This document shows, in pieces, positions 1-54,373 of a stretch of 54,373 nt of DNA. The notes under the pieces were generated by a model. That model saw nothing but the letters and a program-made list of their open reading frames with translations. It ran no database searches and was not told the DNA's origin. The translations under genes were made by a program, and so were the position numbers. Source of the DNA: Candidatus Hydrogenedentota bacterium (lineage in GTDB: Bacteria > Hydrogenedentota > Hydrogenedentia > Hydrogenedentales > SLHB01); assembly GCA_034408725.1 (NCBI GenBank), contig JAWXCN010000173.1, positions 1 through 54,373 of the forward strand, written 5' to 3'. Position 1 is the first letter of the stretch; each line of letters starts with the position of its first letter.

Positions 1-1
1 C

Positions 2-142
2 ATCGTCATACCCGGCCTATCCCACCACATTACCCAGCGCGGGAACAACCGGCAGGACGTTTTCTTTGTCGACGATGACCGCGTTGCTTATCTCGATCTG
101 TTGCGAGCCATGCGTCAAGCGCGGGTGCGCCTGCTGGGGTAG
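2..142 (+). pseudogene. Truncated REP-associated tyrosine transposase (RAYT / Y1_Tnp), N-terminal fragment; start lies outside the window
   Basis: Frame +2 reads IVIPGLSHHITQRGNNRQDVFFVDDDRVAYLDLLRAMRQARVRLLG*, the typical RAYT N-terminus. The TAG at 140-142 falls where the Y of the 'GYCLMxNHxH' HUH motif is expected, and the motif does not resume afterwards. Confidence 0.8.
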
Positions 143-216
143 GCGACTTCCCCGCGTTGAAGGTGCAATCACGGGCTGGTATGATATGCGCTGGCAACTA
201 CCGCATGGATATTGGC

Positions 217-1137
217 ATGACCGACGATAAGCAGCATTCGGGTGACACGACCCGCCTTGTATTGGACGATGAACTGGCCAGTTTGCGGGCGCGCATGCAG
301 GGGCAGCGTGCCAGTCTCGTTGTAATCGCGGGATGGCAGATTGGCAAAGAGTTTATCTTGAATGGCTCCGAGTGGGTGATGGGGCGTTCGCCGGACGCGA
401 CGCTCAGCATCAATCTGCAATCGGTGTCGCGCCAGCATGCGCGCATTTGCCGCCGGACAGATACCGACGGCGAATATTATGAAATCAGCGACCTCGACAG
501 CATGAACGGGACGCACGTCAACACCCAGCTCGTGCGGACGTCGCGCATCAATGATGGCGACAAGATTCAGCTTGGCGACGTGGTGGTGAAGTTCATGTTG
601 CAGGACGCGCTCGAATCGCAGTTCCACGCGGAAGTCCACAATCGCATCCATTACAACCAGCTCACGGGGTTGTTGACGTACGAGTCGTTCAAACCCTACC
701 TCGCGGAAGAAATCGCGCAGGCGGGCAACAAGACCCGGTTCACCATTGCCATGACGGATCTGGACGGCCTGAAAAAAGTGAACGATACGCACGGGCATCT
801 GATGGGCAGCAGGGTCATTCAGGAGATGGGGGCGATCATGCGGAGCGTGTTGCGTCCCGCGGACCGCGCAGGCCTGTATGGCGGCGACGAGGCAATCGTG
901 CTCTACACCGACGCGCCTCTTGCCGAAGCCCAGATAATCGCCGAGAAGCTGCGCGAGCAGATTGCGGCGTGTACGCTCGACCACAACAATAAGCTCGTCA
1001 ATGTCACCATCAGCCAGGGTTTGGCCGAGTATCCAACTCACGGCACCGCCATGGAGCAACTCATCGCCGCGGCCGACGGCGCGCTCTACGCCGCGAAAGG
1101 GGCTGGTCGCAATTGCGTGCGCGTCGCGGAATGCTGA
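217..1137 (+). CDS. FHA-domain GGDEF (diguanylate cyclase-like) protein
   Basis: FHA motifs GR..SRQH..NGT; GGDEF-domain motifs DLDGLKKVNDTHGH, RPAD, GGDEA and LYAAKGAGRN. Start could be 205 or 217. Confidence 0.9.
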   Translation: MTDDKQHSGDTTRLVLDDELASLRARMQGQRASLVVIAGWQIGKEFILNGSEWVMGRSPDATLSINLQSVSRQHARICRRTDTDGEYYEISDLDSMNGTHVNTQLVRTSRINDGDKIQLGDVVVKFMLQDALESQFHAEVHNRIHYNQLTGLLTYESFKPYLAEEIAQAGNKTRFTIAMTDLDGLKKVNDTHGHLMGSRVIQEMGAIMRSVLRPADRAGLYGGDEAIVLYTDAPLAEAQIIAEKLREQIAACTLDHNNKLVNVTISQGLAEYPTHGTAMEQLIAAADGALYAAKGAGRNCVRVAEC

Positions 1138-1138
1138 C

Positions 1139-1924
1139 GTGCGCCCGCTCATCACGCTGACGACGGATTTCGGCACCCGCGATCCATACGTAGCGAGCAT
1201 GAAGGGGGTGATCGCGCGCCGGTGTCCGGAAGCCGCAATCGCCGATCTGTCCCACGATATCCCCGCACAGGACGTGCTTTCCGGGGCGTTGTTTATCGCC
1301 GAGGCTGCTCGCTGGTTTCCCGAAGGGACGATTCATTGCATCGTCGTTGATCCCGGCGTCGGGACGGCGCGCTTGCCGATTGCGGTGCGCGCAGGCAATC
1401 AATACTTTGTATGCCCGGACAACGGTCTCCTCACATTCGTTTCACGACGCACGCCCATTGATGAAGCGCGGACTATTGCGAATGCCGAGTTCATCCTCGA
1501 GCCCATCAGCGCGACGTTTCACGGCCGCGACATGTTTGCGCCGGCGGCGGCGGGTTTGGCCAATGGCATCCCCTTGGCAAACGCGGGCGACCGGCTTTCA
1601 ACGCTGACGATGCTGGATGTTGCGCAACCCGCGGAAGATGAAGCCGGCGTAGTTCACGGCATTGTAACGCACGTAGACCGGTTTGGAAACGCGATCACCA
1701 ATTTAACCGCATCAACAATAAACTCACGCGACGCACTGTGCGTGCGGTTCAATGGCGTCGAAATTACCGGCATCCGGGAAACCTACGGCGACGTAGCCCC
1801 AGGGCAGGCTGTTGTTTTGACGGGAAGCGCGGGCTTTATCGAAATTGCCGTGCATCGCGGCAGCGCGGCGGAGTCGTTCAACCTGCGCCGGGGCACTCGC
1901 GTGGAAATCTGGCGGACAACGTGA
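1139..1924 (+). CDS. SAM-dependent chlorinase/fluorinase family protein (SAM hydroxide adenosyltransferase, DUF62)
   Basis: ITLTTDFG, VVDPGVGT.R, PDNG, TFHGRDMFAP and D.FGN motifs; GTG start 1 nt after the upstream stop. Confidence 0.92.
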   Translation: MRPLITLTTDFGTRDPYVASMKGVIARRCPEAAIADLSHDIPAQDVLSGALFIAEAARWFPEGTIHCIVVDPGVGTARLPIAVRAGNQYFVCPDNGLLTFVSRRTPIDEARTIANAEFILEPISATFHGRDMFAPAAAGLANGIPLANAGDRLSTLTMLDVAQPAEDEAGVVHGIVTHVDRFGNAITNLTASTINSRDALCVRFNGVEITGIRETYGDVAPGQAVVLTGSAGFIEIAVHRGSAAESFNLRRGTRVEIWRTT

Positions 1925-3174
1925 GCAGCATCGAAATCAAACCGCGCGCGAATCTCGATGCGACTGTCACAATTCCAGGCTCGAAGAGCTGCACGGCGCG
2001 CGCGCTTGTGATGGCGGGGTTGACGCGCGGCGAGAGCGTGCTGAAGGAGTGCGCTGACTGCGATGACACGGACTTCATGCTGAGTGGATTGCAGGAACTC
2101 GGCGTGGGCATCAAACGCGACGGCAATATGATTGTTTGTGGCGGCGGGCCATTCACACCGCCGCAGCGGCCCTTGTTTCTCGGAAATTCCGGCACGGCGG
2201 TGCGGTTCCTCGCAGCCGCCTGTGCAACGCTCGAAGGCGTCGCCGTAATTGATGGCTCTCAACGCATGCGGGAACGGCCCATACGGGACCTCATTGAAGC
2301 GCTGGGCGCGTGGGGCGTCGAGGTGCTTTCTGAAACCGGGTGCCCCCCCATCACGCTCATTTCGCGCGGTGACTTCGGCGGCGTAACCTGCGTCAAGGGC
2401 AGCGCGAGCAGCCAATATGTTTCGGGCTTGTTAATGGTTGCGCCCAATTCGCTGCACGGCGTGACGGTTCATATAGAAGGCGAACTGGTCTCAAAACCTT
2501 ACATTGATCTGACGCTCGCCATGATGCGCGAACGGGGCATTGCCGCCGCCAATTCCGGATACACGCGATTCGACGTCGCGGCACAACAACAGTACCGGCC
2601 GGGCACATATTCAATTGAAGCAGACGCGTCGGGCGCGTCATATTTTTTCGCCGCCGCGGCCGTCGCGGGCGGGCGCGTGCGCGTCGACAACCTCTCCCCC
2701 TCGTCTCACCAGGGCGACGTGGCGTTTCCCGCCGTGCTCGAACAAATGGGCTGCGAAATCAAACGGGGCCCAACCTGGATCGAGGTTTCGTCCACAGGAC
2801 TGCTCACCGGAATCGACATCGATCTCAACGCCATGCCGGACATGGCCCAAACCCTCGCCGTCACCGCATTGTTCGCGGAAGGTCCGACACGCATCCGCAA
2901 CGTACACAACTTGCGCATCAAGGAAACAGACCGCATCGCCGCTACCGCCACTGAACTGCGAAAACTCGGCGCAACGGTTCACGAGCACGAGGACGGCCTC
3001 GAAATTATTCCCGGCGAATTCCGCGCCGCCGCCATCGACACCTACGACGACCACCGCATGGCCATGAGCTTCGCGCTGGCGGGGTTGCGCATCCCCGGCG
3101 TTGTCATCAATGACCCCGAGTGCGTGTCGAAGACGTTTCCGGATTTTTTTGCGCGGTTTGATTCGCTGCGTTAG
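1921..3174 (+). CDS. aroA: 3-phosphoshikimate 1-carboxyvinyltransferase (EPSP synthase)
   Basis: PGSKS, GNSGTA.RF, SSQY, KETDRI, DDHRMAM and KTFPDF motifs; GTGA overlap with the upstream stop. Confidence 0.97.
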   Translation: MSSIEIKPRANLDATVTIPGSKSCTARALVMAGLTRGESVLKECADCDDTDFMLSGLQELGVGIKRDGNMIVCGGGPFTPPQRPLFLGNSGTAVRFLAAACATLEGVAVIDGSQRMRERPIRDLIEALGAWGVEVLSETGCPPITLISRGDFGGVTCVKGSASSQYVSGLLMVAPNSLHGVTVHIEGELVSKPYIDLTLAMMRERGIAAANSGYTRFDVAAQQQYRPGTYSIEADASGASYFFAAAAVAGGRVRVDNLSPSSHQGDVAFPAVLEQMGCEIKRGPTWIEVSSTGLLTGIDIDLNAMPDMAQTLAVTALFAEGPTRIRNVHNLRIKETDRIAATATELRKLGATVHEHEDGLEIIPGEFRAAAIDTYDDHRMAMSFALAGLRIPGVVINDPECVSKTFPDFFARFDSLR

Positions 3175-3251
3175 AAGTGAAGCTCTTTCCGCAGGGATAC
3201 TGCGCTCGCTCCGAAACGCGCCGACCTCGGCGATGGCGGCGCGACTAAGTC

Positions 3252-3280
3252 TTTGCAACCCGTCCCGCAATCGCTATAAT
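3252..3280 (+). promoter_or_regulatory. Sigma70-like promoter for the oxidoreductase gene
   Basis: (T)TTGCAA at 3252-3258, 16-17 nt spacer, perfect TATAAT at 3275-3280; RBS AGGAGG precedes ATG 3317. Confidence 0.6.
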
Positions 3281-3316
3281 CTCTACTCCATTCACATCAT
3301 TGCAGGAGGGGAAATC

Positions 3317-4483
3317 ATGGCCAAAAAGACAGTTAACGTCGCTCTGATCGGGACAAAGTTCATGGGCAAGGCGCACAGCAACGGGCTACGCCAGGTTGCG
3401 CATTTCTTTGACATGCCGTATGAGCCAGTAATGAAAGTGTTGTGCGGGCGCAATCCGGCGGAGACCAAGGCCGCCGCGAAGAAGTTCGGCTGGGAAGAGG
3501 CGAGCACTGACTGGCGGGCGGTGATCAATCGCCCCGACATCGACATCGTCGATATCAGTTCGTCGGGCGAAATGCATCATCCGATGGCGATTGCCGCGGC
3601 GAAAGCGGGCAAGCACATCATCTGCGAGAAACCACTCGCAAACACCTTGAAGCAGGCGGAACAGATGACCGACGCGGTGAAGAAAGCCGGTGTCAATCAC
3701 ATGTGCGGGTTTTCGTACAGGTTCGCGCCAGCGGTCGCGACGATCAAGAACATGATCAAGAAAGGCGATCTCGGCACAATCTTCCATTTCCGCGCATGCT
3801 ACCAACAGGATTGGATCGTCGATCCTGAGTTTCCGCTGAACTGGCGGCTACAAAAGAAAACCGCAGGTTCCGGAACGCTGGGCGACATTGGCGCACATAT
3901 AACGGATATGTGCCACAACCTGATCGGGCCTATCGACAGCGTTTGCGCAACGATGCGGACGTTCATCACCGAACGTCCTCTTGCCGACTCGTCCGCGACC
4001 ATCGCCGCAAAATCCGGGCACAAGAAAAGCGCGAAGAAAGGCAAGGTCGATGTCGACGATGCCGCGATCTTCCTGGCCACCATCAAAGGCGCGAAAACGC
4101 TCGCGACATTCGAAGCAACGCGTTTTGCGCCGGGCCGCCGCAACTACAATTGCATTGAAATCTACGGTAGCAAGGGCAGCGTGATCTGGAATCAGGAAGA
4201 CATGAACGTCTTCGAGTACTACAATTCCGCGGACCCCGGCCACCTCCAAGGGTTCCGCCGCGTACATGCAACCGACCCCGGACATCCCTACGGCGATGCC
4301 TGGTGGCCCAGCGCGCATATCATCGGCTACGAACACCTGTTCGTCCACGAAATGTACGACTTCATCAACCAGCTCGGGAAAAAGAAGGTCACCTATCCGA
4401 CGTTCGAAGACGGCCTGGCATGCCAGCAAGTGCTCGACGCGGTGGAACGCAGCAGCAAATCGAAAAAATGGGAAAAAGTATAA
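3317..4483 (+). CDS. Gfo/Idh/MocA family NAD(P)-dependent oxidoreductase
   Basis: GTKFMGKAH Rossmann start, CEKP and GDIGAH motifs; strong RBS. Confidence 0.93.
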   Translation: MAKKTVNVALIGTKFMGKAHSNGLRQVAHFFDMPYEPVMKVLCGRNPAETKAAAKKFGWEEASTDWRAVINRPDIDIVDISSSGEMHHPMAIAAAKAGKHIICEKPLANTLKQAEQMTDAVKKAGVNHMCGFSYRFAPAVATIKNMIKKGDLGTIFHFRACYQQDWIVDPEFPLNWRLQKKTAGSGTLGDIGAHITDMCHNLIGPIDSVCATMRTFITERPLADSSATIAAKSGHKKSAKKGKVDVDDAAIFLATIKGAKTLATFEATRFAPGRRNYNCIEIYGSKGSVIWNQEDMNVFEYYNSADPGHLQGFRRVHATDPGHPYGDAWWPSAHIIGYEHLFVHEMYDFINQLGKKKVTYPTFEDGLACQQVLDAVERSSKSKKWEKV

Positions 4484-4562
4484 GAGAATTCAACCACGGG
4501 GACACGGGGAACACGGGGAATCAAAACGACGATATGTTCCTCGATCCCCGGCAACCGTGGAG

Positions 4563-4963
4563 ATGCAAGTCATGGATGGACGTTTACTGGCCGAAGCACC
4601 CGAGGAGTTGATCGACAATGTGCTGACGGCGGCGACCGAGGTGCATCGGGAACTTGGCCCGGGACTGTATGAAAACTTTTTCAGGCCGCACTCTTCATTG
4701 AACTAGGGCTCCGTGGGCTCAAAGTCGCGTGCGAGGTCCCTGTAAACGTAACGTATAAAGGCCACGATCTCGGAATTGGTTTGCGCGCCGATCTGGTGGT
4801 CGAAGAATAACTGCTCCTCGAACTGAAAGCGGTGAGCGAATTAACGGACAATCATTTGGCGCAGATCATCACGTACCTCAAGTTGCTTGGGCTAAAACGC
4901 GGTTTTCTGCTCAACTTCCACGAGCGATTGCTGAAGGACGGTATGAAGCGAGTTTCGATCTGA
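4563..4963 (+). pseudogene. GxxExxY family (PD-(D/E)XK-like) protein, frameshifted with an internal stop
   Basis: EVHRELGPGLYE, then a frameshift at ~4671-4681 into FQAALFIELGLRGLKVACEVPVNVTYKGHDLGIGLRADLVVEE*LLLELKAVSELTDNHLAQIITYLKLLGLKRGFLLNFHERLLKDGMKRVSI*; TAA at 4808-4810. Confidence 0.9.
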
Positions 4964-5021
4964 CCACTGGGACACGGGGAACACGGGAAATTGAGCTCGA
5001 AATGCCATACAGGAAGGAAAG

Positions 5022-5159
5022 CATCACGACATTAATGGCAGCGATTTAATTGTTTGCTGGAAGCACGATTGGCAGGATTGTCCGCTGGAGGTGTTGGAGC
5101 TTAAGTCAGCGATCAAGCAGCTACCGAACAAATGTAGTTTTCCAGGGGTGATGAGGTGA
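5022..5159 (+). pseudogene. C-terminal remnant of a putative PD-(D/E)XK-like nuclease domain
   Basis: Reads HHDINGSDLIVCWKHDWQDCPLEVLELKSAIKQL with no start codon (in-frame TGA at 4992). It resembles the 'HD...DxIVCWxHxW..CP.EVxEL' tail I recall from uncharacterised endonuclease-like proteins. Confidence 0.6.
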
Positions 5160-5229
5160 TATGAGGTTTTCGCATTGAATTCCCCGTGTCCCCCGTGTCC
5201 CCGTGGTTTATTAAAGGGAGGAGACTTCA

Positions 5230-6195
5230 ATGAAACTTGGTTTTTTGACAGTCATGTTCAGCGACTTGCCGCTGAAGAAAGTGTTGGAAGTGATTCGGCC
5301 GCTCGGTTTGCAAACAGTCGAATTGGGTACCGGCAATTATCCTGGTGACGCGCATTGCAAGACGAAGGAGTTGTTGGCCTCGAAACCCAAGCGCGATGAA
5401 CTGCTCGCAATGATTAGAGGTGAGAAGCTCGAAATCAGCGCGCTCAGTTGCCATGGCAACTGTTTGCACCCCGATGCAGGCTTCGCGAAAAAAAGTATCG
5501 AGGTGCAGACCGACACGATTAAACTCGCGAACCTTCTCGGAGTAAAAGTCGTCATCGACTTTTCCGGCTGTCCCGGTTCGGACGAGAAAGCACAAAAGCC
5601 GAGTTGGGTAACTTGCCCGTGGCCACCCGATTTTCTCGAAGTGCTTGATTGGCAGTGGTCAAAAAAGGTGATTCCGTATTGGACGAAACAGGCGAAGTTC
5701 GCTGCGGACAACGGCGTCAAAATGGCCTTCGAGGCGCATCCCGGCTTTGTCGTGTACAACCCGGAAACCTTGCTGCGCCTGCGCAAAGAATGCGGCAGCA
5801 ACATCGGGGCGAATTTCGATCCGAGCCATTTCTTCTGGCAGGGCATTGATCCGGTCAATGCAGTGCGCGCGATGACCGGCAAGGCGATCTTCCACGTCCA
5901 CGCAAAGGATTCGCTGGTCTACGAACAGAACGCGACGGTCAACGGCGTTCTCGACACGAAACATTATGGAGACGAGCTCAACCGCTCATGGTTGTTCCGC
6001 ACCGTCGGTTATGGCCACAGCATCGAATGGTGGAAAGATTTCGCATCGACATTGCGCATGGTCGGTTACGACGGCCCGATCTCGATCGAACACGAAGACT
6101 CGATGATGTCCCGTACCGAGGGCCTCAAGAAAGCGGTTGATACCCTCAAGCAATGCCTGATCTTCGACAAGAAGTCGGCGATTACGTGGGCGTAA
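5230..6195 (+). CDS. Sugar phosphate isomerase/epimerase (AP endonuclease 2 TIM barrel)
   Basis: E.HPG, NFDPSH, HVHAKD and SIEHED metal-binding motifs; RBS GGAGGAG. Confidence 0.92.
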   Translation: MKLGFLTVMFSDLPLKKVLEVIRPLGLQTVELGTGNYPGDAHCKTKELLASKPKRDELLAMIRGEKLEISALSCHGNCLHPDAGFAKKSIEVQTDTIKLANLLGVKVVIDFSGCPGSDEKAQKPSWVTCPWPPDFLEVLDWQWSKKVIPYWTKQAKFAADNGVKMAFEAHPGFVVYNPETLLRLRKECGSNIGANFDPSHFFWQGIDPVNAVRAMTGKAIFHVHAKDSLVYEQNATVNGVLDTKHYGDELNRSWLFRTVGYGHSIEWWKDFASTLRMVGYDGPISIEHEDSMMSRTEGLKKAVDTLKQCLIFDKKSAITWA

Positions 6196-6201
6196 CTTTC
6201 C

Positions 6202-6234
6202 AAAGGGGCTTCGGCGATGCGCCGAAGCCCCTTT
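6202..6234 (+). terminator. Rho-independent terminator
   Basis: Perfect 15-bp stem AAAGGGGCTTCGGCG-atg-CGCCGAAGCCCCTTT right after the stop at 6195. Confidence 0.8.
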
Positions 6235-6262
6235 ACTTGATGTCTTATTCCAGGGGCTGCGA

Positions 6263-7885
6263 ATGTCAGGACTGATTCGAATAAAAGCGGCTCGACGCTC
6301 ATTCATAATCGTGTTGGCCGTCGCCGCACTGATTGTGGCCGGCTCACTCGTCCATGCAGCGGAGAAACCTTCCGGCAACCGCGGGGTAATCATGCGTAAG
6401 CAGCCCGCGGAAAAACCGGAAGCCGTAGAGCCCCTCCCGCAATCAGCGCCGCGCGAACCCGCGGAGCCGGCGCCGAATCGCCAGGCACCGCCTCGTGAAC
6501 CTGTGATTGTGCCACCGAAGCAAAAGCCGTTGCCCGTTGGTCCGGTCACTACGGTTTGGCCCGCGGCTTTTCACGATTACTTTCTAATCTCGCCCGAATC
6601 ACCGACGGTGGACGACGTGCTTGGGACACTCGTCACGTATTTGAACAGGCAAACTCTCGCGGGACGACACCCCGACGCGGAACTGACGCGGTTTGAAGAA
6701 TGGATGCAACAACATGGGAATGCGTTGCCGCGCAAATCGCCGGGCGTGGCATTGGTAGAAGGGTTCTACTGCAACCTTGCGCACTGGACTTCACTCGAGG
6801 CGCAATACACTTCCGAATACGATCGTGGCATATTGGGCCAATTGGTGCGCGTCGTCGAATCGCAGTCCCAGCTTGATCCCGGTTTCGATGAAGCGCGCCG
6901 CCAAAAAATTGTAAGCACGGTCACGGCCCAGGGATTGTTTGTTCCCGCCGGAATTCTGTTTGGATATTCAGTCCTGCCGTATCGCGCGGTAAACATCCCG
7001 GCGGGTTATGCGCCGTTCGAGTCGCCAACGAAACCGCAGTTCGCCGACACGCCGAACCGCGCGGAAGCGTTGTACGATTTCATCGAAGCGCCCGGTCCAA
7101 TCTTCCGCGTCGATTTTGACACCATCGAAGCAACCAGCGTGCGCATCGAACAAAGCGCCGACGGCAAACAGTTTCAGCGCGTCCAGGAATGGTTACCGAG
7201 AGACGCATCCGGTGTTCGGCCACCCGCAATCCTTACCAAGCCGTTTCGCTCGCGGTTCGTGAAACTCGTCGTCGAGTCACGGGAAGAGACAGCGGTGCTG
7301 CGCAACCCCCGCGTTTTCGCATTGAAAGAACCGGCCGCTGCAATCTCCGCGGCGGTAGAGTCCGCGCCTGAGTTGGACGGTTCGTTCAAGGAACCGGTGT
7401 GGCCGCAAAAGGCCCAGATCGACGGTTTCATCGACATCTCGACCTTGACGTTTGCCGAAGCGCAAACGACGGTCCGCGCCTGTCATACCAACGACACATT
7501 ATTTATCGCCGTCTACGCGCGCGAACCCCGTATGAACACAATGTCGGCGGCGCACACCGCGCGTGACGCATCGCTCACCGAGGAAGAATCCGTAACGATC
7601 ATGCTCCGTCCCACGGGCCACCCTGAGTGCCGGTTTACGATTAATCCGCTGGGGACGCAATTCGATAGCCGCGATGGCGATGCTTCGTGGAACGCCGAAT
7701 GGCGCGCGGTCACGCAAGCGTGGCCGGTCGGTTGGTCCGCGGAAATTGCCATCCCGTTTGCCGCGCTAGGCGCTTCACCGGGCACATCGGATTGGAACGT
7801 GGACTTCGCGCGCACGCGAAAGAATGTCACAAACGAACTTTCGGTATGGTCGCACACAGACACGAAAGGCCTGCTGATTTTCTAG
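6263..7885 (+). CDS. Exported protein with Pro-rich linker and C-terminal CBM9-like (DOMON-like) sugar-binding domain
   Basis: Signal peptide, P/E-rich segment, and a C-terminal APELDG..EPVW...TLFIAV...INPLG..FD...WSAEIAIPF pattern. Confidence 0.7.
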   Translation: MSGLIRIKAARRSFIIVLAVAALIVAGSLVHAAEKPSGNRGVIMRKQPAEKPEAVEPLPQSAPREPAEPAPNRQAPPREPVIVPPKQKPLPVGPVTTVWPAAFHDYFLISPESPTVDDVLGTLVTYLNRQTLAGRHPDAELTRFEEWMQQHGNALPRKSPGVALVEGFYCNLAHWTSLEAQYTSEYDRGILGQLVRVVESQSQLDPGFDEARRQKIVSTVTAQGLFVPAGILFGYSVLPYRAVNIPAGYAPFESPTKPQFADTPNRAEALYDFIEAPGPIFRVDFDTIEATSVRIEQSADGKQFQRVQEWLPRDASGVRPPAILTKPFRSRFVKLVVESREETAVLRNPRVFALKEPAAAISAAVESAPELDGSFKEPVWPQKAQIDGFIDISTLTFAEAQTTVRACHTNDTLFIAVYAREPRMNTMSAAHTARDASLTEEESVTIMLRPTGHPECRFTINPLGTQFDSRDGDASWNAEWRAVTQAWPVGWSAEIAIPFAALGASPGTSDWNVDFARTRKNVTNELSVWSHTDTKGLLIF

Positions 7886-7886
7886 G

Positions 7887-8840
7887 ATGCGCGCGCTTCA
7901 ATTCAACGGTCATGCCACACTCATCGACGCGCCAATACCCGTGCCCGCCGTGGGTGAGGCGCTGGTGCGCGTGCGGATGGCGGGAATATGCAGCACCGAC
8001 ATCGAATTGCTGCGCGGGTACATGGGATTCTCCGGAATTCCCGGCCATGAATTCGTAGGGACGGTTGAAGCCTGCGAAAACGACCACCTGCGTGGAAAAC
8101 GCGTGGCCGGAGAGATTAATTGCGTCTGCGGCACATGCCGATTGTGTTTGCGCGGCATGCCACACCACTGCCCCAATCGGAGCGTGCTCGGCATCCTTCA
8201 TCGGCCCGGCGCATTTGCGGAGTTTCTGACGCTACCCGAAACGAATCTGCACATCGTCCCCGATAGCGTGCCGGATGAAGTCGCCGTATTCACCGAACCG
8301 GTCGCGGCCGCGTTTCGCATTTGCGAACAAATATCGGTTGATCCTGAACATCGGGTTATCGTGCTCGGTGATGGAAAACTCGGACTTGTCATCGCCCAAG
8401 TTTTGTGGTTGCGCACTAAAAACCTCCTGTGCGTTGGAAAGCATCCGGACAAACTTTCGTTGTTATCACGCCTCGGAATAAAGATAGCGCTCGCGACGGA
8501 TAATATCGATGCGAACGCAGACATCGTTGTCGAGGCGACCGGTTCGGCCGATGGACTTCGCCGCGCGTGCGAACTGGTGCGGCCGGAAGGAACCGTGGTG
8601 CTAAAGACAACGATAGCGCGCGATATCACGTTGGACTTGAGCCTGCCCGTCATCAACGAAGTACGGATTATCGGATCTCGGTGCGGACCATTTGCACCCG
8701 CACTCGAAGCGTTGGCGCTCGGCACCGTCGAGGTGCGCCCGCTCATTTCCGCCGAATACGCATTCGACAACGCACTGGAAGCGCTCGAACACGCTCAATC
8801 GCCGGGCATACTAAAAGTGTTGCTGCGAATCGGCCCGTAA
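7887..8840 (+). CDS. Zinc-dependent alcohol dehydrogenase (MDR family)
   Basis: GICSTD, GHE, structural Zn CxxCxxC(x7)C and GDGKLG motifs. Confidence 0.93.
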   Translation: MRALQFNGHATLIDAPIPVPAVGEALVRVRMAGICSTDIELLRGYMGFSGIPGHEFVGTVEACENDHLRGKRVAGEINCVCGTCRLCLRGMPHHCPNRSVLGILHRPGAFAEFLTLPETNLHIVPDSVPDEVAVFTEPVAAAFRICEQISVDPEHRVIVLGDGKLGLVIAQVLWLRTKNLLCVGKHPDKLSLLSRLGIKIALATDNIDANADIVVEATGSADGLRRACELVRPEGTVVLKTTIARDITLDLSLPVINEVRIIGSRCGPFAPALEALALGTVEVRPLISAEYAFDNALEALEHAQSPGILKVLLRIGP

Positions 8841-8846
8841 CACGTT

Positions 8847-9653
8847 TCAGGGATCGGGGTGCGCAACAGCGCGGCGCTGTTGCGCTTGCTTCGGAAGTGG
8901 AAAACTGGCAGGCCCGCGCACGAGAAAACCTATCGCGTGCACGAGCGACGTCGCCCACGCCAATGCGATTGCAGGCGAACCAATGGTTTCCAGCAACGGA
9001 CGCGCATTGGGCAAAGAAATGGAAACAAGCCCTGTAACACCCGCGACCGCGTACATTGCGGAGAGCGACAGCGTCGGTATGCGGCGGAAATACGAGGCAT
9101 ACCCCGCGCACAACATCAGGCATGTCACAAATATCGCGCCCCATTTCACACGAGTCCAATACATCAGCGTCAAGACCGATGCGTCTGGAATGTCAACGGA
9201 ATCTGGAGCCTTTGTCATGGCCAACAACTGCACGTTTTCAACGATGTCACCGGCGAGCATCGCCGCCGCAAGGCTCAATCCCAGCGCGAGGAACACGCGG
9301 AGTTTTAATAGTGTCGTTAACCGATAAAGCTGAAGCTGCGTGACGAAGTAAATGAGGCATGCGTTATATATGCTGTAGCAAACCATGAACGCGAAATCGT
9401 AATAGTTGGCGGTGTCAAGCTGCTTGCGCCGCGCCACCCCATCGGGTAAATGCGCCGGACCCAGGACCGCGAATACTTCCTCGCGTGACGCGGCCAATTC
9501 AAACCACAACATCGCGGAGCGAAACCCCTCGGGATTATGCGTGGAATGCGGCGGGAGTTCCGTGCCCGCGGCCGCGCGCATGACGATGACGGAAACTATG
9601 GTCGCGGCCCCGCTTAAAACTACCATCAGCGCGGCGCGTTTTCGGCGCTTCAT
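8847..9653 (-). CDS. Hypothetical multi-pass membrane protein
   Basis: 268-aa ORF with about 6 hydrophobic segments, filling the gap between recognised genes. Confidence 0.75.
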   Translation of the reverse strand: MKRRKRAALMVVLSGAATIVSVIVMRAAAGTELPPHSTHNPEGFRSAMLWFELAASREEVFAVLGPAHLPDGVARRKQLDTANYYDFAFMVCYSIYNACLIYFVTQLQLYRLTTLLKLRVFLALGLSLAAAMLAGDIVENVQLLAMTKAPDSVDIPDASVLTLMYWTRVKWGAIFVTCLMLCAGYASYFRRIPTLSLSAMYAVAGVTGLVSISLPNARPLLETIGSPAIALAWATSLVHAIGFLVRGPASFPLPKQAQQRRAVAHPDP

Positions 9654-9932
9654 TGTTGGCCCCCCGATGCACCCTCATTCACTACGGGAATTATACCGTA
9701 AACCTGGCGATTCGAAGAAAGTAACTCCTTGAGGCAACTCGCCCCCCAAAACTTCGACGAAGCATGGCGATCACAGGTATACAGAAACGCATAATAGGTA
9801 GTTGTGCGCATTCTGCACGCTGCAATCAGCGCTGGAATGACAGGAACTGCCGCAGGTAAGATGACGGCTCAACATGGGCCGATCCGTAATCTTATGGTGT
9901 GATGCGTAACGCGCGGCGCGAGGATTGTTTGA

Positions 9933-10958
9933 ATGGCTACAAGTCCCGTTGCATTGGAAGCAGACCTCGAACTGGCGGTCGAATTTGAACACAAAATGAA
10001 AGACCTCTGGACAGAACTGCACACGGTAATTGTCGGGCAGGATCCCATTTTGGCGTTGGTGCTCACCGTCCTTTTCGCGCGAGGCCACGCGCTTATCGTC
10101 GGCGTGCCGGGCCTGGCAAAGACCCTCCTTGTGAAAACCCTGGCCCAATGCCTCGGATGGAACTTCAAACGGATTCAGTTCACGCCGGACCTCATGCCCT
10201 CGGACATCACAGGCACCGAAATCCTGCAGACCGATTCCGCCACGGGCCAGCGTGTCATGACGTTTGTGCGCGGCCCGCTATTTGCAAATCTGGTGCTTGC
10301 GGACGAAATAAATCGCACACCGCCCAAGACGCAGGCCGCGCTGCTCGAGGCGATGCAGGAATTGACAGTCACCGCGGCAGGTACGACCTATCGTTTGGAC
10401 CCTCCATTTTTCGTGCTTGCAACGCAGAACCCGATCGAGCACGAAGGCACTTACCCGTTGCCGGAGGCCCAACTGGATCGGTTCATGTTCAGCATTAACA
10501 TCGGCTACCCAGATCGCGCCGATGAACTGCGTATCGTAAGCGAGACGACCACCACCGAACTTCCATCCGTGCGAACGGTCCTGGGCAAGGAGGATGTGCT
10601 TAGGTTTCAGGCGCTGGTGCGCCGGGTGCCGGTATCATCGCATGTGCTCGAATACGCGGTGGACCTCGCTCGCGCGTCACGCCCCGCGGGAGACGGCGCC
10701 CTCCCCTTCGTTCGTGAATATGTCGAGTGGGGAGCCGGCCCACGCGCGTCCCAGTACCTCGTGCTGGGCGCGAAGACCAACGCGCTGCTGAAAGGCCGAC
10801 CTTCGCCCTCGTGTGACGACGTCCGCGCCGTCGCCCGGCCAGTCTTGAGCCATCGCATCATTCCAAACTATAAGGCGGCGGGCGAAGGTATCACGCCGTC
10901 GAACGTCATCGAAATGCTGCTGAAAAACGTGAAGGAACCCGACTACAAGGGACGGTAG
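9933..10958 (+). CDS. moxR: MoxR family AAA+ ATPase
   Basis: GVPGLAKT Walker A, RIQFTPDLMPSD, LADEINRTPPKTQAALLEAM and YPLPEAQLDRF motifs. Confidence 0.96.
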   Translation: MATSPVALEADLELAVEFEHKMKDLWTELHTVIVGQDPILALVLTVLFARGHALIVGVPGLAKTLLVKTLAQCLGWNFKRIQFTPDLMPSDITGTEILQTDSATGQRVMTFVRGPLFANLVLADEINRTPPKTQAALLEAMQELTVTAAGTTYRLDPPFFVLATQNPIEHEGTYPLPEAQLDRFMFSINIGYPDRADELRIVSETTTTELPSVRTVLGKEDVLRFQALVRRVPVSSHVLEYAVDLARASRPAGDGALPFVREYVEWGAGPRASQYLVLGAKTNALLKGRPSPSCDDVRAVARPVLSHRIIPNYKAAGEGITPSNVIEMLLKNVKEPDYKGR

Positions 10959-10963
10959 CTGTC

Positions 10964-11953
10964 GTGGACCTTTCCCGCATCAAATCCCGCCAAAGTTCTC
11001 CTCCCCCGCTTCCCACCGCCGGCCGGGGCGGCGCGCAGCATCCTGAATGGAAATATTTGAGCCATGCAGAGCTGATGGGGTTAAAAAACCTGCTGTTCGC
11101 GGCGCGGCTCATTGTGGAAGGCGCGTACGCCGGGCGGCATCGTTCGCCGTACAAAGGTTCCGCGGCGGAGTTCGTCGATTATCGCGAATACTATCCCGGC
11201 GACGAAATTCGCACGATAGACTGGAAGGCCTTTGCGCGCACGGACCGCTATTTCGTCAAACTGTTTGAACGGGAAACGGACATGGCATGCCACGTCGTAG
11301 TGGATCGCAGCGCGTCCATGGGGTACGGAGGCAAGGCCTTCAATGCATTTTTCCCAACGAAAGAAATTTCCAAACTCGATTACGCATCCTACCTTGCCGC
11401 GGCCATTGCGTACCTGCTGGTAAAACAGGGCGACCGGGTCGGCCTGACGCTGTTTGACGAAAAAATTACCGCGAACATTCCCGCGGGCAGCACGTTCCCT
11501 CATCTCTACGGCATTCTCAATTTGCTCGAACGGCAAAAGCCGGGCAGGAAAACCTCCGTTGCGCGCGCGTTGCACGATGTGTTCGCGCTGCACAAACGCC
11601 GGGGAATGTTGATCCTCATCAGTGACCTGCTCGACGATCCCGTGTCTGTTTTCCAGTCGCTCGATATGTTCCGGCATCGGCGTTTCGAAGTGGTCCTCTT
11701 CCATGTCTTGCACCGATATGAACTCACGTTGCCGCCGTTGGACAGCGTGAACTTTATCGACGCCGAAAACGGCGAAGTGCTTACAGCGCGCCCGGAAGAC
11801 ATCGGAACGTCGTATGAACGTGAGCTGCGCGCCTATCTGGACGCGATGGCCGCGGGAGCGCGGGCGCGCGGTATCGAATATAATTTGGTCAGTACGGCCA
11901 TGCCCTACGCGGCCGCGCTGCAAAAATACCTGTTACACCGGGGAGCTCGGTAA
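10964..11953 (+). CDS. DUF58 domain protein (VWA-like)
   Basis: G.HRS...G...EF.DYREY.PGD..R.IDWK and DRSASM motifs; follows moxR. Confidence 0.93.
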   Translation: MDLSRIKSRQSSPPPLPTAGRGGAQHPEWKYLSHAELMGLKNLLFAARLIVEGAYAGRHRSPYKGSAAEFVDYREYYPGDEIRTIDWKAFARTDRYFVKLFERETDMACHVVVDRSASMGYGGKAFNAFFPTKEISKLDYASYLAAAIAYLLVKQGDRVGLTLFDEKITANIPAGSTFPHLYGILNLLERQKPGRKTSVARALHDVFALHKRRGMLILISDLLDDPVSVFQSLDMFRHRRFEVVLFHVLHRYELTLPPLDSVNFIDAENGEVLTARPEDIGTSYERELRAYLDAMAAGARARGIEYNLVSTAMPYAAALQKYLLHRGAR

Positions 11954-11955
11954 CG

Positions 11956-14100
11956 GTGGGCGGCTGGACACTTGCGTGGACCAACGCGGCGCTCGCCATC
12001 GGCGCGTGGGCAGTCGCGGCGCCTTTCATCGTCCACATGATGACCAGGCGGACACCGCGCACGCTGGTGTTTCCCACGCTCCAGTTTTTGAAGCGCGCGC
12101 ATGCCAGCCAGTCCCGGTTGTTTCGCATGCGCGACATCATTCTGCTGATTGTCCGTACCGCGTTCATCACCTTGCTGCTCCTGGCATTCCTCAAACCCGT
12201 GTTACGCGCGCGCGCCATGACCGATGCAGGACAGCAACAGCAAGCCGCGATCATCGTGGTGGACTCTTCGTTGAGCATGCAGTACAACGCGGGTGGAGTG
12301 ACGCCATACGCGCGCGCACAACGCGTTGTATCTGATTTGTTGGACCACATCCCGTCGTCCGCCGCCACGAACGTGATTTTCGCGAGCGCGTCGGCCAAGC
12401 CATCTCTCGCTACTCCAGGGTCGAGCGCCGCCCCGCTGTTGCGAGACGTGCAGGCTTCCGCGCCAACTCTTGAACGCGGCGATATCGGGGCCGCCATAGA
12501 CGAGGCTGTGAACCAGCTCGATGCGTTCCCAAATCACGCGCGCACGATATATTTGGTTTCGGACTTTCAACGCACAAACTGGGCTGCCGCGCCTTTCGGC
12601 GCAATCCCCGATGATGTCAAACTGGTATTTTCGCCTGTCGGCGAGGCATCAGCGTCAAACGCCGCAATCACGAATGTAATGCTGCGCCCCAGGTCGCCCG
12701 TGGTGTCCGAAATGATCGAAATCGTTTGTTCCGTCGCCAACTATGGGCCTTCGGCCATCGACATCACCGTTACGCTGGAAATGGACCGTATTGGAGAGGT
12801 ACCTGCGCAAACGCCCGAAAGCGTTGACACCCTTCAACGTCAAATCCGTCTCGCGCCGGCCTCCTCTGGCTCGGTGAGTTTCCGGTTGCGCGCAACGGAC
12901 ACCGGATCGTTTGAGGGACATCTGCGAATTCCGGATGACAATCTGAGCGCTGACAACGATCGTTTTTTTGTGTTCGACGTGCAAAACCAAATCGACGTGC
13001 TCCTTGTGAGCGATGCCACCCGCGAAGCCCAGAGCAGCGGGTATTTTGTGTTGCGCGCGTTGGACCCGTTTGCCCTGGATACCGGCACGCCGCATGCCTC
13101 AACCGTTCGCGCTCGTGAATGCAGAGCGCGTGACCTTGATCTGCCCTCTGCACAACCGCAGGTGCTGGTGTTGGACGGCGCCGGTCCACTTCCCACGCGC
13201 TCCGCCGAACAGATCGCGGCGTATCTCGCTGATGGTGGGGCAATGGTCTATTTCCTGTCCGATGTGTTGGACAAAAGCAATCTGGACGCTATCGCGTCCG
13301 CCTCGAAGACAACTTTTTCATTGCCATTCACGTTGACGTCGATGATCAACCATCGCGCGTTAGGCAGCGAATCAGCGTCATGGACGAACGCAAACTTTGA
13401 AGAGCCGGTGTTACGCCGCTTCAGAGACGGACGCGACGTCGCGAATCTTCTCTTCTATCAATATTTTGGCACCGAGCGGGTACAAGGACGCGGCCAGGTC
13501 TTTGCGCGGTACGGCGACGGAAATTTTGCGCTGGGCAAAGGCGCGCTCGGCGCGGGTTCGATTCTTTTGTGCAATTTCTCCGCCGCGCGAGACGCAAGTG
13601 ATATCGCGACGCGCCCCGCGTTCATTCCGTTGATCCACGAAATGATCAAGAGCATGCGCCCGCAGGAAGGCGCTGTTTCACGCGCAATCGCAGGCGAAGC
13701 CGCGTCCGGGTCGGTCCCGGCATCGGCAAGCGCGACCGGCGTGCAGTTTTTTGCGCCATCGGGCAAAACAGTCAGTGCGAACACGGACCGCCGGGGCGAG
13801 CGGCTGTCCGTTATTCTCTCGGAAGTAGATGAACAGGGTTTCTATCGCGTGATGGAAGGCTCGCACCATTTGGGTTCGCTTCCTGTAAACGTCGATGCGC
13901 GCGAGAGCGACCTTCTCGCGCTGTCGAACCACGAGCTCGAGCAACTGGCGGCTTCGCCTAAACGCAAAATGGCGGCAGCTTCTGGACGGGACGCCATAGA
14001 AGCATTGATGGACGGCGTGCCTATTTGGCCGTACCTGCTATTGGGCGCCATGTGCGTGCTGGGATGCGAACAGGCGCTACTGCTCATGCTTAAGAAGTAA
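11956..14100 (+). CDS. BatA domain / VWA membrane protein
   Basis: N-terminal double-TM BatA motif (PFIVH...FPTLQFL...LLLAFLKP), MIDAS DSSLS, NVD.RESDL and a C-terminal TM helix. Confidence 0.85.
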   Translation: MGGWTLAWTNAALAIGAWAVAAPFIVHMMTRRTPRTLVFPTLQFLKRAHASQSRLFRMRDIILLIVRTAFITLLLLAFLKPVLRARAMTDAGQQQQAAIIVVDSSLSMQYNAGGVTPYARAQRVVSDLLDHIPSSAATNVIFASASAKPSLATPGSSAAPLLRDVQASAPTLERGDIGAAIDEAVNQLDAFPNHARTIYLVSDFQRTNWAAAPFGAIPDDVKLVFSPVGEASASNAAITNVMLRPRSPVVSEMIEIVCSVANYGPSAIDITVTLEMDRIGEVPAQTPESVDTLQRQIRLAPASSGSVSFRLRATDTGSFEGHLRIPDDNLSADNDRFFVFDVQNQIDVLLVSDATREAQSSGYFVLRALDPFALDTGTPHASTVRARECRARDLDLPSAQPQVLVLDGAGPLPTRSAEQIAAYLADGGAMVYFLSDVLDKSNLDAIASASKTTFSLPFTLTSMINHRALGSESASWTNANFEEPVLRRFRDGRDVANLLFYQYFGTERVQGRGQVFARYGDGNFALGKGALGAGSILLCNFSAARDASDIATRPAFIPLIHEMIKSMRPQEGAVSRAIAGEAASGSVPASASATGVQFFAPSGKTVSANTDRRGERLSVILSEVDEQGFYRVMEGSHHLGSLPVNVDARESDLLALSNHELEQLAASPKRKMAAASGRDAIEALMDGVPIWPYLLLGAMCVLGCEQALLLMLKK

Positions 14101-14101
14101 C

Positions 14102-16342
14102 ATGTTTTCCGTCGGCGACATATCGTTTCATCCCCTGTTCCCGGTTTCCGCCCTTGCCGGACTGGCCGCCGTGATCATGTTTCTGACCGTCGCGGCGTAT
14201 TGGCGCGCCCGCGCCCACCGCTCTGGCCGGCTTGGACTCGCACTGCTCAGGTGCATATCGGTCTTTGCGTTGATGGTGTTGCTCATGCGGCCAATGCGGG
14301 CGGAATCGGCCACGCAAGAAGGGCAAGCGCCAATATTGGCAGTGGTCGTGGATCAGTCGGCGAGCATGAAAACGGAAGACGTAAACGGGGCCACTCGCGA
14401 CGCGGCAGTGCGTGAAGCGATCACCGCGTCGCGCGCGGTATTCGAGCGTGACCTCGCCGCAAACTATGTCGTCAAATACTTCACCTTTTCCAATGGCGCC
14501 GATCCTGTCGTACTAGACGAATTGCTCACGGGACGCCAGCCCTCCGGCGATGGCACCGACCTCTCCACCGCGCTGATGGAAACCGCGACCGTGCCGGCGA
14601 ACCGTAAACTCGCGGGGCTCGTGCTCTTCTCCGACGGTCGCGACAACGCGGGCGGAGACGTCCAACGCGCGGCAACATATTTGAAAGGTATGTCCGCCGG
14701 CATTTGGACCGTGCCCGTGGGGTCAGTGACCGAATCGAATGACCTATACGTGACGGCCCGGTTGAAACAAAGCTATCTCTATGTCAACCAAACGGGCGCA
14801 ATCAACGTCACCTTGTCGCATGCCGGCTTTCAGGAACAGTACGCCAACGTGTCGTTGTACCGGGACGATTTGGTTGTCGCGAATGAGAAAGTTGTCTTAA
14901 CCGAACGCGGAGCAACCATTGACTTCCCCGTGAAGGAACAGCATAAGGGCGTGTTTCGCTATAAGGTCGCCGTCACGCCGTTCGAGGGCGAGAGCGATAC
15001 CCGGAACAACGAGCGCACCGTATTTGCGCGCGTCGTCGATGAGAAAACGAAAGTGCTTCTTGTCGAGGCGCGTCCCTACTGGGACAGCAAATTCCTTTTA
15101 CGCGCCTTGCAACACGATCCGAATATCGAAGTGACCTCGGTATTTCAGCTCACGGCGGACAAGATAATTGCGATAGCGGAAAAATCTACGGCCGATCCAA
15201 CGGTAAAGTCGAATGTTTCAGACGGCATCGCGCTCCCGAGGACACGGGATGAATTGTTTTACTACGACTGCCTGATTCTAGGCAAAGGCGTAGACCAACT
15301 GCTCACCGCGGAACAACTCGCATTGGTGCGGGATTTCGTACGTGAACGCGGCGGTGGCGTCATTTTTGCCCGTGCCCGCTCGTACGGTTTTGACAACGAA
15401 GCCTTGGCCGCGCTCGAACCACTCGTATGGCAGCGCGATTCGGTGCATGGTGAGCGGTTCGAACTTACTCCGGAAGGAAAAATGAACCCGGCCTTCCTGT
15501 TTGGCGCATCCGTGCCTGCGGACGTGGTCATTCGCGAGTTACCGGAAATGGTCAGTGTTACCAAGGTGGCGCAGGAAAAATCGTTGTCTGTCGTGCTCGC
15601 GCGCAGTGCAGGCGATAACGAGGAAATGGCCATCATTGCCTATCAACGATATGGCAAGGGTAAAGTAATGAGTGTCGGCGCGACGGGACTTTGGCGCTGG
15701 GCGATCATGCCGCAAGCCCTCGCGCAGCATGATGACATTTACGCCCGGTTCTGGGGCCAGATGGTCCGGTGGCTCGTATCGGAATCTGATTTCCTACCAG
15801 GACAGGAAATTGCCTTCCGCACCGACCGGTACACCTACAATCTTGGCGACGTGGTCCGGTTCGTGGTGCGCACAAAATTCGTCGACGCCGGAGAATTTAC
15901 GCCAAAAGTTTCCGTGAATTCTGCCGCGGGCAAACAAACCTTCATTTCGCTGGAGCCTGATCTGTCTGCGCCGGGCTCCTACTCCGCCGGCTATCTACCG
16001 GATGAGGAAGGCGAATTCGACGCGACACTTGTCGACTTGCCGGCGTCGATTGATGCCAGCGCGGCTGAAATGGCGCGATTCACGGTGTATTCGGATAGCG
16101 TTGAAAGCCGGTTTGTCTCTGCTGACCCGGCGTTGCTCGATGATATTGCCGCATTGACCGGTGGCCGGTCGCTGGCCCTGGATGAACTCGACGCCTTGCC
16201 GGGGTTGGTGACGCAATACGAACGGCTCACCCGCATGGAACAAAAGCATGTGGACATCTGGGACCGGCTAGGAGTCTTTACCACTATCGTTGCCATTCTC
16301 GCCATTGAATGGTTCATTCGCAGGCGGAGCGGATTGGTATGA
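14102..16342 (+). CDS. VWA and glutamine-amidotransferase-like domain membrane protein
   Basis: Two N-terminal TM helices, DQSAS MIDAS, SDGRDN, YGKGKV...LWRW and a C-terminal EWFIRRRSGL typical of MoxR-operon membrane proteins. Confidence 0.8.
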   Translation: MFSVGDISFHPLFPVSALAGLAAVIMFLTVAAYWRARAHRSGRLGLALLRCISVFALMVLLMRPMRAESATQEGQAPILAVVVDQSASMKTEDVNGATRDAAVREAITASRAVFERDLAANYVVKYFTFSNGADPVVLDELLTGRQPSGDGTDLSTALMETATVPANRKLAGLVLFSDGRDNAGGDVQRAATYLKGMSAGIWTVPVGSVTESNDLYVTARLKQSYLYVNQTGAINVTLSHAGFQEQYANVSLYRDDLVVANEKVVLTERGATIDFPVKEQHKGVFRYKVAVTPFEGESDTRNNERTVFARVVDEKTKVLLVEARPYWDSKFLLRALQHDPNIEVTSVFQLTADKIIAIAEKSTADPTVKSNVSDGIALPRTRDELFYYDCLILGKGVDQLLTAEQLALVRDFVRERGGGVIFARARSYGFDNEALAALEPLVWQRDSVHGERFELTPEGKMNPAFLFGASVPADVVIRELPEMVSVTKVAQEKSLSVVLARSAGDNEEMAIIAYQRYGKGKVMSVGATGLWRWAIMPQALAQHDDIYARFWGQMVRWLVSESDFLPGQEIAFRTDRYTYNLGDVVRFVVRTKFVDAGEFTPKVSVNSAAGKQTFISLEPDLSAPGSYSAGYLPDEEGEFDATLVDLPASIDASAAEMARFTVYSDSVESRFVSADPALLDDIAALTGGRSLALDELDALPGLVTQYERLTRMEQKHVDIWDRLGVFTTIVAILAIEWFIRRRSGLV

Positions 16343-16403
16343 GCGCGTCCAATTGCACCGCCCTGTTCCTGTACACTATATGCACAAATCAGGCTGTAAT
16401 GTG

Positions 16404-19232
16404 ATGACGACAGACACGCTTACCCTTTCACAAACCGTCGGGCGATATGCCTCGTCGCGCCGCCGCCGCATTGGCGCCCTGGCATTGGTGCGCGCCGCGT
16501 GGGTCCTCATCGCAATCGTGCTTGCGCTTGTGTACGCCGACGTACTGCTGCAACTCTCCGGTCCTCCGCGGCTCGCGCTGCTATGCGCAGGCATCGCGGG
16601 CGTGTCGCTATGCGCGGCGTTGACGTATTGCCGCCAAGCGCGCGCATCGTCGGAACAACGGCTCGTGGCGCGTCTCCTCGAACAGAGCGACGCGACGCTT
16701 GGCAATGATCTGGTGAATGCGCTCGAGTTTGAAGAGATGCTTTACCTCGATGCGCCGACTCGGGCATCGCGCCCCCTAATGCGGGAAGAAGTCCGCCTCG
16801 CCTCGGGCAAGGCCGCGCACGTTACGCATACCGAAACACTTTCGCCGCCCGCATTGCACAAAGAATCGTATGTGCTCGCCGGAATCGCAGTATTCATGGC
16901 CCTGTCTGTACTCGTGTTCACGGGCGTGTTTCAGGCCGTGCTTCCTCGCTATCTCGATCCATTCGGAGATCATCCGCCGTACAGTCCGACACGGCTCCTC
17001 ATGGCCCCCGAGGGCCTCAAGGTTGATTTTGGATCAAATGCGGAAATACGGGCGGAAACTTCGGGCCTAAAACCGGAAGAAGTCTCATTGATCCTGGAAA
17101 ACAAAGACGGAGTCGTCATCCAGGAGCTACCCATGGCGCGCGTATCGGATACGTCGTTCGCACACACCATCGAACATGTAACGTCCGATTATGTGTATCA
17201 CGCGCGCGTTGACCGGGGCCGGAGTAAGCGACATCCGCTGAGCATCAGCAAATTGCCGCGCATTGCCAACGTGAACGTACACTTTCAATATCCCGCGTAC
17301 ACGTTCTTACCGCCAAAAACCCGGCAACTGGGCGATCCGGGAATCATCCGCGCATACCCCGGCACGAATGCCACGTTATCCATCTCATCCAATCGCCCGC
17401 TGAAAAAGGGATCATTCAGCATTGACGAATTGCAGGCCTCATTTGGACCAACGACTGATCCCCAGACGGCGGAAGGAACATTCACTTTGGAGGGGCCCGC
17501 GCAACTTGAAGCGCGCCTCACGGACGTCGAGGGCAACGTGGGAGCGGAAGTATTCCGGGCGCGTGTAGAGGTTCAGGCGGACGAAAAGCCGGAAATCGTC
17601 ATCACCGTGCCAGGCCGGCAGTCGTTCGCAATTCCAAGTGCGGAAGTGCCCATACAGATCGAGGCGCGCGACGATCTCGGTGTTGCTTCCATCACACTCT
17701 TTCGAGGATTGAACCGTTCCGGAGACACACCCAAACAGGTATTTACGAGCAATGGCGGTGAAGTTCTGGCCAACGCCGTGGAACTGCTTGACCTCAACGA
17801 CCTCGGCGTCCGTCCGGGAGACGTGATTGATATTTATGCTACCGCGGTGGATACCCTGCCGCTGACACCACAAACTCAGTCGACACCAGCACACCAAATC
17901 ACCATCATTTCCGAGGAACAGTACCGGGCGTTTCAACAACAGGAAACGACTGCGGACGACTTGAAAGAAAAGTATGACGCGCTACAGAGCGCGATGGACG
18001 GCATTGCATCGGAACAAAAAAACATTGAAGCCGAAACGCGCGCCCTGCGGGAAGCGTTGGGAAACGCGCCAGCCGCCAACGATGCGATTCAGCGTCAACT
18101 TTCAGAACTGGCCGCGCGACAGTCCGCGTTGGCGGAACAGACGGCGAAAGCCGCGGAACAGTTTCGCCAGGAAGCGGCGGCGCCCGCGGTGTTCGACATC
18201 GAGAAAGAATTTAAAAAGACTTTGGGCGAAACGGCCGCACGGCTCGAGCGCGCGCGCGATCTGATGGCCAACAGCGCGGAACAGTTGGGTCAAGCGGCGG
18301 ATGCCAAAGCCGCCAGCCCCGGCCAAACCGCCGGAGACGCCGCGAAGAACCAGCAATTGGCGCTCGATGAACTCGGCCAGGGGAAAAAGGATTACGCGGA
18401 GAAGATTCAAAAACCCGCCGATGAGATCGCGAAAATGTACAAGCTGCTCGAGGACGTTGAAACGTTCAAGGCCATTCACGGCGCGCAGTCGGATCTCGAG
18501 CGGCAGGCGCGGTCCTATCGCGACGTGCGAAGCCCGTCGCTTGACCAACACGTACGTCTGAAGGAACTGGGCCAGGCGCAGAAAGAAATTCGCGGAGCGA
18601 TTATCGATCTGAAATCCGATTTGGCGAAACACGCCGCCGAAATCGAAGTCGAATTGCCGAATGTGGGCCGCGACGCACGTGGTATTGTCGACGGAATCGA
18701 TGGACGAAACATTCCGACGGTCATGGAACAGGCCATGGGCGGCCTGTCGAAAGGCGACGGCCAGAGCGGTCACGAGAAAGCTGATGAGGCAGCGCGTCTG
18801 TTGGACCAGATGATCGAACGGGTGGAACAGGCACAGGGATCGAGTTCGGAATCAGAATCGCGGCTGCGGATTACTATGGGCCTCGACGCCGGCAATACAA
18901 TGGCCCAGATGCAAAACAGCGTTAAGCCAGGGTTTATGCCAAGCCCGGGCGGCATGGCTGGAAATGGCAGTCAAAGCGCCGCGCCCATTGATATGTTTGG
19001 CCCCGAGGGCCAAAAGGGAAAGGCGACTGAGGAAAGCGCGATGTCGCGGACAAAGGCAAATGCGAATGCCCGCGCCGCGGAGGGTGTTGCAACGATCGCG
19101 GGAAGCCTCGAAGAAATCGAAACGCCGCAGGAAAACGAATTAAACGTGGAAACAGGCCCCGCCGAGCCAGTCGTGGAAGAGTACCGGGCCATTATCGATG
19201 CTTATTTTGAACGCATCGCGGACGAACAATAA
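16404..19232 (+). CDS. Large membrane-anchored coiled-coil protein (DUF4175-like)
   Basis: Three N-terminal TM helices, Ig-like region (P.YT..P, D..P, ARDDLG), long Q/E/A-rich coiled coil, C-terminal EYR..I..YF. Start uncertain. Confidence 0.75.
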   Translation: MTTDTLTLSQTVGRYASSRRRRIGALALVRAAWVLIAIVLALVYADVLLQLSGPPRLALLCAGIAGVSLCAALTYCRQARASSEQRLVARLLEQSDATLGNDLVNALEFEEMLYLDAPTRASRPLMREEVRLASGKAAHVTHTETLSPPALHKESYVLAGIAVFMALSVLVFTGVFQAVLPRYLDPFGDHPPYSPTRLLMAPEGLKVDFGSNAEIRAETSGLKPEEVSLILENKDGVVIQELPMARVSDTSFAHTIEHVTSDYVYHARVDRGRSKRHPLSISKLPRIANVNVHFQYPAYTFLPPKTRQLGDPGIIRAYPGTNATLSISSNRPLKKGSFSIDELQASFGPTTDPQTAEGTFTLEGPAQLEARLTDVEGNVGAEVFRARVEVQADEKPEIVITVPGRQSFAIPSAEVPIQIEARDDLGVASITLFRGLNRSGDTPKQVFTSNGGEVLANAVELLDLNDLGVRPGDVIDIYATAVDTLPLTPQTQSTPAHQITIISEEQYRAFQQQETTADDLKEKYDALQSAMDGIASEQKNIEAETRALREALGNAPAANDAIQRQLSELAARQSALAEQTAKAAEQFRQEAAAPAVFDIEKEFKKTLGETAARLERARDLMANSAEQLGQAADAKAASPGQTAGDAAKNQQLALDELGQGKKDYAEKIQKPADEIAKMYKLLEDVETFKAIHGAQSDLERQARSYRDVRSPSLDQHVRLKELGQAQKEIRGAIIDLKSDLAKHAAEIEVELPNVGRDARGIVDGIDGRNIPTVMEQAMGGLSKGDGQSGHEKADEAARLLDQMIERVEQAQGSSSESESRLRITMGLDAGNTMAQMQNSVKPGFMPSPGGMAGNGSQSAAPIDMFGPEGQKGKATEESAMSRTKANANARAAEGVATIAGSLEEIETPQENELNVETGPAEPVVEEYRAIIDAYFERIADEQ

Positions 19233-19933
19233 TGATTACGTGCAGACGATTCAAAAACATGCTTGCCGCCTTTTGCGCAATGGTGGCCATTGGCATGGCG
19301 CCCACGCATACGCCGGTGATCGCAGCGGAAAACAGTGAAACGAATCCGCGCCTCGAACTCGTGCAATGCGCCAACCTTGTGTACGCCGGATCAAAAAGTT
19401 CCCGCTGTTTCAGCGACAAGTTCATGCGGGAGCTCAGCGATATAACGTTTATCGACGCGGACGCCGCGTTCACCCCAGTCAAAGCCGGCACGGACGAATT
19501 GTTCAATTACCCGTTTTCAATCATGACGGGGGAAGGCAATTTCTCCCTGTTCGAGGAGGAGCGCAAAAACATTAAGTCGTACCTGGAACGCGGCGGCTTT
19601 CTTTTGGCATCCGCTGGCTGCTCGTCACCGGAATGGGACCGTTCCTTTCGCCGCGAGTTCAAGCTTATGTATCCGGACACTGAACTGAAGAAAATCCCGA
19701 TGGAGCACGCGCTCTTTCAGTCGGTGTACGACGTAAAACGCATTCGCCTGAAGAACGGCGGCACTACGCTGCTGGAAGGGTTCGAGCTGAACGGAAAGAT
19801 CGTGCTGATATATTCGTCGGAAGGACTGAATGACGTACCGAGCGTCCAGGGTTGCTGTTGTTGCGGCGGAAATGAAATTCAGAATTCCAAAGAAATTAAC
19901 TCGAACATCATCGCCTACGCGTTGACACACTGA
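19232..19933 (+). CDS. DUF4159 domain protein, exported, with C-terminal CCCC
   Basis: YPF..MTGEG.F, YLERGGFL and H.LF motifs; N-terminal signal; GCCCCGGNE. Confidence 0.85.
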   Translation: MITCRRFKNMLAAFCAMVAIGMAPTHTPVIAAENSETNPRLELVQCANLVYAGSKSSRCFSDKFMRELSDITFIDADAAFTPVKAGTDELFNYPFSIMTGEGNFSLFEEERKNIKSYLERGGFLLASAGCSSPEWDRSFRREFKLMYPDTELKKIPMEHALFQSVYDVKRIRLKNGGTTLLEGFELNGKIVLIYSSEGLNDVPSVQGCCCCGGNEIQNSKEINSNIIAYALTH

Positions 19934-19934
19934 T

Positions 19935-20930
19935 ATGCTGATTCGACTCATAAAAACAATTTCTACGTGCGCCTGTGCTGCAATCGTGTTTGCGCTTCCA
20001 TTCGCATGCACCCCCGCGAGGCCTGCCGCGCCGCCTTCCTCCGTAGCGCCTCCAGACAGTCTCACCATTTTGTACACCTGCGATACGCGCGGCCACATCA
20101 GCCCTTGTAACTGTTCCGCGGGCGTTGCGGGCGGTATTGCACGGCGCAAGACCTTCGTCGATCAGTCGCGCTCGGGTGACACGCTCATCGTCGATGCGGG
20201 CAACATAACCGCGGGCGGCCGTCCATGGGAACTGCTGGAATTGGACTACATACTGCGCGGTTACGAAGCCATTGGCTATCACGCGGTCAATATCGGTCAA
20301 CGCGAGGCCGGACTTCCCGAGGCAACACTCGTGGAAACAGTACGGAAGCATCCTTTCTTTGTGTCCGCAAATGTGCTGGGCGCGAATGGTGCGCCAGTCA
20401 CTCCGGCGTATCGTCTCGTCACGCTTAAAAGCGGCTACCGCGCCGCCGTGCTGGGAATCGTCGATGACACACTCCTTCCCGACGAGATCGGCGCCGGACT
20501 AACCATCACCGCGCCGGAGGAGGCAATCGCCAAGGCCTTGCCAAAGGCCTCCGCCGAATCCGATTTCATTGTGTTGCTCGCGTTCGCCGATGAAACGGCA
20601 ATGAATGCGCTGGCAGAGCGTTTCTTCGAGATTGATGTCATTGTGGGAGGGGATGTTGAACAACCTGCCGGCGATGCAGTCACCACCAACAAATCATCCA
20701 TCGTTTATGTGACGGACAAAGGCAAGTCAGTAGGCAAACTCGATCTACGCTACATTGGCGGCACGTTTGTGGCGGAAAACAATACGGTGACCACCTTGCT
20801 GGAAAACATCGCGGATGACCCCATCATTGCGGCGTTGGTATCGGAGTTCCAGACAAAACAGGTAGACAACAATTACCCCACCGAAAAGGACGACGATGAT
20901 GGCCTTACCACCATTGCGCCAGCGAAGTAA
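19935..20930 (+). CDS. UshA/5'-nucleotidase N-terminal-like (metallophosphoesterase fold) exported protein with CxC motif
   Basis: LTILYTCDTRGHISPCNC...GGIARR, VDAGN, FVSAN and IDVIVGG motifs. Confidence 0.75.
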   Translation: MLIRLIKTISTCACAAIVFALPFACTPARPAAPPSSVAPPDSLTILYTCDTRGHISPCNCSAGVAGGIARRKTFVDQSRSGDTLIVDAGNITAGGRPWELLELDYILRGYEAIGYHAVNIGQREAGLPEATLVETVRKHPFFVSANVLGANGAPVTPAYRLVTLKSGYRAAVLGIVDDTLLPDEIGAGLTITAPEEAIAKALPKASAESDFIVLLAFADETAMNALAERFFEIDVIVGGDVEQPAGDAVTTNKSSIVYVTDKGKSVGKLDLRYIGGTFVAENNTVTTLLENIADDPIIAALVSEFQTKQVDNNYPTEKDDDDGLTTIAPAK

Positions 20931-21693
20931 CGTCGCGCACGCCATCGTTCGCACGGTCATGATCGCGCTGTTCGCGTGCGCGGCGCATGGAGCGATTCCC
21001 TGGTCTACCGATTACAAGGCATCGGTTGCGAAGGCGCGGCAGGAGGCCCGTCCCGTTATCATCGATTTTACGGCGGAATGGTGCGGATGGTGCAAGCGAT
21101 TGGACGAAGAAGTGTATGCGGACAATTCGGTGGCGACAGCGCTCGCGGACTATATCTGTCTGAAAATAGATGTGGATAAACAACCCGCGATCGCGCTCGC
21201 GTACAACGTCCAGTCGATGCCGCGCACGATCATTATTAATACGCACGGCGAAGTTGTCGGCGACCTCAATGGATACATGCCTCTGGGATCGTTTCTCGAA
21301 TTTCTCGAGGGCGTAAAGGACGACCTGAACCGGCAAACGGGCGGCACGCGCGCACCGGAGGTGCTTGATGCAACCGCGCCAGCCGTTTCGTCGCCAAAAC
21401 CCGCGGCGGAATTGCCCGCCGATGGACTAATTGAAATGTTGGGAAGTCCCGATCCTGCGGCTCGCGATGAAGCCGCGCGCGCCATTGCTGAAAAACCTGA
21501 CCGCGCGCGAATCCTCGTCGCCGCGCTCGCCAGCGACTATTTAGGCACGCGCATCGCCGCCGTTGAACAACTCAAGAATACCGGGGCGCCAAAGATTGCG
21601 TTCGACCCCTGGGCGCGCAGGACAGACCGCGAGGCGGCACTCGCCGCATGGAAGGAATGGGCCGCCAACCAATCGGGCGAAGGCTCCCCGTAG
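20896..21693 (+). CDS. Exported thioredoxin-family protein with C-terminal HEAT-like helices
   Basis: IDFTAEWCGWCK and cis-Pro loop QSMP; signal peptide. Start uncertain (20896, 20899 or 20959). Confidence 0.85.
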   Translation: MMALPPLRQRSNVAHAIVRTVMIALFACAAHGAIPWSTDYKASVAKARQEARPVIIDFTAEWCGWCKRLDEEVYADNSVATALADYICLKIDVDKQPAIALAYNVQSMPRTIIINTHGEVVGDLNGYMPLGSFLEFLEGVKDDLNRQTGGTRAPEVLDATAPAVSSPKPAAELPADGLIEMLGSPDPAARDEAARAIAEKPDRARILVAALASDYLGTRIAAVEQLKNTGAPKIAFDPWARRTDREAALAAWKEWAANQSGEGSP

Positions 21694-21821
21694 GGAGGGC
21701 ACGCGTCCCGCGCGCTTGTTTCGCTCATGGCCTTGTGCATATGCGAAACAAGCGAATGCGTGCGCGTGCCGATTGCTGGAATGTCCATATGCCAAGCGCG
21801 CGAGGACGCGCGCCCTCCCTA
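21691..21821. repeat. REPIN/MITE-like palindromic intergenic element
   Basis: Left arm TAGGGAGGGCACGCGTCCCGCGCGCTTG (21691-21718) and right arm (21793-21821) are reverse complements apart from 1 mismatch and 1 indel. Confidence 0.8.
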
Positions 21822-23546
21822 AATAAACAATCCTGATAGTGTCATGAACAGTCCCAGAACAATGAGCACGAAGAGCCCCCACCAGACCACAACATTCGTG
21901 TACCAATGCTTGCCGAGTTCTGAGAAGATATTGAGTGTGGACCAGTTCAATGTCAGGTGGTCCGCGACCTGTTCCGGACGCGGCGGTTTCGTTGTGAGGC
22001 TTACAACGATGCACACGAGCGTGCAGAACGCCCAATTAAAGATCGCCTGCATTGCGAATGGCTCCAACACCGGTAAAGGATTCGCGGCAACGTCAACGTA
22101 AATCTTCACCAAAATCCCGAATGCGAATCCCGCGACAACACCCGCAATCGCCCCATTCGCGTTGATCCTGCGAAAGAGTATGCCCAACAAAAACACCGAG
22201 GCAAACGGCGGGCCAAAGAAGGCGTACAGGGCCTGTATGTAACCGAATAGCCCCTCTCCAAACGCACCAATGAAACCGCCGAGGACAATCGCGATCGCGA
22301 GAAACACGACCGACGAAATAACGCCCATGGCCACAAGATTCCGATCCGATGCGTTCGGATTGAGCCCGCGTTTATAGATGTCCAATGTGAACACCGTCGC
22401 AGTCGAGTTCAGCACGGAATTCACCGTGGACTGGATCGCACCAAACAACGCCGCCAGGAATAGTCCCCGCAATCCCTGGGGCACGACTTCTTGCAGCATG
22501 CGGATGTAGCCCTTGTCGGCCTCGGGCCGAACCTGGTCCCACGGCAACAATAGTGTCTGCGGATCGCGCGCAAACAGAATGAGCCCCGGCACGACAATGA
22601 TTACCGGCAGAATTATCTTCATGTATCCCGCAAACACAATGCCCATGCGCGCGTGGTACAAGTTGCGCGCGCCCAACACGCGCTGAATCATGAACTGGTT
22701 GCAGACGTTGTACCAGATGCTCAGTGAAAACACGCCGAATATGATGAAGGGCCACGGCGCTAGGGTATGCGACGCGGGCTGAATCACCGAAAGCCGGTTG
22801 TACTCCGTCTCTCCCGTGATGTGGGGCGCGGTGGCCACGACCGCATCGCGCCATGCGCCGTCCGTTGCCTGATTGCGCTCGATCATGATTTTAACGCCGG
22901 AGACTAGAGACCGTTCTTCGCCACTAAGATCGTACAGACCCAGCACCGTAATCATCGCGCCTCCGGCAATCATGACCACGAACATCATGAAATCCGACCA
23001 TGCCACCGATTTGAGTCCGCCGTAAATGGCCCAAACGCCAGCGAGCAGTCCCAGCCCGATGATCGATGGCCACAATTCCCATCCAAAAAGTTCCTGTAAA
23101 CCGATTGCGCCGCCATACAACACGGCCGCCAGGAACGCGATAACGTTGCTGATAACCGTCACCCCCGCGAAGAAGAATCTCAATGACGGCCCGAACCGCT
23201 GTTCCATGTATTCCGGAGTCGTGAACACCCGCGACGCGAGTAGAAACGGAATAAACAACCAGATAAGTAGCGTGAACGACGCGACGTTGGACCACTCGTA
23301 CACCGCGGGCGCAACGCCAAAGATATACGCGGCGCCTATCATGCCGATGAAATGCTCGGTGCTGATATTCGATGCGATGAACGATGATCCGACGACGTAC
23401 CATGGCAGCGATCGTCCCGCAAGGAAATAATCGTCGGCCTGGGTCCGCTCTTTACGCCCCGTCCACCATCCCACGATGCAGACCGCCGCGATGTACAGGG
23501 TAAACGCGGTATAATCCCAAAACCCCAGTGCGAACGAATCGTCCAT
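21819..23546 (-). CDS. Sodium:solute symporter (SSS/SLC5) family sugar transporter
   Basis: DYFLAGRSLPW, SNISTEHFIG, YGGL..V.W.D and NQF..QR motifs; many TM helices. Confidence 0.95.
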   Translation of the reverse strand: MDDSFALGFWDYTAFTLYIAAVCIVGWWTGRKERTQADDYFLAGRSLPWYVVGSSFIASNISTEHFIGMIGAAYIFGVAPAVYEWSNVASFTLLIWLFIPFLLASRVFTTPEYMEQRFGPSLRFFFAGVTVISNVIAFLAAVLYGGAIGLQELFGWELWPSIIGLGLLAGVWAIYGGLKSVAWSDFMMFVVMIAGGAMITVLGLYDLSGEERSLVSGVKIMIERNQATDGAWRDAVVATAPHITGETEYNRLSVIQPASHTLAPWPFIIFGVFSLSIWYNVCNQFMIQRVLGARNLYHARMGIVFAGYMKIILPVIIVVPGLILFARDPQTLLLPWDQVRPEADKGYIRMLQEVVPQGLRGLFLAALFGAIQSTVNSVLNSTATVFTLDIYKRGLNPNASDRNLVAMGVISSVVFLAIAIVLGGFIGAFGEGLFGYIQALYAFFGPPFASVFLLGILFRRINANGAIAGVVAGFAFGILVKIYVDVAANPLPVLEPFAMQAIFNWAFCTLVCIVVSLTTKPPRPEQVADHLTLNWSTLNIFSELGKHWYTNVVVWWGLFVLIVLGLFMTLSGLFI

Positions 23547-23647
23547 CGTCTGTCCCCAGTCAATCCCCGGGAAGAGCATACGGGATTCCCCCGCCTCGCG
23601 CGAGCCGGTGCGTTCGGGTATGCCGAATCGGAACTCTGTGCTACGGT

Positions 23648-23676
23648 TTGACTGCACTTTCACCGCTGATTACAGT
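23648..23676 (+). promoter_or_regulatory. Sigma70-like promoter
   Basis: TTGACT-17 nt-TACAGT upstream of the 23735 gene. Confidence 0.55.
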
Positions 23677-23734
23677 AACCGCCTGCACAAGGTTTGATAC
23701 AAACGCGTCTGGCGTTTAGAGGGGAGCATAGAGG

Positions 23735-25015
23735 GTGTCTCAGCAAAAGTTAGCGTCAGGCGCGGAATCGTCCGGCGCAGATGTGTCACGGCGCGATTTT
23801 ATCGTTCAGGGCGGAGTAGGCCTTTCCACGGCGGTGTTGGCCGCGCACCACGCGTTCGCGGTTGACACCGCGCCAAAGAAAGTGCGGATAGGCGTCGTCG
23901 GAGGAAACTTCGGCTGCTCGTTCCAATGGCATGAACACCCCGATTGCGAAGTCGTTGCGGTAAGCGATTTACGCGAAGACCGGCGTAAGCGTCTGATGGA
24001 CACCTACAAGTGCTCGACTTCCTACAACTCTCTCGAGGAACTCGTCAAAGACAACAACGTTGACGCCGTTGGCATTTTCACCGACGGTCCGCTCCACGTG
24101 CAGCATGTCGTAGAATCCATGAAGCACGGGAAACACTGCATTTCCGCGGTTCCCGCCGCATACGGCAGCATGAAAGAAGCGCACACGCTGAAGCGGACGG
24201 TCGAGAAATACGGTCTCTCCTATATGATGGCCGAAACCGGTTACTACCAGCAGACCACGATCAGCGCGCGCAAGATGTACGAAGAAGGAAAGTTTGGCGA
24301 CCTCTACTATTGCGAAGCGGAATACCAGCACCCCGGCCTCGAAGTCCTCTACACCGAAAATGGCAAACGCACGTGGCGTTATGGAATGGCGCCCATGCAC
24401 TACCCCACGCACAGTTCATCGCAGCTCATCGGCGTCACCGGCGAGCGGCTTGTCAATGTCACCTGCCTCGGATGGGGCGACGACGATCCGATCCTCAAGG
24501 ATAACGCGTACGACAACCCGTTCTGGAATGGGTCTGCGATGTTCACCACGGACCGCGGCCACGCGTTTCGCATGAACGTTTGGTGGCGCGGCGCGCATCG
24601 CGGCTGCGAACGCGCGCAATGGATCGGCAATAAGATGAGCCTCTACACGCAGAGTTCGACTGGCGCGCCCCCCGTTATCGTGCGGTCCGGCAAACAAACG
24701 GAAAAAGACGACGCAGGCTTCGAACGGACGATGGCGGAATTTGAGGAATACAAGGTGCCCGAATATTGGGCCACCGATATGTTGCCGGAACCGCTGCGCC
24801 ATAAAAGCGGCCACGAAGGATCGCACACGTTTCTCACGCACGAGTTTATCAGCGCCATTACGCATGACCGGTTGCCAACGGTCAACGTATACGAAGCGTT
24901 GGCCTATACCGTGCCGGGCATCGTCGCGCATGAATCCGCGCTGAAAGGCGGCGAACCGATGGACATTCCGGATTTTGACGGCGCGCAGTACAAACGTGCC
25001 AGAGCCAAATCGTGA
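23735..25015 (+). CDS. Tat-exported Gfo/Idh/MocA-fold protein, GH109-like
   Basis: SRRDFI twin-arginine signal, Rossmann start, YMMAET..Y, HYPTH and SGHEGS motifs. Confidence 0.85.
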   Translation: MSQQKLASGAESSGADVSRRDFIVQGGVGLSTAVLAAHHAFAVDTAPKKVRIGVVGGNFGCSFQWHEHPDCEVVAVSDLREDRRKRLMDTYKCSTSYNSLEELVKDNNVDAVGIFTDGPLHVQHVVESMKHGKHCISAVPAAYGSMKEAHTLKRTVEKYGLSYMMAETGYYQQTTISARKMYEEGKFGDLYYCEAEYQHPGLEVLYTENGKRTWRYGMAPMHYPTHSSSQLIGVTGERLVNVTCLGWGDDDPILKDNAYDNPFWNGSAMFTTDRGHAFRMNVWWRGAHRGCERAQWIGNKMSLYTQSSTGAPPVIVRSGKQTEKDDAGFERTMAEFEEYKVPEYWATDMLPEPLRHKSGHEGSHTFLTHEFISAITHDRLPTVNVYEALAYTVPGIVAHESALKGGEPMDIPDFDGAQYKRARAKS

Positions 25016-26049
25016 GACTTTGCATGCGGCACGGCGCGTCATTGCTCTGCATTCTCCTGGCCAACTCTGTCGCGTTCGCGGATGATCGCCAGGCTTTACT
25101 GGCAACCGAACTCCGTAGTACCGGATGGATCGTGTTCGGCGCGCGCGCGGACAACGCCACCTGGGACCTGTTCGTGATGCGTCCGGATGGAAGCGACAAA
25201 CGCAATATCACGAATACCGCGGAGTTTGAAGAAGCCGCGCCGCGTTTGTCGCCCGGTGGCAACCGGCTGCTCTATCGCCGGCTTGCAAAAGGCACGAAGA
25301 TCGATCACGACAAATGGGGATTCCAGGGTGAACCCGTTGTGGCCATGCCGGATGGCTCGAATCCTGAATCGTTGGCCGCACCCGGCGGCTATCCATGGGC
25401 GTCGTGGTCGCCCGACGGCAAAGCAATTATTTGCCTCACGCCAAAAGCCATCCAGATTATCGATATTGCATCCAAACAAACCATTCGCGAAATGCCGCGC
25501 AAAGGCATCTACCAGCAACTGTTCTGGTCGCCCGATGGGAAATGGCTCACCGGCACCGGCAACCACCAGGGTGAATCGTGGACCGTCGTGCGGATGAACT
25601 CGGAATCCGGAGATGTAAACCCCGTGCACATTTTCCAAAGCTGCACACCTGACTGGTTCCCGGATTCGCAACGCATCCTGTATTCATCGCGTCCCAAAGG
25701 ACAAAAAGCGAAAGACGGCTATGGCTGGACACAACTCTGGTCCGCAAATGGCGACGGCAGTGACAGCAAGCTGGTCTTCGGCGAAGACGGCTTCCATATA
25801 TACGGCGGCGCTTTGTCGCCGGACGCGCGATACGTCCTGTTCACGAAATGCCCCGTCGATGGCGGCGGCTCGGAATCGGCCGGCGCGCCAATCTGCGTCA
25901 TGAGGCTCGCGGACGCGCCTATCATACAGGGCGAAAGCATGGACCTTCGCGCAGTGCATCCAATCACAAACGATGGACCCGTTCTGGAACTGTCCGCGGG
26001 ATGGGAACCGTGCTGGACGCTCAACAATCTGGATGGGAAAAAATCATGA
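25012..26049 (+). CDS. Exported TolB-like / PD40 beta-propeller protein
   Basis: Signal peptide; repeated (W/L)SPDG motifs; GTGA overlap with the upstream gene. Confidence 0.8.
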   Translation: MRLCMRHGASLLCILLANSVAFADDRQALLATELRSTGWIVFGARADNATWDLFVMRPDGSDKRNITNTAEFEEAAPRLSPGGNRLLYRRLAKGTKIDHDKWGFQGEPVVAMPDGSNPESLAAPGGYPWASWSPDGKAIICLTPKAIQIIDIASKQTIREMPRKGIYQQLFWSPDGKWLTGTGNHQGESWTVVRMNSESGDVNPVHIFQSCTPDWFPDSQRILYSSRPKGQKAKDGYGWTQLWSANGDGSDSKLVFGEDGFHIYGGALSPDARYVLFTKCPVDGGGSESAGAPICVMRLADAPIIQGESMDLRAVHPITNDGPVLELSAGWEPCWTLNNLDGKKS

Positions 26050-26498
26050 AGGCCGCGTCACTGATGCTTGCGTTGGCGTTCCTGTGCGGGGCGTGCGGGC
26101 AATCTAATACCGGCGGCGCGGACGCCAAAGTCACCACGCTCGGCAGGATCGAAGTCACCGCGAAACTGCTCGATGCGGGCGGCGAATTTCCACCAAACGA
26201 TCTCTACGACTATGCGCACATTATGAAATACGAAGTGCTGACGACCCACCGGGGAATGCTCGACGGCAAGACGATTTACGTTGGGCACTACAATCCACTC
26301 AAGCCCCGCGCAAGCGCCGCCGATGAACGCAGCGGAGAAGTCGGCGGCAATGTCACACGCTTTATAGCAGGGGACGTCCACCGGATGGCATTGGTCTCGC
26401 CTATTGACGAGCACTTCATGGGCGCGCAGGTAAACAAACTTCCCGAGAGTGAAAAGGGCGCCATCTACTGGGCGTTGTGGACAAATCGCGCGTCCTAA
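26046..26498 (+). CDS. Hypothetical lipoprotein
   Basis: MKAASLMLALAFLCGAC lipoprotein-type signal; ATGA overlap with the upstream stop. Confidence 0.75.
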   Translation: MKAASLMLALAFLCGACGQSNTGGADAKVTTLGRIEVTAKLLDAGGEFPPNDLYDYAHIMKYEVLTTHRGMLDGKTIYVGHYNPLKPRASAADERSGEVGGNVTRFIAGDVHRMALVSPIDEHFMGAQVNKLPESEKGAIYWALWTNRAS

Positions 26499-26501
26499 CT
26501 G

Positions 26502-27905
26502 ATGGTCTTTTCTTCCCACATTTTTATCTTCTATTTCCTGCCCCTTGTTCTGTTCATTTATTACTTACTGCGCTATTCATGGCGAAATCCATTCCTGCTC
26601 GTCGCGAGTTACATTTTCTACGGCTGGACCAATCCCTGGTTCGTGTTGTTGATGTTCACTACCACCTTGATCAATTACGTCTGCGGTAACATAATCGACG
26701 CAGCCGAAGGCGAACCCGCGAAACGCTATCGCGCGCTGGTCTTCTCCCTCGCAGCCAGTCTCGGGCTTCTCGGGTTCTTCAAGTACGCCAACTTCTTGCA
26801 GGCAAACCTGAATTTTTTACTTGATACCACTGGCGCGCCGCTCATTCCGGCGTTGGAGGTCATCCTTCCCGCCGGTATTTCGTTCTACACGTTCCATTGC
26901 ATAAGTTATACCGTCGACATTTACCGGAACGAAGCAAAGCCAGTAAAAAGACTGGCGGACTTTGCATGTTTTGTCGCCCTATACCCCCAACTCATTGCCG
27001 GACCCATTATTCGGTACCACACCATCGCGGAGCAGTTGCGCTCTCGCGCGCACTCGGTCGAAAAGTTCGCTTCAGGCACCGCGCTTTTCATCCTCGGCTT
27101 CGCAAAGAAAGTGCTCATCGCCAACGAAATCGGAAAAGCCGCCACCGCCGCATTTGACGCCGAAGCGCCGACGGCGTTGGACGCATGGTTTGGCGTGACC
27201 GCATATGCGTTTCAAATCTATTTCGATTTTTCCGCGTATTCGGACATGGCCGTGGGACTTGGGCGCATGATCGGCTTCGAGTTCATGAAAAACTTCGATG
27301 CTCCCTATCGTTCCGAAAGCATCACGGAGTTTTGGCGCCGGTGGCACATTTCGCTCTCTACCTTTCTGCGCGATTATCTATACGTCCCGCTCGGCGGCAA
27401 TCGCCACGGCCCCCGGCGCACTTACATCAACCTCATGATCGTCATGCTGCTCGGCGGACTCTGGCACGGAGCAAGCTGGACATTCGTTGCATGGGGCGCG
27501 TTTCACGGAGCACTGCTCGCATGGGAGCGCTGGATGGGTAAAGAAAGCATGTATGCCCGACTCCCCCGCCCCGTCCGGATAGGCATGACGTTCGTCCTGG
27601 TCCTGTTCTCATGGGTCTTGTTCCGATCAGACACGTTTGGCGATGCCGGCCGGTATTTCGCGGCCATGTTCGGAGCGTTACCGTTCGCATCCGGCGCCCC
27701 ACTGTTGGCCGCATTTCTCTATACACCCGCGAACATAGCGATGATGATGCTCTGCGCCGTACTCGTCTTAAATCCTGTGCAAGCCCACGATTGGGTCGAG
27801 CGAATAACTCTCCCGCGTGTAATACTGCTCTTGTTGATTTTCACCTATGCGCTCGCAACGATGTTCGTACAATCGTTCAATCCCTTCCTGTACTTTCAGT
27901 TTTAG
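26502..27905 (+). CDS. MBOAT family O-acyltransferase (AlgI/PatA-like)
   Basis: MVFSS..F, P.GISFYTF, QLIAGPI, QIYFDFSAYSDMA, FWRRWHISLS, GLWHGA and FLYFQF motifs. Confidence 0.95.
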   Translation: MVFSSHIFIFYFLPLVLFIYYLLRYSWRNPFLLVASYIFYGWTNPWFVLLMFTTTLINYVCGNIIDAAEGEPAKRYRALVFSLAASLGLLGFFKYANFLQANLNFLLDTTGAPLIPALEVILPAGISFYTFHCISYTVDIYRNEAKPVKRLADFACFVALYPQLIAGPIIRYHTIAEQLRSRAHSVEKFASGTALFILGFAKKVLIANEIGKAATAAFDAEAPTALDAWFGVTAYAFQIYFDFSAYSDMAVGLGRMIGFEFMKNFDAPYRSESITEFWRRWHISLSTFLRDYLYVPLGGNRHGPRRTYINLMIVMLLGGLWHGASWTFVAWGAFHGALLAWERWMGKESMYARLPRPVRIGMTFVLVLFSWVLFRSDTFGDAGRYFAAMFGALPFASGAPLLAAFLYTPANIAMMMLCAVLVLNPVQAHDWVERITLPRVILLLLIFTYALATMFVQSFNPFLYFQF

Positions 27906-27915
27906 GAGACCTGCG

Positions 27916-29037
27916 ATGGAACATACACGCGCATCGATCGCACTGTTGACGGTAGTGTTTATCGCACTCATCATCTCCGAACCGCTAGCGCAACTCGTTC
28001 AGGATCTTCGTAGCGGTTCGCGCCCTGCCGCGCTCGACATTTTCTCCCGCGCGCCGACCGCTGAAAACCTTCGGTCATACGAAGACGCGCTGCGTGAACA
28101 GTCCGTCGTGGCGAACAAGATTCGACCCGCCCTGCAATACTGGCGATTCACCTCAATGGGCGACGCCGGAGCCAACGGAATGGTTGGCCGCGAAGGCTGG
28201 CTCTTTTATAAGCCGGGCGTGCAATTTTTGGTCGAGCCCTGGCAAGCAGAACAGGGCGAAGACGTTGCCGACGCTTTGGCGGCGATTGAATCGTTCCGCG
28301 ATCAACTTGCGCAACGCAGCATCGCGCTGCTGGTGCTGGTCGTTCCCGGCAAGGAATCCGTGTACCCCAACCTTCTGGCCGCGGGCGCGCAAAGGCCGGT
28401 CAACGGGCATGTAACGACGTTTTTGGAAACGCTGCGTGACCGCGGCGTGCATGCAATGTATCTCATGCCTGAAGGCGACGAGCTTTCCCGAAATAATTTG
28501 TTTCTGAAACAGGACACCCATTGGACGCCTGCTTATGCGAAAGAGTGCGCTGAGCGCGTAGCGGCCTTTGTAACGGAACAAGGATGGACAACGACCGGCA
28601 CGGCGCAGTTTAAACTGAAACAAATCGCGCTAAAGCGTCACGGGGATATTCTACGCATGGCGAAGAGCCATTACGTTCTGAACGCGATACCGCCGGAAGA
28701 AATCATTTGCGAGCAGGTCATCGAATCAGATACCGGGCAACCCTACCACGACGATCCGGACGCGCCGATCTTGGTGCTGGGCGACAGTTTCCTCCGCATC
28801 TTCGAACGCGACGAACCGGGGAGCGCAGGATTTGTTTCCCATTTCGCGCGCGCTCTCGGACAACCGGTAAGTTCGTTGATTAGCGACGGCGGCGCTTCAA
28901 CACTGGTCCGTCAGGAACTTCGCCGCAAGGCCGAATTGCTGCGCGGGAAAAAACTTGTGATATGGGAATTCGTGGACCGCGACCTCCGTTTCGGCACGGA
29001 TGGCTGGCAGGATGTACCCCTCGGCAATTCCAACTGA
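27916..29037 (+). CDS. AlgX/AlgJ-like SGNH O-acetyltransferase
   Basis: N-terminal TM helix, G.EGWLF, PGKE, DTHW (DxH) and GDSF motifs; RBS AGGAG. Confidence 0.88.
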   Translation: MEHTRASIALLTVVFIALIISEPLAQLVQDLRSGSRPAALDIFSRAPTAENLRSYEDALREQSVVANKIRPALQYWRFTSMGDAGANGMVGREGWLFYKPGVQFLVEPWQAEQGEDVADALAAIESFRDQLAQRSIALLVLVVPGKESVYPNLLAAGAQRPVNGHVTTFLETLRDRGVHAMYLMPEGDELSRNNLFLKQDTHWTPAYAKECAERVAAFVTEQGWTTTGTAQFKLKQIALKRHGDILRMAKSHYVLNAIPPEEIICEQVIESDTGQPYHDDPDAPILVLGDSFLRIFERDEPGSAGFVSHFARALGQPVSSLISDGGASTLVRQELRRKAELLRGKKLVIWEFVDRDLRFGTDGWQDVPLGNSN

Positions 29038-29043
29038 TTTCCC

Positions 29044-29200
<157 letters not shown>

Positions 29201-29222
29201 AAACTAAAAACGCGGCGGTAAT

Positions 29223-30080
29223 TTATGTCCTGTCTACTGCCGCGATCACCTGATTTACGGCCGGCCACGCTTCCCCACACACAACCGAAACTCGCTCGCC
29301 CCGCGGCGCCCATACCTCTGGCTCGGTCACACTAAAAATAGCAACAGTCCAGCACCCGCACGCCGCCGCAAGGTGAGTGACGCCGCTATCATTACCAATA
29401 TAGAGCGCGGTCCCCGCCAAATGCCGCGCAAGCGTGACAACACTGACGACTTCGATCACGCGCGCGGCATGCGGTACTTCGAGTCCCGCTTCCGCCGGCC
29501 CGAGTATCCATTCGACGTTGCGACCCCGCGCCTCCAGTGCGTCCGCGACCGCGACAAAATTCTCTATCGGCCAATTCTTCCGTCCACTGCCGCTGCCCGC
29601 ATGAATGACGGCGTCGTGCGCGAACCCATCATCCTCGAACGGCAACACGAGAGGCGGCAACACTTTGTACCCCAACGATTCCGAGTAATACGCGCCCGCG
29701 TGCAACTGCCAATCCTTCGGCGGCAAACCGGCATACACACGCACGTCTGACACACCGGCGGACAATAGCGCGCGGCGAATTTGTCCGCCGTCATCTGTCA
29801 TCCAGACAACGACCCGGTCGAATTGCGCGACGAACTTCTCGAACCGTGACGTAGGCGTGCTGAAAATGCTCCCGAATTCGATGTCGTCGAGCAGGTATGC
29901 GTCCTCCGCGATCCCGCAAACCACGGCGAGATTCAGCCGGTCGCGATCCGCGCCGGCAAGCGATACGGGACCTTCCTCCGCCAGCCGTTTGAGACACGGA
30001 CAAAACAACAGAAAATCACCAATGCCTCCGGTATGAATGACGAGTGTCCGAGTTTTTGACGAGGAGCGTTGCACGATCAT
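29223..30080 (-). CDS. Glycosyltransferase family 9 (heptosyltransferase-like)
   Basis: GGIGD, HAGSG..KNWP and GNDSGVTHLAAA motifs. Confidence 0.9.
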   Translation of the reverse strand: MIVQRSSSKTRTLVIHTGGIGDFLLFCPCLKRLAEEGPVSLAGADRDRLNLAVVCGIAEDAYLLDDIEFGSIFSTPTSRFEKFVAQFDRVVVWMTDDGGQIRRALLSAGVSDVRVYAGLPPKDWQLHAGAYYSESLGYKVLPPLVLPFEDDGFAHDAVIHAGSGSGRKNWPIENFVAVADALEARGRNVEWILGPAEAGLEVPHAARVIEVVSVVTLARHLAGTALYIGNDSGVTHLAAACGCWTVAIFSVTEPEVWAPRGERVSVVCGEAWPAVNQVIAAVDRT

Positions 30081-31561
30081 CGTGCCAGTGCTTTCTCGAC
30101 TACTTCATACACAACAATGCGCGCCTCGGGGTAGGGCGACAGATCGGCATTCAATACGCGCAGCCAATTCGGCGCGTTCGCGGGCTCGAGCAGCGGCTTC
30201 ATTGCCGGGATCATCTCCGTGGAATACCGCGCGTCCACGACGACATACCTCGCGCCGGCATCCAGCACGCGCGCATGAATGTCTTCGATGGAATCTTCCG
30301 GGGCTGGTCCGGTTGTGGGCATCCCGGCGTAGTAACCCATCTGCGGTTTCCGCGATAGAATCAGGCCGGGCGCGAGATGCTCATGCATCCAATTCCCAGC
30401 CAACTTGTATTCGAGCGGCCTGTATGACATCTTCCCGAAAAACGGCGGTAAAATATTCGCCAGCAATCCCACCACCATCATCAGGGCGATCACAATAACA
30501 GGCGCATGGCGCAAGCGCGCATACGCAGTTGATTGCGCGAAGCGGTCTGCTATCACCGCGGTGCCGCGCGACGACCACAGACTCAACGCCACGATCGCCG
30601 TCATGACATAGCGGGGTTCCGCAAACGTGCTCAACGCCGCCGCGCACAACTGCGCGCCCGCAAGAAGCTGCACGACACGTTCCGCGCGCGCGTCGCGCCA
30701 GGCGCTCAAACGCGCAAACATACCGGGCACGAGCAGCAGCAACAACACCGGTCCAAGCATGATTGGTATCGTCGTTAAAAGAAGACGCAGGCCGGTTGCC
30801 GTCACGGTCCATCCCCAGTCGTCCAACACGAATCCAAGCGAAGACACCGACATTCGCGGAGTCACGCCGGCCTGCGCCGCGAGCCGCTTTACGAAAATGA
30901 GATGGACGGGTATCGCAACTGCGAGCAAAATTACGGCGGGCGCTAACTGCAAAATCTTCGCGCCTTCATCTTTTCGCAATAACAATCCGCACGCTAGTGC
31001 CGCGACGGCGATCAGGATTCCCTCGGGCCGCGCGAGATAGAGCAGCAGCAACGCGATTGCCAATGCATACGGATAACCCCCGCCGCGCCGGACCGCGAGA
31101 ATTAACAACCCAGCCGACACAAACCAGAGCAGCGCATAGATCGATTCCGGCGCGACACGGCATCCGTAATCAACCAACCACGGCCAAAGTGACGCAACGA
31201 CCGCGACAATGCGCGCGCTGTCGCGGCCGTGCAAAGCATGCGACAACAGGAACAGAACAGGGACCAACAACGTCATCGCGATCAGGGATACAACCAGCCC
31301 GGCCAATTCCAAATCCCGCGCCAGGAAGGAACCCGCCGCCGTGAGAATGGGGTACAGAAGCGGTATACGCGGATAGACGTCGGAAAACCTGCCCTCGGCA
31401 ATCTTCCCTGCGGCGTCCAGGTAAAGGATCGAATCCGCGGAATCAATTACCTGCGGTGTTGCCATGAAAAATACGGCTCGCACAATCGCCGCGAAAAACG
31501 TCCATAGCAACAGTTCGCGAACAAGTCCTGCCGGAGTGCGGGCGTCGCACGGTGACATCAT
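30077..31561 (-). CDS. ArnT/PMT-like (GT-C) membrane glycosyltransferase
   Basis: DS..Y near the N-terminus, P.LYP, RPEG and PRY motifs; many TM helices. Confidence 0.8.
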   Translation of the reverse strand: MMSPCDARTPAGLVRELLLWTFFAAIVRAVFFMATPQVIDSADSILYLDAAGKIAEGRFSDVYPRIPLLYPILTAAGSFLARDLELAGLVVSLIAMTLLVPVLFLLSHALHGRDSARIVAVVASLWPWLVDYGCRVAPESIYALLWFVSAGLLILAVRRGGGYPYALAIALLLLYLARPEGILIAVAALACGLLLRKDEGAKILQLAPAVILLAVAIPVHLIFVKRLAAQAGVTPRMSVSSLGFVLDDWGWTVTATGLRLLLTTIPIMLGPVLLLLLVPGMFARLSAWRDARAERVVQLLAGAQLCAAALSTFAEPRYVMTAIVALSLWSSRGTAVIADRFAQSTAYARLRHAPVIVIALMMVVGLLANILPPFFGKMSYRPLEYKLAGNWMHEHLAPGLILSRKPQMGYYAGMPTTGPAPEDSIEDIHARVLDAGARYVVVDARYSTEMIPAMKPLLEPANAPNWLRVLNADLSPYPEARIVVYEVVEKALAR

Positions 31562-31568
31562 ATCTCAA

Positions 31569-32291
31569 TCACACCAGCACCAGGAACGCCATCAAACCCA
31601 CCTCGACGCTTCCATGCACAATGAGGGGCAGCATCAGGTTCTTCCGGCGGACTACCCATGCAGTGAAGACTAGGCCCGCGCCGAACATCAGCAATGCTTC
31701 GAGCGGATGTTTTTGTAGGTGGTAAACGCCTTCAAACACCGGTACGACAAGCCAACCAAAACGCGGCCAACGTTCCGCGAACGGACGCAGCAGAAAATAC
31801 CGGAGCATGAACTCCCACGCGGGCAACCATGAAATGTTCCAAAGCAGAAACTGGCGCAAGTGCCGCAGTTTTGTGTCCCAGGGCAACTCACGCGAAGACG
31901 GGTAGTATTCGCGCAAGGCGGGAATAAAAAGGATCGCCAAAACTGAAATTGCGCCGAGTATCGTGAGCACGGAAAGCAGATGGATGTCACTGCGCTTCCA
32001 CCGGGAAAACCCAAAATAAGCCCAATCCCAGCGCATGTTCTCTTGCGCAGCTTCTGGAGCGTATTTCCGCGCAACTCGTGCCATGGCGGCGCACCATACA
32101 AGTGGCACGACGAGCCAAAATACAAACTTGAAATAGTCAAACTGCGCGAGCAGACCATCGGCGCGCCAATGAAATATCCGCCAATTGACCCCGAACTGGC
32201 GCGCGTCCGGCATGACCGCGAGTGTATCGACCGCCAATACAATGGCGACGTACGCGCCTATAAACCAAACCATATTGTTGCGTAAGGGCAT
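31569..32291 (-). CDS. CPBP (CAAX/Abi) intramembrane glutamic endopeptidase family protein
   Basis: WEFMLR, YH..K and C-terminal H motifs; multi-TM. Start approximate. Confidence 0.7.
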   Translation of the reverse strand: MPLRNNMVWFIGAYVAIVLAVDTLAVMPDARQFGVNWRIFHWRADGLLAQFDYFKFVFWLVVPLVWCAAMARVARKYAPEAAQENMRWDWAYFGFSRWKRSDIHLLSVLTILGAISVLAILFIPALREYYPSSRELPWDTKLRHLRQFLLWNISWLPAWEFMLRYFLLRPFAERWPRFGWLVVPVFEGVYHLQKHPLEALLMFGAGLVFTAWVVRRKNLMLPLIVHGSVEVGLMAFLVLV

Positions 32292-32301
32292 GGAATGGAT
32301 T

Positions 32302-32991
32302 TCAGCGCGCGATGCGTTTTCCGATGGCAGTATCCGGAAACGGGCATAACTCCCGCACGGGACATTCCGAACAGATCGGCGATCGCGCAATGCAGATGGC
32401 CCTGCCGTGAAACACCATGCAATGCGAAAACATCGTCCAGTCCTTTTCCAGAACAATTTTCATGATGTCCTGCTCGATTTTTTTCGGGTCCTCGTTCCGC
32501 GTGAAGCGAAGCCGATTCGTCACTCGCGTGCAATGTGTGTCGACGATGACGCCCGGCACGCCAAAACATTCGCCCAAAATGACGTTCGCGGTTTTCCGGC
32601 CCACACCTTTGAGCGTCAACAGTTCCTCCATCGTCCCCGGTACTTTGCCGCCGAACTTTTCGACAATGGTTTTGCAGGCGCTGCGGATGCTCTTCGCCTT
32701 TTGACGGTAAAACCCGCAGGAATGAATTTCTTTCTCAAGCTCGCCTTCCGCTGCGTTAAGGTAGTCTTCCGGCCTACGGTATTTCTTGAACAGTGATTTC
32801 GTCACAATGTTGACGCGCTCATCAGTGCATTGCGCCGCGAGGATTGTGGAAACCATCAACTGCAATGGTTGCTGAAAATCCAGCGAACATGTCGCGTCCG
32901 GATAGCGGCGTTTCAGCCGCCTCAGCACTTCCGCCGCCCGCGCGCGGTTCGCCGTTTGCGTAAACTGTAGCTTCGCCAAAGGTAACTCCAT
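32302..32991 (-). CDS. nth: Endonuclease III
   Basis: AQCTD.RVN, HhH GVGRKTAN, VDTH and 4Fe-4S C-x6-C-x2-C-x5-C motifs. Confidence 0.96.
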   Translation of the reverse strand: MELPLAKLQFTQTANRARAAEVLRRLKRRYPDATCSLDFQQPLQLMVSTILAAQCTDERVNIVTKSLFKKYRRPEDYLNAAEGELEKEIHSCGFYRQKAKSIRSACKTIVEKFGGKVPGTMEELLTLKGVGRKTANVILGECFGVPGVIVDTHCTRVTNRLRFTRNEDPKKIEQDIMKIVLEKDWTMFSHCMVFHGRAICIARSPICSECPVRELCPFPDTAIGKRIAR

Positions 32992-32999
32992 TCAACATT

Positions 33000-33063
33000 C
33001 ACCACGAAGGCACGAAGTATACGAAGAAAAACCTGAGATCATATTCTTCGTGCTTTCGTGGTG
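33000..33063. repeat. Intergenic inverted repeat of CACGAAG units
   Basis: CACCACGAAGGCACGAAG (33000-33017) pairs with CTTCGTGCTTTCGTGGTG (33046-33063), 17/18 complementary. Confidence 0.8.
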
Positions 33064-33066
33064 TAA

Positions 33067-34770
33067 CTATTTCTTATTTTTCCACGCGAGGAATTGCTCA
33101 ACTTCCAGACAATTTACCACGTGTTCCGGCGCGAGCCAGCCTTTCCGCGCGATACCCAAACCGTATTGAACGTCATCGAGCGCTTCCACGCTATGCGCGT
33201 CCGGGCCAATGCTGAATAAAGCGCCCTTGTCCCGCGCGCGCTTGATATGACGCCAATCGATATCGAGCCGCCGCGGGTTTGCATTGATCTCGATGATTAC
33301 GCGGTTCGCGATACACGCGTCCACGACGCGATCCATGTCCAGCGGGTAACCCTCCCGTATCGTCAACAGCCGTCCCGTCGGATGACCAAGAATTACGGTA
33401 TAAGGGTTCTCGACCGCCCGTATCACCCGTTGTGTTGCGTCGGCTTCGCTCATGTTCTGGCCGCTGTGGACGGACGCAATAAGCATTTCAAATGTCTTCA
33501 GCACGTCTTCGTCGTAATCCAACGCGCCACTACCGCGAATATCGGACTCGATACACCGCACCACCCGGAACGGTTTTAACTTTTTGTTAACTGCTGCAAT
33601 CTCCTGGTGCTGCTTCACAACCGCTTCGGGCACGAGGCCACCGGCATACGCCGCCGATTGGCTATGGTCCGCGAGCACAAGATAGCGGTAACCTCGTTCC
33701 ATTGCGCCACGCGCCATCTGTTCGATGCTCGCCTTTCCATCGCTGTACGTCGAATGACAATGGATGACGCCAAGCAAATCGCCCTGCTCGATGAGCCTCG
33801 GCGCGCTCGACAGCTCCAACTCTCCCATGTCTTCGCGAAGTTCCGGCGCGATGTATGGGAGGTCTAACGCCGCGAACAATGCCGTTTCATCCGCACACGG
33901 AACAAGCGACTCGCCGCGAAAAAGGCCGTACTCGTTCATCTTCAGGCCGCGGTCTTTTGCGCGCTGGCGCATCGCGACGTTGTGTTGTTTGCTGCCCGTG
34001 AAATGGTGCAGCGCATATGGAAACTCCGTGTCCGTGACGACGCGCAAATCCGCCGCCAACCCCGAAAGTAACACGACGCTTGACTTTGTTTCCCCCCGGC
34101 CCGTCACGCGCTCGACACCGTCCGCCCCCACGAACCGCGCCATCAGCGTTTCGGGATCATCCGATGACGCGACAATGTCGATGTCCTTCACGACCTCTTT
34201 GCGGCGGCGCAGGCTGCCCGCAATTTCGATACGGATCGCGGCCTTGTCTTGGGCAATCCAGTCACGCAGGTGTACCGCTTCCGCATGCGCCTTGTGGAAC
34301 AACGATTGACCCGCGTGCTTCTTCGCAAACCCGATTCCCTCGATAATTTTTTGCTGCATCTTGTCGCCGAAACCTTTGAGCGCGGCGATGCTGCTGTTTG
34401 CGCACGCCGCATCCAATTCTTCCAGCGAGGAAATCTTCAAATCTTCATACAAAGTGCGAATGCGTTTCGCGCCGAGCCCCGGAATGTGAAACAGTCTGAA
34501 CAAAGATTCGGGAAATTTCGCGCGCAACGCTTCGTGATACCCGAGTGCGCCGGTTGTGACGAGCTCCTCGATTTTCGCCTCGAGCGCTTCACCGACTCCC
34601 TTTATTTCGCGAAGCCGTTTGGCGCTAACCAACGTCTCAAGCTCATCCTCGTGCATCTCCAGCGCGCGCGCTACATTCACATACGAACGCGATTTGAATG
34701 GGTTCTCACCGGACAACTCCAACAACAACGCGATTTCTTCCAAAACCGCCGCAACCTCTTTTTTCGTCAT
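33067..34770 (-). CDS. polX: DNA polymerase X / PHP 3'-5' exonuclease
   Basis: GENPFK, AGSLRR...DID, DLR and HFTGSK motifs; PHP motifs HCHS..SDG, DHS, HPTGR and DAH. Confidence 0.96.
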   Translation of the reverse strand: MTKKEVAAVLEEIALLLELSGENPFKSRSYVNVARALEMHEDELETLVSAKRLREIKGVGEALEAKIEELVTTGALGYHEALRAKFPESLFRLFHIPGLGAKRIRTLYEDLKISSLEELDAACANSSIAALKGFGDKMQQKIIEGIGFAKKHAGQSLFHKAHAEAVHLRDWIAQDKAAIRIEIAGSLRRRKEVVKDIDIVASSDDPETLMARFVGADGVERVTGRGETKSSVVLLSGLAADLRVVTDTEFPYALHHFTGSKQHNVAMRQRAKDRGLKMNEYGLFRGESLVPCADETALFAALDLPYIAPELREDMGELELSSAPRLIEQGDLLGVIHCHSTYSDGKASIEQMARGAMERGYRYLVLADHSQSAAYAGGLVPEAVVKQHQEIAAVNKKLKPFRVVRCIESDIRGSGALDYDEDVLKTFEMLIASVHSGQNMSEADATQRVIRAVENPYTVILGHPTGRLLTIREGYPLDMDRVVDACIANRVIIEINANPRRLDIDWRHIKRARDKGALFSIGPDAHSVEALDDVQYGLGIARKGWLAPEHVVNCLEVEQFLAWKNKK

Positions 34771-34914
34771 CGTCCCTTGCCTTCACCGCGTTGTAACGTC
34801 TCCCCGGCACGCGGGTAATGTCCCGGAGTGGTTGCTTTCGACTCTACACGACGCCGATACGAAAGCCAACGCCATCGGCGCGCCTGGCGTAAATTCTTCA
34901 CGGGAGTCTCGCGA

Positions 34915-35522
34915 ATGAATAGACGTGTATCCATATTGGCAACCCTGCTTACTGTTTCTATCATGGCCGGGTGCAGTGTAAAGATGGGCTCGAGATCGGC
35001 CCCATCGCCATGACAATCCCCATGGGTTCGGGCACACTTGATCCCTCCCAGTTCCCAGACTCCGGAAACCTTCCTATCCTCATCGGCAGCGTTCGCCGGG
35101 ATATCTGCAACCTTCCCACGGAAGACCAACTTGCGGAGGTCTTCCGCACCGCGGGCAGCATCGATCTGTCAAGCGTCGTGCGGCTCAGCCGCCTCGAACT
35201 CGACCAAACGGTCCTCCATGTCGCGTCCGGCTCGCTCCGCGGAATCAAGGCCGTTCAACTTTATTTCGTTCCGAAGTCCGGCAGCATTTTCGGCACGGTC
35301 AACCTCGGAGGCGCATACTCCCTGAGCGGGTTCGATGACACGATTGAAATTTCGCCCCCCTCCGGTGTAGACCTTCTCGAGCTCGTCCGGGAAAACGATG
35401 CCATGCCAGGGGAAGGCTGCCCTCAATTACTCGTCCAAGCCGCCGGCTCCATCCCCGAGGACCCGATTGAATGGGAGGTACAATTGGAAATCAACGGCTA
35501 CGCCCAGCTTGGCATCTTCTAA
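34915..35522 (+). pseudogene. Hypothetical lipoprotein gene split by a frameshift (or a sequencing error)
   Basis: RBS GGGAG + ATG 34915 gives the lipoprotein signal MNRRVSILATLLTVSIMAGC, which stops at 35013. The mature-like body (KDGLEIGPI...QLGIF) is in another frame, 34971-35522. Confidence 0.6.
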
Positions 35523-35544
35523 CACCCGCAAAATCAGGGCAATC

Positions 35545-35870
35545 GCGCCTTGGACTGCGGCGTGTCAGGGCCGCTTTCACTTCGGATAACCGAATGCTTC
35601 AGGCTCACGCGTATCGAAAGCACGACAATCGCGCTAATTTACGAAGCAACCTTGCCCAGGAAATGGAAAGCGGCAGCTACCCGCCGCCGCACTCCAAGGC
35701 GCTCCTCGCGGATTTTAGACGTCACTTGGCCGCGCGTAGCGCCTTGGACTGCGGCGTGTCAGCGCCGCTTTCACTTCGGATAACCGAAATGCTCCATGAA
35801 ACTGAAGGCTTCAGGCTCACGTGAATCGACATCAGCGACAATCGCGCCCAATTGCGAAGCAACCTTGCCC
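35545..35870. repeat. REP cluster (BIME/REPIN-like): three alternating REP units within a duplicated ~115-130 bp module
   Basis: GCGCCTTGGACTGCGGCGTGTCAG(G/C)GCCGCTTTC at 35545-35578 and 35739-35772, with an inverted unit at 35666-35703. The spacers are also duplicated (35545-35657 vs 35739-35870). Confidence 0.85.
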
Positions 35871-35928
35871 TACCCCCTTCGTATATCATACCCCTCACAA
35901 CTTTCGAAACCAGAATGGGAGGTCTCAC

Positions 35929-36522
35929 ATGCTTGCATCGCGAATAGCGCGCAACTCTGGCGTTGCTGTGGCGATGCTTGTTGCCAGTTGCGGCAACGGC
36001 GCCAAAGAACCTGCGGCCACCGCACCCGTAGAATCCGGCCCAGTCGCCACGGCGCAGGCCGCGCTTCCCACGGGTACAGCGCCAGTCGAGGGAGGCACGC
36101 TCACACTGAACGCGCAAGGCAAGCCCGTCACGGTTACACTCGACTTCGTGGGGTTAACCAATACCGACGCCGGGTACCCAGATTTCGTAGAGATAGAAGG
36201 GCCCGGCACTTTTCTTGCCGCGCGCATTGAACCCAAGATGCCATCGTCGCCGGAAGTAGACGACGCGTACTTTGCACCCGTAATCGGACGCGACTTGCCG
36301 ATGGATGTACCCTTGGATTTATTGACCACTCCCCGCGAACTCACGATTCCCGATCAAGGGACCTATCCGGTTACAGGCGGCAACATCACGATGGAAAAAT
36401 TCAGTTTGGGCAAAGAAGGCCGCGCCTTCTGGGAGGGACGGATAACCGTAACCATTCAAACCTCCCAAGGTCCCGTCAGCCTTCCCGGTACTTTCAATGT
36501 CTGCATCGTCCCGACATGGTGA
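35929..36522 (+). CDS. Hypothetical lipoprotein
   Basis: RBS GGAGG; signal ending in the VASC lipobox. Confidence 0.75.
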   Translation: MLASRIARNSGVAVAMLVASCGNGAKEPAATAPVESGPVATAQAALPTGTAPVEGGTLTLNAQGKPVTVTLDFVGLTNTDAGYPDFVEIEGPGTFLAARIEPKMPSSPEVDDAYFAPVIGRDLPMDVPLDLLTTPRELTIPDQGTYPVTGGNITMEKFSLGKEGRAFWEGRITVTIQTSQGPVSLPGTFNVCIVPTW

Positions 36523-36595
36523 CGGCGGACGTGTCAACGCGAGCACATTCGGAGTCGTTGTATTCAGCGGCGCCGGGTTTGGATGGGAGAATTGC

Positions 36596-37690
36596 ATGGT
36601 CCGTAGTCTAGCCGCCTTTGGAGCATTGATGTCCGTCGCGCTGTGCGTCCACGCGGGCACCCTGCGCGTCGGTGTGCCCGACGTGCAGGGGACAAACGTG
36701 GTCCTGCCTGTCCTGCTCGAAGGCGAAATTCCCGGCGGGGTAGCCGCCCTCGATTTCACGCTGTTGTATGACCCTGCCGTGTTCGAGCCCGTCGGGGCCG
36801 AGGCCGGTGCCGCCGCCGTGGCCGCGCGCAAGCAGGTCCAATCCAATGAATCCAGCCCCGGCAACTATGTCGTCACGATGTTCGGCATGAACCAGACGAC
36901 AGTTCAGAACGGCCAGATAGTGGAGATCATATTGTCGGCAAAAACATTGCCGTCCTCCAACCAGTCTGCCGTAACAATTGATCAAACTACCCTCGCGTCC
37001 GTCGATGGTTTCGAGATCGCGTCCCAGGGCAGCGATCAAACCATAACATTCCGGCCAGCGCCAAATGATGATGGTGATCCGGACAATGAACCAAAAACGC
37101 CAGAGGAGCCCGGCGCTCCAGAAGTCCCGAATGTGCCCGCGCCGCCACCGCCGACGCCTGCGAACCCTGCAACACCTGGCGAACCGGCCCCCGGCGGCGT
37201 AGTCGTCCCGCGCGTGCCTGGCAATCCAAACCCCGTGCAGCCACGCGATCTAAACACCGGGTCGAACCCTTTTTTCAGAGGCGCACCGGACATCGAAGCA
37301 CCCGCGCCACTCGCGAGCACCGCGGGCCGACTCGCGCGCATGAATGCCGCTGCCAAACAGATGGATTCCGCGCGCGCTTCGTTGAATGCGCCTACGTCAA
37401 GTGATACCACCCCCGATGCGCCGATCATATCCTCGCTGGATTCTTCTTCCGGTCGAGCAGCTCCGTCAAGCGTCATCACCCCTGGAGCGCAGGAAATCGG
37501 CGACGCCACGCGCATAGCGCTCGCATCACCGAACACCAGCACGCTTCCGGGCAAATTAGCGCCAAAAATAACTGAAAATGGTTCGACAGTGTCGGTCATT
37601 TCGGATACGTCGCGGAGGGGCCTAATCATCGTAATGATTGCGGTTGCGATGGGGGCGATTCTGATTCGCATTCGGAAACGGCGCGCATAA
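36596..37690 (+). CDS. Cohesin-domain surface protein with Pro-rich linker and C-terminal TM anchor
   Basis: Signal peptide, V.LPV.L...VAALDFTL.YDP.VF cohesin-like pattern, P/S/T-rich linker, hydrophobic helix + RIRKRRA. Confidence 0.75.
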   Translation: MVRSLAAFGALMSVALCVHAGTLRVGVPDVQGTNVVLPVLLEGEIPGGVAALDFTLLYDPAVFEPVGAEAGAAAVAARKQVQSNESSPGNYVVTMFGMNQTTVQNGQIVEIILSAKTLPSSNQSAVTIDQTTLASVDGFEIASQGSDQTITFRPAPNDDGDPDNEPKTPEEPGAPEVPNVPAPPPPTPANPATPGEPAPGGVVVPRVPGNPNPVQPRDLNTGSNPFFRGAPDIEAPAPLASTAGRLARMNAAAKQMDSARASLNAPTSSDTTPDAPIISSLDSSSGRAAPSSVITPGAQEIGDATRIALASPNTSTLPGKLAPKITENGSTVSVISDTSRRGLIIVMIAVAMGAILIRIRKRRA

Positions 37691-37713
37691 AAAACGAGCG
37701 CCACAAACCAACG

Positions 37714-38235
37714 TCAAGCCAGCAAACAGCCTTCCAATCCCAACAAATCCTGCTTCCACTCCAGTCCTGCCGCGAAGCCATGCAGTGTGCCGTCTTTTCC
37801 AATAAACCGGTGGCAGGGTACAAGCAACGCAACCGGATTCTGCCCAAGCGCATGGCCAACGGCGCGCGCCGCGCCCAGGGGTTTGCCCATGCGCACAGCG
37901 AGTTCCCCATAGGTCATCGTTTGGCCCCAACGAATCTCGCGCGCCGACTCCCACACCTCGCGCTGAAACGGCGTGCCTGCGCGTAAATCCAAAGGTATAT
38001 TCGAGAACATTTCAAGCAGTCCCGAAAAATAGCGTTCCAGCGATTCGGTCAATGCCCGGACCCGCGCGTCGTTCACCCCGGAGTGCAGCACCGTGCGCTG
38101 TAACGCACCGTGTTCAGCATGCGGCAACTCCAAACGGCACAAGCCTACTGAAGAAATCCATCCATATACAGGACCGCGTGCGTGGTCCAAACGAAATGTC
38201 GCGGGTTGATCGCACCCATGTTCAAACGTCGGCAT
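37714..38235 (-). CDS. ogt: Methylated-DNA--protein-cysteine methyltransferase
   Basis: GTPFQ.EVW, TYGELA, ARAVG and NP...VPCHR motifs. Confidence 0.93.
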   Translation of the reverse strand: MPTFEHGCDQPATFRLDHARGPVYGWISSVGLCRLELPHAEHGALQRTVLHSGVNDARVRALTESLERYFSGLLEMFSNIPLDLRAGTPFQREVWESAREIRWGQTMTYGELAVRMGKPLGAARAVGHALGQNPVALLVPCHRFIGKDGTLHGFAAGLEWKQDLLGLEGCLLA

Positions 38236-38292
38236 TGCTCATTCTTACCCGTATCGGTATCGGGATTCCAATCAAATCCGCGCCCGAAAAAA

Positions 38293-39522
38293 CTATTCCC
38301 CGGAGTCACCCGGCGGCGGAACGCCTGGGTCCGGCGCTTTGTTTTCGGGTTCCCCTCGCGCGGAATGCGTTTGCAGCGAAAGTTCGATGGATCGAAACGC
38401 CCGCATCACGCCGCGACGGCAGGTCTGCAACGCCTTCCGCTGATCGGGGTTCACATCGCCCAATTCCTCGTTCAACAGCATGTCCACATACCCCGCCACG
38501 GCGGACAAGGGCGCGCGAAGTTGGACTGCGATTGCCCGGACGAATTCCGCCCGGTGCTTGTCGAACTCGCGCAGTTCAGTATTCAGGCGCGCATGCTTCA
38601 TCGCGGCCAGGCGGGCGGATTCTTCATGATTTTTCCGGCTCGTTTCGTCGCGCAGCAACGCGACAAAGTAACGCGCGCCGTCACGCACGTACGAACGCGC
38701 GAACAACTGCACGTCGCGCTCGTCTCCTTCGCTCGTTACGACGATCTGTGCCGATTCCGTCTGGCCGCGCGCGCGCAGGTCCGCTATCTTTTGCGGAAGG
38801 GTACCATCATCGAAAATGAATGACCTGAACCGCTGGCCAATCATGTCCGCGCGCGACACCGCCAAAAATTCGGTCGCGCGATCGTTGCATTCCGTCACAT
38901 ATTCGTTCTCATCAAACACAATAATCGGATCGCCCGCGCTGTTCAGGATTGCGCGCAACGTCGTCTCCGCGGACATCAACTGCGCTGTTTGTCCAGCGGC
39001 GGCAATCTCAGCGCGGCGAAGCCGTTCCGACAGCGCGCCGACCATCCAGCCTACAAATACGATGCTCAACATCCGAATGATGATGACGCCAAGCGAGACG
39101 GTAAGGCGATCCGAGAAGTGCTCATACGCGATCACCGCCGCGTATGTCGCCACGCAAAGCAAAGTTGCCTGTAAAACCTTGCGAAAGCGCCGGTCATATG
39201 CGGTAAAACCAATAATAAGCAAAAAATAGAGGATGTACCCGTCGCTGCTGTCCGCGCCAGTCATCGCGGTGACAATGACTATTTGGACCACGTAGATGCC
39301 GAAGTTCAGGCGGCTGTAGAAAAACCGGTACGCGCGCGTCCAAAGCACCGTGTGTACGATGATGTTATGAAGAAGCGTCATCGCCGAAATTGTGATAAAG
39401 GCCGTTGTCCCGCTTCCAAAATAGCCCAGAAGAAATACCGGCGTTATTGCCGCGTACAACGCATAGCGCATGACCAACGCGATACGCTCAACGGTGACGG
39501 GCAGGCTTTTTGAAGCGTCCAT
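38293..39522 (-). CDS. Membrane PAS sensor with a degenerate HisKA-like helix and no ATPase domain
   Basis: About 6 TM helices, PAS domain (ILNS..DPIIVFD...CN..A), then AVQLRAPL in place of the SHELRTPL H-box; the ORF ends shortly after. Confidence 0.8.
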   Translation of the reverse strand: MDASKSLPVTVERIALVMRYALYAAITPVFLLGYFGSGTTAFITISAMTLLHNIIVHTVLWTRAYRFFYSRLNFGIYVVQIVIVTAMTGADSSDGYILYFLLIIGFTAYDRRFRKVLQATLLCVATYAAVIAYEHFSDRLTVSLGVIIIRMLSIVFVGWMVGALSERLRRAEIAAAGQTAQLMSAETTLRAILNSAGDPIIVFDENEYVTECNDRATEFLAVSRADMIGQRFRSFIFDDGTLPQKIADLRARGQTESAQIVVTSEGDERDVQLFARSYVRDGARYFVALLRDETSRKNHEESARLAAMKHARLNTELREFDKHRAEFVRAIAVQLRAPLSAVAGYVDMLLNEELGDVNPDQRKALQTCRRGVMRAFRSIELSLQTHSARGEPENKAPDPGVPPPGDSGE

Positions 39523-39531
39523 GGGTTGCAC

Positions 39532-40362
39532 CTACGCATCTCCCGCGAGATCATACACGCGGTTTCGGGGCACGCCAAGCGTATGAGCGGCGAATTTGAT
39601 CGCGTCGCGCCGCGTCATTCCAGCCTTATGAATTGCGTCACTCACCGCGGCCAGGATCGCGTCGTCAGAAATTCCGGCGGAGCCGGGTTCTGCGATATTC
39701 ATCACTAAGACGCACTCGCCGCGCGTGTCTCGTTCCGAAAATATCTGCGCCAATTCCGCGAGGGCGCCACGCACTACTTCTTCGTGGATCTTGGTGAGTT
39801 CACGCGCAACGCAGGCTTCCGCGTCCGGTAACGTCTGCGCTATCAAAGATAGCGTTGCGCTAAGCCGCTGCGGAGATTCGTAAACAACGTGCGTTCCGCC
39901 CGCGGCGCGCATGGATGTAATCACTTTTCCGGCGTCTGTTTGTTTGCGGGGAAAGAAGCCGTGAAATGTAAAACGGTCCGTTGGCAACCCGCTCACGGAC
40001 AACGCGGCGATCAATGCCGATGGTCCAGGCACCGCAATGACTGGAATCCCCTGTTCTTGCGCGGCGCGCACGATTCGATATCCGGGGTCCGCGATGCACG
40101 GCGTGCCCGCGTCGGTGATCAGCGCGACGTCGCGCCCTTGCTGAAGTTGCGCAAGCAGGTGCGGCGATTTCTCCCGCTCGTTGTGGTCGTGATAACTGGT
40201 TAAGGGAGTCGGGATTTTGAAATGATCAAGCAGACGCTTTGAATGGCGGGTGTCTTCCGCGGCGATGATGCTTACCGCGCCCAGCACCCGCAACGCGCGG
40301 GCGGAAATATCCTCAAGATTGCCAATCGGCGTAGCCACGACGTAGAGGCGTCCCGTCTGCAT
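39532..40362 (-). CDS. rsmI: 16S rRNA (cytidine1402-2'-O)-methyltransferase
   Basis: LYVVATPIGNLEDIS.RA, AEDTR, DAGTP.I.DPG, YESP.R and RELTK.HEE motifs. Confidence 0.96.
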   Translation of the reverse strand: MQTGRLYVVATPIGNLEDISARALRVLGAVSIIAAEDTRHSKRLLDHFKIPTPLTSYHDHNEREKSPHLLAQLQQGRDVALITDAGTPCIADPGYRIVRAAQEQGIPVIAVPGPSALIAALSVSGLPTDRFTFHGFFPRKQTDAGKVITSMRAAGGTHVVYESPQRLSATLSLIAQTLPDAEACVARELTKIHEEVVRGALAELAQIFSERDTRGECVLVMNIAEPGSAGISDDAILAAVSDAIHKAGMTRRDAIKFAAHTLGVPRNRVYDLAGDA

Positions 40363-40450
40363 GAACTCCCCGGATTCTGGCACGCCAGAACAATGTCCGC
40401 ACTCCCCCGCGGCTATTCCTTACCCTCAAGCCGCGATAGAATGCGGGCCC

Positions 40451-43400
40451 TCACGAAACCAACGCGGAACCCGTTCCCGCGTCCGCATGATACTCTTGCA
40501 ACGATCGGACTGACATCGTGCCTTCCCGCTCGGCTTTGAGCGCCATGACGGCGGCGCGCGCCGCGGCAAGGGTAGTCATGTGCGTGATGCCCCGTTCGAG
40601 CGCCGTACGGCGAATCGCCTTCTCGTCATACTTGGATTCTTCGCCAAGCGGCGTGTTGATGACCCAGTGAACGTCCCCATTGATCATCAAGTCCACGATG
40701 TTCGGACGCTTCTCTCCAACCTTGTACACGCGTTCCGCAGGGATTTCCTGGGCCTGAAGTATCGCAGCGGTCCCTTCGGTGGCCACAAGCCGAAATCCGA
40801 GCGACGCAAGGTCCTTCCCCAACGTTCCCATCTTTTTCTTGTCGCGATCGTTAAGGCTGATGAACACCGTACCGTCCGAGGGCAACCGGTTGCCCGCGGC
40901 GAGTTGGCTCTTTGCGAACGCCATCCCCATTGTATAGTCAATGCCCATCACCTCGCCGGTGCTGCGCATTTCGGGGCCCAGTAAGATATCCACGCCCGGG
41001 AACTTTATGAACGGCAACACTACTTCCTTCGCGCTCACAAATTCCGGTTCGGGATCTTCCGTCAGGCCCAGCTCGCGCAAGCTCTTCCCCGCCATGACAC
41101 GCGCGGCCAACTTGGCCAGGGGAACGCCCGTTGCCTTGCTTACGAAAGGTATGGTGCGCGAAGCACGAGGATTCACCTCGAGCAGAAAAATCTTCTCGTC
41201 GCTCACGGCGTACTGCACGTTCATCAAACCAATGACGTTCAATTCACGCGCGAGCGCGCGGGTCTGTTCCTTTATCGCCTCGATCACCGAGGGACCAAGA
41301 TCGTAGGGCGGCAGAATGCACGCGCTGTCGCCGCTATGGACACCCGCTTCTTCAATGTGTTGCATGATGCCCGCGACAATCACATCGGTCCCGTCCGCTA
41401 TCGCGTCAACGTCTACCTCGACACCTGCTTCGATAAATTTGTCAATCAGGATCGGGTGTTCCGGTGACGCTTCAACCGCATGCGTCATGTATCGCTCAAG
41501 CGAAGTATGCTCGTACACGATTTCCATCGCGCGGCCGCCCAGTACAAAAGACGGCCGCACTACCACGGGAAACCCAATCCGGTCCGCGATTGCATGCGCT
41601 TCTTCGACCGAAGTGGCGGTTTCATTTTCAGGCTGTAATAGCCCTAGCTTTGCAACCAATTCCCGGAATTCCTTGCGGTCTTCGGCCCGCGCAATGCTCT
41701 CCGGTGACGTGCCGATGATCGGCACGCCCGCGTTCGCCAATGCCATCGCAAGATTCAGCGGCGTCTGTCCGCCAAACTGCACGATCACTCCCTTCGGCAA
41801 CTCTCGCTCGTAAATGTTCAACACGTCTTCAAACGTCACGGGCTCGAAATATAACCGGTCGGACGTGTCGTAATCCGTGGAGACGGTTTCGGGGTTGCTG
41901 TTCACCATGATGGTTTCGTAACCATCGTCCCGGAGCGCGAAGGACGCATGAACGCAACAATAGTCGAATTCTATCCCCTGCCCGATCCGGTTCGGCCCCC
42001 CGCCGATGATCATGATCTTTTCTTTGTCCGTCGGTCGCACTTCGTCTTCATCGCTATACGTCGAATAGTAATAGGGCGTGTACGCTTCAAATTCCGCCGC
42101 GCAGGTGTCCACGAGTTTGTACGTGGGAACGATCCCATGTCGCTTGCGCAAACTGCGCACGGACGCTTCATCCTTGTTCCAAAGATGCGCCAATTGATGA
42201 TCTGAAAAGCCAAATTCCTTCGCGCGCCGCAACACCGCCGGATCGTCCGGGTTCGCAAACTGCAACGCTCTCTCTTCGTCCAGAATTTCACGAATATTGC
42301 GTAGAAACCAAGGGTCGATCGCGGTAGCGTCGTGTATATCTTCCACAGTCGCGCCAGCGCGAAACGCCCGCGCGATCTGAAACAGCCGGTCCGGCACCGG
42401 CGTCTGAATGAGCCGGAGCAAAGCATTCTTTTCCTCGTCGGAAAATGGATCGCCCGTGCTCGATTTGTCCTTCCCATCGGCGCCCAGCCCAAAACGGCCA
42501 GTCTCGAGTGAGCGCAATCCCTTTTGAAGCGATTCCTTGAACGTGCGGCCAATGCTCATCGCTTCGCCAACACTTTTCATTTGAACAGTCAGCGCAGGAT
42601 TCGACCCCGGAAATTTCTCGAACGCCCACCGCGGAATCTTCGTCACAACATAATCAATTGTCGGCTCGAAAGATGCTGGCGTGACACGGGTGATGTCGTT
42701 GCGAATCTCGTCCAATGAATATCCAACCGCAAGTTTCGCGGCGATCTTTGCGATGGGAAACCCGGTCGCCTTCGACGCAAGCGCGGAACTGCGCGAAACG
42801 CGGGGGTTCATCTCGACGACAACGAGCCGGCCGTTCGCAGGATTCACCGCGAACTGGATGTTGGACCCGCCGGTTTCCACGCCGATGGCGCGGATAATCG
42901 TAATCGACGCGTCCCGCATCGCCTGGTACTCTTTGTCCGTCAGTGTTTGCGCCGGCGCGACGGTGATGCTGTCGCCCGTATGCACGCCCATCGGGTCAAA
43001 ATTTTCGATCGAGCAGACGATGACCACGTTGTCATTTAGATCGCGCATCACCTCCAACTCGTATTCTTTCCAACCCAATACGGATTCTTCGACAAGCACC
43101 TCTGTCACCGGACTGCATTCGAGCCCCCACGCGACGACCTTGTCGTACTCTTCCTTATTGAAGGAAACTCCCGCGCCGCTTCCGCCCAGTGTGAAAGCGG
43201 GGCGAATAATCGCCTTGTATCCCAGCTCCGCTCCGAATGCGTGCGCGCCTTCGAGCGTGTGTACGACCTGGCTTCGCGGAACGTCAAGGCCGCACGCCAG
43301 CATCGTCTCCTTGAATTGTCCACGGTCTTCGGCGCGTTTAATGGCGGGCAGTTTCGCGCCAATGAGCTCGACCCCGTATTTTTCGAGCACCCCGCTTTCC

Positions 43401-43708
43401 GCGAGTTCCACCGCGAGGTTCAGCGCCGTCTGTCCCCCCACCGTGGGCAATAGCGCGTCAGGTCGTTCCCGCTCGATGATGCGTTCGAGTATCTCCGCCG
43501 TCAACGGCTCGATGTAGGTGCGGTCCGCCGTTTCCGGATCCGTCATGATGGTGGCGGGATTGCTATTGACGAGGACGACTTCATACCCTTCCTCGCGCAA
43601 AGCCTTGCACGCCTGCGTACCGGAGTAATCAAATTCGCATGCCTGCCCAATGACAATGGGCCCGCTGCCGATGATGAAAATTTTGTGTATGTCGGTGCGT
43701 CTGGGCAT
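40451..43708 (-). CDS. carB: Carbamoyl-phosphate synthase large subunit
   Basis: [24 protein letters not shown], duplicated ATP-grasp halves and an MGS domain. Confidence 0.98.
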
Positions 43709-43751
43709 GCGGCCTCGGTGGTGTTCCAAAAAATGCGGTGAACGGTCCCCG

Positions 43752-44219
43752 CTATCGTGTAATTTCCAGAATCTCGAACGTAATGTCACCCGCGGGCACC
43801 TTGGCAACCGCGCTCTCTCCGACGCCCTTCCCGAGCAACGCCAGTCCGACCGGCGACTTCACGGAAATCTTTCCCTCTTCCATATTCGCCTCGACCGGAC
43901 TCACCAGCGTGTACGTGAATTCCTTCTTCGACTTCTTGTTCAGCACGCGCACCACCGACCCCGTATACGCCTTGCTCGTGTCAATTTGATGGTCCTCGAG
44001 GATGAGCGAACGGGCCACTTTATCCTCAAGGTCCCGGATGCGCGCGTGCAACATCGCCTGCTCTTCTTTCGCGGCATGGTAATCGGCGTTTTCTTTCAAA
44101 TCGCCCAGGCCCCGGGCAGTCTCGATAGTTGCCGCCACTTCCATACGGCGCGCCTTGCACGCCTTAAGGTCTTCTTGCAACTTTGTTAGCCCCTCGCGGG
44201 ATACATACAGATTGTCCAC
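43752..44219 (-). CDS. greA: Transcription elongation factor GreA
   Basis: [17 protein letters not shown] and IS.KSPVG.ALLGK motifs. Confidence 0.96.
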
Positions 44220-44414
44220 GGCTTTTCCGGATTCGGGTTGGCCCGCGCGGCACGCACCACGACCGTTATTGCCGTGAGGCGCCGCTGGGAGGTTTACACG
44301 TTCAAACTGCTGGGCGCAAACTATAGCAGAGTCCCAGGATGCTTTCCCATTTTTTGTCCGCTTGTGTTCACGTAACGGCTCCAGTACCCTGACGCTGCAA
44401 CCGAGTGATATCGC

Positions 44415-45245
44415 ATGAATGGCCGTTGTAACGTTCTAACCATCAAGACGCCCGAAGGCATCGTCTTCTCGATGCAGCTTGCGGGCCCCACTACCCGTTT
44501 TCTCGCGTGGATCATCGACCTCATGGTCGTCGTCATTGCATACATCGTAATCGTCTATATCGCCACACAACTTGCCATACTCAGTAGCGCCATCGCGCTC
44601 TGGCTCGCCGATTTTTTTGGGGCCTTTTCCTGGGTACTCCTGTTCGTCGTCAACATCGGATACGGCATCGTCCTCGAATGGTTCTGGCGCGGGCAGACAC
44701 TGGGCAAGTTCGTGTTCCGGCTTCGCGTGATCGATGAACAGGGGCTGCGCCTCCAGTTCAGTCAGGTCGTCATCCGCAACCTGTTGCGCACCGTCGATAT
44801 TCTACCCATGTTCTACCTCGTCGGCGGCATTGCGTGCGTCATGAGCAAACATTGCCAGCGACTGGGAGACTTCGCAGCCAATACCGTTGTAACGTATTCA
44901 CCGAAAATCGCCGAACCCGATTTGGAACAAATTCTCAGCGGCAAATACAACTCCCTGCGCGATTATCCGCACATCGAAGCGCGGCTGCGCCAACGGGTCT
45001 CGCCCGAAGAAGCCCGAATCGCGCTGCACGCTGTCCTTCGCCGGGACATGCTGGAACCCGGGGCCAGGCTGGACCTGTTCCGCGACATCGCCACGCATTT
45101 GCACACGCTTGTCGCCATACCCGAAGATACGCGCGTCGGCGTCGCCGACGAACAGTTCGTGCGAAACGTCGTCGATTGCCTGTTTCGCCCCCAAAATCTC
45201 CCGAAAGACTTGTTGCGCCAGAGGGATTCCGCGGATGTCGCGTGA
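44415..45245 (+). CDS. RDD family membrane protein
   Basis: TPEG, R..A..ID, GQTLGK...LRV, IRNLLR.VD and QRLGD.AA.T motifs. Confidence 0.92.
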   Translation: MNGRCNVLTIKTPEGIVFSMQLAGPTTRFLAWIIDLMVVVIAYIVIVYIATQLAILSSAIALWLADFFGAFSWVLLFVVNIGYGIVLEWFWRGQTLGKFVFRLRVIDEQGLRLQFSQVVIRNLLRTVDILPMFYLVGGIACVMSKHCQRLGDFAANTVVTYSPKIAEPDLEQILSGKYNSLRDYPHIEARLRQRVSPEEARIALHAVLRRDMLEPGARLDLFRDIATHLHTLVAIPEDTRVGVADEQFVRNVVDCLFRPQNLPKDLLRQRDSADVA

Positions 45246-45332
45246 CCCGATGCCCGTGCTGGCGCGAGCATATTTCAATCGTTACAATATCACCAAGGAA
45301 GTAAGGCAGTTCTATGCCTGGGGTCTCGAATA

Positions 45333-46214
45333 ATGACTTGGGTTCTGGACAAACTCCGTGTGGACTATATGTTCGGCCGCGCCGTGCGGCGCGCCGAAGA
45401 TGGCGATTTTCAAGCCGCGCTCGCCATCTTTGAAGAAGTCGCCAAGCGCGCGCCGGACATGGCGCTCGCCCATGCCAACGCAGGCTTCTGCCTGTTTCGC
45501 CTGGGCAAGTCTGCTGAAGCCCTCTTCGCATATGAAAAGGCGCGAAAACTCGCCCCCGAGGACCCTCAGCACGCGCACGATCTCGGTTGCGTGCTATACA
45601 CCAGCGGCCAAAAAGATAAAGCCGTTGACTGCTTCGTTGACGCGCTCAAATCCAATCCCAACCACAAAGAAGCCTATGCCGCGCTCGAAAAAGCGCGTCT
45701 CGAGTTAAAACTTCCGGCGAATGACCCCCGACTCGCCGCCGTGCTTCCCACTGCGCCAGCACCACAGCCGGAGAAAAAAACCGTCACGCCGGATAAACCG
45801 GCCAAGGCGCAGAAACCCGCCGCCGCGCCGCCCGCAAAAAAAGTCCAGCCCGAAGTCATTACGGCCTTGATTGCCAAGGGCCACGACCTCTACGAGAAAA
45901 GCGAGTTCGACGCTGCCCTGAACGCCTGGACGGAAGCCGCGCGACTCGATCCCTTAAACGCGAAGGCACACAACAACCGCGCCGCCGCGCTATATGAACT
46001 GGGAAAACCGCACGAAGCCATCGACGCCTGTACGGAAGCGTTGCGCGTGCAACCCGGCTACGCCATTGCCCACATGACCCGCGGCGAAATTTTTGCTTCC
46101 ATGGGCAATCGCGACGCCGTCATGCGGGAGTACACCGCGCTCAACGCCATCGACGAAGAGTTGGCCCAGCAGCTTATCGAACTGGTTCGGGGCATGAAAG
46201 ACACCATCGAATGA
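45333..46214 (+). CDS. Tetratricopeptide repeat protein
   Basis: Two TPR clusters separated by a P/A/K-rich linker. Confidence 0.88.
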   Translation: MTWVLDKLRVDYMFGRAVRRAEDGDFQAALAIFEEVAKRAPDMALAHANAGFCLFRLGKSAEALFAYEKARKLAPEDPQHAHDLGCVLYTSGQKDKAVDCFVDALKSNPNHKEAYAALEKARLELKLPANDPRLAAVLPTAPAPQPEKKTVTPDKPAKAQKPAAAPPAKKVQPEVITALIAKGHDLYEKSEFDAALNAWTEAARLDPLNAKAHNNRAAALYELGKPHEAIDACTEALRVQPGYAIAHMTRGEIFASMGNRDAVMREYTALNAIDEELAQQLIELVRGMKDTIE

Positions 46215-46687
46215 AATCATCCGCGATCATCGCAGTTGCTTTGGCGCTTCTATTCGGATGTTCGAACCCCGAACCAGCCATCGACATCCCGAAATCAGCC
46301 GGCGAAACCCTCGAGGGCGCGGTCGATACGCTAAAAAAAGACGTGCAGGATGCCGCCGATGCCGCCAAGCGCAAACTCACCGAGGAAGCTGGCTCTGAAA
46401 TCGAGCGCATATTCGCCGAGTTGGAAGAAGTCGCCGCCAACTTCAACGAAAATGCGAACTCGCTGGAAGGAGACGCAAAGGCCCGGTACGAACAGGTGCG
46501 CGCTGAATTTGAAGCGAAGAAAAAAATATTCACTGACAAACTCGCACAGTTTAAGTCCGGTTCTACCGATGCAAAAGACGATCTGCTCAAAGGCCTCTAC
46601 GATGCGCTGTCAGACGTCAAAATAACGCTCGACAGCGCCCATGAAGCCTTTCGCGATACATCGCCCCCTTCGGAACAGCCCGCCTGA
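46211..46687 (+). CDS. Hypothetical helical lipoprotein
   Basis: LLFGC lipobox; ATGA overlap; amphipathic helical body. Confidence 0.75.
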   Translation: MKSSAIIAVALALLFGCSNPEPAIDIPKSAGETLEGAVDTLKKDVQDAADAAKRKLTEEAGSEIERIFAELEEVAANFNENANSLEGDAKARYEQVRAEFEAKKKIFTDKLAQFKSGSTDAKDDLLKGLYDALSDVKITLDSAHEAFRDTSPPSEQPA

Positions 46688-46704
46688 GGCGAACCCGGCA
46701 ACCC

Positions 46705-47427
46705 ATGACCGAACTCGGCGTTAATATCGACCATATCGCAACACTACGTGAGGCCCGCAAGGGCCGCGAACCCGACCTCATCGCCGCCGCGAAGGTTTGC
46801 GAAATTGCCGGAGCACATCAGATCACCGTCCACCTGCGCCAGGATCGGCGTCACATCCAGGATCGTGATGTCGAGTTACTGATGGAAGTCGCGCAGGTGC
46901 GGGTTAATTTCGAGTTGGCGGCCGTCGATGAAATCGTCGCCATTGCGCACCGGATCAAGCCGCATACGGTCTGTCTGGTCCCCGAGAACCGGCGCGAAGT
47001 AACGACCGAAGGTGGGCTTGATGTTGCGGCGCAGGTTGCGCGATTGAAGGAACTCACCAAGGGGTTTCACGACGCAGGGATCAAGGTCAGCCTGTTTATC
47101 GATCCCCACCGTAACCAGGTGGATGCCAGCGCGGAAGTCGGCGCGGACTATGTCGAACTCCATACCGGTCAGTACGCAAACGCCCAGGACAACGCAATCC
47201 TCGGCGAAATTGGACGCATAACGGAAGCTGCCGCGCGCGCAATCGCTTCAGGCCTCATTTTCAACGCCGGTCATGGACTCACTATCCGCAACCTTCGTCC
47301 CATTGCCTCGATTCCCGGACTCAACGAGGTCAACATCGGGCACTCGATTATTTCGCGCGCATTATTTATCGGCCTGCCGGACGCAGTGCGCGAAATTCTC
47401 GATGTGCTCCACGAATGCTCCGCGTAA
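46705..47427 (+). CDS. pdxJ: Pyridoxine 5'-phosphate synthase
   Basis: LGVNIDHIATLR.AR, ITVHLR.DRRHI, TTEGGLDV, ELHTG, AGHGL and NIGHS motifs. Confidence 0.97.
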   Translation: MTELGVNIDHIATLREARKGREPDLIAAAKVCEIAGAHQITVHLRQDRRHIQDRDVELLMEVAQVRVNFELAAVDEIVAIAHRIKPHTVCLVPENRREVTTEGGLDVAAQVARLKELTKGFHDAGIKVSLFIDPHRNQVDASAEVGADYVELHTGQYANAQDNAILGEIGRITEAAARAIASGLIFNAGHGLTIRNLRPIASIPGLNEVNIGHSIISRALFIGLPDAVREILDVLHECSA

Positions 47428-47547
47428 CTAGTGTCATGAGTTTGGAAATCAGACCTTGCATCCCCCTAAATCCCCCTTCAAAGGGGGGACTTTGAAGATC
47501 GGATTATGCGTGTGATTTTGCCAAGGATTTGGGATTCATGACACTAG
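47428..47547. mobile_element. MITE-like 120-bp element with 12-bp terminal inverted repeats (CTAG ends) and an internal REP-like hairpin
   Basis: CTAGTGTCATGA (47428-47439) / TCATGACACTAG (47536-47547); internal TCCCCCTAAATCCCCCTTCAAAGGGGGGACTT (47461-47492). Confidence 0.65.
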
Positions 47548-49244
47548 AAGTCCTTAAAATCTTCATCATCCAATGGAATTACCTCTTCCGGCTTTCTCAC
47601 GGTTTTGGATGACGCCAGCGCCCTCCCCTGCCCCCGGCGCTCCCCTGTCGCTCCGCGGCGCGGGCCCGTTAACGCTGCATGACTGCGCGCTGGTAGCGCC
47701 ACGCGAGGGAAATGGGATGGTGACGGCGCGCCGGATTCTCCATGGATCAGGGCAATAAGCTCCCCGATCATCGAATTAAGTTCGTTTGCCTGGCCATTCA
47801 GTTGCTCGCTCGCCGCCGCCGATTGTTCGCTGACCGCCGCGTTCGCCTGCGTCACTTTGTCCATCTGCGACATGGCTTCATTAATCTGTCCAATTCCCTG
47901 CGACTGTTCCTTGCTCGCCGCGGAAACCTCCTCAATCAACTGGTTCACCTTCTCGATAGACGTACCGATCGCTTCAAGTTTCGAGCCGACCTCTCCGGAA
48001 ACCGATACACCGCTGTCCGCGTTTTGTTGCGCTTCTTCAATCAACGTTGACGTGCTACGCGCGGCCTCGGCGCTACGTTGCGCCAGACTACGCACTTCCT
48101 CGGCGACAACGGCGAATCCCTTGCCCGCATCGCCCGCGCGCGCCGCTTCCACTGCCGCATTCAACGCAAGCAGGTTGGTTTGAAACGCTATCTCGTCGAT
48201 CGTCTTAATGATCTTCGCGGTTTCATCCGATGACCCCTTGATGCGCTGAATCGCTCCCGACATTTTCTCCATCGCGCGCTGTCCGTCGTGCGCGGCCTCG
48301 CGCGCGGTGTTCGCCATGCCGAACGCCTGCCGCGCATTATCCGAGTTCTGCCGGATCATCGAAGCCATCTGTTCAAGCGACGCCGAGGTCTCCTCTAGTG
48401 AGGACGCCTGCTGGCTCGCGCCCGATGCCATTTGTTGGCTGGACTCGGATACCTGCTGGCTTGCGGACGCCATCTGGTCCGCCCCTTCGGTCAAATTATT
48501 TACGATGCCCGTCAGCCTCTTCGTCATTCCACGAACGACGAATACCGCCATAGACACGGAGACAAGAATGGAAAACAGCGCAATACCGCCAAACGTCAAC
48601 CACGCTTTACGCAATTCCGCCTTCGTCGCCCCATCTATCATCGCGAGATCGCTGTCGAGCTTCTCCTGGTCAGCCTTGAAACTCTCCTCGGCAAGCGCAA
48701 CAACTTCATCTACCGCGGACCGCTGCTCCCGGTATAGCGGGGCCAATTTATCGCCGAGAATCCCATTTGCAACCGCCGTGTTCCCCTCAGCGATCGCGGG
48801 AATGAACTCCTCGTTTAAGCACGTAAAAAACGCGGATGCGGGAATATCTACCTTATCTACGAGCGCCGTCCGCAATGGGCCAGGCTCCAATTCCTTAATC
48901 CAAAACGCATGCCGCACATCATATTCCGACTGGAGCTGCACGATCCTGGCCAACAGGCCGTCAACCCGGCCTTTATCCGTCGCATCGGTTAATTCATGCG
49001 CGCAAAGATACGATTCAATGATGTATTGGGGTGGCGGAAGAACATCCGCGATGGCGTCTTTTGCCACGATGATGTTGTGGTAAATCGGTCCATTAACCTG
49101 CACCCCCTTCTCCAACGTGAGAATCGTTTCGGACACGTTCGTAAGCGTTACCAGGGCGTATACGCTGAGCAACACGATGGCTGCGCTGAATAACAGCGTT
49201 ACTACCGCAAATTGCTTCGCCACAGAAAGATACTTTAGTGTCAT
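47544..49244 (-). CDS. Methyl-accepting chemotaxis protein
   Basis: Two TM helices flanking a periplasmic domain, [32 protein letters not shown] hairpin tip and C-terminal DFKDF pentapeptide. Confidence 0.96.
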
Positions 49245-49416
49245 TGACCAAGCCACCCCACAGGTTCGCGTCCGCTTCCGCCGTCGTACGTGATATCTCA
49301 CACACGTCCACCGATTTTAGAAAACGCCTCTATTCCTCCCCACGCATTAAGACTTCACAGTGAGAGACTCCATGGCGCCGCGCGCTTTGCGAGCGAACCC
49401 CATCTCTCCATCCAAT

Positions 49417-49445
49417 ATATTACGCATGATAATCGATAAAGTCAA
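49417..49445 (-). promoter_or_regulatory. Sigma70-like promoter for the MCP gene
   Basis: Minus strand TTGACT (49445-49440), 17 nt spacer, TAATAT (49422-49417), within an AT-rich patch. Confidence 0.5.
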
Positions 49446-49660
49446 TATTAATCTATTGACAAATCTGCTGATTGTCTTAGTTGTGAACTGCCGTATTTCG
49501 CGCGCTTCCCGAACCATCGAAGTCCCACGTCCACTTCCAATAGCTTACCCTAAAGTTCTTAGAGCAGTGGCGCGCTTCGTTCATTCGCGCGGTGGCAAAC
49601 TCCCCGCACCCTCGGTTAGACTCTCAAAATATCCACGGTTAAATCAGGCTGCGTTTAAGA

Positions 49661-50002
49661 ATGGAAATAAACCACGAAATTATAAACGGCATTCAGGTTA
49701 TCACTATGCGCGGGCGTTTCGACGCACCGGCCGCGCCGGATGCCGAGCGCCTGTTTAAGGAATTGCTTCAGCATGGCATGACCCGCGTAATCCTTGATCT
49801 GACTGGAGTCGAGTATATTAGCAGCGGCGGTCTTCGCGTTATCATCATGCTCACCAAAGCGCTGGAAAAGATCCAGGGCGATCTGAAACTGTGTGGACTC
49901 AGCCCCTTCGTTTCCGAAGTGTTCAAAATAACCAACTTGGCGAGGCGCTACGATATTTGTCCCACCCGCGATGAAGCCTTGGCCCTGTTCTCCGAATCTT
50001 AA
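49661..50002 (+). CDS. STAS-domain anti-sigma-factor antagonist
   Basis: GRFD, LDLTGVEYISSGGLR (phosphorylatable Ser) and V.EVF.IT motifs. Confidence 0.93.
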   Translation: MEINHEIINGIQVITMRGRFDAPAAPDAERLFKELLQHGMTRVILDLTGVEYISSGGLRVIIMLTKALEKIQGDLKLCGLSPFVSEVFKITNLARRYDICPTRDEALALFSES

Positions 50003-50033
50003 CGGCGCGCCGCACGACGGGAGACGGTAGCCA

Positions 50034-51974
50034 ATGCGTGACACCACCGGCATTCCGGGAAATCTGTCCGGCGCCACGGGTGATGCCGGCCCTTCCCCAA
50101 GCCAGATTAGCGATCTGCCAACACTGGTCGATTCGTGCAGCGATGCAGCCGAAGCGTTTCGCGTCAGTTCCATTGGCTCAATGCTCGATGACCGTCACCG
50201 CGTGCTTGATGTCAAGGGCGGACAAGGCCGTAGCGGGATGGGCATTGTCTACATCGTCGAAACCGACGGAGTGCGCCTGGCCGCCAAAACTTTTCAGCAC
50301 CAGTTTTCGCGAAATCTTCCGCTGGTGCAGCGTTTCCTGCGCGAAGCGCGCACCTGGATTCTCACCGGCTTTCACGAAAACATTGTTCACGCCTATTTCA
50401 TCGACATCATCGGCGCTACGCCCTATTTGTTCATGGAATATATCGAGCCCGATGTCAAAGGATTCGTGTCGTTGGCCGACCACCTGCGTTATGGGCAAAT
50501 ATCCGTGCAGTCGGCCGTGGAATGGGCCATACAAGCATGCGAAGGCATGGAGCATGCCACGCAATCGGTGCCTGGTTTGGTACATCGCGACCTCAAGCCG
50601 GAAAACCTTCTCATCGGCGCAAGCGGCCACCTCAAGATCACAGACTTCGGGTTGGTGCGTTGCCGTCTCGCCGACGGTCTCGAAGCGGTCATCGACGAAT
50701 CGATAGCGACACGGCCCGGCCTCACCCAAGTCGGTAGCGCGTTTGGCACGCCCGCGTACATGGCGCCCGAACAGTTTTTTGCCGCCGACGAAGTATCCCT
50801 GTCCGCCGATATTTATGCGCTGGGCTGCTGTTTCTATGAAGCCATCAGCGGAGAACGCTTGTTTACAATTCGCGGCACGACCGGGCTCGAACATCTCATG
50901 GAAATGCGGCGCATGCACGAAAGCGAACCACCTGTTCCGCTGTTGGTGCGGGTGCGGGAATGTCCCCAGGACCTGGACCGCGTCGTGATGAAGTGCATCG
51001 AAAAAAAACCGGAAGACCGTTGGAAGTCGTTTGCCGAACTTGCCGCGGAATTGCGCTTCGTCCAGGAGCGAATACTAAAACGCGAACGGTCTCGTCCACA
51101 GAGAATCGAACCCTCCGCCGAACAGGTCGGACGGCAATTGCGGTCGTTGACATTGGCCGACGGCTACCACCGCGCCATACGCCTCCAGGACCTTCGCGAC
51201 AGCCAGGATACCAGCCCGTACGCGTTTCATCTCGCCCTGGCGTCGTACTTCCGCAGCGCCGATGAAACGGAAGAGGAGAGCCGCCAGTTAACGAAAGCAG
51301 TTCGCGCCCGCATGGTCAATGAAGGCCACGAAGCCGCGCGGCGTCTGGCGGAATTGCACCTGCAAAACGGTGAGTTCAGGGCCGCCGAAGATTTGCTCGC
51401 GGCGTTTCTCGAGGAGAGCCCGAACGGCGTAGACACGCTGCTCGAACCCCTCGTCTACTCGCGCATCGTCCGCCAGAATTTTTCAGATGCGGCCGCGATT
51501 CTTGACCAGGCCGCGCCGTCCCTGCGCTCGGACCTGTTGCGGGCGGCATTGCATCGCGCGCAAGGTCAACTTGAGAAGTCCATCGACATCTGGCAGCGCC
51601 ACATCAAGCTCGTGCTCGACGCGATCAAAGAGAAGCTGGGTGAAACCGCAGCCGGAGATCGGGTGGGCTGGGACCACGCTGACGATGCCACCGTGTTGCG
51701 CGAAGTGATGGCAGAACTTGCACCCGAGTGTGACACCGGCGTGCTCAACACCGTCCAACACGCCGTATGGCCGGACATGGATGCATTTCCCGACTTTTCA
51801 GCGGACATGGCTTGGCTCGCGAATGCCCTCGGTGAACTCGCCGACAGCACTGGAGCCTCCGCCGATTCATCACGAATTGCGCGTTGCGCTACCCTGCTCG
51901 GATATCCGCACCGCCTGCAACGCCATCTTCAGCGCGACGAGCTGTGGTTCTGGTCCAAGGAGCCAGCCGAATAA
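50034..51974 (+). CDS. Serine/threonine protein kinase with C-terminal TPR-like helical region
   Basis: GMGIVY, AAK, HRDLKPEN, DFG, GTPAYMAPE and DIYALG motifs; no TM helix seen. Confidence 0.93.
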   Translation: MRDTTGIPGNLSGATGDAGPSPSQISDLPTLVDSCSDAAEAFRVSSIGSMLDDRHRVLDVKGGQGRSGMGIVYIVETDGVRLAAKTFQHQFSRNLPLVQRFLREARTWILTGFHENIVHAYFIDIIGATPYLFMEYIEPDVKGFVSLADHLRYGQISVQSAVEWAIQACEGMEHATQSVPGLVHRDLKPENLLIGASGHLKITDFGLVRCRLADGLEAVIDESIATRPGLTQVGSAFGTPAYMAPEQFFAADEVSLSADIYALGCCFYEAISGERLFTIRGTTGLEHLMEMRRMHESEPPVPLLVRVRECPQDLDRVVMKCIEKKPEDRWKSFAELAAELRFVQERILKRERSRPQRIEPSAEQVGRQLRSLTLADGYHRAIRLQDLRDSQDTSPYAFHLALASYFRSADETEEESRQLTKAVRARMVNEGHEAARRLAELHLQNGEFRAAEDLLAAFLEESPNGVDTLLEPLVYSRIVRQNFSDAAAILDQAAPSLRSDLLRAALHRAQGQLEKSIDIWQRHIKLVLDAIKEKLGETAAGDRVGWDHADDATVLREVMAELAPECDTGVLNTVQHAVWPDMDAFPDFSADMAWLANALGELADSTGASADSSRIARCATLLGYPHRLQRHLQRDELWFWSKEPAE

Positions 51975-51978
51975 TTCG

Positions 51979-52536
51979 CTATGGCGTAGCGGGTGCCGCC
52001 TCGGACGGCGCCGGTTCATCGCCCACTTCACTCACGGGCACGGGTTCAGACGGCGCAGGTTCCGCGGATTCCATCATCGTCGGCATGCCGCTCTGCATTT
52101 TGCGCTGCATATCCTGAAGCTCGGGGTGTGCGGCAGAAAATTGTGAGAATTCTATTAACGAGCAATCAGGGTTGCCTTTGACAAAGTCTCGAATCGTCGT
52201 CGCGTTCTTGGCTTCTTCTTCGGATACCGCGCCGTCTTCCAAAGGCTCGATAGCGGCGAGCATCACGAGCATGGTCGTCCACATGCTTGCTGCTGGATCC
52301 TGCGACACGGCGACCAGGTCGTCGAAGACTGCCGCGTGCTCCGCGGGAACTTTGTTCGCCGCCTTGAGCGCGTCGTACTGCGTCTTGACTTGCCCGGATA
52401 ATTCCTTGGCCCCCTGTTGAGAAATTTTCCGGAAGCCGAAATATCCCAAGACCCCAAAACCCACAATGCACAAGACGACGACCACCGCGCATCCCAAAAG
52501 CCACTTTACCAATGCGTTCCCATTTTCTTCGCGCAT
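51979..52536 (-). CDS. Hypothetical membrane-anchored protein
   Basis: N-terminal KWLLGCAVVVVLCIVG TM helix, helical body, P/E/A-rich tail. Confidence 0.7.
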   Translation of the reverse strand: MREENGNALVKWLLGCAVVVVLCIVGFGVLGYFGFRKISQQGAKELSGQVKTQYDALKAANKVPAEHAAVFDDLVAVSQDPAASMWTTMLVMLAAIEPLEDGAVSEEEAKNATTIRDFVKGNPDCSLIEFSQFSAAHPELQDMQRKMQSGMPTMMESAEPAPSEPVPVSEVGDEPAPSEAAPATP

Positions 52537-52661
52537 CTCAGCACCCCTTTTCCTGATAATGATACTATCCTCTGCCCATTTCGTACAGGAGTCAACTAGG
52601 CTGTCGCCTAAACCGTCGCGCGGCAAAGCGCATCTGATTGTATGACCCGGAGAAACGACCC

Positions 52662-53402
52662 GTGTCTCACTATGACGCTCTTTTTGCCGGATACCTCATG
52701 GCGCTAACCGGCTGGTTGGTGCTGGCTCGCTACGTCACCGCCCTTCGATCAAACCGCGAACCATGCCCTTTCCAACACCCCTGGCGCGAGGTCGGCTGGG
52801 CAATCGCGGCCTGCGTAGCCGTACTGATTGTCGGTCAAGTCTACCAGCGGGGCTGGTTACTACCAACCGGAAATTTTAGGCCCGTTGCTGAATCCCTGAA
52901 TCACTGCATCATTTTTTCGCCGTTCTTCTTCTTGCTGTTCTTCCGAAAACAACCCCTGACAACGGCCTGGATACCGGACAACCGAATCGCCCTGCGCCTC
53001 GCAACAGGGATCGGCCTGGCGCTCGCGGCCATCACGGTCTACCTTATCGTCCGCCCGGACAATCCTCCGATATTCGCCGTCCTACTGTCCATCATTCATC
53101 CCAAGAATTTGCCGATGGCAGTGCAAGTACTTCTGGAAGACGTGGCAATCGCGATTCTGCTCGTGAGATTCCGCGCGGCCATCGGACTCCACGCGAGCGT
53201 GCTTCTCGTCGCTTGCCTTTTCGCCGCCGGCCACATCCCCGCGATGCTGACCGAGTCCACTCCCTGGTCTGAATTCGCGCACCTGATTTTGGACGCGGGC
53301 ATTGCGGCTGCGGCGATAACCGTCTTATACCGATCAGCGGATATCAGTTGGTTTTGGTGCGTCCACTACGCGATGGATATGATGCAATTTCAAACGATTT
53401 AG
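52662..53402 (+). CDS. CPBP-like multi-pass membrane protein
   Basis: Multi-TM; ED, FAAGH and C-terminal HY.MD motifs; RBS GGAG before GTG 52662. Confidence 0.65.
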   Translation: MSHYDALFAGYLMALTGWLVLARYVTALRSNREPCPFQHPWREVGWAIAACVAVLIVGQVYQRGWLLPTGNFRPVAESLNHCIIFSPFFFLLFFRKQPLTTAWIPDNRIALRLATGIGLALAAITVYLIVRPDNPPIFAVLLSIIHPKNLPMAVQVLLEDVAIAILLVRFRAAIGLHASVLLVACLFAAGHIPAMLTESTPWSEFAHLILDAGIAAAAITVLYRSADISWFWCVHYAMDMMQFQTI

Positions 53403-53473
53403 TCCTACTCATCTAATGGGTATTTCCGCATCAGATCGCAGAATTCGTCGCAGCCGCACCCCTGCGCTCTTTC

Positions 53474-53505
53474 AATCCAAAATCTAAAATCCAAAATCCA
53501 AAATC
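53474..53505. repeat. Heptamer tandem repeat (AATCYAA)4
   Basis: AATCCAA AATCTAA AATCCAA AATCCAA AATC between convergent genes. Confidence 0.9.
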
Positions 53506-53507
53506 GA

Positions 53508-54293
53508 TCAAGTCGAGTCTATCGGCACAACCATCCCGTCTTCCGCGGCGATTACGCTGACGCCCAACTCATCCGTTAACCGAGCCGCGACCTTGGGCGG
53601 GTCCGCTTCCAGCATGCTGATTCCGAAATGGGTCATCACCACTTTCTTCGGTTTCGCAATACGCACGATCTCCTTCACGTCATTCACGCACAGATGCAAG
53701 ATTTTCGGGTGCGGCGGTTCATCGTGAAACGTGACGTAGACCACCAGTACGTCCGCGTGCGCATACGCTGCGGGCAATTCGGGAAAGTAACGCGTATCCA
53801 CCAGAAACGATACCTTTCGCCCGTCCGTATCAAACGTTACACCGAAGGTGTCGATGCCATGATCATGCGGAATCGAAGTTGTGATTCCGAGGTCTCCAAG
53901 CCGATACGATTGCGAGGGTTCAATCGTCACGATCTCATCCAGGAATGGACGCAGATAACTGAGCACCACCCGGCTCTCTCCCTCGAGGCATGCGCGAGGC
54001 GCGAAAAGCACTCCGCCTTTGTTAAACCCGCCGCCCGTCATCGCGTCAATCATAATATTGACGTCACAACAATGATCAATGTGACTATGGGTAAGAATGA
54101 TGCCATCAAGAAATGACGGATCAATGGGAGGCTCCGCCTGCGCGCATCGCACCAGCGCGCCGGGGCCGGGATCAAGGTGTACCTTCTTCCCGCTCAATTG
54201 CAGATACACGCCACCGGACGCGCGCGTTTGCTTCGACACGACCCAACGCGATCCCGCCGTGCCAAGAAACTTGATGTAATTTTTGGAACTCAC
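53508..54293 (-). CDS. Metallo-beta-lactamase fold hydrolase
   Basis: FLGTAG, LDPGPG, THSHIDH (HxHxDH), DT and MTHF motifs; GTG start with a GAGGG RBS. Confidence 0.92.
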   Translation of the reverse strand: MSSKNYIKFLGTAGSRWVVSKQTRASGGVYLQLSGKKVHLDPGPGALVRCAQAEPPIDPSFLDGIILTHSHIDHCCDVNIMIDAMTGGGFNKGGVLFAPRACLEGESRVVLSYLRPFLDEIVTIEPSQSYRLGDLGITTSIPHDHGIDTFGVTFDTDGRKVSFLVDTRYFPELPAAYAHADVLVVYVTFHDEPPHPKILHLCVNDVKEIVRIAKPKKVVMTHFGISMLEADPPKVAARLTDELGVSVIAAEDGMVVPIDST

Positions 54294-54329
54294 GTGTCCC
54301 TCGAAGTCCCAAGCATACCAGATTGAAGA

Positions 54330-54370
54330 GCCTTGGAGAGTGCGGCAGCGGGTAGCTGCCGCTTTCACTT
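54330..54370. repeat. REP unit of the same family as 35545-35870
   Basis: GCCTTGGAGAGTGCGGCAGCGGGTAGCTGCCGCTTTCACTT is near-identical to the reverse complement of 35666-35703; perfect 8-bp stem GCGGCAGC/GCTGCCGC. Confidence 0.85.
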
Positions 54371-54373
54371 TAC

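What the first reader, a model, noticed from the sequence alone, without database searches (positions are those of the whole stretch)
4492..5208. Repeat-delimited cassette carrying two decayed nuclease genes inside a sugar-catabolism gene pair: candidate undescribed mobile cassette system
Seen: architecture R> GxxExxY(psi) R> nuclease-remnant <R, where R is ~30 bp (ACCACGGGGACACGGGGAACACGGGGAAT). The GxxExxY stop TGA overlaps the middle repeat. The unit separates a Gfo/Idh/MocA gene from a co-oriented isomerase gene. No transposase, integrase or clear target duplication is visible. Known: GxxExxY proteins are small PD-(D/E)XK-type proteins of unknown function. Inference: the repeats act as cassette boundaries that capture, stack and lose small nuclease genes, and the outer repeats could pair in the mRNA to loop out the cargo so the operon is still expressed.
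Basis: partly seen in the sequence, partly recalled or inferred. Interest (0 to 1): 0.8.

Follow-up and report, generated by a model that had tools for sequence, protein, structure and literature searches.

The report
Decayed hairpin-bounded GxxExxY nuclease element
This is a broken copy of a small nuclease gene framed by inverted arrays of a repeated 7-base word, one member of a widespread and apparently undescribed kind of selfish DNA element that sits between bacterial genes.

Summary
R1 (4492-4521, +), R2 (4963-4991, +) and R3 (5179-5208, -) are real. They frame a GxxExxY/PDDEXK_3 pseudogene and the C-terminal stump of a second nuclease-fold gene, between a Gfo/Idh/MocA gene and a TIM-barrel isomerase gene.

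It is not a local oddity. Each repeat is three 7-mers (CACGGGG) separated by short linkers. The genome holds 111 such arrays with several cognate 7-mers; the control found 2. All five of its GxxExxY loci lie in inverted arrays.

The association extends widely:
- 23 of 30 GxxExxY loci in the order have flanking inverted repeats.
- 41 of 79 loci from many phyla do.
- 1 of 59 loci of a control gene family does.

Protein clade tracks the 7-mer. The 7-mers are conserved between arms, but the linkers are not. Relatives show empty, remnant and differently filled alleles at the same junction.

Best reading (about 0.55): a dead, composite copy of a selfish element whose own nuclease recognises the 7-mer arrays. 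The anatomy parallels the 23S rRNA intervening sequence. Mobility chemistry and RNA processing remain untested. The generic cassette-capture idea is only partly supported.

The parts
3317..4483 (+). Upstream host gene, a Gfo/Idh/MocA oxidoreductase (levoglucosan-dehydrogenase-like, below the equivalog cut-off).
   Evidence: PF01408, PF22725 and PF02894; NF052479 at E 3.9e-117, 391 bits against a cut-off of 650.
4492..4521 (+). R1, the forward arm: AACCAC followed by three CACGGGG units with 1-2-nt linkers.
4535..4550 (-). Degenerate inverted copy of two R units just inside R1. It may be the remains of a tight hairpin upstream of the gene.
   Evidence: local alignment score 10, reached by 0 of 500 shuffles.
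4572..4963 (+). GxxExxY (PDDEXK_3) pseudogene. It has a frameshift near 4676-4685, an in-frame TAA at 4808-4810 and a stop TGA at 4961-4963.
4963..4991 (+). R2, a second forward arm that abuts the GxxExxY stop codon. Its complementarity with R3 runs on inward for 40 nt at 83%.
   Evidence: D1, I1.
5025..5132 (+). C-terminal stump (about 36 codons) of a second small gene of an unnamed PD-(D/E)XK-fold family (...DLIVCWxHDWQDCPLEVLELK...).
5179..5208 (-). R3, the inverted arm and right end of the unit. The ribosome-binding site (GGGAGGAG) and ATG of the downstream gene follow intact.
5230..6195 (+). Downstream host gene, a xylose-isomerase-like TIM barrel (sugar isomerase/epimerase family).
   Evidence: PF01261 at E 7.3e-33.

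Best explanation
Window 4492-5208 is a dead, composite copy of a widespread selfish element.

Shown (anatomy):
- Two inverted arms flank one small GxxExxY (PD-(D/E)XK) nuclease gene.
- Each arm has a variable outer 2-10 nt, then CC(A/G)C, then three copies of one 7-mer of the form C(A/G)C-NNNN, separated by 1-3-nt linkers.
- Gene-less hairpins and solo arms with the same 7-mers are scattered through intergenic DNA.
- Different lineages of the element use different 7-mers (GGGG, GGAG, GAAG, AGAT, CGAT ...), and the protein clade tracks the 7-mer.
- The 7-mers are conserved between arms, but the linkers are not.

Inferred (mechanism):
- The nuclease binds its own 7-mer arrays and cuts at or near the arms.
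- Host repair or recombination then copies or moves the unit into new intergenic sites or into cognate gene-less hairpins.
- This would be homing- or transposon-like, with no target duplication.
- Gene-less hairpins would be non-autonomous or decayed derivatives.

Reading of the window copy: a GxxExxY gene with its forward arm (R1, plus a vestigial inverted partner) sits next to an older hairpin (R2/R3). A foreign nuclease gene had lodged in that hairpin's loop and was later mostly deleted. Both genes are now broken, so the unit is a fossil. In transcripts the arms can also pair, as in the 23S rRNA intervening sequence, but that is secondary to this reading and untested.
For: Genome-wide family:
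- The 28-mer with up to 3 mismatches has 11 matches in the genome, control 0.
- A strict two-unit rule gives GAAG 29, GGAG 17 and GGGG 13 copies, against 9 unrelated singletons in the reversed genome.
- There are 111 arrays, control 2.
- 59 of the 111 arrays lie outside open frames of at least 150 codons, against 20 of 300 random positions.

Association with the gene:
- All 5 GxxExxY loci of the genome sit in inverted arrays, each with its own 7-mer.
- Flanking inverted-repeat score of at least 15 was found in 23 of 30 loci from 30 genomes of the order (shuffle maxima 8-15).
- The same score was found in 41 of 79 loci from many phyla, and in 1 of 59 loci of the control family.
- Arrays of at least 3 units lie on both sides within 200 nt in 60 of 115 GxxExxY loci, against 0 of 60 control loci.
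- The nearest arrays show polarity: > GENE < in 33, < GENE > in 11, > GENE > in 8 and < GENE < in 8.

Specificity:
- On a tree of 33 proteins, the 7-mer label changes 18 times. In 300 shuffles the minimum was 21 and the mean 24. For the last two letters of the 7-mer the count is 4, against a shuffle minimum of 9.
- Arm-against-arm mismatches are 36 of 896 in 7-mer cores and 67 of 187 in linkers.
- With a stricter definition, one pair per locus, they are 41 of 657 and 29 of 137, p 4e-7.

Functional protein:
- G28, G30, E33, Y36, D73, E83 and K85 are invariant in 16 diverse members.
- The model has pLDDT 93.5 and a PD-(D/E)XK fold.
- Only 7 rows of the table carry internal stops.

Turnover:
- At the orthologous junction in 30 relatives, 12 have 18-61 bp with no repeat.
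- G009, G012, G004 and G014 keep GGGG-type arms.
- G002 and G003 carry an AGAT-type hairpin instead.
- G001 and G014 carry an MntA/HepT pair.
- Unit-dimer copy numbers differ among five congeners: GGRG 54, 28, 34, 6, 8 and CRCAGAT 54, 12, 76, 23, 7, with controls 0.
Against: - No transposition, excision or cleavage has been observed. Contigs of four DNA runs show only the filled allele.
- By eye on about 15 ends I saw no consistent target duplication, so the chemistry is unknown.
- This 92%-complete genome has 37 GAAG arrays and 17 GGGG arrays, but only broken genes of those types (C24 and the window copy).
- G002 has 76 AGAT-type dimers and only a split AGAT-type gene. G003 has arrays and no gene found. 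So arrays persist, and perhaps multiply, without an intact cognate nuclease.
- 59 of 111 arrays are solo by my pairing rule.
- A five-fold tandem array of two forward arm types at C35 is not explained by the model.
- The right arm at this junction is shared by four or five genera. That means long residence, which would also suit a domesticated or host-useful role.
- The protein-to-7-mer correlation follows from simple co-inheritance of gene and arms. On its own it does not prove binding specificity.
Confidence: 0.55

Rival explanations
1. IVS-like RNA element. The arms matter mainly in the transcript: they pair into a stem of about 30 bp that RNase III cuts. This excises or insulates the inserted ORF, so the host operon's cistrons stay functional, as in the 23S rRNA intervening sequence. 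How the DNA spreads would be a separate, unknown matter.
For: - The minimum-free-energy and centroid RNA folds of 4470-5240 close with R1 paired to R3; z -2.43, 0 of 20 shuffles as stable.
- The Coxiella IVS has a 28-bp terminal stem, three tandem heptamers (GACAGAT) upstream of its ORF, and RNase III excision (passages of PMC4990558 read).
- The gene is mostly co-oriented with its neighbours. Relative to the gene, the up and down flanks are ++ in 41, -+ in 21, +- in 8 and -- in 5 of 115 loci.
- The upstream arm reads purine-rich on the coding strand in 50 of 72 loci that have an upstream array.
Against: - Linkers between the 7-mers are mismatched between arms at 21-36%, while cores are kept at 4-6% mismatch. 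So the words are conserved, not the pairing.
- Mismatches show no wobble bias: G.U-compatible on the sense strand 46, A.C 46, transversion-type 67.
- 59 of 111 arrays have no partner.
- The C35 array has only forward arms.
- No RNA data exist for this organism.
Confidence: 0.2
2. The repeats are recombination sites of an integron-like cassette system. An unlinked recombinase uses them to capture, stack and lose assorted small genes.
For: - R1 and R2 are direct repeats around the GxxExxY gene, and a second unrelated gene lies between R2 and R3.
- 11 of 60 loci have the form < GENE >, that is, whole hairpins on both sides like ORF-attC arrays. In L046, L047 and L054 these are direct repeats of the whole hairpin.
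- An MntA/HepT pair lies next to a right arm at this junction in G014.
- A hairpin of one type is nested inside the loop of another at C276.
Against: - The cargo is overwhelmingly one family.
- The second cargo's family is not found with such arms elsewhere: 1 of 59 by inverted-repeat score and 0 of 60 by arrays.
- The protein clade tracks the 7-mer, which a shared trans-acting recombinase does not predict.
- The elements are dispersed over 111 places rather than arrayed beside one integrase.
- The right end here (GTGGTTTATT) does not fit the attC core GTTRRRY. That core is recalled from memory, not taken from a call.
Confidence: 0.1
3. Host-useful intergenic repeats, such as REP-like mRNA stabilisers, protein-binding sites or G-rich structures. 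The GxxExxY gene would be a secondary lodger, or a host factor that acts on them.
For: - The right arm at this junction has been kept across several genera.
- There are many gene-less and solo arrays.
- Inverted pairs of tandem heptamers in Xanthomonas were reported as stable intergenic features and discussed as quadruplex-forming (passages of PMC4692102 read).
Against: - 12 of 30 relatives do well with an empty junction.
- Copy numbers swing up to about ten-fold among congeners.
- Several mutually exclusive 7-mer types coexist in one genome, each homogeneous within an element.
- The association with one gene family holds across many phyla.
Confidence: 0.08

Closest known systems
23S rRNA intervening sequence (IVS) carrying an S23p / four-helix-bundle ORF (Coxiella, Leptospira, Salmonella; PMC4990558, passages read)
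   Same: - Terminal inverted repeats form a stem of about 28-30 bp.
- Tandem 7-nt units lie in the arm just upstream of a small ORF held in the loop.
- The ORF is often decaying, and the element has long been regarded as selfish with unknown mobility.
- In this order, 24 of 29 four-helix-bundle genes outside rRNA also sit between inverted arrays of tandem heptamers.
   Different: - The ORF here is a PD-(D/E)XK nuclease, not a four-helix bundle.
- The units are 7-mers with 1-3-nt linkers, three per arm, not contiguous heptamers.
- The site is between protein-coding genes, not in rRNA helix 25 or 45.
- RNase III processing has not been shown.
Miniature inverted-repeat elements and their autonomous partners (MITEs; Correia/NEMIS elements, which RNase III processes in mRNA). 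Recalled from memory, not from a call.
   Same: - Short inverted-repeat elements occur in many intergenic copies.
- Most lack a gene and a few carry one.
- Copy number varies between close species.
   Different: - No DDE or other known transposase is present.
- No consistent target duplication was seen.
- The ends are arrays of three repeated words.
- Many 7-mer variants share one architecture.
Free-standing or intron-borne homing endonuclease genes, including the PD-(D/E)XK enzyme I-Ssp6803I (PDB 2ost, listed)
   Same: - A small nuclease gene is the only gene of a selfish unit.
- Alleles at a site are filled or empty.
- The gene decays after fixation.
   Different: - No intron or intein is present, and there is no Rfam match.
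- The unit brings its own inverted arms.
- It occupies many unrelated sites per genome.
Integron gene cassettes with attC hairpin sites
   Same: - Cargo consists of promoterless small ORFs next to hairpin-forming imperfect inverted repeats.
- Cassettes can stack.
- Toxin-antitoxin pairs occur as neighbours.
   Different: - The elements are dispersed, not arrayed at an integrase.
- The cargo is essentially one family.
- The arms are built of tandem words that co-vary with the cargo protein.
Tandem heptamer repeats in convergent pairs in Xanthomonas and Nostoc (PMC4692102, passages read)
   Same: - Intergenic arrays of a 7-nt word are often present as inverted pairs.
- They are conserved in position between related species.
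   Different: - They were described as G-quadruplex-forming simple repeats.
- The terms 'S23' and 'four helix' do not occur in that paper's text, so no gene association is made there.
- The units are contiguous, without linkers.

Membership tests
GxxExxY protein / PDDEXK_3 (TIGR04256, PF13366) | Profile match above the curated cut-off | tested here: met
   Window 4673-4960, with X at the TAA, scores 96.7 bits against a cut-off of 35 (TIGR04256) and 96.6 bits against 22 (PF13366).
GxxExxY protein / PDDEXK_3 (TIGR04256, PF13366) | Intact reading frame of about 125 codons with the G-x-x-E-x-x-Y and D...E-x-K residues | tested here: not met
   The window copy has a frameshift near 4676-4685 and an in-frame TAA at 4808. 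D and ELK are still readable (RADLVVEE, LELK), but the motif tyrosine region is disrupted (GLYENFF). It is a pseudogene. Intact members keep E33, D73, E83 and K85.
23S rRNA intervening sequence type of element | Terminal inverted repeats that form a stem of about 28-30 bp around a small ORF | tested here: met
   R1 and R3 are 30 nt long and 97% complementary. The RNA fold closes with this stem.
23S rRNA intervening sequence type of element | Tandem 7-nt units in the arm upstream of the ORF | tested here: met
   Three CACGGGG units are present per arm. The Coxiella IVS has three GACAGAT units.
23S rRNA intervening sequence type of element | Inserted in a 23S rRNA helix, with an ORF of the S23p / four-helix-bundle family | tested here: not met
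   The unit lies between two protein-coding genes, and the ORF is PDDEXK_3.
23S rRNA intervening sequence type of element | Excision from the transcript by RNase III | not testable with these tools
   No RNA run was listed for this stretch.
DDE-type insertion sequence or MITE | Target-site duplication of fixed length at both ends | tested here: not met
   I inspected the ends of about 15 elements by eye. Only C56 shows a 5-bp direct repeat (AAACT). The window, C24, C272 and L056-L058 show none.
DDE-type insertion sequence or MITE | A transposase of a known family in the autonomous copy | tested here: not met
   The only gene in intact copies is PDDEXK_3.
Integron cassette / attC | Cassettes arrayed next to an integron integrase and attI | tested here: not met
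   The 111 arrays are dispersed over many contigs. The genome was not searched for an integron integrase.
Integron cassette / attC | Diverse, unrelated cargo genes behind the same kind of site | tested here: not met
   Arrays flank 60 of 115 GxxExxY loci on both sides and 0 of 60 loci of the second cargo's family.
REP / RAYT system | Each repeat unit is itself an imperfect palindrome, and a Y1 (RAYT) transposase is present in the genome | tested here: inconclusive
   Single arms are direct triplications, not palindromes. Presence of a RAYT gene was not tested.
Known RNA families (Rfam 15) | Covariance-model match | tested here: not met
   There were 0 matches at E up to 1 in window 4300-5400.

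The most novel reading that the evidence does not exclude
GxxExxY proteins are the sole enzyme of a new, phylum-spanning class of minimal mobile elements. Each would be a nuclease of about 125 residues that reads tandem arrays of its own 7-mer at two inverted ends and moves the unit without target duplication. The four-helix-bundle (S23p) genes, which sit between inverted heptamer arrays, would then form a superfamily of 'tandem-word hairpin elements' together with these. The classical 23S rRNA intervening sequences would be only its rRNA-resident members.
Probability: 0.35. Interest if true: 0.9.

Novelty: new variant of a known kind. Interest (0 to 1): 0.78.

Why it matters
GxxExxY/PDDEXK_3 genes are annotated in thousands of genomes with function 'unknown'. 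The one survey row I read says exactly that (PMC3424549). S23p intervening-sequence ORFs have been a puzzle for decades.

This work gives both a concrete, testable anatomy: a small gene between inverted arrays of a cognate 7-nt word, with the protein clade tracking the word. If the nuclease does recognise its arrays, three things follow.
- It would define a minimal mobile element of a new enzymatic type.
- It would explain a large share of short intergenic repeats in Verrucomicrobia-, Planctomycete-, Chloroflexi-, Acidobacteria- and Bacteroidota-like genomes.
- It would offer a family of small nucleases with naturally diversified 7-bp specificities.

For annotation, it flags these arrays as element ends rather than as regulatory motifs or spurious ORFs.

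Tried and rejected
Searches that found nothing:
- RNA evidence: no RNA holder was listed for window 3900-5800.
- Population variants: contigs of DNA runs X1-X4 show the filled allele. X2 record 9 spans 4157-5800 with 0 differences. No joint skips the cassette. The single joint listed (4068-4316, with 238 other letters between) lies in the upstream gene. Contigs cannot show rare empty alleles.
- Rfam: no match.
- PDB by sequence: no match for an intact GxxExxY.
- Foldseek: no match at E of 0.001 or better.
- PADLOC: no defence-system model hits GxxExxY or P0001.
- Promoter and terminator scan of 4300-5400: 0 promoter-like sites and 1 terminator-like site, no more than in shuffles.

Tests that did not support a reading:
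- Wobble test for RNA pairing: no bias, 46 against 46.
- Target duplications: none consistent.
- Link between intact cognate genes and array copy number in five congeners: no clear relation.
- N-terminal remnant of the second gene family in G004: only a weak match, E 0.019 in a two-sequence database, so I leave it open.

Literature searches:
- 'GxxExxY': 3 papers, none on this.
- PF13366 / PDDEXK_3 / TIGR04256: 2 papers, with function listed as unknown.
- IVS / four helix bundle / selfish: 3 papers.
- Heptanucleotide / S23 / STRR: nothing relevant.
- Heptameric repeats in cyanobacteria: gave PMC4692102.
- I found no description of GxxExxY genes inside 7-mer arrays. Subscription journals are not covered.

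- A 16-sequence alignment was too diverse for the locus scan, so a 6-sequence subfamily alignment was used. The cross-phylum sample is therefore biased to that subfamily.

Not done:
- The organism's taxon was not determined.
- Presence of RAYT or integron integrase genes was not tested.
Full report
**What is in the window**

Between a Gfo/Idh/MocA oxidoreductase gene (3317-4483) and a xylose-isomerase-like TIM-barrel gene (5230-6195) lie 749 bases. They hold three copies of a repeat of about 30 nt: R1 4492-4521 (+), R2 4963-4991 (+) and R3 5179-5208 (-).
- R1 and R3 agree at 29 of 30 positions, R1 and R2 at 27, R2 and R3 at 26.
- Three matches to the 18-nt core occur where 0.04 are expected by chance.
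- Between R1 and R2 is a GxxExxY/PDDEXK_3 gene. It is broken by a frameshift near 4676-4685 and an in-frame TAA at 4808. Its TGA shares a base with R2.
- Between R2 and R3, window 5025-5132 encodes the last ~36 residues of a second small protein (81-83% identical to P0001/P0002).
- That second family has no Pfam model. Its model's nearest solved folds are all PD-(D/E)XK nucleases, at weak Z: NucS 6.3, VRR_NUC 5.6, FokI 5.4. It keeps an invariant PD...E-F-E motif.

**What the repeat is**

Each copy reads AACCAC-GGGG-A-CAC-GGGG-AA-CAC-GGGG. That is three 7-mers (CACGGGG) with 1-2-nt linkers behind a CCAC end. The genome (5.17 Mb, 280 contigs, 92% complete) shows the following.
- The 28-mer with up to 3 mismatches occurs 11 times, control 0.
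- Sister forms have the same layout but another word. Under a strict two-unit rule there are GAAG 29, GGAG 17 and GGGG 13 copies, against 9 unrelated singletons in the reversed genome.
- With 13 words allowed there are 111 arrays, control 2: CACGAAG 37, CACAGAT 19, CACGGAG 18, CACGGGG 17, CGCAGAT 14 and a few others.
- 26 arrays pair up as > ... < within 1.5 kb, and 19 of these pairs have the same word in both arms.
- 17 loops are at most 150 nt, which makes them gene-less hairpins.
- 59 arrays are solo by my rule.
- 52 of the 111 arrays lie in open frames of at least 150 codons, against 280 of 300 random positions. The arrays are therefore enriched in non-coding DNA.

**Tie to the gene**

The genome has five GxxExxY loci, and all five sit in inverted arrays, each with its own word.

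| Locus | Word | State of the gene |
|---|---|---|
| Window copy | GGGG | broken |
| C56 | GGAG | intact; layout > gene < < |
| C24 | GAAG | broken |
| C272 | CCGAT | intact; the element fills the gap from the upstream TAA to the downstream ATG |
| C113 | AGAT | intact; hairpins on both sides |

The association holds in wider samples.
- In 30 loci from 30 other genomes of the order, 23 have a flanking inverted repeat scoring at least 15, with shuffle maxima of 8-15.
- Of the 7 misses, L046 and L052 have arms that other scans found. L064 and L068 have an array on one side. L072 is partly masked.
- In 80 loci drawn from Chloroflexi, Planctomycetota, Acidobacteriota, Deltaproteobacteria, Bacteroidota, Calditrichia, Leptospirales, Gammaproteobacteria, Actinomycetota and others, 41 of 79 testable loci score at least 15. 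They show the same build: ATCCACGAAG..., ATCCGCAGAT..., AACCGCGAAT.... This sample was seeded with one protein subfamily.
- As a control, loci of the second cargo's family give 1 of 59.
- With one array-calling pipeline, arrays of at least 3 units lie on both sides within 200 nt in 60 of 115 GxxExxY loci. They lie on one side in 20, are not near in 13, and no word could be called in 22. For the control family the figure is 0 of 60 on both sides.
- The layout is polar. The nearest arrays read > GENE < in 33 loci, < GENE > in 11, > GENE > in 8 (the window's form) and < GENE < in 8.
- In the < GENE > form the gene lies between two whole hairpins. In L046, L047 and L054 these are direct repeats of each other.

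**What is conserved**

- On a maximum-likelihood tree of 33 proteins from 31 genomes, the 7-mer label changes 18 times with 15 states. In 300 shuffles the minimum was 21 and the mean 24. For the last two letters of the word the count is 4, against a shuffle minimum of 9. I read the labels off by eye.
- Arm against arm, mismatches fall in linkers, not words: 36 of 896 core positions against 67 of 187 linker positions.
- With the word defined from the upstream arm alone and one pair per locus, the figures are 41 of 657 against 29 of 137, p 4e-7.
- Mismatches show no wobble bias on the coding strand: G.U-type 46, A.C-type 46, transversion-type 67.

So the repeated word is what is kept, rather than pairing as such, and it travels with the protein lineage.

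The protein looks functional where it is intact.
- E33, D73, E83 and K85 plus G28, G30 and Y36 are invariant in 16 diverse members.
- The model is confident (pLDDT 93.5) and has a generic PD-(D/E)XK fold: Cas4 SSO0001 Z 7.7, 3ijm 7.5, BpuSI nuclease domain 7.4, Hjc 5.9.
- Only 7 rows of the table have internal stops.

**Turnover at this very junction**

Thirty relatives keep both flanking genes adjacent.
- Twelve have 18-61 bp with no repeat. These are empty sites.
- G009 (84 bp) and G012 (108 bp), from other genera, keep decayed GGGG-type arms.
- G004, from the same genus (247 bp), keeps a full right arm, a worn left arm and an unrelated short ORF.
- G014 has an MntA/HepT pair followed by a right arm.
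- G001 has a small ORF plus an MntA/HepT pair and no arm.
- G002 and G003, from the same genus, carry an AGAT-type hairpin instead.

The same kind of mixture is seen at the C56 site: G001 has the element with its gene, G004 has arms with a decayed gene, G002 has a solo AGAT-type arm, and G003 has none that is clear. At the C272 site, G004 has arms without the gene. Unit-dimer counts differ widely among the five congeners: GGRG 54, 28, 34, 6, 8 and CRCAGAT 54, 12, 76, 23, 7, with controls 0.

**Reading of the window copy**

- R2 and R3 pair over 40 nt at 83%, beyond the repeat proper. They enclose the foreign stump.
- R1 has a vestigial inverted partner at 4535-4550.
- The simplest history is as follows. 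An older GGGG-type hairpin (R2/R3), shared with other genera, took a foreign nuclease gene into its loop. A GxxExxY unit with its own forward arm then came to lie beside it, giving the recurrent > GENE > < form. Both genes have since decayed.
- The downstream gene's ribosome-binding site lies just outside R3 and is intact.

**Mechanism**

The anatomy, the association, the co-variation and the turnover are shown. The following is inferred. The six copies of one word are homogeneous within an element, while the linkers drift and the word differs between elements. This is best explained by a specificity factor that the element itself encodes, and the only candidate is the nuclease. I therefore propose that the nuclease binds the arrays and cuts at the ends, and that host repair spreads the unit.

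Points against this reading:
- Many arrays lack an intact cognate gene in the same assembly. This applies to the GAAG and GGGG types here, to the AGAT type in G002, and to G003, where no gene was found.
- 59 arrays are solo.
- A five-fold direct array at C35 is unexplained.
- No target duplication was seen.
- No empty allele was seen in the contigs laid.

**Comparison with what is known**

The closest described thing is the 23S rRNA intervening sequence. In Coxiella it has a 28-bp terminal stem, three tandem GACAGAT heptamers upstream of a decaying S23p ORF, RNase III excision, and an origin that is still debated (passages read). In this order, 24 of 29 four-helix-bundle (S23p-family) genes outside rRNA also lie between inverted arrays, all of period 7. 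The two gene families therefore share one architecture.

The RNA of the window unit would fold with R1 paired to R3. An RNase III-type role is possible but untested.

MITEs, homing endonuclease genes and integron cassettes each share some traits and fail others (see Membership tests). My literature searches found nothing that describes GxxExxY genes inside 7-mer arrays. PDDEXK_3 is listed with unknown function in the superfamily survey.

**Verdict**

It is best filed as a new variant of the inverted-repeat selfish-ORF kind, with a dead copy in this window.

Noticed in passing
G000:C254:9843-10375 and G000:C161:7415-7968; loci L228-L257: Four-helix-bundle (TIGR02436, '23S rRNA IVS protein') genes sit between inverted arrays of contiguous tandem heptamers. 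The heptamer differs from element to element (GGGTATC, GATTTTG, GTCTGGA, AATTGAC ...). In the order, 24 of 29 loci score at least 15, all with period 7. In some loci the two arms differ at the same position of every unit.
   Followed up: partly
window 29044-29200: This is an inverted pair of arrays of the hexamer TCGTGC/TCGTAA: 47-nt arms, 94% complementary, with a 58-nt loop. The same hexamer hairpins occur on many other contigs.
   Followed up: no
window 33003-33030: A solo GAAG-type array (CACCACGAAGGCACGAAGTATACGAAG) lies elsewhere in the same window.
   Followed up: no
G000:C35:46700-47250 (L013:700-1250): A unit of about 118 bp is repeated five times in tandem. Each unit holds an AGAT-type forward array followed by a GGRG-type forward array, with no inverted partners. 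The hairpin model does not explain it.
   Followed up: no
G000:C276:4581-4943: A CGCAGAT-type forward array lies inside the loop of a CACGGAG-type hairpin. This suggests elements nest in each other's loops.
   Followed up: no
L015:2503-3291 (G001) and L031:211-847 (G014): An MntA-like nucleotidyltransferase plus HepT-like RNase pair (PF01909 + PF01934) occupies the same oxidoreductase-isomerase junction in two different genera. The junction is a hot spot for small selfish modules.
   Followed up: partly
G000, many contigs: Several other abundant hairpin or palindrome families are present: ACATCCCCCTAAATCCCCCTTCAAAGGGGGACTT, GGAGGGCGGGTTTTCCAACCCGCCATT, CGGGAGGGCGCGCGTCCCCGCGCGC and ...GCGCCTTGGAGTGCGGTAGCGG.... 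In all there are 349 inverted pairs with arms of at least 20 nt and loops of at most 2.6 kb.
   Followed up: no
P0002: A longer relative of the second cargo's family carries two 'homing endonuclease associated repeat' (PF18780) units in front of the nuclease-like domain. This fits a selfish-nuclease nature for that family.
   Followed up: no
L082, L123, L128, L140: In a Desulfobacterales MAG, Nitrosomonas halophila, a Prevotella MAG and Novipirellula, the GxxExxY gene sits inside or beside long tandem runs of whole hairpins (> < > < ...), with a period of about 110 nt.
   Followed up: no
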